Shown piece after piece: positions 1-64,000 of a DNA stretch of 64,000 bases. Below the pieces are notes generated by a model. It saw only the letters and a program-made list of their open reading frames with translations. It was not told where the DNA came from and ran no database searches. Within the stretch, counting starts at the first letter, position 1; the number at the start of each line of letters is the position of its first letter. The position numbers and the translations under genes were made by a program. This DNA is from Cirrosporium novae-zelandiae (taxonomy: Eukaryota): positions 1-64,000 of the forward strand of contig JAPETS010000034.1 in the NCBI GenBank assembly GCA_026023565.1, given 5' to 3'.

Positions 1-1053
1 GGGTAAAACTGGGGGGTCAATTGGTCCAATGATAAGATCTTGAGGCTCAATATGATTCAGCAAAGAACTTGATACCTGATTTTGCCTGAAAATGGTTATC
101 TGACCTATCATAATCCTTACATAACATCCCTACTAGCGGTAGCCATTGGAAGACGCTTTAGGAGATCTCGTTTACCCAAGGAACCGTGGTTGTTATTGTT
201 TTCCCTTATGGCTTAGTTTGTAGGTGTATGCCAGACACTTGGGACTATTTTTCTACTTTTGAGTTTCCTAGATGAATGGGATGATGCAAGTAGAGACCCC
301 CGTTAAGGTTTGAAAAATAAAACGGTGGTGCATATACTGCACAGTATTGTGGGGATATATAAAATGAGCTGAACGGCGGTGTGTGGAAGGAAACAAGTTC
401 AATCGGAAAGATAACCGCTTGTTATTGTCTCGAGGATTAATTAATGAATGTATAATTACATGGCATTACGTGGTTAATTTAATTTAATTGCAAGCATGGG
501 ACTTTCTTTGCTTTACTTGGTTCTGGAACTTGAATCCATCAATTGTCCAACACATGTACAGTATGTATGTATGTCTGGAACAAACCAAAAAACCTTTCTA
601 TGTTAAACAAGTTTGTCCCCAAAAATAAAAATAAAACCTGTTAATTGATAAAAAACTAGCTAACTATGTAAAAAAAATGATGGTTAGTGGTGGTGGGGTA
701 AATAAATCAATAACTTCCCCCCTTCTTTGAAAAAAAAAAACAAATCGGAGATTGGTTGGTTGGTTGAGATAAGTTGTTGGTTTTAGCAACTCGATCAATT
801 TGTCGGTTCGGTTACACAAATAGAACAACGAAAAGAAAAACAAACATTCCAAGACCGGGCTTCTACTTCTTACTTCCCCCCTTGTCTCTGTCCTTGTCGT
901 TCTTTGCCGCCTCCTAAAATAGAAAATTAATATCAAACAAATCCATGCTCCATGCTCCATGCTCCTCCTCCGCCCTCCCCCCCTCCGTGCTCATAACTAC
1001 TGCCAACCAGTACGTACCAGGTAATTAAAAAACCTGAGGCAAACACACTACAC

Positions 1054-2029
1054 TGGCACACTGACACACACACACACACACACACCAAACGGTTCAATCA
1101 AACAAGGGTGTATTGTTTCCACTTTTTCTTTTCCCCGACAAAGCTGCTTTGCAGTAATTAGCTTTCCGACTTCAGATCCTGGTAGCTTTGGTAGCCACTA
1201 CACCCCCACCAACCGACCACTTGCGCTACCGTGCCTTGCTCTCTCTTTTTCCTTTCCTTGGGAATCTCATACTTGTATTACTAGTACTTTATGGCTGGTT
1301 GGTTGGTGGGGCACGAGATTGAGCTGTTCATTCAATGTAGCTGTCGCATGCTGTTTTTATGGTGTATTGGCATGTATGTATGTATGGGGGGGGGGGAGGT
1401 CTTGCTTATAGATAAAACCCCTACCATTATAATTCCTAAATGGGAAGAGGGTGGTGTCATAGTTTGTTGTTGTTGTACTTGTGTACTTGAACAAGCCTAG
1501 AACCTTATGATGTCAGTGTTCTGAAGAAGGAAAAAATGGAGGAGAAAAAAATACAACTTGCTGGTCATCCATCTCCCTCCAGGTACTTTTGTACCATTAA
1601 GTTATTTTTTTTTTCTTTTTCTTTTTTCACAACACACCTCTTTGATTTTTTGCTTTTCTCTATCAATTAAACAAGAATATAATTCTCGAATTAATTATTA
1701 GCTTACGTATAAACACATTTTCTATATTAAAAAAAGGCCCAACTTAATAACAATAACAATACTAATAATAATAATAATAATAAACCACACCACATACATT
1801 AACAATTATGAAGTATAGTAGTTAAAAAATAAATTAAAAAGCTGCAAGAGATTCTTCATCGAGCCATCCCATCATCATCATCATCATCATCATCATCACC
1901 CATCGCGATGCGCCTCCCGAGTCATCACCCATACAAAAACCCCAATTCTAATCCCAATCCCAATCCCGCCTCACTATCCACCCCCTCCATCCTATTCAAT
2001 CGCAGACCTCCAACATACCATACAACCCA

Positions 2030-2063
<34 letters not shown>

Positions 2064-2070
2064 CATACCG
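1054..2070. repeat. Cluster of microsatellites: (CA)n ~1064-1085, (AAT)n ~1765-1783, (CAT)n ~1870-1897, (ACAT)n ~2030-2067
   Basis: Directly visible simple repeats in a gene-free stretch. Confidence 0.9.
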
Positions 2071-3529
2071 TACATCCATAACCTCGCTCCCCTCACTCCC
2101 CTCGCTGCCCTCACACCCACAGCCCCAATATCCATCCTCCGTAGAAAACATCATCGTCATCTCTATCAGCCCAGCGAGCCAGCTTTTCTTTCCCAAAAAA
2201 AGCCAAGGCCTAGATAGACGACCACAAATAAATAAAACCGATTGAGAATAGATAATTGACTACCTAAGGCAACTACCCACCCCTAGTACAAAGAGTAACC
2301 CCACCAATTCCCCCTTCAATTCCATTCCTTCTTCAACCTCTTCATCGAAATTCTTTGGGTTTTTTGGGGTCATACGAACCCAACCCACTATCCCATCCAT
2401 CCATCCATTCATCCATTCATCCATCCATTCATCATCCCAAGCACCTCAACCCAGCCCAGCCCAACACCCCTTGTATGATTTATTTCGAGTTGCTTTGCTT
2501 TGTTCGCATTGCTCACTTTTGGGCAGCAATGCTTTTTGTTTTTTTTGTTTTTGTTTTTGTTTTGTTTTTGTTTTGTTTTTTGCCTGTTCTGATTTTTTTG
2601 GAGGGGTGAGGAGGGGGTGTTGAGCTATAGATTGTGTACTGTGTATGTATGCATGCACGCCTATATGTTTGGGCGCATGGGGCCCGCCTACTTTTTCTTC
2701 ATGTGCTTGTGCAAGGTACAAAACGTTGTTAATTGGGATTGGGAATGTTTTATGTTTATTACCTGCTCGGAATCTGTATATTGTCTCACATCAGCATAGA
2801 AGGTAGGTGAAGCAAGTCGAAGGAATCTTGATCATTCATCGTCATTTATATGTATCCATTAATGTATGCCGAATTGTTCAGCGATTCAGAGATGAGGCAT
2901 CCCATCACTGACGGGTATTTTTTGTGGCAAATATATTCATTGGAATAACAATAGAAGAAGTCGAAGTCGGTGAGAGATGACATGGTTCACTATTTTGCAT
3001 TGATGTTTTGTATTTTCAATCTGTTTTGACTGGATTATCACCAGCGTCTTTTATCCATCCCGACCCCCTACCCTATCCCATCCTTTTAAGATGAGTAGAG
3101 TACACACCGTAGTAAAGGTATTTTCACAAAAGCACAACATAACTATGAAATTTGCCTTGTACTGTTCTTCTCAAGACCAAGGTTAGGTGGCCACCAGTAC
3201 AAATAACCCATAAACACCCATAAATCACAAGCTCATCCCTCACCCAGATAGGGTTACTGAACGCCCAGATATTGTAGGAAAGCCAGCCAAAGCTATGCAT
3301 GCACACGCGGGCTAAAGCGCCACGTTCAAAATGCCACCCATCCGATGCCGTCATCGTCCATTATCCCATTACTTCCCATTCCCCCTGACCCATCAGAGGT
3401 CCAGTAGCCGAGTGAAAAGCCGTTTGCGCTTGTAGAACAAAAATCTATACTTACTAGAAAAAAGCCGAGATTAGATAAATAGGTAGTTGCGCTGGCGCGC
3501 GAATTTCTTCCAAAAAGAAACCATTTAAA

Positions 3530-6462
3530 TCACTTGGACTTGTAGCCGCTAGTGGGTGTCATAGGTATGAGTGTTCCGCCACGCTCATCTTCACTTTGAC
3601 TAGCGCTTGGACTTCCGCTGTCGGAAACGCCTTCTCGAGCTTGCCTTTGCAGCTTCTCCGCTTGTTTACGGAGGGTCTGCGCTTCATCTGCAACTTTCTG
3701 GGCCTTGCTTTGCTTCCTCCACATGCTGGCATATCTTCCTTTCTTCGCTAGAAGCTGTTCGTGAGTACCATGTTCGGCTACATGACCATTGTGGAGAACG
3801 AGTATTTGGTTCGCGGTGGTAATGGTACTTAGACGATGGGCTATTACTAGCATTGTTCTGCCTTGCTGGAGAGTGGTGAGTGCCGATTGAATATGCTGTT
3901 CAGTATCTGTATCGAGGGCTGCTGTTGCTTCGTCAAGAAGGATTATCCGCGGGTTCTTGAGGATGGTCCGGGCTATCGCAACTCGCTGCTTCTCACCTCC
4001 ACTTAGCCGTAGACCCCGCTCTCCAACCGGAGTATTGTAACCGTCAGGGAAACCAACGATCCTATCGTGTATGCTAGCAGCTCGGCAGGCTTCATATACT
4101 TCTTCGTCCGTTGCTGATTGCCTTGCATACTTAAGATTGTACATTATTGTTTCGTTGAAGAGAACCGTATCCTGCGGGACCACCCCGATATGACTGCGAA
4201 GTGAATCGATGGTAATTTGATCAACATCACGGTTGTCGACTAGAATTCTTCCCGAACTAGCAGCATAGAACCGGAACAGAAGTCGGAAGATGGTGGATTT
4301 TCCTCCGCCAGATTCGCCGACCAGTGCGGTGGTTGTTCCCGGCTCGCAATGGAAACTAATATCGCTAAGGGCAGTCTTGCGGTCGTCGTAAGCAAAATGC
4401 ACATTTTCGAATCGAATATCACCCTCGCAACACGGAAGTTCGGAGCTATCTGGTTCGTCTATCACTGTGGGCTGCTCCTTAAAAAGTTCGAGTAGTCGCT
4501 CTGCATTGATCATACCATTTTGAATACTACGATAGAATGTACCAAAATAGTTCAAAGGCTGTTGCAATTGAGCCATATAAGTTAGCAGGGTAACAAAATT
4601 TCCGACCCTCAGTTGGTTTCTGGTAACTTGGTAAGCGGCTATAAAGCACACAATAAGAAGACCCAAGGTGAAGCAGCATGATTGTGCAACATTTAGAAGC
4701 TGAAGTGAACATTGAGTCTCATATTCAGCCTGTTGAAATCTGGCCACGATACCCCGGTATCGTGAAAATTCGTATCCTTCGGCATTGAAGTATTTAACTG
4801 TTTCATACGACATCAAAGAATCATTTCTGTATATGTCAGCCCTGCTAGGGAGAAGTAGCAGCTTAAAACTTACTTTATTGCGTCCTCTTCTCGGGCTAGC
4901 TTCGTCTGGTTTCGTTTCGCTTCAGATCTTCGCTGTGCCAGGCGAACTGTGACGTATAAATAGCAAAGGGTTATTATGGCCACAACAAGTGCGTAATACG
5001 CATCAAATACGACTAGGAAGTAGGTGAATGCCACAATGAGATCGATTAGCATGGGAAACACCTCAAAGGTTATTCCGGAAAGGAAATTATTGATCGAATT
5101 TCCTTTACTGAGAGCAGACAAGACTTCTCCTGTCCTTTTACCCAGATGGAAGTCTAGACTCAACGAATGCACATGTTCAAACGATGCAGCCGTAAGTTCA
5201 CGGTAACAGTACTGTGAAACTGGAACCCAGAGCATATCACGCGCATTTCCAATCAAGCCGCTACTCCCTTGGAGTGCGCGGTAAAGTATGTAGAAGAGTA
5301 TTGAGCCCCATGGAATTCCTGTTTGTTCTCCATATACACCAGAAAGTGTGTCAGTGACAACCCCTATTTGGTATGGAACCAATACATTCACCACTCGTTG
5401 GCTCATAAGAAGGATGAAGCAAAGTAGAACGGTCAACTGCAGCCTGGGAGATTTAGAGGGCCACAGGTATGGAAAGAAAACAGTATACCCTCGCAGGTAT
5501 TCATACCACGACTTTGAAGGCACACCCTCGGGTCTAACCCAGCCAGGTTCAAAATGTTCTGCTTCGTCATGTTCAATTGTACCATATGATCTTCCGTTAA
5601 GACAGGAACCTTCGTCATCTGAGTTTTCATGGAGTCTTGTTGTTTCAGAAGGTAATCCATTCTCACTAGCTGTTGAATGATGATGTTCCGATTTTGCACC
5701 CCTTGTGAAGAAGGTAAAAAACCCAGTAAGACAAAATAAAAAGAACAGACGGAGCATGTCTGCAAGAATTTGTCCAACTTCCCAATCAGTTATGGACCTT
5801 CTGAGTTCACCGCCATTTAGATCTCCCACTTTGGGTTCGTAATGGTCTTGTGTGTAAAGAGTAAGGGTTGTGCTGAATATAAAGATGTCCATTACTGCTG
5901 CTAAACTCCATGTCACACAATGTACCCACGTTGGAGAAGGGTGGGTGTCAATCAAGGAAACGAGGACAAGAAGGTAGACGAAAAAGGAGCCAACTATGTA
6001 AATCTGAAAGTTATGGGCGTCAGTCTTAAAAGTGTTGAGGAGACTATGTCAAGTACATACTACGTATGGTTCCCCACACCACCAGTCCGCATCACGACTG
6101 AGGAGAGAGCGGCAGATGACAATGGCAGCATTAGCAACGAATGTAGCGAGAACAAGAATGATTGTCCAGTTGAAAGCAAGCTTTCTGGCACCTGAGAAAT
6201 CTTTAGATTCTCTCCATCTCTGTTCGGCGGAGGAGCTTCGATGATGTTTTGGAAGAGGTTTTCCTCCTGGTCCTGTTTGGATCGAGGGAGGTTTCGCATC
6301 CACATCAACTCGAGCAGTGATAACGCCGTATATCATGAAGGCGCCCATGAATGTGAAGAGAAGAACGATCGGATAGGCATAGTGCATATACTTAAGCATA
6401 TTCCTAGCCTGCTCGCTGGAAATAATCGGCTGAGCAGCCCCAACGAAGGACGATGGATCCAT
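3530..6462 (-). CDS. HMT1: Heavy-metal tolerance half-size ABC transporter (HMT1/ABCB6-like), 3 exons: 6462-6061, 6003-4874, 4826-3530 (~942 aa)
   Basis: Walker A GESGGGKST, signature LSGGEKQR, Walker B ILLDEAT; ABC membrane domain (LSLDFHLGKRTGEV); extra N-terminal TM region. Introns 6060-6004 (GTATGT..CTGAC..CAG) and 4873-4827 (GTAAGT..CTGAC..CAG) join the three ORFs in frame. Confidence 0.93.
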
Positions 6463-7917
6463 GGCGGGGTCTTTGGGAACGAGCGACTCGATCGATATAT
6501 TATACTGTCCCCATCTACTTCAAGAACACCCAGAGTGGCCACTAGTCGATGGCATGTTATTTGTATGAACACGCCAGGCCTGGGCAGTCATCTGATCCAA
6601 CATTGAGTTAGCGGAAGCTCGGGCAGTTGACCATAAAAAGCAGAGTGAGGCCTGGAAGGCGGGAGTACCTGATGGTTGAGATCTGGTGGAGAATGGAAGG
6701 GAAGGGGGGGTTAGATGTGCTGGCAGTAATACAGTGTCGAGGGTTCGATCCAAAAGAATGACTTGTCAAGAAGATATTTGTAGAAGATGCTGAAGGAAGG
6801 AGTAGTGAGAGAACTCCTATGAATAGTTGCAGTACATATGGGAGAGTGAATAGGAAATTGAAAGAGTTCAACTAGACTGAAAGAAAGGGCTCTTAGCTCA
6901 AATTCAGACAAAGTCTAGGCGGTGAAGTGAAAAGGCCGGCAATATGGTTATGGAAAGGACCCGGGAAGGAGACTAAGCAACTAAAGGTACCTTTATGCAA
7001 AGTGGAACCGGGGCCCGCACAGACAATCACTGCCACTGACTGCCACGGACTGCCACTTGGGTGCTCCACCGGTACCTCCCTGGGTCACTAAACCACACCG
7101 GAACCACACCAGCCTTCTGCATGCAGCGTCAACGGCACAGTTCAATAACCATTTCAAGACTTTCTACAGGTCGTGGGATTGTGCGATTGTTCCGAATCAC
7201 TCGAGCCACCGTAAGACTTTTTCTTTTTTTTTCTAAGGTCAATTCTTGTATTTTCTTGTACTTTGAGTAGATTTTTTTAATTACTCGTAGTGTTTGCCCA
7301 GCCCAAACAGGGAAAAAAAGGAAAAGAGGGAAAAGAGGCCTGGATGGTCCAGAAGGTCCGCGAAAAGGTCGACAGGGGATGGACCAAGGAAAACCAAGAG
7401 AAGATGGCCTCAGGCCTTCAGACCTTTAGACCCCCCCAGATAGCCTATCGAACGCGTATCGATCATCCGTAAGGTACAAAACTATCTCAAACCAACATGG
7501 GGAAAAAATAATAAGAAAATAGGTAATCATGTACGGTAACTATTCTTACCTACGACAGGCTACCAAGCCTTTCCACCAACTATCACCACCATCATCAAAA
7601 TAAACGCCACCCTTTAATTGCCCGTCAGTGCCATAAAACAAAAACCACTCTCTCCCTTTCAACTCGTTAAATTCATCAACGGCTGAAAAGGGACTGCAGA
7701 TGAACTACGTTTTTTTTAATTCAATTCCAACTCCATCCATGATTCCCCGAGCAGCAAACATTTCTCACACTACAATGCCAGAACGAGCGACCGACAGACA
7801 CATCTCATCATCTACCATCTAACCCGAGGGGTCATCACGCCTTCTTAAGAATCCACGTCAGATGGATAAGCAACCCGCAACTATCGCCTTCAGCCACTTT
7901 TTTCATGGAGCATCGTC

Positions 7918-10900
7918 ATGGCCGACCTAAACAACCCAGCTCCCCCTCCCCCTGCTCCTCCTTTGCCTCCCCCCAAATATGGCAACCGCGCCACAAATGC
8001 TATTGTCCGCTTCGCTCAACCCTTCATATATGGTTCGAGACCACCAACATCGTCGCAAGCATCGCAGACCAGCCAAACTAGCCGTCCCGATGGTGGTGTC
8101 AAGGCTGGTCCTAGGACGAGCTATGCTCGATCTCCAGTGTATGTCAACCTTCGGCTCCATCGTCCCAGCTGACGTTGACATCGGTTAACCACATATCTGG
8201 AAATTGCTAACCACTCCTGACCAGCCCTCTGTCGTCCCAGATGACAACACATAAGACCGGCATACCGATTGACGCCCTGGACATATCTCCACAGCGTACC
8301 CATGTCATTCTCGCCGGTAGGGAAATCCTGAAAACTGTTCGTGTAGCTGGCACAAATTGTACAGAAGAATTCAATCTCCGCTCGGCCATTATTGCCTATG
8401 CTTCAACACATAACCAAGGTGGAACGAATGCATCTATCAGAAATAAAGAGCAGTTGGCCGCTAAGGATGTCAAGTGGTCTCATGGAAGGTTCGAGACATT
8501 CATTGCGACAGCTGCTGCGAACGGCCACATCATAGTTTACGATCTTACTAGAGCTGGGGTCGCTTCCGCTCACTTTCACGAACACAGTCGGCCGGTACAC
8601 AAGCTTGCCTTTAATCCACATGAAGGCGCCTATCTGTTATCTGCTAGTCAAGACGGCACAGTCAAGTTATGGGATCTGCGCAATAGAGCTAGCGATCATG
8701 GTGTGATGACATGTCGAAGCAAAAACACGTATATGGGAAACAGTGAATGCATTCGAGATGTGAAATGGTCTCCAGAGGATGGTGTGGAATTTGCATTTTG
8801 CACAGATACAGGATCAGTTCAAAAGTGGGATACGAGAAAGTGCAACGCACCTTTACTAAAGATAAACGCTCATGAAAAACCATGTTTGTCGATCGATTGG
8901 CATCATGATGGGAAGCACCTACTTAGCGCAGGTGGCGATAAACACGTTAAGGTGTGGAATTTTTCGTCATCGGATCGGCGGATGAAGCCAACCTGGGATC
9001 TCCATACGCCTCAAATTGTTACGAATGCGCGGTGGCGACCGTTGCTTTGGTCGAACGAACAGCAAGACTCGCAAAACCCAGGAAGTTGGCAATCCACCTT
9101 TATAGCAACATCTTACGATCACAAAGACCCAAGAATTCATGTCTGGGATTTTAAACGCCCTCATATTCCAGTTTATGAGTATGATAGATACAACCATTCG
9201 CCTGCGGATTTACTTTGGTGTTCTGAGGACCTCCTCTGGACCGTTGGCCCTGAAGGAATCTTCACCCAAATTGACATGAATTTTAGTACAAGAATTTTGG
9301 AGCGGAGAAGCTTTTGCTCCCTTGATTGGGGCTCTGACGGAGAACTCGTATTTTTTACTCAAAAGCGTCCTACAATACGGAGCGTGACACTTGGAGGAGA
9401 CACATCCTCGGGATCTTATGAGCCCCAGCGGCTCCAAAGCGGCAGTGAAAAAACCAGCGATAGTCACAGCATGACAGATGAGGTTCCAGATGAAAGCATG
9501 CTAAGTACCTCATGGCAAAAACGTCTCAACAGCAAATCTTCAAGCGCAAAATCATCTTCTAAATCTCTAAGCAGTACTCCCCCATCTGTCCCTCAATCAA
9601 AATTGACAATTGGTCTCTCCGAAGCTATGGAGAAAGTTAGTCAATCGATACCTACACAGATTGGTGCTCGAGGTCATGTGTATGGTGCGACCTTCGATCT
9701 GGATTCCTTCAAATACTTAGCCAAGGCTTATTCGTTGCTACCGAAAACAAAATCCTTATCTGATGCGTTAAATCTCCCCCAAAAGCTTCTAGAAGCCTGC
9801 CAAGAAAATGCTAGACATGCAAAATATGTAGGCATGTATCGTCTTAGCCAGACGTGGATGATAGTTGGCTTAGCGCTCCACGACGAACTTCTCCAGCGTA
9901 TTATACCCAAGGAATTACAAGAGACTAAAAGTATTACTGCTCCTGCGGACAATGCAGAATCTACACAAGAACCACAGGCCCAACTCGTGGATTACCAAAA
10001 TAAAATACCAGCTACTGAAAATATAGTCATACCTGCAGGTCCTGTGTCTGACTTAAATGCTAGTCTTCATGCTGAAAGTACATCGAACATGACCACACCA
10101 ACTGCCCGGCCAGTCAGTGACAAGGCACCTGGGGATCAGCTACCCGATCTTCCTCCTGATCAAGACAAGCATCTAGATTTACCTCCAGCTGCATTCAAAC
10201 AGGACGAATTTGCTAAATCTGCACCTTCCGGAGGCCCGGTCCGTGAAATTGCCTTAAACGAGGAACCATCTTTACTCGACCATGCCAATTTTTCACGTTC
10301 CTGGCGGCCAAATCGAGAAGAGGGTATCGAGGACCCAAGAGCAGCCATTCGTGATTACAAGGCAACAGAACGTCCCCCTTTAAGCTATGATCTTCCGTCC
10401 ATGCATCCAGGCTTAATGGGAAGGCATGACTCGAACGAGAGTTTCCAGATGTTTTCAGTATCCGCTGGTAGCTCCCGTCGAGATAAATCATTATCAGGTT
10501 CACTTGCAGAAAGCCAGGATTCCATCAATCTCAACTCATCTCCAGATCTAGATGGATGGGAGACTGATGGAAGCCCTCTAACCAATAGATATCCACGTCC
10601 AAGTCTTAGTTCTAATGATAGCTTCGCATCCGGCGTAGGCGATGGTTTGAGTGGAGATTCGCTACAAGACAACTATCAAGAATTAAGCAGAAGTGCTCTT
10701 AGTAGTCGGGAACGCGAACCACCTGATCACCATCTTTTACCAGCAAGAATCAAGCCAATGCAACCATTGATAGAGTATGAGGAGCAGTCTTTTGCCCCTA
10801 TGACTGTGCCGCAAGCCTATAATTCCGTAAATACGGATTTATCCGACCATAATATTGATCTTGATGATAGTTTGTATGAAGGTGATAGCTACATACCTCC

Positions 10901-11753
10901 TTGGACAGCCAGCAAGATCATTCCTCGACTTGTTAATTATCACCTAGAGGACCTATTTGATTTCCAGTTCCCTGCCCAGATACTCCTCTATCTTCAGTCA
11001 AATCTTAATCAAAAAAATAGGATAATCCCTTTTCACCTGGTAAAGGCGATCTTTACGGCCTATCATGAACAGCTTTTCCGAAATCTACCTATGAAAGCAG
11101 TTGAATTTCGAAAATCGCTGCATCATTCTTATTCTTCAGTCTACGACTTTGCCAGGGAAAATGTTACTATCAAGCCATACTGCCAGGAATGCCACAAACC
11201 CTTTGAATTTGCAAGTCCTAGTCAGAGTGATCTCCTAGTCTGTGATCGGTGTAAGGGTGTTCAAGCAATGTGTCCAGTTTGCTGGTCCCGGGATCCTCCG
11301 AGTTCTATTGTATCGTTAGCAGACAACAAACAGAAGGAAGAAGGTGCCTTGTGGTCGTGGTGCCAAGGTTGTGGACATGGTGGTCATGTTGTTTGTATGC
11401 GATATTGGTTCTCTGATACCGAGATCAGCGAGGGAGGCTGCGCGACGCAGGGATGCTTCCATGATTGCTGTATCGGCAAGCGGAAAAAGGAGCGGAAACT
11501 CCGGCGAGAGAAAGAGACTAAACGGAGAAAAGGCCTAGCCAAGCGAGACAGCTGGGTTGCGAATGAGAGCAGAGCCGTTGAGAAGACGAGAGGTGTCCTA
11601 GCTGCCAATGGTGGAACGACCAACCTGCTGAGTGGTTCTGGGAGTGGCGGGAAAAGAGTTAGGCTCGTGATTCCGGATGATGAAGATCTGACCGAAGAGC
11701 AGAACAAGGGTGGATACGGGGAACGTAGAGGTAGCTCCCGATCACGGTATTGA
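7918..11753 (+). CDS. RTC1: SEA/GATOR2 complex WD40-RING subunit (Rtc1/Sea2/WDR24); exons 7918-8138, 8225-11753
   Basis: N-terminal WD40 repeats (LLSASQDGTVKLWD, LLSAGGDKHVKVWN); C-terminal CPVC...WCQGCGHGGHVVCMRYWF...C RING-like motif; intron 8139-8224 (GTATGT..GCTAAC..CAG) links the 7918 ORF in frame. Confidence 0.88.
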
Positions 11754-12272
11754 TCTGGTAGTGGGATGGTTTTAATGACACGGAAATACAAGGATAGGAT
11801 ATTGGTCTGTAGGGGGATGGTATTACTGGGGGGCTAAGGCTTGGTGGGGATAAGTTATGATACCCATAAAAGGATGAGCTTCCTTAAACTTGGATGATTT
11901 ATTGGATTCGAAGTAGTCATTGTTGGATTTGGCATGCGCTTGGAACAGGTCTGGGGTAATGTATACATAGTACATTGTATTTATATAGAAATACAGCGGG
12001 TCAGAAGACTTGGGGGGGTCGTCTGGGTAATTTTAATTTATAATTACTTTTGACATCTGAAAGCGTTACTTAGTAGAGAAGCATTTTTTTGCCTCCAAAC
12101 CCAATATAAATAATTAATGTCGGAGGTGGTCAATGGTCAAGTAAGCCATGGGGCGCAGATGACCTCTCGGTTGGGCCATTGACTCCGAAGTCTCCGAATG
12201 AAGAAAAACGTAATTAATAGATTCAAACCTTTCACGTTCAGCCACGGAAAAATCTACTCCTTGTCTTGAACT

Positions 12273-13890
12273 CTATGTACAACGGATTGATGACAATTCT
12301 CCCTTTCCATGGGTTCGGGGCCTCAGACCAACTTTCTGCCATTGCTTTACATCATCTCCACCACCACCGACACCATTTCCGCACCAGCCACTTTTGATAA
12401 GTCTCAGTTCTTTCTCGCAGGGATCTGCGGAGAAGGACACCTTGAGTCCCGAATATGGCCCATGACCATCCACCATCGACTTCTGATGAAAATGATTCAG
12501 CACCAGTCTCGCAATCATGACTGATGTGAAAACCGCCGTTGCGTTTCCCGTATTAAAGGACCAGATAACCTCGATGTTTTCTCGTCCAGCTACCTTACAG
12601 ACTTCACTTTTAAAAGTGTGCTCGGTGACGTTGTGAAATAGACCGCTGAGCGCGAAAGTCAGCCGTCGTCGCTCCCGTCTCATCGATCTCATCCCCTTGA
12701 TCTCATCGTCGAGGGGATATGGTCTCTCTCCTCTTTCTATTTTGATTCCTGACCCGTAGATGCCATTACCCGTTTCGTCAATGTATTTCTGACTTTCGTG
12801 CATGAATTCTGAGGCGTCGTCCGCCTCCTGGAAGATAATGCAGCATCGCTTTCTGTAGTTGGTGCTCGGATCGAACGCGATTGACATGAGGGGCCCCGTG
12901 TGGATTTGGGAAGTAAGGAATGAGTATGTTGCGCCCGCCAGGTTGCCTGATATCCACACGATACGGAGTTGACATTCTGCTGGCTCCTGGGGCTCTTGCG
13001 GCGATAGCTGCTCCTCTCCTTGGATAGCTTCTTCCGTAGGCGACTTTTCCGGAATGCTACTGGCAACAATATTTGCCCAACTGTTGGTGGGCATCGCAGC
13101 CTGTTTTTGACTCGGTGAGGGGGGGGAGACTTCGGGTTTCTGTGCAGGCTGGCATGAGAGCTAAACCGAACAGTATTAGCATCTTCATCTTCATCCCAAG
13201 GTAAATCATAATTTCCCAAAAGGAATCTCCTAGGATTGTGCCTCACACACGGAGAACGATCTGACCTCAAATCCCCAAAACCTTAACCACACCTTTCCCA
13301 GAAAAGATTCCACCATTGCATAAAATAACGTACCTGCATTGCTTTTCCCCCCTCCTCTCTCTCTTCTCCCCCTCTAACAAACCCCTCTGCGTCCATCTCC
13401 AACGCGGCCATCGTAAAAGTCAGACAAATCCCATTAATCATCCTCGCACACTTATTCGCTTCTTCCGGAAAATATTCTCGCAGCTATCATTAAATCAGCT
13501 ACCAATTTTTTTGTGAAAATTGTCAATCAATCATTTTTTCTCTTTTTTCGTTAGGTGTGTATGTATGAGGGAAATATTTGAGATAAGCACCTTCTAAACC
13601 TAACATACCTGCTTCGTGGCTTCCTGCAGCAAAGGCAATGCTTCATAAAAGTTATTAATCATTTCTTGAGATGCCCGAGAGGAATTCTTTTGCATTTTGA
13701 AGGAGGCGTCGTTGTCTTGCTCTTCCTTCTTCACTTTCTGAGAAGGAGGGAGAAGGGGGGTAGCCGGTGTAACGGCTGGAGGAGATGTTGGAGATATGGG
13801 ATTGGAATTGGGATTTGGTCCAGGATTGGGGTTCAAGAGAGGGATGGTGGCGATGATGGGGGATGGATGATATCCATATGATCGTGACAT
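12273..13890 (-). CDS. Hypothetical protein with tandem divergent RRM-like domains; exons 13890-13609, 13483-13334, 13160-12273 (~439 aa)
   Basis: Phase-0 introns 13608-13484 (GTATGT..TAG) and 13333-13161 (GTACGT..GCTAAT..TAG) give one open frame. RRM-like segments RIVWISGN..CCIIFQEADDASEF and RRLTF..NATAVFTSV..KVSFSADPC. Confidence 0.7.
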
Positions 13891-14621
13891 TACTATTTGT
13901 TGTTGTTTGTGGGTTTGTGGTTGGTGGTAGCTGAACTGTGAGTCGTTCTTGCTTGGTTTTTATGTTTGCTCTCTCTCTCTCTCTGAGGAGGAGAGGGCAT
14001 AAAGGGAAGAAAGAAACAAAAAGAGCTAACCAAACTGTGTGAGAGTGGGAATAGGGAGCTTGTTGTTGATGGGATGAATGAATGAATGAATGGATGAAAA
14101 AACGAATTGTTTAATAGAGATGTTAATGGGGGGTGTGGTAAACAATGATGACTTAGAGGATGGAGAAGAATATCACACTTGAATGGTGATGATAACGACA
14201 AGGGGGGAGAGAAAACGTCACAAGTAGTAGAGGTGAGTTAAAAGGGGGGAGGTAAAAGACCAGGTTTGTTATGTTATTGTGCTTTATTTGAGTATTTAGA
14301 TGAGGAGTTGAGGTGCATGGTATTAGAAAATTTCGGCTTCATTCATTCTATTCACTCTCTATTTACTAATGTGGGGGATGGGATATAGGATCTGCTATGT
14401 TTACCTGATATCAGAAACTCCAATTGCCGGGCTGTTGTTCTTCTAGCTGGCAGGCAACTTTCCCTGGCATGCTACAACAACATTCTTGCTCAAGCCAGCC
14501 TCATCTTACCCTGAAGATCTCCAAATGTACAGTGGAGGTGAATTCTATATATATATATATCAGAATTCAACTCCATCGCGGTTGAAAGTAACCATTCTGT
14601 CAAAGTGGACTCCCTGTTTCC

Positions 14622-16235
14622 TCACACACGTCTCATAACTCTCTTCCAAAGCTCCTCCTTCAGCGCTTTCTGGGAATCCTTCGTCCGTCCTACCGCGTCA
14701 CGGTTCTCCTCTGCTCTTCGTAGTAGATACTTCATGCATTCACTCACGGTGCCCCAGACGAGGTATTTATAAGCTCTGGGCACCTCCTCCAGCATGCCCT
14801 TCTCCTGCGACACTATCCGACCCGCTTTCAGAATCTCCCCGCTAACTTCGTCTGCCATTCCCATTAGCTGGCCGTAAACCATGTAAATCTTCTGTTCTCC
14901 TTTCTGTGTCTGCTCCTTCCTGATGTCCATGGCTTTCTTTACGCTCAACATGTTGTGGCTTGCGAGCGCTAGATTCACATCGGGGAAATCATGCGCCGCT
15001 TCGCCATCCAGGGCTTCTAGTATTCCGCCATACCTCCTCCGTATCAACTGCTCAGAAATACTGTCAAATGCTTTGTCGGTGTCTTCCTTGGTATCCCAAA
15101 TCAAATTCCGGGGGTCGCTCGCTAGATACGCACCCCGGACAAGCTTAACTCCCAACGTATATCCCCCGACCCTCGCGGCGGCAAGATGCTTCGCCACGGT
15201 TTTGGGTGTGCTTTTGAGGTACGCCTGATAAGTCCCGTAAACACAGGCGTATCCCTTCACCTTGCCATTATACCTCTTCATAAACTCCAAAGTCCACTTA
15301 TCAATACCCTCTTGCACAGTAGTCTGCTCAGCATCAAATAATAAGCAAACACCCTTCTGAAACGCAGCCTCACAGATCTCTACAATCGCCTTTTCAGCCT
15401 CCTTACTTGGCCCCTCCTTCCTCGCCAATGCGCCAATCACACCCATTCCCGCGCCCGAGAACTTTAAAGCCACCATATCACCCTTCTCGGTCACCGCAAT
15501 CGAATCCAGATTCCCCTGCGCCCACCCCCTCAGGATCGTAATATCTCTCTCCTTCTCTTCCTTCGTCATTTCACTCTTGCGACTCGCACCATCGGCATCT
15601 TTTCCTTTCAACACAACTTCCCTCGCAAATGACATCATGACGCCTCGGAATCCACGGTCTTTTAGATCCCGTACCGTCTTTCGGACCTCTTGCGGAGTTT
15701 CGCCAGCACAGAACTGGGCATAGAATGTATTTTTGAGGAGGTAACGCAGGAGGGGGTTTTTGTCTGGGGAGAGCAGCGGCGATTTGGCGTTGGCGAGGAG
15801 AGAGAAGATGGCGAGAGAGGTCCGGAGGAGAAGAGGCCGGGATGTGCATGTTGTTATTAGAAGTGAGAGGAGGAGCATGGGTGTTGAGAGGAAGGAGAGA
15901 GGTGTCCCTGGTGTGTGGATGACAGGGACTATAGATGATGGTGTAGCAGTTGTGGTTGGAGTGAGGGTGTGTATTGAGAGAGAGGCTTTAGAGGAGGTGG
16001 AGGGGGATGTTCGAATTGGTGGGGGTGTGGAGGCGTATGTTCTTTTTACTGTGGTTGTTGTCATGGATGTTATTGTGTAAAAAGACGGCGTAAATGTCCT
16101 TGTCGTGCGTGTAGACATGAGTATTGATCTATGAGATGAGATTTGTGGGTATCGTAATTGCAGTTGTGAGCTGCCACAGCAGGAGGAAACCCCGTAGGGT
16201 CCCTTTATCATTCTCATTCCTCTTGTCGTCATCAT
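14622..16235 (-). CDS. PUT1: Mitochondrial proline dehydrogenase (proline oxidase)
   Basis: Motifs YAQFCAGE, LFDAEQ, YGTYQAYLK, GVKLVRGAY, LASHN, GQLMGMAD, KYLLRRAEEN; Thr/Arg-rich N-terminus consistent with a presequence. Start ATG uncertain (16235 or a downstream ATG). Confidence 0.92.
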   Translation of the reverse strand: MMTTRGMRMIKGPYGVSSCCGSSQLQLRYPQISSHRSILMSTRTTRTFTPSFYTITSMTTTTVKRTYASTPPPIRTSPSTSSKASLSIHTLTPTTTATPSSIVPVIHTPGTPLSFLSTPMLLLSLLITTCTSRPLLLRTSLAIFSLLANAKSPLLSPDKNPLLRYLLKNTFYAQFCAGETPQEVRKTVRDLKDRGFRGVMMSFAREVVLKGKDADGASRKSEMTKEEKERDITILRGWAQGNLDSIAVTEKGDMVALKFSGAGMGVIGALARKEGPSKEAEKAIVEICEAAFQKGVCLLFDAEQTTVQEGIDKWTLEFMKRYNGKVKGYACVYGTYQAYLKSTPKTVAKHLAAARVGGYTLGVKLVRGAYLASDPRNLIWDTKEDTDKAFDSISEQLIRRRYGGILEALDGEAAHDFPDVNLALASHNMLSVKKAMDIRKEQTQKGEQKIYMVYGQLMGMADEVSGEILKAGRIVSQEKGMLEEVPRAYKYLVWGTVSECMKYLLRRAEENRDAVGRTKDSQKALKEELWKRVMRRV

Positions 16236-18730
16236 TTCAATCTGATCCGATTTGATCCAATAGCCAGCCGTATTAGCAGATGAGGTCAGAGAAGAGAAGA
16301 GTAGAGCAGAGCAGAGCAGCAAAGTATCTATCAATATCTAGTTTAACCAAAATACAAACTCTCGAAACCAAAAACAAAACAAAAGAGAAGAAACAGAAAG
16401 AAAAAAACATGCTTTAATAAAACATTCCCAAATCCAACCCAACACACAGCCCGTACCTTTTTCCCAATAATCTAAACTCAACCTTCCTATTCCTAATCCA
16501 CTAAAAAGGTTTACTAACAAAGTATTCACCTCCTCATACATGTCATAGCTAGAACTTTCCTATATCAATCAATAAGGCATAAATGTACCACCACAGGACG
16601 TGGTGTCACATATCACGCATCTATCCTTATCAGCAGATCTAGATTCTTCCCTTTTTGTTCCTTTGTCTGACCGCATAGATCTAGAAAATTATGGGGAGGG
16701 AGGGTCCCCGTTGATAACCGAGGAGGGGTAAAAAATAAACCTGGATATTTTAGGCAGGCTTCACCGACCGACCGATCGACCCGCTGACTGACCAACGTGA
16801 ACCAGCAAAAAGATTTTTAATTCAAAGATATGTTTGTTTTACTTGCTAGAGTTATTTCAATATGTTTTATTGTGCTATGTATGTATCATATAGATTGTGA
16901 GTTTTGTTTTTATAGTTGTTGCTATTGAGATGGAGATTAGATGTAGGAAGTTAATCATTAGACTGCATAAGTATAGAACTATAGATATAACTTGTATGTT
17001 GTTCAAATGCTTGATATCTCAGGGGGAGAAAGGCAAAATAGAGTTTAGAAATATCTATCCCATAACCATAACCCCCATTTTTTTCATTCAGAATGCCATC
17101 TATTCCTTAATCTGTTCATCCCTTCATCTCCTTTAACCACCTCCCTTGACTAACAGGCTCGTTGTTGGACGAAGATACTTCATCATGATCAGTACTTGTA
17201 GTGTTATTTCCGAAATATTGCCCAGGGTTACATTTTTCCTCTTTTGTTGCCTTTTGCTTTTAAGTTCTAGCTTAGAGATTCGTTGAAATTGTTAGTCGGG
17301 GTCTTTCGGAATTTCTATCAGCATCGTGAATCTGTCTTGGATATTGTATAAGGTCCCTATAGGGCAAAGGCGATGGAAAGGGAGGAGGCAAGTCGGGATC
17401 TAAGGCATCATCGCCCCTTGGTACTTGTTTTGGAGATGGGGCCCTATTCTCAGATTCTTGATTTGAAGATACGGCTAGAAAAGATGTTTGGCGTGAAGAT
17501 GGGATTTGTGGTGCTATCAGGCTCAAGTTGCTGTTTCTTCGAAGAACTTTCCTGTTGCAGAGATAAATAACTAGCTGCGTTTTATTAGTGCTGAGGAGGG
17601 TTCGTGTTGCTTTAAAATGCTAGCATGCTCTTTGGGAATGTTAGTAGGACCCCTCCTCCTAAAGCATAGATAATAGTGAACTTCCTTAAACAGATAGTCG
17701 GCGTTTAGAGAGAGATATCGCCCTGCATTATTAAATGTGTCGTAAGCCCATTTACTTCAATCTTATATCAATTTATTTTTTTTGCATCAGCTTATAACTT
17801 TGGTGCGGATATGGTGACATTCAACAGCTGGAATATATTTGAAGAATGTAGAGGAAGAAAGAGACAAGCGGTGTTCTAGATTCTGTTTGGGGGAGTCTTT
17901 GGGTTTTCTGATGTCCATATGCTTGCCCTGTTACACCAGAGATGTCTCGCTACCTAGATAGAGAGACAATCCAGGACTCTGGGGTTGAATGGCGTGCAAA
18001 ACAAATAAATATCCAACCTCTTCAGCATCGAGACCATCGGGATGATCGGGACCTTGTAGTAAAACAGGAGTACAAATACGAGCTCAACCAGGATTAAGCT
18101 ATTTGTTTAGGTAATAGCAGCTTTATGAAATCATATAGTAGGTAAATTAAGAGATGTGTGTCAGGTAAGGCATTAATTCCCGAGCTAAGTAGGAGTAAAA
18201 GCTGATGTAATACTTGTTTATACCTAGAGGTACAGCATACCCGAAGAGAATGAGGTTGTATTAGCTCTATGCTGTGTAATGCGGAGAGACAAAACATATT
18301 ATCTAGTCTTCCGAATGTTAGAGACTGTGGTTTGCTAGGGTTGCTTCAAATTGCTACTCCATTTTCTGTCGAACTTGGTGGAAAAGCCGACGTTGTAACT
18401 ACGACCGAGTTTCCTGAACTGCTAATATTTGGTCGTGTAAGATCTATTGTTTGAACTGGAATTACTGATATATCAGCAGAAATAGCCGTTGTCTGTAAAT
18501 TAATAAAAGATATCACAGAACTAAAAAAATATGCCCCCGAAGCCGAAGAAGCCAGAGCCGAAGCCAGAGTTAATACTGAACCAGCCGCAAATGAGGAAAT
18601 CAGGATCCCCTTGGAGGCTCTAGCAGGAGAGGCTTTGGTAGAACATGGCACCTTGATCCCGATTCACGCTGACCATTCGACCACTACTTTCAATAAAAAA
18701 TGATTTGAATTATCTATAATTTTATTTTTA

Positions 18731-18782
18731 CCTGAAGGTCTCCCTAAAATCTAATTTTGTTCGAAGGCCTTTCCAAGGTCAC
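18731..18782. mobile_element. Partial (right-arm) remnant of the MITE-like family also at 20387-20595 and 50929-51117
   Basis: cctgaaggtctccct..ctaattttgttcgaaggcctttccaaggtcac resembles tttgaaagtctccct..ctgattttgtttgaaaggcctctccaagatcac near 51000-51091. Confidence 0.5.
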
Positions 18783-20386
18783 ATACCAAGTATTATTTTT
18801 TCTACTTTTATTTTATCTGTTCAGCTATGCTCAAGTGCCACATGGTCATTATTGATTATCCAGCCTTTTTTTAGCAATACCCAGCGTTCATCTTATCAGC
18901 ATTTCATTGTTATCATCACAGACAGCCAGACTTGATTTTTATAGCGATTATTTTCAGATAGCAGTTCTTCTTTGTACTATATATACTCGACACCCCTTCA
19001 AAACTAATTATATATTCGTACACCAACTCTAAATGGAACGCCTACCGGGTCCTTCAAGGCTACTCTCCCTCGGTCAGTTACATATAATTTACTAACGCAA
19101 ATACTGACTTATTTTGATACTGAGTACTGTGTCTCATCGTCCAGTTTTTGCTGCTGACTTCATTTATTGCTTGTTATAGATGGCGGTGGTGTCCGTGGTC
19201 TCTCGTCCGTCATGATCCTTAAACATCTTATGGATGGACTCAATCACAAGCGTGGCTCTCAGGAAAAGCTTGAACCGTGGCAAGTGTTTGATATGATAGG
19301 AGGTACTAGCACTGGTGGGTAGGTATTACCTTGCGTTCCACGCTCTAAGTCCCATGCTACTTAAAATGGGTTGCTCAGCCTTATGTTGATATTTTTCCTG
19401 ATGTTCCCGCCAGACTTATAGCAATTATGCTTGGTCGCCTTCGAATCAAAGTTGACGATTGCGAAACCATTTATCTTGAATTCTCTGAAAGGATATTTAC
19501 TCCCATAAAACATCGTTTAAATCCTTTTCGAGCAGTTGATTTCGCTAAGGCAAAGGCGGTATTCGATGCATCAATACTAGAAAATGTCATTAAAAATGCA
19601 TTGAGGAGCATACTCTTACTAAGGACCCGGAAATGCTATTAAAAGACGAAGAATCAAATACATACTGCAAAGTGTAAGAGCCACCCAGCACTTAGTACAG
19701 TTGGCCTACTGACAAGGAGTTGCTTTAGGTTTGTTGCTACTACTCATGAAGAGAATGCGGATGCTACTCTCTTTCGATCCTATAAAAATCCGAAAGTGCA
19801 CGATCCTTTCTATGAGATATGTAGAGTTTGGGAGGCTTGCCGTGCCACTTCAACTGCTCCTACATTTTTTGACCCTATCAAAATTGGATCGTACCAACAA
19901 CGCTTCATCGACGGGGGAGTTCGGTATAATAATCCTGTGAACTTGGTTAAATGAGAAGCAGAACATATGTGGCCAGGCAAGGAGCCTCTATTGATTAGCA
20001 TTGGAACGGGACTTGCTCCAGGCAAATCATTCCATGGAAATATCAAAAAGGTTGTGGAAGCCATGAAGGGAACTGTCACTCAAACAGAGCAGACAAACAA
20101 CGAATTCCGTGGAACTTATAAGAAAATGGCCGAGGACCGGCTCTTATTTCGCTTTAATGTCAATGTCGGCATGGCTAGTGTTGGGTTGAAAGAGCACAAA
20201 TACCGGGATCTTATAGCCACCTCAACGCAGACCTACCTGAACCAAGAAGAAGTGTCGGAAAAACGAACATTATGTGTTAATAAGCTTCTTGAGGTTACAT
20301 CTGCATCAGGGAGTGAGGTGAATGAGCCAAGTACGTAATTCCAAAGTATCCATGAAATTTTATTTTATATGTTTGAATACTTTAAG

Positions 20387-20595
20387 TGGGTAGGAACGAG
20401 AGCGACCAACCCCAAAAAAGGATCTTGGGGAAGTCTTCAAATAAAATCAGTTTTTTTAAAAAAAAAAAAAAGTCGAGTTGAATTATAATCCTATTCAATT
20501 GCCTGAAGGCCTCCCCGGAATATATTTAAAAAACTTATTTCGCTTGAAGACCTCCCCAGTATCCTTCTTGGCTTGACTGCTTTCATTCCTACCCC
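20387..20595. mobile_element. MITE-like foldback element inside an NLR intron (intron 20331-20644)
   Basis: ~75-bp imperfect terminal inverted repeats: gggtaggaacgagagcgaccaa..aaggatcttggggaagtcttcaa..tttaaa versus tttaaa..ttgaagacctccccagtatcctt..gctttcattcctacccc; no coding capacity. Confidence 0.75.
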
Positions 20596-21236
20596 GTAGG
20601 TTAGTACATTGAAATTGACTAACAAGTGTTCTCGTGACGAGCAGTTTCGAAATCAAAAGCCGTATCAACTGTTCCGTTTCAGCAAGACCGATATTTTATT
20701 GGGCGAGAGGATATCTTGCATGAGCTTCGCACGATCCTCGATGTGCAAAATAATCATGTTCGCGCTGCACTGGTCGGCCTGGGTGGCATCAGGTAACTTC
20801 AAACTGCAAACAACTGTTTGAGACGATAAGTACTAATACCTTCTCTAGCAAGTCCCAGATTGCTATCGAGTATTCTTACAAAGTAAGAGAGAAATTTCCG
20901 GAAACCCAGGTCTTCTGGATATATGCTAGTAATGCTGCCCGGTTCAAAAACTCCTACCGCAATATTGCTACTACGGTCAAAATTCTAGGCCAGGATGATA
21001 AAAGTCTAGCGTCTTGCAGCTTGTATGCAATTGGCTCAGCAACGACGAAAATGGCCCCTGGCTCATGATATTGGATAACGCTGATGACTGTACTGTCTTT
21101 GATTCTCGAGACAATACTAATCAATCATTGATAAGATATATTCCTGAAAAGCCCCACGGGAAAATACTGGTCACCTCACGAGATCGGGGCACAGCGATTC
21201 AACTTTTGGGAAGAAGTACCAATATTATCGACGTTT

Positions 21237-21489
21237 TGTTAGGGCATGCCAAGTATCACGTCTATGCGCTTATGAAGCGCTCGCTTGGCGCCTGAGTAAT
21301 CCTATAAAGAAGAACGCTACCCCACGTATTATGGGGGCAGCGTTCAACTTTTGCATCTACCTCAGAGGGCACTCCTAAAGCTATCATCATTTTGGCGTCT
21401 CGAATGCGAACCCTATAGTATTCTAGTTAGTTGTCCACTACCTAGATGGTTATCCTATCACACAGCCTGAATTAGGCGCTGCCCTTACA
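21237..21489. mobile_element. Solo LTR (253 bp) of an LTR retrotransposon
   Basis: Ends TGTTAGGGCA...TGCCCTTACA (TG..CA, 9/10 inverted); flanked by direct repeat CGTTT (21232-21236, 21490-21494); removing it restores the NB-ARC frame IIDV-SHMSNEDS. Confidence 0.92.
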
Positions 21490-23842
21490 CGTTTCTCATA
21501 TGAGTAATGAAGATTCTCTGAGTCTCATGAAGACTAGACTGTCGGATGATAAATACATCGAAACAGATGCATTGAAGCTTTTAAAGGAGTTAAGATACCT
21601 ACCTCTAGCGATAACCCATGCTAGTTCATATATCGACGTCAATAAGCACACTATGACTATATCCAAATATATTAGCTACCTTAAAAATGAAGCCAATCAG
21701 AAGCATCTTTTAACAAAGGAGCAAAGAGACTTGAGACGAGATAACGCCACGCCCAATGCCATTATTACAACGCTATCGATATCTTTCAAACAGATCCGTG
21801 ACCAGAATCCCAGAGCGGCCGAGGTGCTTTCTCTTATGAGTATTTTTGATCGACAAGGCATTCCGGAATTTCTTGTTCGAGATGACTAGGATGACCAAGA
21901 TGACCTCGAATTTGACGAAGCGATATCGATGTTGACCAACTTCTCACTCATTTACAAAGAATTAAGCGGTCAATCGTTCACAATGCATCGGCTGGTGCAA
22001 ATTGCGACTCGAAACTGGCTAGACGCAGAGAAAGAGCTCGAAACATGGAAAAGCAAGGCTGTTCGACGAATGGCACAAATATTTCCTTGGGAGCGTTGCG
22101 ATAACTGGAAGATATGTGACGCGTTATTTCCACACATGGATGCATTGCTAGATATGAAGTTTTCGGAAGAAGAAGATCTATTGAATGAAGCTACATGTTT
22201 ATATCGCACTGCGCGTTATCTGGATGGGAAAGGAAAGTATGATTTGGCTTTCCAAAAGATTCAGCGCGCAATAGGAATTAGACGCAAATTTTATAAAGAA
22301 GACGATAAAAACATGTTGGATTGTATCTCGCTCCAAAGCGTCATCCTAAGAGCCCAGGGTCAATACAAAGAGGCAGAGAAGGCAAGCCATCAAGCACTAG
22401 CCGGTTATCAGGAAATTCTACCTGAGGATCATCTAGAAATATTAAATGAGTCGTGTCAATTAGCAGAAATCCAAACGAAACTGGGCAATTACGAAGAAGC
22501 CGAACAAGGATTCCAGCAAGCACTAGCCAAGCAAAGGGAGATACTAGAGCCAGATAATGAGGACCTATTAATCAATATAAATAATCTGGCGTTACTGTAC
22601 GTGGACGTGGCCAAATATAAGGAAGCGGAAACTTTATATCAAGAGCAGCTAATTTTATACGAAAAGAAATTTGGACTGGAGCATCCGGAGACATTGACAT
22701 GTATTCACAACCTAGCCATGGTAATGTCTTATCAAAATAAATACGGGGAAGCCGTGACTATAACAAAATATGTGCTACATAAAAGGAAGAGAATGTTAGG
22801 GCCAGATCACCCAGACACATTGATCAGTGTCGGCCATTTAGCTATTTATTTGAGGAAACAAAATAAATATAAAGAAGCAGAAGAGCTGGATCGCCGAGCG
22901 CTTGCTGGATATGAAAAAACGCTGGGGTTAGAACACCCGGGTACATTAATCAGTGTCAATAACTTGGCCTTCGACCTAGCATACCAAAAGAACTGCGATG
23001 AAGCGATCCCGCTGTATGAAAGGGCCTTGGTGGCGCGCCGGAAAATACACGGGTCCAAGCATCCCGAGACAAAAATTGTGTTAGATAATTACTTAGACTT
23101 GCGAGAAGAGATGGAGGATGATGGGATCGAGCCGCCAGAGACTGATCTCCTGTCTCCGTTAGCTTCTTCAGAAGACGAAAGGGACTTGGCAGAGATAGGC
23201 ACCGGCGGCCGGGCTTCGGGTGCTGGGGAAGAAGGAGAAGAAGAAGAAAAAGAGGAAGAGGAAGAGGAAGAGGATGAGGTACGGACCAAAGAATCAGACT
23301 TGAAGAAAGCGTCCGATGCAGTCATCTCCCGATTTTTATCTTCTGAAGACGATGATGCATGGTCAATAAATGAGCTACTGGGAGACGAACCATCCGAAAC
23401 AGAGGGAAAAGCTACAGAATGAAGCAATGCACACGCCCATTAATATATATATCCCTTGGAGGCCCACACCATCGAACTACAAAATTACCACTTCCTCTTC
23501 GACCTTTATACGAGTTTAAAGAAAGTGGTTAACTGCAAAGGAAGAAAGAAAGAAACATACATTATACGGGTACAGTATGGTATTTGTATATAGTACATGT
23601 ACATTATTAGAGAACTAAGGATGTCTGAATCATATGGCAGAGACAAAAGTCGGTGGGGGAGTAATAGTTGGAAGGACCTTCATTAATTATTTCGAAGGGT
23701 CATGTTTACTCGTACATGTGTAGATATTAAGATATCAGTTAGATGTTGCTACGTTTAACATCAAGACATCTGAACGTTAACTATAAACTTTCTGCCGCCT
23801 TGATCCCTCTTCCTTCTAGCTAGATATTCCTTCTAGCTCTTC

Positions 23843-24532
23843 TCACCTTTTCGTCCCAATAGGCATCATCGCCGCGGCTACATTCCCAACCCCTCGTTCT
23901 GTGGCCAACAAATTGAACATTGCGGCCGCATTTCTCGTATCTGCCACTTCGACTCTTATTCCCATTTCCACTAATTCCTGTCTCAAGTGTGGTGTTAGAA
24001 ACGCTGTCGAGGGTCCGAGCCCTAGAATAAGAAGATCTGGTTTGGGATGAAGCTTTTGGAGGAGTGAAAAAACCCCCGAAGAGGAGGAGGAGGAAGATTT
24101 GGGAGGACCCCATAAACCATCATTATTCAGTTTTCCATTTCGATCAGGAGGCAGAGTGAGCCATGGTCTCCACCTAAACGCTTCTCCGTCAACAAGTAGA
24201 ATACCATCGCCACCTGTTATCTTCATTCCATTGGAAAGGTGGAAGCCATCATGCAAACAAGCGTCAATAGACGTAGCGGGAGCAGGAGTTTGGCTCAAGA
24301 CATCCATAGCTGTGAAGTCTGTTTGCGTCTCCTCTTCAGAGCGTGGAAGCTCGGATGCAGAAGATGGACGATGGCGCCTCGCGGGTGGTTGCTGTTTAGA
24401 AAGTGGAGATCTTATAGCGATAGAACGACATTGTGGGATTGAGTACTTGAGGAATGTTGTTGTGTGAGAAAGAGGAATAGAGCTGCGGAGAATACGGAGA
24501 AGAGGCGATGGCATGACTGTTGCAGGAGACAT
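23843..24532 (-). CDS. NDUFAF3/Mth938-like complex I assembly factor family protein
   Basis: PKPDLLILGLG, GIRVEVADTRNAAAMFNLLATERG..VAAAMMP motifs; N-terminal mitochondrial-type presequence. Confidence 0.88.
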   Translation of the reverse strand: MSPATVMPSPLLRILRSSIPLSHTTTFLKYSIPQCRSIAIRSPLSKQQPPARRHRPSSASELPRSEEETQTDFTAMDVLSQTPAPATSIDACLHDGFHLSNGMKITGGDGILLVDGEAFRWRPWLTLPPDRNGKLNNDGLWGPPKSSSSSSSGVFSLLQKLHPKPDLLILGLGPSTAFLTPHLRQELVEMGIRVEVADTRNAAAMFNLLATERGVGNVAAAMMPIGTKR

Positions 24533-26210
24533 TATTGAAGACTTGCTTTCAGAAAAAGTACTTTCATCCGTTTTGGGAGACCTAGCTCTAGATTGAAAGG
24601 AGAGGATATCTACCAGGTATACTGTAAGAAATAGTAAGTTGAAGATTTATTGGCTGCTAATATTTGAAGCGGCTCGCGCAATTCAAGAGCTTCGAAATAA
24701 TTCAAATTTACGTCAATTCGGCCGAGAAAGTTCAACGAATCAAATTAATTGGAAAATAATACATTTATCACGCACACACGTTGGCCTCTGCTTCTAGCAG
24801 TCGCAGAATACCAAAGGTTATTGAAATTTATTAAGCCTATTATTTACTAACATATTATTTCCATAAGATTCGGATATAAATGTCTCCCCCGCCGCCCCGG
24901 AAAAGATTTGACGGTGAGAGACGAATTCATCATGATACTTAAATATCACTCTACACATCTCCTGATGTTCTAAAGTCTAAGTCGGGATGAACATCCGAAA
25001 CGAGCGAAGAGATACTGATAGATATCGACTTGATTCCATATCAGTCAATCAGTCAAATCAGTCCATCAATCAATCCATTGTGAACAGCTATCAAAAGTTG
25101 TCGTGGTCGTAGGTTGTCACCTTTCTACCTACCTAGAAAGGGCACTAGCAGGAGAGAATGAGAAAGAGCACACATCAAAGAATTCAAACTATACAGCTAC
25201 AACAGATATCATCAGACCATCCACCCCCATGTAACAAAATATACTAATGTAATCTACACATCAAACCATCACCCACCACAAGACATATAAGGAAATACGT
25301 CTGACTGCGTCCTTTGAAATTGCCTCAACCGACAAGCGCGTTTTTGCCTCCACTATCTTCCATCGCATTCCATGCCAACATATTTAAAAATGAACGAGTC
25401 GACGGGCCCTGAGCTAATGTATATCTAGTATAGAAAAAGAAATATATCAGAGATGCGTACGCAGCTGCTCTGGTTTCAAGCTTGATAACAACAAGAAACA
25501 CACCGGACGTTAGCAAACCTAGATGTTATTAGATTATTCCTTATGGTTCGGAAAATATCTGCAATAGAAAATGATTACCAGGGAAGTTGCCCACTAGATA
25601 TGTAGCTTCATCTAGATGACTTATTCCTCGGTCGTCGTGGGGTATACCCAGAACCGTAGATGGGAGATTTGCTCGAAGAGTTCTTATTTTTAAGGAGTTT
25701 GACCACTTAGTCGACCATAGCTCGAAATGGCCCACTCTTGATATTCACTTTACTGTGGTGGTAATATTTACATGTAAGAAGGGTTTTTTTTTACTATTTA
25801 TTTAACAAGGGAAGGGAAATCCGAAGGGAAAAATTCTTAGATAGAATATTGTTTTTAATTGTCTTTGAGGTAGGTAGTGATGCTGAATACGAGCAAGCTA
25901 CCTTGCAATGTGTCTATCTATGAAAAAAAAAGGGTTATACCTCTGAAGGAATGTAATGAGTAGGTAGGTCAATGAAGAAACTTCAAAAAAAAAAACTCCG
26001 ATATACAACAAAATCGAGTGCATATGCAAGCCTAAACACCCATGTACAGTATATAAATCCCTCCGAGACTCCTTGCTGTCGTAGCCTGCCATGTATCATC
26101 CAGAATCATATGTACTCATTGTGGCGCACAGCGCTCCTTGATTTTTTTATCATCCTTAAGTATGTACCAAGAATCGGATATGTATTGTGAAAATCCCACG
26201 AATTCAGGGC

Positions 26211-27750
26211 TTAACGGTGGCGTCCCCAGATGCCCCAGGAGCGAGGCTGGGAAGCGTGGCGGCGACGCCAGTGATGGAAGGAATCGGCGTCAACAGGGCT
26301 AGCTGTTGGTTTAGTCTCGCGAGCGTAAATAGTTACAGGAGTCGGGGCAATGGTCTCGGTCTTCGTGGTGGGAATGATGGCAGTCGTGAGACTAGTAGCC
26401 ATGACACTTGGAGTTGGGGCGACATATGTGTAGCGAGTAGTTTTGATAGTTACAGTGCTTTCGCTACTAGACTTCGGAATGAAGAATGGAATTTCCGCAC
26501 CGTGGCTACTGGGCTTAGGAGAGGGGTCTGGCACCGGAATAACTTGGATTGGGGCTTCGGTGGGTTTGGCGTCACGGATGTAGATGGTCACCGGTGTTGG
26601 GGCTGTGGCTGAATCAGGCACAGGAAGCACAATTGTTGTGTACCTGGTAGAGCTTGAGGGAGTAACGGTCAGAGTAGATGTAGAAGTCGCAATAGGAACA
26701 CCTTGAGTGGTAGCGGTAGTCTGGGCCTCGCTACCCGTTGTGGCATTGGGATAAAAGGCGGCACTGCTAGCGGCAATAGCATTAGTACTAGCAGTAGCAC
26801 TCGCGCCTCCACCAGCAAAAGGAGTTAGTTCACTAGGGATAGCGGCATTGTCAAGTCCTTGACCCTGGACATAGTTCATCTGTTGAGCGATCTTGGAGTT
26901 GTTAGAACTATCAGAAGCAGTCATGTCAATGTCCATGCAAGTGGTGTATGTCTCCTGCTTTCCCTCGGGAAGAGCAGGGTCAACATTAGGAGCGGTTGGC
27001 CAATCCCAAACCCAGTAAAGAGTATAAGTCTTGCCTGATGAAGTAGTGGTAGGGAGTTGAAGATCGACTTGGCACCACAGATCAGCACCCATGAGAGCGT
27101 TGGCTGTATGAGGGAATTCTTTTTGGCGAGTTGTTGAAATTGTGCCACTATTAATTTGATAGCAGCGGCCATCATCGAAGTTTTGCTTGGTGAGTAGAAC
27201 ACCGCGTTTGTCTCCACCAGAACCATCAGCAGTCCACCGGCCGTGAACGTCAAGAAACTTCTCGTCACTTTTGGGTTCGGTTGTCCCGTAGACGTAGACT
27301 GTGCCACGATTGGCCGGCTTACCAGGTTGGTTTTGTGGTAGAGTGACATGACCATTTTCCTGGTGGCGGAGCGCAATGTAGTCTCCAGCGGTTGCTTGAA
27401 GACGGGGACTTCCATCAGTTTGATTCTGAGTTTGTTGTGTGCTTTTGCACATGAAGTCCGAAGAAGAGATATTGCCCCCGTTGGGTGGAAGGAGATAGAC
27501 CATGGTGGGATCGGAGAAGCCTGGGGAATCACGTTGAACTGTTTCAAGTTAGCTAAAGTTCTTTGTTGGGGATACTTTTGGGGGGAGGGGATAACTTACC
27601 ATTACCACGAGCGTAGCCTGGAGCTCCGACAAAGGTTCCGTTTGAAGCTATCACTGTCATCTGCTCAACCCAGCTGTGGGCTGAGGTTGTAGCTAGAAGA
27701 CTTGACAGCGTGAGCAACACAGCTGCTATTGAAATGAATGAATGGGCCAT
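26211..27750 (-). CDS. Secreted protein with LPMO-like domain (His predicted as mature residue 1) and Ser/Thr/Pro-rich tail; exons 27750-27600, 27538-26211 (~492 aa)
   Basis: Signal peptide ..LLATTSA|HSWVEQ; intron 27599-27539 (GTAAGT..GCTAAC..CAG) joins the two ORFs in frame; motifs QENGHV, FDDGRCYQ, YTLYWVWDWP, QETYTTCMDI. Confidence 0.85.
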
Positions 27751-30700
27751 GTTGAGATCTTGGATGTATTGTCTGTCCTGCAGATGTTTTGAAAGTTCAA
27801 GAATTCTTTATAATGATGCACTCGACTAGCGAGAGCTTGTTGTAGTTGGCTTTCGAAGTTTGTTGCTGGATTTTGATCCTTAAGGACTGACTAGAATGAA
27901 AAAGAATGTGTGTTTTAGAAGTGAGAAGATGCGCAAAGAAATACCTAGCTCTGCTAAGGTCAACTTTGAAAATGTTTTATTTGTAAATGTGTCTGAGAGA
28001 TTGAATTTCGTAGTTGGTATCAAAGTGAAATGGTTGGACCTGAATATTGACCTACTTGACCAGAACTTAGGTCTTTATTTAATGCCATGACACGAACAAT
28101 AGCACAAAGAGAGAGTGATTGAAGAAAGAAGAACAATGGAATCCATGTCAATAATAAGGAAATAATGATTTTCAACTTACGCCTACGCCACGCAAACAAT
28201 AAGATCCAGACAGATAAAGTTGCAGAAATCTTGAAGGCTAAAGAGTTCTTTGATGTATGGGAGGTTATTCGAGGAGACAGAATCATCATCTACCAATCAG
28301 AATATGATGAGTCTACAACATCAAACAGAACGTTTGTTGCAGTTTTCTCCATTGTTGGTCCAGAGCCATTACCAACGCCCAACATTATCCCATTGTGCAT
28401 AGGCGCCACAGGCATTTGGATAGGTCACGTTTCAATAACGGAGAATTTACCAGACCCGATCCTATGGCATCAAGGCGCGCCAAATACCCTAGATGAGGAA
28501 GAGAATGTAAAGACAAAGATGACTGTCAATTCAGCCTTGACATTGGCTACAAACCTATTGATGACCCAACACTCACTCACTTACTCGCTCACTCTTTCTT
28601 TCTCTCACCATCCCTCGGCATATTGACCCTCGACGCGTTGTAGTTCACGCGGTTTAGGTATAAAGCAGTAAATGACCAGAGTCGCAAAATGGTGAAATCT
28701 TTGATAAAATTAAAGGGATTTCTGACTTCCCCAGGTGTTTTGATATCCAGTTCCAGATGATCCTGGTACTTTCTACAACGACTGGTTACGAAGGTGGAAG
28801 ATATTTGGTAGTCGAAACAAGCGCTGTGCTGAAAATTTCAAGTCGCTTATCGTCTCATGTTTCTGTGCACTCGGGCCTGGAACGCTACCGATTCGTTGAG
28901 GGACTCTTATCGCTGAGAAAGACCTCTTTATCAAACTTTGCATTCCAAGTTATCAATTATATTTATTGAGTATGCACGGTACGAATGCAATTTGCTTAAG
29001 ACTCGAAACTTGACTTTAACAAACTTCAATAGAACAAGGTAAAATCCTCAAGATATTCCATCGTGAGGATTCTGTCTGGTTATGTCAGTATCATTTTGTC
29101 ATTTCGTCACTCATGCAACTTCCCGAGACTCAGCGCCTCCAAGGGTAATGAAAGATGTACATGTACAGGACAAGGAGAACAATCCAGGGATCCCAGATAC
29201 ATCCTTTCACTCTCTCGTTCTCGTTCTACTAACCAACTATACCCATTATTAAAATAAAGGGACAGCTGCTAAAAAGTATACAGAGTCAGAATGCTATCTA
29301 TCGAAGAGAAAACTTAAAAGAGAAAAAAAAAACCCAACAATGTGCAACCTCGAATAGAAATGACGATTAACTTATGGTGTGAGCAACCGAGACATCCAGA
29401 TCTTGATACCCTCTGATGCTTCTTGTTTAATTCCTTGACCATCAATTTGAGGATTACAACATCTTCCCTCACCTAAAGGCTCCTGCGAAATGATCATTTA
29501 AGGCCAATAGGCTGGAAGTGATAGAACTATAATAAATGAATTGGACTGTGCACGGTGCCTTTATGGGTCTATTCAACGGTGATCACTGATTGCCTAGATA
29601 CACCACAGCACAGTCCGCGTGTGGTTATTTCAACCGGCTTTCTACATTTTAGCACCTGTGTTTCGTCTGCATTCTTGATTAGCTGTCAGTTGAATTTCAC
29701 CACATTCTCTTTCTATACCACTTTCTTCCTATGGTCTAGAGAATCTAACGCCGTTGTTAGCTTACGACCTTTTACTCGGGTAGGAGTATGACTACCTAGG
29801 TACATATCATTACACTCGCATAGCTATCGGTACACGCAAGCCTATCGCGAAGGATACCAAAATTTGGTTATCAAATCAAGTAGCTGTAAATGGTCTGAGC
29901 GGCTGTGGGGACAATAGTGAAAGAATCTATCAGACGGCGCCAAGGACGATGTGGATTCATCAGTAGCTACACTTAAATCCTGAGAGAGGTAGACATTGGT
30001 TTCCAAAACAATGAATTGCGAATGTTGAACTTTTAAAACTACTGTGTACTTACCGTTATGTGATTAATAGTATGGAGCTTTCAGTGACTGCATTACGAAT
30101 TTTTTTTTTAAAAATGACGGGAAGTCAGGCCACCAAAGGAGAAGAATATTTCCCCAAGAACTCATTGGTTGGTATGAGTGCCACTTCACTATACTGGAGG
30201 CTTGAAGATCCTTCTGTAGGGCTACTATCTACGCTACATAGGAGGCTGAGGGAATGGAAATGGCGTGGTTAATTGTTGGCGTGAATAAAGTTATGGGTAA
30301 TGAAGTTACATTTACTTCTCCTTTGGGATAGTACAGACGAAAAAACGTCGAAACACACGAGAATGCTGAAACATACTTATAATTACCTAGGTACTTGTAA
30401 GTTATGACCTGCTTGCATCATAGTATTATATTATGATTATATCCGCAGACTTTATTCGAGTGAACAAAATTATAATTATTGGGAGGTGAAACATGTTTAA
30501 CAAAGAGTAAATAAAATATGACGGGAAAAAGTAGAATAATTCCTAATTCGTCACATCATGTGTCCTCATGGCAAGGGAGGAGACAAGCAATAAATCAGGT
30601 TGAAATGCTTGGATGTTTAGATTTAAGAGAGAAGATATAACAAATGACAAAGGTGGGAAAGAACAATATTAAGAGGTACAAAGATACGAAACAATGACGG

Positions 30701-31820
30701 TGGGGAAAGTAGAAAGTACTTGTCGGCAGAAAAAGTGGGCTTAGTATTCTGCCAACTTACCGACCCGAACATATTGCCGGTTAGGAAAGACGGTGAAACT
30801 ATGTTGAATATGATTGGTCCATTGATCGATTGTTCCTGCGCCTTAGTTTGGTGGCTCACCAACTCTCTTTTTTTTTTGGTTGGCAGGTAGGAGGGAGGCC
30901 ATCCTGCTCAGGTAAAGCACCAGCGGACACCCAGGGGGGGCAAAATATTCTTGATGGACCTACTCTTATCCCTCTTTCGCCCGTGTGTTGAGTAGACGAC
31001 TGTTGGCACCGCTGCTTAATTTGCTTTTCTCCCTCTCCATAGACTGGTTTTTACCCTAACCACCCAGCCTACTGTGGTACAAACCCGCAGCGTCCCATCT
31101 CTTCTCAAGTCTCATCAATCATCGTCTAGCAGGATGACCCGCACATATTTCTAACCATTACTGAATAATATCAAAGCACCTACGCTCTCGACTACTCGAC
31201 TACTCGTCTCTCCTCTCCTCTCTTATCAGCCCATCGCTCTGAGTGGTGAACGCTCGCTATCAGAATCTTGGTTTTCGGCTTACTGGATGGACTACTGGTG
31301 ACCTTTTGTGGAGGTAGCAACATACTGTTCCTAAACCAGCTCAGCACCGTTTCCCAAACTAAGTACAGTCCGTGATCTCAAAACCACAACCAACCTTGCC
31401 CTTCATCGGCGATCAGCTGAGGTTGGATAACACACTTAGGTATGCCATGCCGTCAGTGTTGGTTGCCGCGTTAGTCATGGACAACATCTTTAAGATCTGT
31501 CTAGGTCAATTGAAAATCGAAGCTATTTTTGCTGACTTCTTTTGTGCCTCTCAGACCCTCCTTAAGCTCTTCTGTTCCCAGCAACTTGCCAGCTCAACCC
31601 CCAACTCCTCTCCGCCGTAAACTCTCCACTCAACAATTCCTTGCGTTCGATGTTATGGACCATTCCTAGGATACGCCACTCTTACACACTTAATCTGACC
31701 TGCGCCTTTGTTACAAATCCGCAACTGTTTAAGAACGCCCCACTGAGATCGAGCTGCAAGAAGTTCAATCGGACAGCCTCGAGATAAATCGAAATATTTG
31801 ATCGTCATCAACTGTACAAG

Positions 31821-34800
31821 ATGCGGGGCTCTAATCTACTTCCTGCCCGTTTTCGCGACCCTGATGCGAGGAATTCGTCTGTGTGCAGCTGGCTTAAACG
31901 CCGGGTAACACCTTTCCTGGTATCGCTATCCTCCAGCGCATGCTCCCATCCGATTCATACCATCGTCTTTGTGGCCCTCCTTGCCAGCACTTCATACATC
32001 GGTTTACTCGAAACAAGCTTATTTGAGAACAGCTTGGCTCTATCAACTTCAAGCCAAGCAAACTTGACATACGTATCAGACGGAGGAAAGCCGTTGTATG
32101 TGGGGGAGAAGACATCATGGAATTGGGAGCACTTATCAAGGCAACACAAGACTGATGTGAAGGTATGCATGCTCATATGCTGTTGTATAGAGATCAGTTA
32201 CGAGAGGCTGACTATAGAAAACTTTTAGTTTGATCAGGATATCGCTCTCGTTACCTTGGTTTTCCCAGACTCCTCATCTGTTAACACTCATACCGGACCA
32301 CTGGCTGAGGCTCTGTCAACTCCGAGCAATTCGTCCATTAAGACATTACCTTCAACTTCTAATTTTCTCGCTCCTATCCTTCAAGACACAACTTTTGTTT
32401 TCTCTGTTCCCCATGAAGAATTATTTGATTTCCTAACTTCAGTTGAGGAGATCCCAACAGACCTAAATACCGATTCAATTCACACAACCAAGGGCACCGG
32501 GCGTGAACTTAAATGGATTATGAAAGATTCAAAGAATAACGGAAATGGCCCTCGGGGTGCTATCCTAGCTTTCGTCACCAATGCATGGACAGAATTTATC
32601 GACCTTATTAAGAATGCCGAAACACTGGACATAGCGATAATGGCCATCGCATACCTCTCAATGCATTTAACATTCGTTTCCCTATTCCTCGCGATGAGGC
32701 GCTTTGGGTCCAATGTTTGGCTCGCTACATCAGTCTTGTTCAGTTCAGTCTTTGCCTTCTTATTTGGACTTGTTGTGACGGCCAAGCTTGGGGTAACTAT
32801 AACCGTAATTCAGCTTTCCGAAGGCTTGCCATTTTTGGTTGTGACAGTTGGGTTCGAAAAAGGCATTATCCTCACCAAAGCTGTTCTTACTGCCGCATTA
32901 AACAATCGACGCCAAGCCCCCCAACCTCAATCCCCCTCCAGGAGATCAACTTTCACGATTCACAACGCTGTTCAGACCGCTGTGGAAGATAAAGGATTCG
33001 AAATTGTTCGAGATTATTTTATTGAGATTGTCGTTCTTGTTGCAGGAGCAGCTTCTGGCATCCAGGGTGGCCTTCGGCAATTTTGTTTCCTTGCTGCTTG
33101 GATTCTCTTTTTCGATTGCTTGCTATTGTTTACCTTCTACACGGCAATCATGAGCATTAAACTCGAAATCAACCGCATCAAACGCCATGTTACCTTGAGA
33201 AAGGCACTTGAAGAAGATGGTGTCCGTCGCAGTGTTGCTGAAAATGTCGCTGCAAGCACCGAATGGCCAAAATATGATCCGGAAGACGAAAGTAACAAGT
33301 CATCCACAAATGGCACTACTATTTTTGGACGGAAGGTTAGAGACTCCAGCGTTCCAAATTTCAAGATACTCATGGTCTCTGGCTTTGTACTGGTCAACGT
33401 CCTCAATCTTTGTACGATCCCTTTCCGACATCATGGTAAAGCTGTAGTGATGTCAACCCTTTCGAGCCTCTCAAATGCCCTTTCCCCTTCCACGATTGAT
33501 CCATTCAAAGTCGCAGAGAATGGCCTAAGTGCCATTATTGCATCCGCAAAGGCGAATAAACTAGAGACATTGGTTACTGTTCTACCCCCGATTAAATACG
33601 AATTACACTATGCTCTTCCTTATACCGGAAACGCGGATGTATTCGATTCAGATTATGCAGAGCCATTCTTTGATGCGGTTGGGGGTAGGATGTTTGAGAG
33701 CATTCTCCGTAGCTTTGAGGACCCTGTTTTGAGTAAGTGGATTGTTGTCGCTTTGACAATGAGTTTGGTTCTCAATGGTTACCTTTTCAATGCGGCAAGA
33801 TGGACCATTAAAGATACCCCCCAGACGGATTCGCTACGTGTAAATGGCGTTATCAGCCATGACAAGCCCCCTGCTGCTCATATCGAAGCGCCTGTAGAGC
33901 TAGCCGCGGAAACCAAGGGCGTGGAGAAAACCACAGCCACTTCAGTGCCATTGGAGTGTGCCTTGTCGAAGGATGGCCAACCACCAAGAACGCAGGTAGA
34001 GTGCGAGCAGTTGTTAACCGAGAAGAAAGCTGCATATATGACAGATGAGGAACTCATAAACCTATCTTTGCGCGGAAAGATCCCAGGTTATGCTTTAGAG
34101 AAGACTCTTCAAAATCCTACGGTTATGACCCCCCTTGCGGCCCTTACTCGCGCTGTCAAAGTTCGCAGAGCTGTTGTGTCGAGGACGGCTGCAACATCAG
34201 AGCATACCTTCTCCCTTGAACATTCAAAAGTCCCATTCACCAACTTCAATTACCAAAATGTACATGGGCAGTGCTGTGAAAACGTTATTGGATACCTGCC
34301 GCTACCTTTAGGCGTTGCTGGTCCCCTAGTTGTCGACGGCAAGAACTATTTCCTGCCAATGGCAACTACAGAAGGTGTTCTAGTTGCAAGTACAAGTAGA
34401 GGTGCCAAAGCCATTAATGCTGGTGGCGGTGCTATTACTGTTCTAACAGCGGATGGAATGACCCGTGGACCATGTGTCAGCTTTGATACCTTGGAGCGAG
34501 CTGGCGCTGCAAAGTTATGGCTTGACTCGGAGGAAGGCCAGCAAACGATGAAAAATGCATTCAACTCCACTAGTCGATTTGCTCGCCTACAATCCATGAA
34601 AACTGCTATGGCGGGCACCAATCTCTATATCCGGTTTAAAACTACTACTGGTGATGCGATGGGAATGAACATGATCTCAAAAGGCGTTGAGTGCGCATTG
34701 AATGTCATGAGTCAGGAGGCTGGATTTGAAGATATGAATATTGTATCATTATCTGGAAATTACTGCACAGACAAGAAAGCCGCTGCCATCAACTGGATCG

Positions 34801-35459
34801 AGGGAAGAGGCAAGTCTGTAGTCGCAGAAGCAATCATTCCCGCCGATGTTGTTAAAAAGATTCTGAAGACTGATGTCGACACCATGGTGGAGCTCAACAC
34901 CTCCAAGAACTTGATTGGCAGTGCCATGGCAGGAAGCATTGGAGGGTTTAATGCACATGCTGCGAACATTGTTACTGCTATTTTCCTAGCAACTGGCCAA
35001 GACCCAGCACAAAACGTGGAGAGCAGTAACTGCATTACTATCATGAAGAAGTAAGTAAAATCAATTATGCTTTACGTGAGAAATAGCGCGCTAACAGCAG
35101 GCAGTTTCAATGGCAACCTTCAGATTTCTGTTTCGATGCCCTCGATTGAATGTGGCACCATTGGAGGAGGTACCATTCTCGAGCCGCAAATGGCTATGCT
35201 CGAACTTCTAGGGGTTAAAGGACCTCATCCTACGAGTCCAGGTGAAAATGCTCGACAGCTTGCCCGCATTATTGCAGCAGGAGTTCTGGCAGGTGAATTA
35301 AGTTTATGTGGTGCCTTGGCAGCAGGACATCTTGTCCGAGCACACATGGCTCATAACCGAAGCCAGGCACCAACCAGGTCAACAACACCTGTGTCGGCAG
35401 CTATAGCATCGAACCGGGGAGTGATGTCGCTGCCAATTAACATGACTCCTAGAAGCTAG
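31821..35459 (+). CDS. HMG1: HMG-CoA reductase; exons 31821-32162, 32229-35050, 35105-35459
   Basis: HPIH N-terminal motif, sterol-sensing domain ([15 protein letters not shown]), catalytic [38 protein letters not shown]; canonical introns 32163-32228 and 35051-35104. Confidence 0.97.
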
Positions 35460-37112
35460 ACAAAAGAGACGTTTTAGTATCTAATGTGATTTTTTTTCCT
35501 TCTTCAATTGGCGTACATATTAGAAAAAGAAATTATGGGAAGATGCATTGGATTTTTGTATAGATGGGTATCCTCGCAGGAGCACCCGTTGACAGGGGAA
35601 GGTGGTTCGAGCGTATATTCTGTGGGGACGAGCAAAGCTTGACGAATGGATAGGACGGGTGGACGGGTATTTTGCTGGTGAGCGGGAGATGTTTAGTAGT
35701 GAAGAGGCTCTTTTAAGAACGGGTTGTACAGAACAGCTCTGGAGATAGGGATCTAATAATACTAATGGCTAAGCAATTTACCAGTTGCTCAATCCCTGCT
35801 ACCTGTTGTCAGAGCGTTGAAAGGCGGACGTGGACAGCTTGCACAGCCTTCCCGGAATCCTGAGATTACAATACGGAATTTACACCATTCCGATAGATAA
35901 CTAACTGGATGAGCAGGAATAAAATAATTAATTACCTAGTCTACATTATGTATGCATCTCTACCGGCCAAGCCAAGATGAAGAAAAGGGAGAGAGGGAGA
36001 GAAATCCAAGGACCTGGGATGGTATGATAGACAGGCACAACAGGAGAACCGACTTTTACTTTGGACTTGCTCCTCCCGGGCGAAGGAAGGACCCAGTTAT
36101 AAGTTAACTTATGGGCATCAAAAAGAGCCAACAGAAAAGAAGAAGAGATTTTCTAATTTTTGGAGAAGGAGTGAGCTTCTAGAAACATGGCGATTGCGAA
36201 TGCCGATGGAGTACCTTTCGGTAGGAGCCCCTGACCATTTAACTGGGTGGACCTTGTGGACTTGGTGGACCTAAAGGGGAATCAAAGGGAGCCTAAGGGA
36301 GTCTAAGGGAGGATCAGGTCTTCAGGCGGCTAGAGCTTTTATGATTCAGCAAATTGAAGGTAATCTAATCTATGATTGGGTCATGTTACCCGGCTTGATG
36401 TCGACCCACGGTACCCCGGTATCCTAGATACCCGTGCTAGAGTAGTTATGAGGCTTCATAAGTTTTCATCACGTCTGACTTGGTCTGACTTGGTCTGACT
36501 TGGTCTCCCTTGGAAGCAGTCTATTCCTCATTCGTCTTATCCCTTTCGCCGCTTTCTCGCGCCTTTCTTCCTGACTCTCCTTCCCTGTTCTCTCCATGCC
36601 TTCTTACCATATCCGTTCCAATTCAACTTCCCCATTTCGTTCCTAAACGACGGCAAGACTGGTCCAACCTTTGCCCAACCTTACAAAAAGGCTGCAGTCC
36701 GCCAAAAGGGGATTTCTCCCGGCTTGTGGGCAAGTCAGACCTCACCGCCGTCGCGCTTGTTGCGTTTCTCTTTCTCTTTCAATCTGCATACTACATACTG
36801 CCTATTGCCTAACTGTCTACTGTCTAATCTTTGACAATTGTATCCTTCACATCGTTTTCTAATAATGCAATAATTATGCCCATCTTTACGAATATCATCA
36901 ACTTAATAAATATTCTTTGAGGCCCCTGCATTGTTACTGACTCGCTTATGAAAGAGCCAAAACGTTTCAACTCTCCCTCTGAGACGTACGTCTATATTCC
37001 AGCGGTAGTCCATTCCCACCCGACGTTCCTTTGCTGGAATTATCCTCCCAGCCCATAACTTTCCCTCCATATCGCAATTTTTACAACCTTCCCCCACCTG
37101 AGGTGAGGGATC

Positions 37113-40110
37113 ATGAACGGTCGATCTGGTACACTATCTCCTGTGTCAGTAGCCGGCAGTGAGTGGTCTGGTATTTCGAAATACGAATCAATGCCTGGAA
37201 CACCAGGAGGAATGGGCACTTTTCCACAATTCAACCCAGGTCCTGGCCCACATCGCGGCCTCGATACCCCTCCCATGTCTGCAAATGGCAGCAATGGTCC
37301 ACCCCCTCTGAATCGTCAGCCTACAGGCGGTAGTGGACCACCATCCAGACCTCCATCTGCGCGTCCATCACCTCCAAGTTCAGTCGCCAGATCAAGTACC
37401 GCAACTATACCAGATGAGCGCAAACTTGCGATGATGGAGCAGGGCTTGAGACAACATTATGGGATTTTGCAGCGATACCTTGCGCCATCGTTAAATCACG
37501 AAAGAGAAAACCCACGAGTGAAGAAAGCCAAAGACAAACTTCTCCGACTTTCAGCTGTCCAATTTCATGAACTTAGTACTGACGTCTACGATGAGCTGAT
37601 TCGGAGACAGGCTGCAAGTCGAGAAAGCAAAGGCAGCCATACGCCAGCCCAACCCAGTGTACCTCCAGCTCTACCACCAAGAGACGATTTCCATCCGAAA
37701 CGAAACCATGCGCGCCAAAAACTTTCTACTCTTCCTCCTCCCCGATTCCGAGATCTTGCAACGGATGTTTTCTATGAGCTTGAGCGGAGGTTCCCCAAGT
37801 TCTCCACTGATGCGGCTAGAGGCCCTCCAGGTCGCCCCCCAAATGGGAGAATGTCACATGGGAGTGCTCGGGGCGTGCCTCCTCCTGGTCCTGGTGGTCG
37901 TCCTCCCGGTCCTCCCGGTCCTGGCCGTGGAGGTTACGGCCCCCCTGGTCCAGGACATCGGTATCCTCCAAGGAACGGTTCCCTTAGTTCCAACCACCCA
38001 AGTATCCCTCCTAGTCCGGGCCCGGGGAGCATGTCAGGTCAAGGCCCTCCCGGTCCTGGCCTTGGTATCAACGGTGTCAACAACCTCAACAATCCCAATG
38101 GTGCCAATGGTGCCCTAGCAGGGTCTGAAAATAGAGTGAGCGGGACAGTCGCAAATTCATCCCAAGGTAATACCATCGTTCCCAACAAAAGCACGATGCT
38201 CGAAGAAGACGATTCCGACGAAGGGGCAATGGATGAGGAATATGACAGTGAGTTTCTTGATGGTAGTGTGGCATCAAATCGAAACAGTAGACGGGATACC
38301 TCCACTACCAACAAAAGCTACGGATTAACATCGGATCGGGACAGGAAATTGATCGTGGAATATCAAAGCCAAGTTGGTATATTACAAGAAAAGGTGGATA
38401 ACCTAGAAAGTCAACTCCGAACGAAGGACAGTGAACTGAATAGGCTCCATGATTCTGAGCAGCAACAGGTTAGTTCTGTTGCTTCGATTGCGAATTCCAG
38501 CTATGCTAATTTTCCTCTAGACAACCAATGCCGAAAGACAAGAATGGGACAGTCTCCGTACGGATCTAGAAACAAAACTACAAGATGCTGTTAATCTCAA
38601 CAATTCCCTCCAAGAAGAGCTAGATAAAGTACGTCATGATCAATCAAACACGGAGCAGGATCTTCGATCACAACTGGATGAAGCACAACGCCGTGGAGGT
38701 GGTGGGGGTGAATGGCAGACACGCTATGAAAGCCTTGAACGGGATCATCATGAATTGCAAATGGAGCTTCAGAAACAGCAACAAGTCACGGAGGAAGTGA
38801 GACAAGAGGCATCCATGTTCTTGGAGGAAATGAAAGCACTTACTAGCAATACTGGTCAAGACTTTGAAAAGGAGGAACATTTGACAAAGGAAGTCCAGAG
38901 ACTAGAAGACGAAGTCAAGGAATGGAAAGGCCGCTATACCAAGACTAGGACTCAGCTTCGAAGCTTACGTGCAACGTCTATCGGTCTATCTATTTCTCAG
39001 CCTGACATTGCCATATTTACAAAGACCAATGCCTTTAGTCAACCCGACGGTATTATCAAGGATGTACATGTTACCAAGTTCCAAATATCCATTGATGAAT
39101 TACTCAAGATATCCCGCACTGGAGAGCCAGCAGCTGTCTTGGATTTTATGAAGACTGTTGTTGTTGCTGTCAAGCATATTACTCAGGACATAGATGGAGC
39201 ACCCACAAATGGAGATGAATTGTCGCAGCAGCGTAACAAACAGAAGAGCAAAATTTCAGCTACAGCAAACAATCTCATCACTGCTGCAAAGAACTTTGCT
39301 AGTTCCAACGGCATTTCACCGGTTTCCTTGGTCGATGCTGCGGCTTCCCATTTAACCGCCGCTGTGGTAGAGTTGATTCGAACTGTCAAGATCAAGCCTA
39401 CTCCCTCTGGTGAGCTTGAAGATGATGACGATGACAGTATTCCAACACGAGAATCGCAAGGGTTCTTTGAGACGAGGAATCGCCAAAGCAGTCGGACGAG
39501 TTTAGGTGAATCGGTCTATAGCTTCGCGAGCTCCCCCAACAAGGGAGGTTTTGCAGCGCGACCGATGTCTCGAAGTGCTCAGTTGACCAATGGAAATGGA
39601 CTTGCTGGGCAGAAGATGGGCTATGGCCTTCGTCCACATGATAGTGAGCTGGAGGATCTCAAAGTTGGTTGCTCTATGCAACAGGTTGAACAACTGCTAA
39701 CTAGTCTATAGATCTATCTTGAGGACCAAACGGACGGCTTAATCCAATCAATCCAAGCCCTTGTGGGCAGTGTTCGGGGAGAGGAAGACGCCTACACAAT
39801 CCAAGCTCATATCGAAGAGATATCTTCGGTTGTAGGCAATGTGGTCTCTTACACCCAACATGCGCTTGATAAGGTCGATGTGCCTGGGGCATCCGAACGG
39901 GCGGGGCCCGTTACTGACAAACTTGCAAATTGTCAATCAAGGCTCCTAGATGCTAGTGAACAAGTATCTAGCATTCAAGATATGGCCAAGCTGCGGGAGT
40001 TCACCAACAAGTTACCTCCTCTAGCCTTTGAAATTGCACGAGAGACGAAAGAGTTGGTACAGAGGATCGAACATTTGGACGAGCCACGAGATGAAGATGA
40101 CTTCCGATGA
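37113..40110 (+). CDS. SPA2: Polarisome scaffold Spa2; exons 37113-38468, 38521-39663, 39712-40110
   Basis: Two Spa2-homology repeats (KAKDKLLRLSAVQFHELSTDVYDELIRR; ARQKLSTLPPPRFRDLATDVFYELERR), coiled coil, GIT-like C-terminus (LPPLAFEIARETKELV); introns 38469-38520 and 39664-39711 join the frames. Confidence 0.9.
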
Positions 40111-41247
40111 TGGTTCTCAAGACCACGTAATTTCTTTTTTATTTATTGTTCTGAAGTCAAGTTTGATAATGAGAGGCGCAGCTTGGAAGTACTAAAATTC
40201 TCTTATGGATCGCATTTAAGCAGCATTTTACCAGCCTGGTGCAGCAGGCTTGGCAGGAGTTTGATGTTCATTATTGTTAACATGAGCCGAGGGCTTGGGA
40301 TTTCTCGGAGGGGGGATATGGTAATGTTCTAGAGATGTATGTTTATCACTGGGGGTATCTCACATTGGGCCCGAACAGGGCAGTCTATCCCCTTGCCTGA
40401 TTTTAGATTCTATTGCACATATCCAATTGATATAAAAATGAATATCTATGAATAATTTGAACTATGTTAATGATAAATGGTGGGCCTCGGATCTGAAAAC
40501 TGAACACAGTCGAGATAGTAATTAGTGGCCGGAGCTGTCGGATCAAATCACGTGGATGATTGTCCTTATTTTGTTTTTTGCTCCAAAGTAATTAGAGAGA
40601 CAGGAAGAATTTGTTTTGAGCTTTTCAATTCTCCTCCATTGACTCCTCGGATCCATCGTCCTCCCACCTGAAAGTCTTTGATTGTGTCAAAGCAACAGAT
40701 CACCTGTATTGTTATTGTCCGATCGGATTATTATCCTTGGATCTGTACAAATATTAGCATCATCCTGTGAGTGCCATTGCTTCTCAGAGCTCTTTGGTTG
40801 GATTTCCTGATCGGAACTAGGGGGTTTTGGTAACACCCGAAGATCGACCAAGAAAGCTTTTCCTTTTTTTTTTACAGAGGCAATTCAAAGCATTAAACAA
40901 GTGCACGAGGTATGAGCTGTCCTTGCAGATAGATGTACTTTACACACAAACGATGGTGTCTCTCACGCCATGGGTGATGCAAGACCGAGGGAAGGTTTCT
41001 CAGTGACGTCCTGTATCCCGGTCGAGGGGCTGTGTATCAGTTCCAGGGTATCAGGTTACAAAAACGTACTTTCGTACTTTTTTTGCCGGTCTCAGGTTGT
41101 TTATTACACGATTACCTGACCTTGACCAGCTGAAACTTTTTGAGGCGTCGTCCACCCTTTTTTCTCCTTCTTTTTACCTATCATGGACGTAATGGTTGTG
41201 TATTAGTTGTATTGACATAACAGGCAAATAGACCAAACAGAACGAAT

Positions 41248-42564
41248 ATGCCCCGCGTTGCGTTGCCCCACCTCACCTCCTCCTCGCTGCTGAAAACTTC
41301 ACCCTCTTCTGCCTTTTCTCCCACTTCCTCCTCCATCCTCTTTAAACAATTCAACAAACATCCTACTCTTCCATCCATCCCCAGAAGACAATTCCATCAA
41401 ACCAACCCAATTATGGCTATCAAGACTTACTTCGATATTTCCTGGCAAGGTCCTGTCTTGGATGCCAATGGCGTGGCCACCAAGGAAGTGAAGGGTGAGT
41501 GCTTTTTTTTGGATTCCTGCTTATTGTCAAAAGATTATGCCATTGTCAAACATGAGAGCAACTAATCATCCTTTTCATCCCCTATTTCATCTCACCATTC
41601 ATCCATCTCTTCTCTGGGGCTACCTTGATGTTCTCCATTTCATTTCCCTCGAGAAGATAACCCCTCACCACCATGACCCCACCTTGACCTATCTGGCCAC
41701 CAATTCATTAGACTAGCTTCAACTACTTTTCAACATCCTCCTGTGCAAACCAATCCTTCACATCCATGCTTACTCTCCGATCTCTCATCTAGATCAAACC
41801 GGCCGCATTAATTTCAACCTCTACGACGACGTCGTTCCCCGCACCGTCGAGAACTTCCGTGCTCTTTGCACCGGTGAGAAGGGATTCGGATACAAGGGCT
41901 CAAAGTTCCACCGTATCATCCCTCAATTTATGCTTCAGGGTGGTGACTTCACCCGCGGAAACGTAAGTTCGAGTCCTATCCTAACGTTAGCACTATCTAC
42001 ACTTTATCGTCGTTACCATGAAAAAAAGCTTGGCATCTTAGAAAACTATTTGGAAGCCCTCCCATCTTTTGTAGTTGAAGATACCCCTACGATTACCCCC
42101 AACTACTCTAATACCAATCACAACTACTAATCGCTCTCTTGTTATAGGGAACTGGTGGCAAGTCTATCTACGGCGAGAAGTTTCCAGATGAGAACTTCAA
42201 GCGTCACCACACCCGCCCAGGTCTTCTCTCCATGGCCAATGCCGGCCCCAACACGTAAGAACTCTTCATTTTTACCTACGCTAGATGCCCTCTATTCTCG
42301 TGGCCCAGACTGGGCCTTTCCCCTCATCTGCGCCTAATCCTTCCAAAGAGACTCTGTTGTTAACCCTCTTCCATTAGTAACGGCTCTCAATTTTTCGTCA
42401 CCACCGTCGTAACATCTTGGCTCGATGGCAAGCATGTCGTTTTCGGCGAGGTTGCTGATAACGAAAGTATGAACATCGTTAAAGCCCTCGAAGCCACTGG
42501 CTCCGGTTCAGGTAAAATCACCTATCCCAAGCCTCCCACCATCGTCGACTGCGGCCAGCTATAG
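41248..42564 (+). CDS. Cyclophilin A-type peptidyl-prolyl isomerase with N-terminal mitochondrial presequence; exons 41248-41494, 41793-41962, 42148-42254, 42378-42564
   Basis: Spliced sequence [77 protein letters not shown]; three GT-AG introns. Confidence 0.95.
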
Positions 42565-43789
42565 ATGGTAAAACATCGAAAGCCAGAAGGGGAGAGTTAC
42601 TAGTTACACAATGTGCTGCACGTTGGATGGTTGATGATTGATGATCGGTAAAAGTTGAGCGAAGTGACCTGGGCCGGCCTCTTTCAATCAATCAATATGA
42701 ATGGGATGGGGAATTGCGTATTGGTGGACCTCTGGAATTCATGCACGTGGGCTGTGTTCTTTCTCTCTTTGCAAGCAAGGTATGGGATGGTTGCATAACA
42801 CAAGACATAACATGCCTGATCAAACACGAAAGGGACAATCGATAAAGAGCGGCTTTAGTAGTTAGTAGGTCTAGTTTAGTTATGGTTTGGTTTTCCACCT
42901 TCCATTCATTCTCTTAGATTTGATCGACCGAACCCATCTATCTTTTTCCTCGGGAACTCGATGGGCGTTCCCTTTTTTTTCAATTGATTAATTGCTAGGT
43001 CTACTTTCCATAGAAAAAAAAACTAGTGCCACCTCATAAAAGAAGTTTTTTTCCAATCGTATTATTGTCTTGGCTAACTCGATCCCAAGATCTGGAAATT
43101 AAGACGGGAACCAGATCTTAGATTTTCCCATTAAATATTCCATGCCATAATTACCTATCTTATTACCAGACCATGTACTGTACTGTACTTTCTATATTTG
43201 TGATACTTCCATCTCCATCTCCCCCCGCCCTTCTCCTTCAGAAACAGTAGTAGATTTAGTCTATAATATCAACAGACAGTAATACATTTTTTTCCACCCT
43301 CCCACCCTCCCCTTTCCTTTCCTTCATCCATATATTTAAACCACTCCCCACTCACTTACTCCATCAACAACCCCCCCCTAAAAAAAAACAAATAACCAAA
43401 ACTAGCATTTATTTCTAAGATTAAGACTTTTGTAGTTTTGTTATTTGTTTATTTAAGTTTCATTTCCTTTCGTGTGTATTTTTTTTTTTACATCTTTGAG
43501 GACGGACTCAACTCTTCTAGTTAGTTGGCCCGTTGGGACTGGATTTAAGAGTATGGATGATTTGTGGAAATTATCAAGGGGCTACGCTTTTTTTTTGGGG
43601 GGGGGGGGGGGTTGGAAGGTAATAAATAGGACGGATGGAGTGAGGAGTGAGGAGTGAGATGGAGGTTCCTTGTTAACAAATGTTATACATACCTTTTATC
43701 TCTCTCTCTCTCTTTCTCTCTCTTTTTTTTATTTCCCTTTTTTTCATTCTCTTTTGTTTTTTTTAAATTAGCAGAATCATAGTAGAACA

Positions 43790-44831
43790 TCACCGCTTCA
43801 TTCCCCCACCAGCAGTAGCAGCCCCCCTCCTAACAATCCCATCCAAAATCCCCCTAACCTGCGCGCACCCATCCACGCCCACGGCAATCAAACTCTCCAG
43901 CCTGGCAACCGGACACCGATTCTCCAGAACTAATAAACTAACATCTCGATCCTTATTCCCTTCTTCTTCTTCTTCTTCTTCTTCTTCTTCTTCTTCACCG
44001 TCATTATCATCATCACCGTATCCACCACTATTTTCACCACCTTTAGGTAACCGCGTAGCCCCCACAGTCCCCACAGTCAAAAAAGCACATTCGTTTTCCT
44101 CCTCCCCATTTAAATCCAAAAGCGGATCGCCATCTGCGTTGAAGGTGCCACTTGTGACTGCGGCGAGGATTCCACGCATCGGTAGCCCTGCGTCGATGAG
44201 AGCGAGGGTTGAGGCGTTTACGAGGGAAGCTAGGAGGCTGCCGTCGGTGCTTAGGACGTGGAGACGGAGGAGGACGGTTGAGTTGGGGGGTAGGGGGAAT
44301 AGGGTCGGGAGGAGGGTCCGGTGGAGGAGGTGGGTTAGCTCCATGAGGCGTTTGGAGGTTCGTGGGTTGGTTGTTGTATGGGTCGGGGCGGATTGGGAGA
44401 AGGGGGGTAGTTGGAGGTCGATCTATTTGAGGGAAAGGAAGAAAGGAGGATTAGTTAGGCGTGTGTTTTGATTTGTGTGTGTAAAGGAGTAGGGAAAGAA
44501 AGAAAGAAAAGTAACCAAAAAATAGGAATTTGTTTTAAATGATTACACAGAACAAAAAACATACCACCAAATTTCCTCCCTCGTCCAGTCCCTTCCCTCC
44601 CCCTCCTCCTCCTCCACCACCTCCGCCCACCTGTCCACCTCCAACTCCTTTCATCTCACCCGGCCCCCAAACACTACACACCACTCTCGTCCCTCCAAGC
44701 GAAAATACCGCGCTGCCATCTGCGGCCGGTTGTGTGGATGTTGAGGCGGAGAGGTATCGCAGTTCGTTCCAGCGCCGGCCGTCGGGTCGTAGGAGCGTTA
44801 AGGCGTAGGTTTGGGAGAGGGGAAGGGGCAT
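43790..44831 (-). CDS. RRP41: RNA exosome RNase PH-like subunit, most like Rrp41/Ski6; exons 44831-44565, 44422-43790
   Basis: LRPDGRRWNELR, ADGSA..GGTRVVCSVWGP, LHVLSTDGSLLASLVNASTLALIDAGLPM, PLLDLNGEEE; phase-0 intron 44564-44423 (GTATGT..CTAAC..TAG). Confidence 0.8.
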
Positions 44832-45737
44832 TTTATCTTGTTTTTATTTTTATTTTAAGAGGGTGGGGGTGGGGGAGGCTTTTTGTTTCGATTGTGAGGT
44901 TAAGGTGAAGAAGAACACCGAGAGAGCGAGCGAGCCCATGCGGTGGTGATGATGATTCTTGAGACGTCGCTGATTCGTTACTGTCTGTTTTTTGAATATA
45001 GGATCGAGATGGGATTTCGCGGGTCTTTAAGTAAATAATGTACAATTTAAATTAAGGCGAGAGTAATTTGTTGGTGGTGGTGATGGTTGGTGGTCTTTGA
45101 GATTTTATGATTTTACTTGGAGCGAGCGCAAAAACCAAAAGAGGGAAAATGTAAATAATTAAGGTACGGCCCGCCGTTTGATTTACGATAGATGTCTAAT
45201 TATTTTAAGCCCTATGAGAAATCGGATTTATGGAACTTATTCTGATCCTTTGAGGAACTTGATATTTTAGGTGAGAGGTTTTGGATGGGATTTTGGGAGT
45301 GGTTTTTGTAATAAATGGGATTTTTGGAATGGGGATGGGAATGGTAAATCTCTTGGTTCTAGGCCTGGACATTGGCTTCTATTGTAGACAGGAGTGATCT
45401 AAAAATGATATAGGAATTGATGAGAACATACTGGCTAATATAAGTGTAATGTGAAGCTTGGTAGCGATACCGTGTATCCCCCGACGTTGATACCTAGTCA
45501 CTCTCTGTCGGGGCTCAACGAAAAATATTTTAATAAAGGCAGTGTTAAACACCTTCTCAACACCACTATAAAACTTGCTGCGTCACCTCCAGGATCTTCA
45601 CGCAGCTTCATCAAAATTCTTTAACTCCTCCTCCCAGCTCCTCCTTCCAGCTCTTCCTCCTTCCAGCTCTTCCTCCTTCCAGCTAGCTACTAACAGCTGC
45701 TCAATATCAGGTCCAAAAGCTTTTGCTGGGCTTCACC

Positions 45738-46408
45738 ATGTCGGAAGCCATTAGAAATATAGAGACTCTTACTAGTGCATGTTCAGTTCCAGATCCAAAT
45801 CCTCTTACTCCTTCTCGGGGAATCGCCAACCCAAATCCCCCCAACGCTCCAAGCCCTGGCACAGCACCTGGCTCTGCATCGGGACTTGCGCTTAATCATG
45901 AATCTATTCCCGCACCTATGCCTCAACCTAGTCCTCTTATGCTCACTGGTCACTGCGCCTGCGGCTTCATCTCAATCAACATCACGATAAATCCAGCAGT
46001 GTCTTCACTATATATCATCCACTGCCACTGCGAGCTCTGTCGCCGCCACAGCGGTGGAGCGTTCGAATCCTTTGTCAAAATCCCTACCGGCTGGCTCAAA
46101 ACCACTGCGGCAACTAACCAAGGGCCCGACGTCTTAGTTTCCAATATGAATCTAGACTCAAACCAATCTCGCTTCTCATTGGAGAGGTTGTTTTGAAGAA
46201 GGATTTCGAAGCCAGGAGAGCATTTTGTGCAACTTGTGGAAGCAGCTTGTGGATGAAGTATCCCAAGACTCCTGCTATTGGAGTATGTCTCGGGGTTCTC
46301 GATGAAGATAGCATGTGGGCAGCCAAACAAAAGGGCATGGAATTCCTATCAACTCATGTGTCCTGGGAGAACCGAGTTGATTGGTGGAACTGGAACGCGG
46401 CTGAATAG
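45738..46408 (+). pseudogene. GFA/CENP-V (Mss4-like) zinc-binding protein gene with one frame break near 46118-46196
   Basis: LTGHCACG..HCHCELCRR..SG in one frame; RRAFCATCGSSLW..H..W in another; no convincing intron bridges them. Confidence 0.7.
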
Positions 46409-47017
46409 GGAAAGGGTAGGGATTGAAAGAAGGGAATGGAACAGGGGGGGCAAGAGATAATGAAACAGAATGTCAAGACAGCCAATGTCAGTCAGCTCTT
46501 GAGTGATTCGAAGATGGCGATTCCATTCAGTATGGCAGGGAGGTCAACTGGAATGATCGTATAGGAAAATAGCCTGGGTTGTACTTTAGTCAGATTGTAC
46601 AATTCTGCTAATGATATCCTAGATAGATCATCTGCGGTTGAGTTCAGTCAAACCTTACCAAGTTTCGGTAGCTAAATCAAAGCAAAGGTCAAGTCAAGGC
46701 ATCCGTTGTTTCTTAGTCTCGTTGGCCTAGTCATATATATCTCGACATGTGGCATTCAAAAAGGTTAACGACGGAGGGTGTGTGGTTCTAGTATCCTCAG
46801 ATTTCTTGTGAACCGAAAACACATGAATGTTTGCGAAGAGTTGACGAAAGAACAAAGGCTGAGGGTGAGTGACATGTTTGAATATGCATTCGCTTAATCT
46901 CGCTTAATTCCCTAAAGTCGTGAATGCACATTGGCTAAATTGACCCCCTTAGACTTTATACTTGAACCATCTTTCAACGCTGGCGACACCCTCAACTCTT
47001 CCCCATCGTTCAGGGCA

Positions 47018-47371
47018 TTAATTTGGATGATATGCTTTGTACACTTGAATTGCCCCTTCGATGGACTGTATCAACCCAAATACAATGGTCAAAATCACAA
47101 CTAATGTTGCAACCCAGAACGTCGCCCATTGATTGGGCTTTCGTTTATCAAACCACAATTGCTGCCAGTTTCTGGGCTCCGACTCGTCGAATGCCCGTTT
47201 CAACACAATTATATCCTCTTTCCAAAAACCGAATTGATTAATATCGCGTTCTTGTAGTGTCAGTGTTTTGCAATTGGCCACTTTTGGATCCAAGCGGTTT
47301 TCGACTCTCTGCTTCTCGTACCATGATCGTGTCTTTCTATCATCTTGCGGGACTAGAAGAGAGATTGTCCT
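47018..47371 (-). pseudogene. 3' fragment of a fungal hypothetical membrane-protein gene (C-terminal hydrophobic segment)
   Basis: RTISLLVPQDD..W..LKRAFDESEPRNWQQLWFDKRKPNQWATFWVATLVVILTIVFGLIQSIEGAIQVYKAYHPN-stop; no ATG or 5' part, and it abuts an opposite-strand coding fragment. Confidence 0.65.
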
Positions 47372-49612
47372 CTGCTTACAATTTGCCAATTACTGGCTGG
47401 ATATTTGGGGATCATGCAAAAAGTCTTACCATTAGCGGTATTGTTATGGTCGACGGAAGGCCTTTTGGTCTCACAACAGCACATGGCCTTGAGAGCAATG
47501 ATGTAGCTGCTGTGGGTCATTTTGACGACAACAAATTGAGCGATACTGATTCGTCCACCGACACAAGCTCCAGCTCTGAGTGCTCTGAATCTTTACTAAC
47601 CCCTTTTAACCACGGAATGGACTATGATATTCAGTTCTCGACTCCTTGTGACTCTTTGGGGCCTCCTCCGTACGTGACTCTAGTACGATTTTAGACAAAC
47701 ATAGGCTAACACCCGACAGGACCGAGGACACTAGGGAAGAATTAGGGGAACTTGATCCTGCATTCTCTAGCCAAGAACAGGATTGGATGCTGATTAGTCT
47801 CAACCCTGATAAGTATTGGTGCAGTCCTTTCCCGCACAATGGCATAGCCGGCGTCTGTCCTTTTGCACACTTCTCGAGGTCAGCTTGAAGGTCGGTTATC
47901 TGCCAACCTGTCCTGGAATACAAACCTAGAGACTTGTAAAACAACAAAGCATTGGCCTGTATTCTTGTCGAACAGTGCTATATGTAGGTTTTTTTCAAGT
48001 ACAACCCTTGTCCATGAAAACCTTCTTTCTAACTCTCAGTAGTTGAGGGTGACTGCGGATCGCTTGTAACTGATGTTCTCACTAAGTCACTCTTCGGGAT
48101 GGTTGTGGCTGGCCATGCAGGGTCAAAAGTGGCATACATCTCATCAGCAAAAGAAGTTTTTGATGATATCAAGACAATCTGCGCTAGCAATGCTAAATTG
48201 ATCCATAGTCTAGATGAGTTGGAAACCCACCAAGGTAATGCAGAGACGCGATCTCAAAACGTATCCAAGCCATTGAAAAGTGATCTCTCGAGATCTACTC
48301 TGGCTCGTTCCATTGGCCACCTAAAGTCGGCGATTTTCAAGCGGGTCCAAATGATACTCTGGTAAATGACCCATCGTTACTAGATGTCTCTCTACTTAAA
48401 AATGAAGATTATCATCCCCAAAGCATACATTTAACAGACACGTGCATAGCTTTCGGATCAACAGGTCTCTCTTCAGAGGAAATTCCGTATTTTACACTAG
48501 AATCTAGAGTTCCTAAATTCCCTAAATCCTTCTTTAGCGAGGAAGTGTCCCATTTTGGGATATTACCTCATCTTTCAGAGCAGATGGAACCCTCGTATTC
48601 CATCGGTGGACTGATTCCAAATTTCGTTAACATCTCTCATGAATCCTATGTTCGGCCTACTCACCCTCGAGTCAAATGTCCCCATTATAATGAACACCCC
48701 GAGGGGTTCCGTGACGAACATGAACTTCGGCGCCATGTCGATCGCATGCATAAGACTGTTCGTAAAGTCTGGGTATGTGTCGACCAATCTACCGATAAAA
48801 CATTTCTCGCCAGTTGTATGGCTTTCCGCAACGGTAAAAAATATGGGTCATATTACAATGCAGCCGCACACCTTCGAAGAGCTCATTTCAACCCATTCAA
48901 ACGTGGCTTTGGTGACGAGAAGAGCGGAAAGAAAGATCCACCTTCGATGGATGCCCTAAAGGATTGGACGGAGGAGAGAGAAGAGTCGACGTTCAAGGGC
49001 TCTGATAACGAGGCTAATGTGCCAATGGATGATACTAAAGAACGAAAAGAAGCCGAAAATGAAGCCCATGTTCAAGAACCCTCATTCAATTCTCTCACCC
49101 TGGCCAATCCAGGATTGTTTTCAACAATGGAAATTAGTGAAGGAAGTCAGAATAAAGAAATCGACCATATGAGAACAGCTAAAGTATTAATAAGGGAGAA
49201 GAATGCAATTATAAACACAGAGGACGATCATGGGACAGAGGAAAACTTGGGAAATTTCTACCGAGTTGATAAAACATCGACTGGAGAAAGAACTCGTGCT
49301 TATAGCCCTAGATTATCAAGCACTTTGCACGTCGTTAATCTTCCCTCCGATGTTTCCGAGGATGAATCAAAGGCCCTTTTTTCAAAGCAGACTGGCTACA
49401 GGAGGTTGTGCTTTCGAATAAGAGTACATGGCCCAATATGCTTCGTCGAATTCGAGGAAATTTCACATGCCATTCAAGCCCTCAATAATCTGTATGGGCA
49501 CATGCTTCATAACGGCATCGAAGGCGGCATCCGTCTTAGTTTTGCAAAATCCCCCTCAGGGGAACAGGTTCTTCTCAGTTACCCACATTTCATACCGAAA
49601 TTCCTAGGGTAA
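47372..49612 (+). pseudogene. 5'-truncated chimeric gene: trypsin-fold protease + zinc-finger-like domain + Whi3/Scw1-like RRM
   Basis: TISGIVMVDGRPFGLTTAHG (His 47482), QDWMLISL (Asp 47781), VEGDCGSLV (48048-48062), FGMVVAG; introns 47670-47719 and 47984-48039; frameshifts ~47845 and within 48284-48365; then CPHYNEHPEGFRDEHELRRH..YNAAAHLRRAHF and TLHVVNLP..LFSKQTGYRRLCFR..GPICFVEFE..GGIRLSFAKSP. Confidence 0.72.
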
Positions 49613-49916
49613 AGACGCCGCCGCTGGTTGGGGCGAAGAGTGATTCTTTTACAGATTTATTATCTTCCCAACCAAACAAGGTCCCGGAATTCCCACACCG
49701 TGGGGTGTTTGTACCTCCAGAACTTTATGAACGAAATGATGCCGTAGCACGATTTTGGGACAGGAAACCCCGAGCCGAAAAAAGACCCATAGAAGAAGCT
49801 GCCTCGAAAGACGAAGACCATAAACCTCCCACATGGGTACAGTAAAACACTCCGAACCCATACCGAAATCCCTAGGGTAGAGACGTCGTTGGCTGGGATG
49901 AAGAGTACCATTTTAG
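49590..49916 (+). repeat. Imperfect ~55-bp direct repeat pair (~49590-49649 and ~49859-49916)
   Basis: cataccgaaattcctagggtaaagacgccgccgctggttggggcgaagagt versus cataccgaaatccctagggtagagacgtcgttggctgggatgaagagt. Confidence 0.75.
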
Positions 49917-50818
49917 GAATCAAAACAAATATAACGCCTATATTCTACTATCATAAAACGTCATATTAATCTATACGGATGGAAAAACAATCCTAGCCTT
50001 TCCACCTCCTCCAGTGAGTGGGACACGATCTTTCGAACAATTTTTACATACACCATGAAAGCGCGAGTCATTTGAGGGAAAATACAATTCATCCTCTCAT
50101 CATCATCACCACCTTTACCAACCAACCAACCATGATGATGATGATGATGATGATGATTCATTTTATGGTCCACATATCGCTAATAAGCTATGGTGGACAT
50201 AACCAACTAACCAAAAACTCGAGTACCTTACTTATATCAAGCAATCCTACGCTCTTTTTTTTCTCAACTAGCAAGCAAGCAGAGAGGTCCCCTCCCCGAA
50301 GGAGCTAAGCGGCTCACTTAAACAGAATCAACACAATCTCCCACACACACACACACACATCCATACATCCAGCTTTATATAAGCGTGGAATGCGCCTTGT
50401 AATGGATTCGACTCGACTCCCCACTTACGTACGGGCAGCTTTGGCAAAACCAACCCCCAACCCCCAACCCCCGCACACCACACACACCACACACACCTAG
50501 GGTGAGAGTTTTGAACATCTTGAATCTTGAATCGGATGTAGGCGATATTATTCTTGAGATCGATATGGGATGGAATGGGATTTCGGACTAGTTGGTTCTC
50601 CACAACAAAGCGGTTCGGCTTGGTTGGTCTAAGATATTCTTTTTAGAAGGGGGGGTTACTACCTATAAGCATAAACATTAATTAACCTAGAAAGATTTTG
50701 CAAGACTCTCGCCATATCTATATATATATATATATATATACAATAGCATAGCATAGCATAACCCCCCTTTTCTATCATTATTTCTCAGATCGAACTGATC
50801 TTTGATACTAAGACAAGG

Positions 50819-51424
50819 TTATAACGGTTATGATAACTTCTGAAGCAGTTAGTTTTCACATGGCTAATTAGCTATGACTAAAAAAACAACTAAATTTATT
50901 CAAGTAACAAATTATGCAGTTTATGTTGAATGAAAGCGACTAAATCTAGAAAAGTGACCTTCAAACAAAATCTTTTTTTTTTTAAATAAAATTTCGATTT
51001 GAAAGTCTCCCTGAAGTTCAAAAAGGTAAATAATCAGTTGCGGATAATTATGTGAAAACTGATTTTGTTTGAAAGGCCTCTCCAAGATCACTTTTCTGGG
51101 TCTTGGTCGCTTTCATTTTTATTTTTTAATTGAAAGGTATACGAAAGTAATGCACCATCAAACATGCGAACCCCCCTCGAACTAAGCTAAAAAAAACCAA
51201 ACTTCTCCAGGCAGGTAATAAATTATACAGTTTATGTTGAATGAAATCATATCTTTCACAGATAGGGCCATTATCCATTATTCTTTAGAAGAAGACCTGA
51301 ATGAATGTAGGCAGAACCAGCCAAATCAGAAGCTTATGAAATGAAATGGCTCGCTCTATTATATTTTCTTGGTATGGTATGGTTCCATGTGAAACCGCTT
51401 CGGAGGTTATCATAACAGTTATAA
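50819..51424. mobile_element. Non-autonomous inverted-repeat element containing a nested MITE
   Basis: Left ttataacggttatgataacttctgaagc..tttcacatgg (50819-50863) is the inverted counterpart of ccatgtgaaaccgcttcggaggttatcataacagttataa (51385-51424). Confidence 0.65.
50929..51117. mobile_element. MITE-like element related to the 20387-20595 copy
   Basis: Inverted ends aatgaaagcgactaaatctagaaaagtgacctt / aagatcacttttctgggtcttggtcgctttcatt; shares internal motifs with the other copies. Confidence 0.7.
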
Positions 51425-54400
51425 AACAAAACTCTAGCTAAGGTGCTTTGTTGGATGTAGCCAAGATTCCCTGACTGTCCTGGGAGTTATATTACCACCT
51501 CCTACCGAGTCAAAAGATACTGTGTAATTACCTACTTATGTACTAACCTTACTTCTCTCTCTGTAAGAATAAAATACTAGAACTAGCACTATAGAGGGAA
51601 AAAAAAGAGAGATTATAGGAAGAGAATGTGAGCTAATGTTCGAGCAATGATGAGATTACGTTTAGAGAGATGACGGAAGGAGGGGGTTGGGCTAATTTAA
51701 AGTAGCATACTGTTTGCGTTCTAGGATTCTAGCTAGAATATATAATCTAGAATGCCAGTGTAAGTCATCTGACCTTGGTTCATCACTATTTGGGGGGTCG
51801 GGGCAAACACTCACCGAGTTGTTGAGAGAAGCGAAGTTGAAGCATAGCATCGCAGGAAACAATAAACAACTTGCGAGTCCCTGCCTAAGCGAGTGAGATG
51901 ATGGTCCAGGAATAGAGTCCTTCAGACCCTCCCCCTATTGGTGAAAACTTAAAGTTCAAAAAAGAAGAAACGATAGAAAAATAGATAAAGAGATAAAGAG
52001 ATAAATAGATATCGCATGTCATGATAGAGAAGCGGAACAGATATAAGCCTCCGAAGCGTAACCTACGATGAATAGCATGTCATCGCGCACTCCGCAATAT
52101 CCATCTCATAGCCCGAATGCCTTTGTCAATCCTGACAGGTTCAAGCACCACCATGTCCAAGACGCAAAAAAGATGAAGTCGTCATCTTTCTCGGCTTGTT
52201 TTTGGTGGGCATCTGGCAAGCAGGGAGAAGCGATTCCTGGTCATCTGATTCACCTGGGAGGATTTCCTCAATGTGAATCTCGGATGATTCTTTCTCAAGA
52301 GCCATCCCGCCTTCCGCTTTGGTAGTCGTTTCTTCGTTTGCTGGATTGCTAGAGAGGACAAGGAATTTGGAATCTGGCAGTTTTTTGTCGGGCGCAAGAG
52401 GGTGATTATTGGTATTGGAAGGCATTTTCGGTTATAGAAGGGGTGTTGGTAGGGGGCGAAGAAAAAGCTAATGGGAGATATGTAAGCGAGGATATAACAG
52501 TAGACGGTAAAGATAAGGATTAGGGTTAAATTTTTCAATCGTCATAGCAGAGTGCAGAGCAGTGCAAAACGCAGAGCAGAGCAGGGCGCAATAGAGCTGA
52601 TTTCTAACCCTTCTTTGATTTCTGAGGTATGCAAGTTTGCGAAATCAGTGAAATTTCGATTTACGGCAGCGTTGGCTGGCGATTTCCCGGAATTCTTGGA
52701 CTTGTTATTCAAAAAGGTATCCAGGAGAGAGTAATGGAAGCTAGCTAGCGAGAATAAGAGAATTTGGGTTATTTTCTTCGGCTGCGGGGCAGGGCTGGGG
52801 AAGGCACATAGAAATACTTCATCATCGGCGAGACAACGAGCCTGTTTCTTTTTCCATGCCAAGTGGAAATTCCGACAACTGGTGCGATTTAGAATTCGTG
52901 GCATCGATGAGAGCACCTTGGCTCTCTTGGTCTATCTTGGCCGAGGTCAGAGGTTTGATTCTAGTTGTACAATGTACGATGAGATGGGATGAACTGAACA
53001 TTGGATGACGTTTTTTTTGTAGGTGTAGGCGCTCCTTGCGTACTCGGTTACGTTGCGGTGTAGTTGACCTAATGTGGTAATTAGACGATGCACTGGCTTA
53101 CACCGAGTGCATATTTCACTCGATCCATAACAAGAAATGTTTTGATCAACTCGGCCCAATTTTGATAATATCTTTGGAGATAGTGCTGTGGGAGTCAGAG
53201 CGTAATCTGGCCATGATCAATAAAAAAAGATGAAATGGGATAGTGAGATCTACGGGAAAGATGATCGATTGTCTTGGCTAGGTGGATCAACCTGTGTGAC
53301 CAAGATTGTGGAATTTCCCAATGTACTTAGCTAAGGTCATGGTGTGTCGTCCGTCCTTCCTAAATATTATGCTTACAGTAGTAGACAAATATACCAAAAC
53401 TTTAAGCATCGAGTACTTCCGAACCCTGCATTTGAAGGCGGTGGGAACCTCAAGGGCAGGAGGCGTCGGGAGGAGGGGGGGGGGAGGCTTGAGATCGACC
53501 TGGGAAGACAGCAGTGGCAGAGAATGGCGGATGGTAAAATGATATTGATTGTGCAACAAGCAATTGATATTCGCTAATGTTCGCTAATGCTCGCTACCCG
53601 CCGGCATCTCTTCAACTCCTATTCCATCTCAAAGAAAGAAAGAAAAAAAATTAGCTTTGTGTCTTGAAGCGGCAGGGCCTACAGATGAGTGTATTCAATG
53701 AATTCAATCCATCGACTGCGGTACGGCTGTGCCATCTCTCGAAAATTAAGACATTCTTTCCTCATGGCACGCCCCGAACTTGATGATTTGGACGGGACCT
53801 TGCTGCAGAGTTATCTCATGATCAGTGGTGACGAAAGTGGATCATGCTACAGGCGGCCAAAGATAACCTTGAAGCAGATCATCTACTAATAGCTTTTATC
53901 CAAAGGCTGAATAAATCTCCATCGAGTCCGAGGCTCCGGAGCTCTGGAGCTCTGGATCGCAGGCCGACTCTGGCCTTGTATCACCAAACAAGCATTAGCC
54001 GAATCATTGCAACGGTGATTTGCACCATCGATATTGAATATGAACGGTCAATTACATGTTTACAGTAGAAGAGGACGATAATATTGGCAATTAGCAGCAA
54101 ACAGAGCTTGCTAGGACTCGAGGCGAGATTCGGGTAGCACATAAGAAGAATGAAGCTAATACAAGGTATCAATACCTAAGACGGGGAAGCGCGATAGAGA
54201 AGAAAAAAACCATGAATACTAACCGGGGAATGTGGTTCCAAGGCTCCATGGTTTCGCCTAAGGAAGAAGACAAACAATATTCCATGATAGATTTCCAGGA
54301 ACCCGGTGACAAACAACGGTGAAAGATGTTTGTGTTCGGATGTGTGTGACATCCATCCGAGAGAGGAATCTAGAGGGCAGCAAGAGATTGCAGTATGCCG

Positions 54401-54528
54401 GCTGGAAAAGGCATCGATGGAGGATTTGAGGTAAAGAGATGCTTCTTCTCATCGGCACTTGGTACCTTCTACGCAGGTCTCAGAGGTGCTTTACCTGGTA
54501 CTTGGGTTAATGATGCTCCTGGAATCCC

Positions 54529-54604
54529 GGAACTGCTGGAACTGCTGGAACTGCTGGAACTCTTGGAACTCTTGGAACTCTTGGAACTCTTGGAACTCCT
54601 GGAA
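54529..54604. repeat. 9-bp minisatellite GGAACT(GCT/CTT/CCT) x8
   Basis: ggaactgct x3, ggaactctt x4, ggaactcct x1 read directly. Confidence 0.95.
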
Positions 54605-56417
54605 ATAAACTTAGGAAGTTGGGATGATTCGGTAACAGACAAACTGCACTACCGAAAGATGCGACCAATATCCTAATCAAGGCAGAGCTAATTGATTTTG
54701 ATTGATGGATAACGAGGGCATTGATACACACTCGAAGTTTAAAGCACGGAATGATGATAATCTATTTTTTTCTTCTTCTTTAAAAAAGTAATGTGACAGG
54801 CACACAAATAGGAAAAGAGAAAAGAAAGAGAGTCATTCGTAGAGAAATAGTTAGGCATCGGAAAGTATGGGAAGGAATAGACGGATGATTTGATAGTGTG
54901 TGATAAAGCCGATGCAAGATCCTAGATCCTAGTTCCTAGTTCCTAGTTCCTCAGTTCCCAGTTCCCCTCCCCCCTAGTTCTTCTCTTCCCTTCTTTTCGC
55001 TCATCCTTCCTTTACATACTCGTACTGTAGTATATTGAGGTTCACTTAGGCTTCGACCTTTCAAATAACCCGAAGAATATATAGAAGAAGCCCTTGTTAA
55101 TTCCAGGCACCCCCTTTTTTTTCTTTTTCTTTTCTTATTGCTTTGTATTATACATAGATGGTAGCACAGTACAGTAGGTTAAAATAATTAAATGCCAGGG
55201 GATTAAACTCATTCAGATTGATTGTGTGTTTGATGCAGCCTTAATGGACAATCAGGTAAAGTCACGGCGGCGCGGCATCTCATTCCGGCTAAGAAAAATG
55301 AACTAATAATCAAGATAGACTCTCTAGAGTTTGAGCGCTCCTTAGTCTAGTTAAAAAGCCAGTGTAATCACATATATCTATCTATACATACATACATACA
55401 CACACTTATACCTTACACACACACTTACACTTACACTTACTTACAATACGGACCCATGGTAACTGTATAATTTTAATAGTTAGTCAGTCTTTTTGTCAAT
55501 AGTACAAAGTGCTCCCTCTCTCTCTCTTCTCTCTCTCCCTCTCTTTATCAAATCCTCTCCTCCCCCCCCCCCAATTTACAAATCGGGTAATTCTGGATAT
55601 TCTAGCAACTCTGGTAGACCGGCTATACCTGGCAACACCTGGCAACACCTGGCAACACTTGGATGTCCGGAAACGCTCGTTCTGTCTTTTAACTGAAGTG
55701 GTTCAAATGTATTCACACATATTCTTCCCGGATCGCTACAGACCTTGCATGCGTATTTGCAGAGCTTCCCCGGTAGTCGGGAGAATGTCTGTCGATCAAG
55801 GGGTACCTTGCACGGTTGGGCCCTGGGACCTATGAAGGGAAAATCTGGCGGAAGCATGGGCTCTAACTTCAATCTGCTACTGCTTTCAATCCATTGAGTC
55901 CTAAAAGTCTTGCTCCTCGACCTACAATGCCTATTGCTGATCCTGGTATCCCAATCATCCGGCATCAGGGTTTAGGTGTCTCAAAGGTCACAGTTTAGTA
56001 TGCTTCCTTCAATAGACAAACACACTCTTCTTCGAGAAAATGATGCAGACGTTTCACAAACATATCGTACAGTACACCATGACCATCTCCTGTGGATGCA
56101 TCCTCCAATTCTATAAATCCACCACTTCCTCCCTTTGAATTGCTCCACCAACTTCATCATCGCCATCACCATTACAATCTTCACTCCAGCTTCTTTCTAG
56201 CTTCTTCATCTCCTTCTCGGGATTTCTTTGTTCACCAATTGAGCGCAATTGGCTATAATACCATCGCTCGATTTACTACCACTCCTCTCTAAGAAACAAC
56301 ATCATTTACAAAAGTCATTGATCCATCTACTTCCAACAGAACTCGAGTCTTTTCCTCCAGCCGGCTTAGAACTCGTTGACGTTTTTGTTGCTTCTACCAT
56401 CATTACCAACCACCATC

Positions 56418-56564
56418 ATGTGCCACAAACTTGTACACCAATATGCTTGTGGTCACACAGTTGTGGATGTTGCGCCGTGCGCGAAAAAGCAAGGCGGTGG
56501 AAGTTGCAAGGTCAACACACTTACTCAATCGCATGCTCAAAGATGCCCCAGCTGCCATGGCTAA
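56418..56564 (+). CDS. Small Cys/His-rich protein, 48 aa (MCHKLVHQYACGH..C..C..CPSCHG)
   Basis: ATG in good context (accatcATG), pyrimidine-rich leader, TATAAA at ~56112; MC-x6-Y-x-CGH..CxxC pattern typical of small fungal Cys-rich proteins. Confidence 0.7.
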   Translation: MCHKLVHQYACGHTVVDVAPCAKKQGGGSCKVNTLTQSHAQRCPSCHG

Positions 56565-59397
56565 GAGTAGGTTGGTCGATTCCATTCTCCCTGGCTTGTA
56601 ACTAGAGCTAATTGATATCAGATAACAATAATGTTCCTCACCACCTTGGAAGTCGCGGGTTTCCTTTCTGACCTTTCCTCAATACCCTTCGAGAGCCTTC
56701 GAATTGTACATCCACTTGTGCAGGCGCCGGATCACTTTCGTGGCAATTTACTTTAATAGACTGATTCCTCTTTGGATTGACATGAGAGGGAGGAAAAATA
56801 TGGATTTCATTTTCTGGTTGGAAAATGGCTTATGGCATGGATCTGGCAAGGAACCAGAGGATTTTGGCACTTCCAAGTCATTTCATGAATCTATGATGCG
56901 GTTGAGTTACGGTTAACAATAGTGGGGTACGGACAATTAATGGGGATTCTGTGACAACATTGGGTGGTTTTTGTGAAAAGACTTTTATAGGACAGCCCGG
57001 CAGTGCAGAGGTTGACCTGGCGAATTTATCGGGGTTTCTTGACTAGTTTTAATTTCGCTGGTGTTAGTTTTTTGAAAAGTGCTTCATTGGATCTGCTATT
57101 CCCTCAATATAATCAACTTTCTCAACTAGGTGTAAACTTCCAGAATCCCAGAATATGTCATGTCATGCAGATGGTAGCGGCGATACTCGGTCTTTGTCAC
57201 ACAAGCTTAATAGATGATATGCTGCAGCTTGAAATATGCTCTTGGAACATTCCTCATCATCATTTTTTTTAATCAATGGTTGATCTATCTGACTGCTCGG
57301 CAACAAATGGCAAGGGGATAGCTATAACGAAGTAATCTCATCTATCATGAGCTTAGGGTTTTTAAAAAAAGGTTTGTGGTGATTACACAGCATTTTTGGC
57401 AGTTTTACAGTGTATGGATTCAGTCTGCTGTGCAACAATTCGATGCTGCATTGATCTTCAAAGAGTCTGTCCTCGATGCAGTGGAGGGTAGGACAAGTTG
57501 CTGGTCATAACACATGACTAGTTCATCCGGAAAGAGATCCCCAGAGATCCCCGGTCGGAAGCATTCCATTTAAATGTAACAAAGTTTGCTCGACTCTTTT
57601 TTAGTGTAGGCTGAATTCAATCAACTAATGGCGTTAGTCCTTCGGGTGAAACATTCTTTATTTATTTACGTACCAAGTTACATCTGGTAGTTAAGTTGTA
57701 ACGATTCCAACTATTCCAACTACATATACCAGAAAACCTAAGCGAACCACTTATATCTTTTTTTTACCTTGTATTATTTGGTTTCAGCATTCGGATCAGT
57801 TGGTGTACCTGCTTAATTGCTTAACTGTTTGAAACTCTTCATTGCTTAATTACTTAATTGCTTGAAACTTATAACTGAGTTTATATCATTATATTCCATG
57901 ACGGCTCGGCCCGTCAAGGGGGGGGGGGGGGAAATCTTGATCAAATCCATTCTAGGATTAATTCACAGGTCTACAGGTCCACAGGTCCGGAGGCTGACAG
58001 CATATGCCCGCGGAAGCTGGGAACCGGATTTTGTATCTTGGATACCTGCATGATTAAATCCTCAAAGCTATTCTATCGCAGACGCCGCCCAAACAAGTCG
58101 TCTGTTCTCCCGCCGAGCTTGTCCGTCGCCTATTTCAGAAGAAATGTGTGTTTTCATTTTTTGGGACATCCCTTCTGATCAGATCTGACCTGGCCTTATT
58201 GTACTTCATCACTAAGACTTTATTTTTTATTTTTATTTATTTTTTGCCTTGCCGTGTGTTGAACTTGAACTCGTGTATTGAACTTTAACTTCACCTCGAT
58301 CAGACTTGCCGTGTTTATTTATTTATGGTGATCCGAATGGGCAATAAGTCAATCAACTTTTGTATGCGACAGCAATCAAGCCATCACTTTAGCTGGGAAA
58401 TCTCCCAGGAACATCCTTCTCGTTTCTACCGACATTTGGTAGACGAAGGTCCAGAGCCTCATCGACAATGGAGCCAAGTGCCAGGATCGACGAGCTAGTA
58501 AGGTTGATGCTCAAGGCAGACACTCTACCTTTGCAGAGATTCATCCGTTACTGATCGTGTTTGATGTCCAAGAGCAGTGCTCTAATGAGGGAACCTGCTC
58601 CCCGGGGGGGGGTTTAGTTGAAATATTTATTCAATACCCAAACTTTTGTATGGTGATCTAATTGTGGTCCCTTCCTTACATGCGTTTCCCCTCCTCCTCT
58701 CGAGTTCTATTCTCATTCCTTCCCCACTCAAGATGAGGTTTTCCCCTTCAACTATGCCCTTGATTATACTACCTCTCGTCTTGAATATTACTTCTTTGGA
58801 CTTTTCTAGGTTTAGCTTCTAGATTTGATTCATGGCTTTTCATATCATTGATTATCTATTAACTACACTGTTCGAAAAATCACCAAACCCACGAAATCGA
58901 GGAACTTGAGGTCCAGAGGTCAAATTTATAAGTCTGATGAGGGGTTCAACCCTGGTCGGGGGATCGGGGCCGACGGAGGTATTAATTTGAAAGACCTCAC
59001 CTTTTTTTTTTTTTGGATAGATGTAATTACTGGGCCAAAATAAGGACGAATTCTAGTAAATAGGTAAATAAGTCAATTGGTCAATTGAATTTTATTTTGT
59101 AAATTTCTTCTGAGTACTTGTAATAGCAGAGTTAGCTTATATAAGAGTCGGCAATAAGCCTCCCCGAAAGAGCGATGATCGGTGGTAAGTACACAAGGCT
59201 GACATCATCTTGTAGAGAGGATTCGTCGGAACGAGAACAACCTTGTACTCAAGGACAACTTGTAACCTCCTTCAATAACTTCCCATCATTCCTCAATGAT
59301 CATAATTCCACCAGCTCTGTTCATCAATTGATTGCTCTAACTGCTTTGGCCGTCACTATCAATTAATCCCATCTACCATCTCAAATCTCCCCTCATC

Positions 59398-60612
59398 ATG
59401 TTTGCACGATCGTCTTTCAGCGCATTGCAGCCATTGAGAAATGTAAGTACTATCAAGTACCCTATTCAAGTCATTCAAACTCTGATCAATTGACTTCCAA
59501 CAATCAGACTGTGCGCCGCTATGCGACTGAATCTTCTTCAAGCGGCAGCTCCAATACCATTCTTTATGCCACTCTCGGCGCCTTGGCATGCGGTGGAGGT
59601 TATTACTACTACAGCAAGTCCGGAAAGTCCGCAACTCCAGGAAACGTGGTTCCATCTTCTACTCCACCCAGCGCTTGCCTCACCGGCGGTGATCAAGGCT
59701 GGGTTGGCTTGAAGCTCGCGAGTGTGGAAAATATCAACCATAACACCAAGAAATTCCGATTTGAGTTTCCAGACAAGGACAATGTGTCTGGGATGCATAT
59801 TACTTGTGAGCTCCAGATAACCTACATCAACCATATCTCCTTGATGATAGGCAAAAAAAGATTAGTCGTCGATTGATGCTAACTATTATGTTTTCCAGCT
59901 GCGCTTTTGACCAAATTCAAAGGCCCAGAGATGCAAAAGCCTGTTATCCGACCTTACACCCCAGTCAGCGATGAAGGTAAGTCCCACATTCTCCATCTTT
60001 GCTCCCTTCAGTCGAACCACCAATACTAACACCCGTCGCCCAGACCAATGCGGCTACCTTGACCTCATCGTCAAGGTCTACCCCAATGGCCCCATGTCCG
60101 AACACATGCACAGCATGATCCCGGGCCAACAACTCGACTTCAAAGGTCCGCTCACCAAGTATCCCTGGGTGGCAAATAAGCACTCCCACATCACCCTCAT
60201 CGCCGGCGGCACCGGCATCACCCCGATGTACCAGCTCGCCCGCGCCATCTTCAAGAACCCCGAAGACAAAACAAAAGTAACCCTCGTCTTCGGAAACATC
60301 GCCGAAGAAGACATCCTCCTGAAAAAAGAATTCCAAGAACTCGAAAACACCTACCCGCAGCGCTTCAGGGCGTTTTACCTGCTCGATAACCCGCCCAAGG
60401 ACTGGGCCGGCGGCAAGGGATTCATCACCAAAGAATTGCTCAAGACCGTGTTGCCCGAACCCAAGGAACAAAACATCAAGGTCTTTGTGTGCGGGCCTCC
60501 CGGGTTGTATAAAGCTGTTAGCGGTGGCAAGGTCAGCCCCACCGACCAGGGCGAATTGACGGGAATATTGAAGGATCTTGGATACTCCAAGGATCAGGTA
60601 TTTAAGTTTTAA
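59398..60612 (+). CDS. MCR1: Mitochondrial NADH-cytochrome b5 reductase; exons 59398-59442, 59508-59805, 59899-59976, 60044-60612
   Basis: Presequence plus hydrophobic anchor ([17 protein letters not shown]), [44 protein letters not shown]; three canonical introns. Confidence 0.95.
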
Positions 60613-61306
60613 GAAGAGGCCCAGCCCAGCATATTTATTTCGTGTGTGTGTGCGTTATAAGTAAGTAAAGCATACCTGCGAGGATGAAAACCAATCGTGA
60701 AAACCCTCCTACATCAACTAAAGCCCTGCTGGCACGCACCACCACCCCTCCCTCTACATTTCGGGCCTCTCTTTTGATTGCATGTTACACGTGATGATTA
60801 GAGAAAAGAACCTAACTAATTATTATTTTTCTTCACTCTTGAAAATCACAGAAAGCATGATGATGAAGATGAATGGATGCTTAGAACGTACGTAGTAGAT
60901 AAAAAAATATATATATATCCATACAAATCCAAATCAATTTTTTTTATTTCTATGAAATAATTCATCCTTTTCCTTTTTTCCCTTGGCTAATCAATTTCAA
61001 AATTCCATAGTTTTCTTTGACCGATAGATAGCCTGTTTTGCTTGCTTGTTTGTTTGCTTGGTCCCCCCCTCCACCCCCATTAGGGTTTTTTAGATCTAGA
61101 TATCTATAATTAATTCCTTACTTATCCAGCATAACTGCATTATCCGTATTCGTACCCGTGTCCAAATCCCATATCCATCCATTTCGTTTTTTTGATAAAA
61201 GTAAAAAAAAAAAAATTATACCCGAAATCATACCCATCTTCATTTCCTCCCCCCCAACCCTCACCCTTACCCTCATCGTCCCCATACTCTTTTATCATTT
61301 ACATAC

Positions 61307-64000
61307 CTACCAAGTAACTTCCCACTTAATCCCCCAAGCTCCTCCCTTCCCACCAAACACGCCCTCTAACCCCGTAATCGTCAAAACCCTTGATGAAATA
61401 TCGTACGTACTCTGTATGCCTTTTTCTTCTTCTTCTTCTTCTTCTTCTTCTTCTTCTTCTTCTTCTCCTCCATTGGTGGTGGATCTATGTTTACCAATGC
61501 TCCTATTAAAGGAGAAGGAAAAGGAAATATTGGATCCAGAGGAGGGAGGAGAATGGAGACCTAGTATTTTTATGGTTGAGAGCGGGGGTGTTGGGAACGT
61601 GGATATGTTGGGAAAGGTAGTGGTGGTGTTGAGGGATGTGTTGTTGAATGTGGGTACCGAGGTTAGGGAGTTGGACGTTGCGGTTAGCTATTTACGTGTA
61701 AGCGCGCGTGGTTTTGTTAGTTTCATCCGAGACAAGAAAAGAAGGAAGGGGCAGGAATAAAATATAAATAAATAAATATGGCGTCTCACCTGAACAAACA
61801 CCGTTTCCTCAGGCTCCAAACTCTCCCCGTCATCTAGATACAAAGTTCCAGTCGCGGAACCCTGCGCCCCCAACGCAACCAGGGCACTCCAGGATGTATT
61901 CCTCGCCTCGCGGGTCGTGAGTGCCATTTCTTGGGTCGCCAGAATGGATCCGCCGCGGATGTATACAGGGATATGGCCCAGTGGGGCTGCGATGGAGATG
62001 TTTTTTGCGGGTATGGATGTGGATACGTTGACTGCGGTTTGGGTGTACCAGTCGTACCAGGGGTCTGGACCCGGGAAGACACCCGAGACCGAGGTGGCGC
62101 CCTGGGTTAGGACGGGAGTGACGAGGATGCTGGGACCGAGGAGGAACTGTCTATCTGCAGCGGCGAGGGAAGGGTCATTTGGAAATTCCCAGGCGAGGGC
62201 GCGCAGGACCGTGGAGCCGGATGTGTGGGCCAGGTGGAAAAGTGTGTACATGTATGGTAGGAGGTGGAAGCGGATTCGCATTGCGGTTTTTGTGGCGGAG
62301 ATGACCGAGGACCAGATGTAGGCTTCCTGGGGGATGGCGCCGAGGGTATTGTGGTTGCGGTAAAAGGGGAAGAAGGCGCTGAGTTGCATCCAGCGGGAGC
62401 ATAATTCAGCGTCGGTGTTGTCGTTGAAGCCGCAGGCGTCCGGGCCGAACATGGGGATGCCGAAGAGGGAGAAGGAGAGCGCTTGCGGGATCGAGAAGTA
62501 CATGTAGATCCATTTTGAGAAGTTGTCGCCGCCCCAGTGGCCCGCTTGTTTGCCGGTGCCCGCGAAGGTGGAGCGGCCAATTATGAAGGGACGTTTTGTG
62601 GGAGAGATTTTTAGGAGGGCTTGGTAGGTTGCATTTAAGATTTGGTGGCCAAAGAGATTGTGGATATCGTATTCAACGGTGCCGTCGGCGTGCGTAGCGT
62701 TGGGGGAGACGGCATGCACCGCGAGATCGCCTTTGACGTGGTTTAGGGTGTAGGGTGGGTAGTTTATATTTCTTACGCCGGGGGTGGGCGTTGTGCGGAG
62801 GTACGAAGTTGATGTCAATGGCGCCGGGCTCGCTGTTCGTTGATATGAAGATGCTTGGGATGATGCTCCAGCTACGGCAGAAGCAGCCTCTGTAGAATTT
62901 GTAATATTGAAGCCTTCGGGATAGTCGTAAACCATGTTTCCCTTTTCTCCTGGCAACGGACCTGGCTGGTGAACGGGATTCAATGATAGATTGTTGGACC
63001 CACAGCTGCCCACGCAGAATGAACTGACTTCACTCATGTCGATCCATGCTCCGTCAAATGAAATTTTGCTATACCAGTTGCTCATCTCAGAAATCCACCA
63101 GTCGACAGCGTGGGTGGCAGACCAGTCCGGAAAGACTGTGTATCCGGGCCAGACTTCTCCTATGTATAGGCTTCCATCAGGGTTGGTCATGAAGACCGAG
63201 GAGGCGTTGCCGCGATCAAAGGTACTATAATTATCGCTAGAGTTCGTGGGATTGGGTATATAGATCGCAGAGTCGATTATAGGGATATAATGACGACCGC
63301 TGGCGTGGAGGCGAGATAGAAATGCCTCCCCGGCGGTATAGTTGAAAGTGTTTGGGTCGTTATCGAAATCGCGATATTCCTTCATGTAGTCGATATCGGT
63401 CCTGCGGAGTAGGTTAGCTATTCGTCCCTTTCAGGTAAAGTATATTGGATATTATGTGGCACCAAATATTCTCGAGAGGAATGCCGAATTTCTCATAGTT
63501 ATCAACGACATCTTCCACCACAGACCAATTTTGATATCCCCATCTGCATTGGTGGAAACCAAACGTGAAATACTGCTGCATTGCAGGCAATCCAACAACA
63601 CCTGACTGGTATGCTTTCGTGACCTCATGCTGCGATGGGCCAGGGAAGAAGTACAGGTCGATACCACCACCCAGAGTTCTCCAGGTAATATTTTGTTGGC
63701 TAAGTAATATCTCTTGTCCATGTGCATTCCGAAGGAAAACACCATGAGAATGGGAGATATATTTATTAGAAGGGTTAATCTCATTGCTAGTAACGAGGGT
63801 CATGTTTCCGGTAGCATTGTCGACTTCATAATACCTGGTGTCAAGATAGAATGGGTGGCTGCCATAAATGTTGCTAGGAATTTTAGCAAAACATAGACGC
63901 AAGTGATAAAGATCTCAGTAACTTACTTGTCTATCCCATCCGCATCATCCGCAGCATACATTGTCCGAATAAAGTCATTACCCAGTCTCAATTCATGGAT
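61307..64000 (-). CDS. GH31 alpha-glucosidase (5' end outside window); exons >64000-63927, 63873-63463, 63401-61790, 61687-61307
   Basis: NIYGSHPFY, GFHQCRWGY, WTDIDYM (across intron), nucleophile motif DGAWIDMSE, HWGGDN acid/base, RWMQLSAFFPFYRNHN, GTLYLDDGES. Confidence 0.95.

Follow-up and report, generated by a model that had tools for sequence, protein, structure and literature searches.

Within the 64,000-nt stretch of Cirrosporium novae-zelandiae DNA analysed here (the window), a chymotrypsin-fold protease region lies on the forward strand at positions 47323–48233, its His, Asp and GDCGS motifs distributed over exons separated by two introns, both canonical, and by a frameshift near 47850 that is certain. 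Exon 1 (47323–47669, frame 1) encodes the start of the N-terminal barrel, the catalytic His (47482–47484, read from the sequence within a TTAH motif) and an acidic, Ser-rich insert. It is followed by a canonical 50-nt intron (47670–47719, GTACGT..ACAG, branch site GCTAAC) and by exon 2 (47720–47855, frame 0), which carries the Asp of QDWMLISL at 47781–47783 and whose frame reaches a stop at 47887–47889. Between 47846 and 47857, within the C-terminal barrel, the reading path passes from frame 0 to frame 1. The frame-1 piece (47857–47983), with VLLHTSRGQLEGRL.., supplies strands of this barrel, and a second intron of 56 nt (47984–48039, GTAGGT..TCAG, branch site TCTAAC) lies immediately 5' of the exon encoding GDCGS. 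The core of this exon 3 (48040–48233, frame 0) comprises the nucleophile elbow, with its Cys at 48054–48056, and a C-terminal helix. The elements named in a preliminary description of the locus, which included two canonical introns, are all confirmed. Many metagenome ORF fragments of protease homologues start exactly at GDCGS, in line with conservation of an intron at the place of intron 2.

A second frame break, from frame 0 to frame 2, falls between 48234 and 48365, frame 0 ending at a stop at 48363–48365 and frame 2 being open from 48284. Two frameshifts had been described previously; the first is real, as shown below, while the second may be a frameshift too or, alternatively, a weak GT-AG intron, for example 48235–48326. 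Downstream, frame 2 holds a 442-codon open reading frame (48284–49612, stop at 49610–49612, earliest ATG at 48584) on the same strand. It consists of a block copied from a KLAP1-type DUF7896 gene (48497–49042, with the Pfam match at 48761–48976), a linker that is predicted to be disordered (49043–49321), and a copy of the Whi3 RRM, the RRM alone (49322–49561). On the reverse strand, a 123-aa ORF with a transmembrane-like tail (47018–47389) overlaps the protease reading frame by 67 bases at the putative start of the latter; the codon log-ratio of this ORF is 0.085–0.118, and a weak Pfam match to DUF6722 (E 0.0026) is under the cut-off. No terminal inverted or direct repeats of the kind that mark transposons were found bracketing the chimera. 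A 51-nt direct repeat is located at the end of the tail ORF, and a MITE-like element 1.2 kb downstream.

In GenBank, the locus is present as one hypothetical protein, M1834_005641. The GenBank model (P0001) shares the junction of intron 1, omits the frame-1 piece (47857–47983) and joins the parts via a 176-nt intron and a non-consensus GTCCTT donor. Both frame breaks are masked by invented introns, and the locus is a caution about a GenBank model that conceals frame breaks. A Logan contig from the probable source run is identical over 47300–49700 at a word depth of 340; it comes from the same run and is not an independent sample, but its identity at this depth shows that the frame breaks are not an assembly slip. 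A word-based search with residues 1–262 of P0001 returned only P0001 itself among 3786 candidates of 343–1094 aa, and a PDB sequence search with P0001 gave no protease match.

Sequence comparisons place the locus protease in an apparently undescribed chymotrypsin-fold family of filamentous ascomycetes. Using a 107-residue query, phmmer gave 34 matches at E ≤ 1e-3, of which a small set of 31 are genuine family members; P0126 (a coiled-coil repeat protein) and P0128 (an LRR protein) were dropped as homologues because their similarity was confined to the query's non-protease tail. tblastn gave 36 matches at 30–59% identity. The source records of the homologues, from Xylariales, Sordariales, Leotiomycetes, Talaromyces and Stereocaulon, are all labelled 'hypothetical'. 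In alignment A1, by which we define the family here, the elbow G-D-x-G is invariant, reading GDCG in 27 of the 31 homologues and GDSG in the other four, and members have a large acidic insert after the His as well as an N-terminal domain of their own. Cys in place of Ser (27/31) is a family-wide trait and not a quirk or decay of the Cirrosporium copy. Neither Trypsin, Nal1_C, NAL1_N nor Peptidase_S64 of Pfam reached its cut-off in the 39 family members scanned (E ≤ 0.01 for NAL1 and S64), and the only hits were weak ones to Trypsin_2, in three members (E 0.0035–0.013). The family has no Pfam model, and we found no publication on it in the literature on NAL1 and fungi or on cellular chymotrypsin-like cysteine proteases of fungal genomes. 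A PDB search with the A1 profile likewise gave no protease match, its lone row being a low-complexity match to rhodopsin (E 0.47).

To place the fold, we relied on an AlphaFold2 model of the family member P0132 built with A1, in which the C-terminal barrel has a pLDDT of ~90. When this model was compared by VIA-align with 48161 chains, all 50 listed entries were of the chymotrypsin fold and mostly proteases, and the top Foldseek rows were all proteases of this fold (best E 1.3e-3). The two six-stranded beta-barrels of the fold are accordingly seen on the P0132 model, not on the broken locus itself. The best structural matches were 2oua_B (Z 11.7, rmsd 2.8, 140 residues aligned), 5mrt_B (Z 11.6) and 3qo6_A (Z 10.4), while rice NAL1 (8pn2_A, Z 9.8) gave the longest alignment, 170 residues. 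The family thus resembles cellular clan PA serine proteases (alpha-lytic/NAPase, HtrA/Deg, rice NAL1) in its double beta-barrel and its His-Asp-nucleophile order, but differs in its Cys nucleophile (27/31), the acidic insert after the His and its own N-terminal domain. Ties to NAL1 and Ssy5 consist of structural likeness and ESM Atlas leads only, and Pfam found no Nal1_C, NAL1_N or Peptidase_S64 (Ssy5) in the locus at E ≤ 10. With viral 3C and 3C-like proteases (picornavirus, calicivirus) the family has in common the fold and a Cys nucleophile in a G-x-C-G elbow; the 3C proteases of FMDV and senecavirus aligned to P0132 with Z 8.3 and Z 8.2 (VIA-align), and norovirus proteases appeared in the Foldseek list. 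In contrast to these, the fungal family is cellular and intron-bearing, and structurally nearer to bacterial and plant serine proteases. Since four members keep Ser, a Ser/Cys switch within the family is suggested, and not a viral origin. To our knowledge, from MEROPS, the cysteine proteases on the chymotrypsin fold (the Cys families of the clan) are otherwise viral; with Cys in 27 and Ser in four of 31 members, the switch is open to study within one cellular fungal family.

We then considered the state of the protease at the locus. When the window, in its 2628 six-frame pieces, was searched with the family HMM, exon 3 ranked first (E 2e-23), and the His piece and the frame-1 piece took ranks 2 and 3, in colinear order, a result beyond chance. 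Within exon 1, ..TISGIVMVDGRPFGLTTAHGLE.. aligned to positions 193–243 of the family HMM and 34–74 of the domain HMM, a weak match of 5.1 bits. When spliced at intron 2, the frame-1 piece and exon 3 gave an unbroken alignment to positions 225–313 of the family domain HMM (78.9 bits, E 2.7e-26), confirming that the break at 47846–47857 is a real frameshift. Codon log-ratios were 0.229 for exon 1 and 0.250 for exon 2. The catalytic Asp of the locus was assigned by eye and by a regular-expression motif only; homologues read LDYA[LM]I or MDWAIF at this position. The catalytic order that characterizes clan PA (His, then Asp, then the nucleophile in a GD[SC]G elbow) is present, and these motifs, together with the HMM matches, uphold the original reading of a trypsin-fold protease with His, Asp and a Cys nucleophile. 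An uninterrupted frame for the whole domain, likewise expected of clan PA, is broken by the frameshift in the C-terminal barrel. Moreover, positions 1–190 of the family HMM, corresponding to the N-terminal domain, had no match at E ≤ 10 in the 2628 pieces; this domain (~110–190 residues before the protease) is absent from the locus. Pfam gave no match to the protease pieces even at E ≤ 10. With the N-terminal family domain missing and the C-terminal barrel frameshifted, the protease half is dead today.

The tail ORF retains recognizable copies of two regulators. DUF7896 (PF25438) matched with E 1.4e-20 and 73.6 bits against a Pfam cut-off of 25, in agreement with the earlier naming of the degenerate zinc-finger-like block. 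Its best match and nearest relative is a KLAP1-type protein of the same species (P0002/M1834_004934), with 59% identity over 191 aa; the copied part is 191 of 684 residues. In a tree of 41 of the 119 DUF7896 homologues, chosen by motif, the copy is sister to P0002 (support 95/83) on a branch of 0.39 compared to 0.078, ~5x the donor's. Four Cys and four His, forming two C2H2-like sites, are invariant in all 119 homologues. The copy has kept all four His, and the second Cys of both CxxC motifs is replaced, by Y at 48686–48688 and by F at 48824–48826. It also retains 38 of 48 conserved columns, and AlphaFold2 models the block with a pLDDT of 85–95. No publication on DUF7896 was found. The loss of two of four invariant Cys, the frameshift and the absence from the window of any match to HMM positions 1–190 support the earlier view of the locus as decaying.

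RRM_1 (PF00076), of the Whi3/RBPMS type, matched the C-terminal part of the ORF with E 3.7e-6 and 27.1 bits (Pfam cut-off 20.7). Here the best match and nearest relative is Whi3 of the same species (P0121/whi3), with 56 of 80 residues identical (70%), in keeping with the resemblance to the C-terminal RRM of Whi3-type proteins noted previously; 80 of the 608 donor residues were copied. Since only this 80-residue RRM is present, the copy is not a Whi3 orthologue. Its branch is ~13x the donor's, in an RRM tree that is unresolved. RNP1 (GPICFVEF) is kept, whereas RNP2 has changed from LYVGNL to LHVVNL, the aromatic Y being replaced by H. The best PDB match was MEC-8 (6dg0_A, E 1.4e-8). The linker had no Pfam or PDB match, a pLDDT < 50 in AlphaFold2 and a codon log-ratio of 0.251. 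A model of the whole 442-aa ORF gave an uninformative best VIA-align Z of 4.2, with a two-zinc-finger peptide (2drp_D) at Z 3.5 over residues 126–202. Compared to the donors, both copies keep the shared domain above its Pfam cut-off, but only fragments were taken and their branches are several-fold longer. Intact donor genes, for which a search had been advised, thus exist in the same species. The term 'housekeeping', applied initially to the two domains, holds in that both are copies of separate regulator genes but is loose, since one donor is of a putative transcription activator type and the other regulates the cell cycle and binds RNA.

Tails with added domains also occur in other family members. 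A shared LPCEF..CWFC zinc module is the commonest, in 7 of 31 homologues; we rejected it as a distant DUF7896 (hhalign probability 0.9%). In addition, an F-box is found in P0139 and its cluster mate P0161, a Pkinase domain in P0148, WD40 in P0144 and GATA in P0155, which corresponds to P0154 with ~330 aa inserted, while a Zap1-type C2H2 finger in P0138 is under the Pfam cut-off. A HET-like stretch was suspected in P0143, where Pfam was blank at E ≤ 1. Some of these fusions come from automated annotation, in which adjacent genes may have been joined. The test proposed in the preliminary description, whether homologues carry variable, unrelated C-terminal domains, was borne out in part, in that the partners differ (F-box, kinase, WD40, GATA, C2H2), and the family's tails are a natural record of domain capture.

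We consider it probable, at about 60%, that the locus is a lineage-specific chimeric gene, now decaying, in which a family protease scaffold captured regulator fragments and the borrowed domains formerly served as a recognition handle. The scaffold would have been a GDCG-elbow protease (His-Asp-Cys triad) with a long C-terminal tail of the kind that often bears extra domains. Its tail would have gained duplicated pieces of two regulators encoded by the fungus itself: from the KLAP1-type DUF7896 gene the double C2H2-like block, and from Whi3 the RRM. Both copies would then have diverged fast while the frame was kept open. Such a combination points to a changed function and not to immediate death. 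In neutral simulations 0.6% of runs at d = 0.1, and 0.1% at d = 0.15, preserved the 442-codon frame; the tail ORF has been open far longer than neutral drift permits. While the gene was intact, the borrowed domains may have acted as a handle by which the protease was linked to the donor proteins' partners, or which displayed look-alikes of them. Later, the protease half would have been left without its N-terminal domain and frameshifted, leaving the DUF7896–RRM frame as the sole intact part, which may itself be a recent relic.

Alternatively, a dead protease pseudogene and an independent chimeric DUF7896–RRM gene that starts separately, perhaps at the ATG at 48584, could be unrelated neighbours merged by the GenBank model. 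Such neighbours would account for the stop of protease frame 0 at 48363–48365, for the 176-nt intron and non-consensus donor that the GenBank join needs, and for an intact tail ORF beside a broken protease. However, only ~220 nt separate the protease stop from the first ATG, and the 300 nt of frame 2 upstream of this ATG are open and coding-like, with a codon log-ratio of 0.217 over 48284–48496 compared to 0.062 for the frame-0 tail. A log-ratio of 0.2 was attained by only 3% of 123 control ORF pieces. Furthermore, donor similarity starts at ORF residue 72, ahead of the first Met at residue 101, and long tails with extra domains are usual in the protease family. We therefore regard two separate genes as unlikely and infer that protease and tail formed a single transcription unit, a link that requires a frameshift or a poor intron.

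Two further explanations accept the chimera and differ in what the tail did. In one, the gene was an integrated-decoy sensor, whose borrowed domains mimicked regulators targeted by parasite effectors, so that binding or cleavage of the bait would activate the protease as an immune executor. Unrelated, variable tail domains across the relatives, fast-evolving copies of regulators from the same genome and a DUF7896 copy that lost metal ligands yet kept 38 of 48 conserved positions are all compatible with a bait; this ligand loss is reminiscent of plant HMA integrated domains, whose metal sites are degenerate. Neither NB-ARC, NACHT nor another signalling domain is present in the locus, however, the family has no known effector, partner or cell-death output, the commonest tail is one shared module (7/31) that resembles a native partner more than a bait, and the Cirrosporium copy is broken; we consider a sensor very unlikely. 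In the other, the protease would cleave itself in the manner of viral 3C proteases, freeing the zinc-finger/RRM tail as an active regulator, the domains being payload and not handle. Most recognizable tails (GATA, C2H2 types, LPCEF..CWFC, DUF7896, RRM) bind nucleic acid, the fold is that of the cis-acting viral 3C proteases, and there is a precedent in yeast, where Ssy5 processes Stp1, a protease activating zinc-finger factors. F-box, kinase and WD40 tails are nevertheless unsuited to a released DNA binder, the DUF7896 copy is without half its metal ligands and no cleavage site is known, which makes latent self-processing equally improbable.

Returning to a captured recognition handle, parallels exist in the integrated decoys of plant NLRs and the non-canonical domains of fungal NLRs, in which a host-regulator fragment is likewise fused to an executor-type protein with varying partners. 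Unlike NLRs, the carrier here is a protease, with no nucleotide-binding domain and no repeat sensor domain, and an immune role is putative. Pfam found no NACHT or NB-ARC in the frame pieces scanned (46.1–49.9 kb). A study on fungal NLRs discusses putative integrated decoys, zinc fingers being the commonest, and names zinc fingers and kinases as domains often added to the NLRs of Sordariales (PMC12258605). The integrated-decoy literature that we found is NLR work only, with none on this protease family. More broadly, it could be, and we put this forward as a long shot, that cellular chymotrypsin-fold cysteine proteases of filamentous ascomycetes have repeatedly captured fragments of their own regulators (zinc-finger factors, the Whi3 RRM, F-box, kinase, WD40) as baits or guides, a protease-based counterpart of NLR integrated decoys in which case the Cirrosporium locus is a member that was disabled recently and records two successive captures. 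If the tails are baits or guides, fungi would have surveillance or targeting proteins of a new kind; otherwise the locus remains a clean case of the birth and death of a chimeric gene. Each donor is identified here, and what became of the copies is legible from the metal ligands that were lost, the frame that long stayed open and the frameshift that came later. The NLR-like gene nearest to the locus, with DUF7779 and TPR_10/TPR_12, lies 24 kb away.

The locus lies in gene-dense ascomycete DNA, with genes that include an ABC transporter, a proline dehydrogenase, an HMG-CoA reductase and a GH31 glycosidase. Cirrosporium has been described as an isolated Leotiomyceta lineage of the class Xylobotryomycetes (PMC6712537). 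The top protein match of the 442-codon ORF at 48284–49612 was P0001, the GenBank entry 'MAG: hypothetical protein M1834_005641 [Cirrosporium novae-zelandiae]', whose 625 residues are all exact pieces of the locus. The locus is modelled there as a single gene (M1834_005641), public yet undescribed. The model keeps frame through two doubtful introns, 47856–48042 and 48362–48537. The former, a 186-nt 'intron' with a GTCCTT donor, costs the protease 42 conserved codons of its C-terminal barrel, which would be incomplete in the product. Thus the family alignment supports a protein other than the deposited one.

The protease reading path starts in exon 1 (47323–47669, frame 1), with the catalytic His at 47482–47484 and an acidic Ser-rich insert. 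It crosses a canonical intron (47670–47719) into exon 2 (from 47720, frame 0), where the Asp of QDWMLISL is found at 47781–47783. Exon 2 reaches a stop at 47887–47889 and the family sequence carries on in a frame-1 piece (about 47857–47983). Beyond a second canonical intron (47984–48039), exon 3 (frame 0) supplies GDCGS, with Cys at 48054–48056, and a terminal helix. Once this intron is spliced out, the frame-1 piece runs on into exon 3 in one unbroken alignment to positions 225–313 of an HMM that models the domain in 18 long family members (78.9 bits, E 2.7e-26), indicating that the frame-1 piece is truly protease and that the first break is a genuine frameshift. At a word depth of 340, a Logan contig is identical over 47300–49700, which speaks against an assembly slip; it comes from the probable source run and hence is not an independent sample. 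At the second break (48234–48365), frame 0 gives way to frame 2 either by another frameshift or by a weak GT-AG intron; possible introns include 48235–48326 and the one in the GenBank model, 48362–48537. All six frames of the window gave 2628 pieces; among them a full-length family HMM ranked exon 3 first (E 2e-23), with the His and frame-1 pieces next, in colinear order. HMM positions 1–190, the family N-terminal domain, matched none of the 2628. The N-terminal barrel of the locus matched weakly (5.1 bits). The local protease copy is not whole, and as it stands the locus cannot encode a complete one.

Even with the threshold relaxed to E ≤ 10, Pfam had no match to the protease pieces, and a word-based search with P0001 residues 1–262 matched P0001 alone. 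When the 107 residues of exon 3 were searched exhaustively with phmmer, 34 proteins reached E ≤ 1e-3. Apart from the locus itself, two of these were set aside as spurious, the coiled-coil protein P0126 and the LRR protein P0128, because they matched the query tail only; the remaining 31 are true relatives. Those with names, all labelled 'hypothetical' or 'uncharacterized', come from Xylariales (Xylaria, Ustulina, Nemania, Hypomontagnella, Whalleya, Pestalotiopsis), Sordariales (Diplogelasinospora, Copromyces), Leotiomycetes (Leptodontidium, Cadophora), Talaromyces rugulosus and the lichen fungus Stereocaulon. A Cys in place of the trypsin-like Ser nucleophile, reported in the preliminary description, is present at the locus and recurs family-wide: the elbow reads GDCG in 27 of 31 relatives and GDSG in four. 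Thus, the Cys characterizes the family and does not reflect damage to the local copy.

The predicted structure of one relative, P0132 (from A1, the 35-row family alignment), had a mean pLDDT of 61.5, with about 90 across the C-terminal barrel. Searched against 48161 chains, this model found the chymotrypsin fold in all 50 best-listed entries. It matched NAPase (2oua_B) with Z 11.7 (rmsd 2.8, 140 aligned), Deg1 with Z 10.4, rice NAL1 (8pn2_A) with Z 9.8 (170 aligned) and FMDV 3C with Z 8.3. Foldseek agreed weakly (best E 1.3e-3) and ESM Atlas leads pointed in the same direction. Its predicted fold makes the protease a clan PA peptidase; its sequence places it outside the Trypsin, NAL1 and S64 Pfam families. 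The Cys elbow is common to viral 3C proteases, but the fungal model is structurally nearer to cellular serine proteases. As far as literature searches show, neither the protease family nor its domain-capturing habit has been described in print.

In the 442-codon ORF, Pfam identified DUF7896 (E 1.4e-20) and RRM_1 (E 3.7e-6). That both derive from cellular proteins, as had been proposed, is borne out by donors in the same species. ORF residues 72–253 are 59% identical to P0002 (M1834_004934), which scored 213 bits compared to 163 for the next match. In a tree of the copy and 41 of the 119 listed homologues, picked by motif pattern, the copy groups as sister to P0002 (support 95/83), with a terminal branch of 0.39 versus 0.078. 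Of the 48 columns that are at least 95% conserved over the 119 homologues, all are kept in P0002 and 38 in the copy. In both CxxC motifs the second Cys, invariant in 119/119, has been replaced in the copy, by Y and by F, while all four His are kept. Some sources call DUF7896 family members 'key lime pathogenicity protein'; KLAP1 is described as a putative conserved transcription activator needed for Colletotrichum acutatum pathogenicity (PMC12735693, citing Chen et al. 2005). In an ENA metagenome protein, P0034 (723 aa), DUF7896 follows an N-terminal protein-kinase domain and forms a short branch among ordinary family members. DUF7896 therefore occurs in another fusion too, unless that gene model is a merge.

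ORF residues 347–426 match Whi3 of the same species (P0121) at 56 of 80 positions; the P0121 RRM itself is identical at 72/80 to its nearest relative from another source. The RRM tree, which lacks resolution, gave the copy a branch of 0.37 compared to 0.028 for P0121. Of Whi3, the RRM alone was copied, and its RNP2 now reads LHVVNL instead of LYVGNL. Neither the ORF's N-terminal extension nor its 90-residue linker matched anything, and both are predicted to be disordered.

Four indirect points, all read from sequence, favour the view that protease and tail were once a single coding unit. No stop interrupts frame 2 over the 300 nt ahead of its own first ATG (48584); the codon usage of these 300 nt is coding-like, with a log-ratio of 0.217 (training genes, 0.21 ± 0.09; 123 control ORF pieces, 0.036 ± 0.086, 3% at or above 0.2; frame-0 tail, 0.062); the BLAST alignment to P0002 starts at residue 72, ahead of the first Met (residue 101); and protease relatives are normally long-tailed. 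The tail has diverged from its donors by about 0.4 changes per residue, and its 442 codons are still open. Under simulated random substitution at 0.05, 0.1 and 0.15 changes per base, the ORF stayed open in 5.8%, 0.6% and 0.1% of runs, and the two donor-derived blocks alone in 19%, 3.9% and 0.9%. These low rates suggest that selection kept the tail frame through most of its history. The protease frameshift is probably recent. Today the locus would make at most a DUF7896–RRM protein with crippled metal sites, and it may already be a pseudogene.

In a small sample of 31, the relatives partly show what the preliminary description had named as support for its decoy model, namely one protease joined to varied domains unrelated to each other. 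F-box tails occur in P0139 and its cluster mate P0161, a protein kinase domain in P0148, a WD40 repeat in P0144, a GATA finger in P0155 and a Zap1-type C2H2 finger, below the cut-off (25.3 versus 27.2 bits), in P0138. Seven of the 31 share an LPCEF..CWFC..HIR.HF module, which showed no detectable relation to DUF7896 (hhalign probability 0.9%). The other 19, many of them fragments, carry no recognised tail domain. NCBI fungal models of relatives could be merges of neighbouring genes. P0155 and P0138 come from JGI metagenome gene calls, which are presumably uninterrupted ORFs and so not merged models. The clearest case is P0155: its flanks are 70–80% identical to P0154, and an insertion of about 330 residues holds the GATA finger.

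We propose that the intact protein would have paired a His-Asp-Cys protease with a tail that determined what it encountered, the captured DUF7896 and RRM blocks binding their parents' partners or resembling the parents. A tail acting as guide or handle is tentatively ranked first; bait, the decoy idea of the preliminary description, and a payload freed by self-cleavage would come next. Such uptake of fragments from host regulators has a parallel in the integrated domains of NLRs, an idea also discussed for fungal NLRs (PMC12258605), but unlike NLRs the locus has no nucleotide-binding domain. Overall, the earlier observation was confirmed and its interpretation supported in part.

An NLR-like gene tail (DUF7779, then TPR_10/TPR_12) lies at 21476–23422 on the forward strand, 24 kb upstream with no evident link. 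On the reverse strand, an antisense 123-aa ORF (47018–47389) covers the first 67 bases of the protease frame; its C-terminus is hydrophobic and transmembrane-like. This ORF has an ambiguous coding signal and may be another gene fragment. Over about 10 kb downstream (49600–59300), 0/35 scanned ORF pieces of at least 70 aa reached the Pfam gathering cut-off (E ≤ 0.01). A 51-nt direct repeat (49591–49641 and 49859–49906, 80% identity), the first copy of which spans the stop of the 442-codon ORF, reflects local duplication. Further downstream, in a MITE-like element (50819–51424), terminal inverted repeats of 32–45 nt with 88% and 80% complementarity are separated by some 540 nt, and a 35-nt direct repeat lies inside the element. 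A 63-nt piece of the element (51055–51117) recurs on the opposite strand at 20395–20454 with 82.5% identity.
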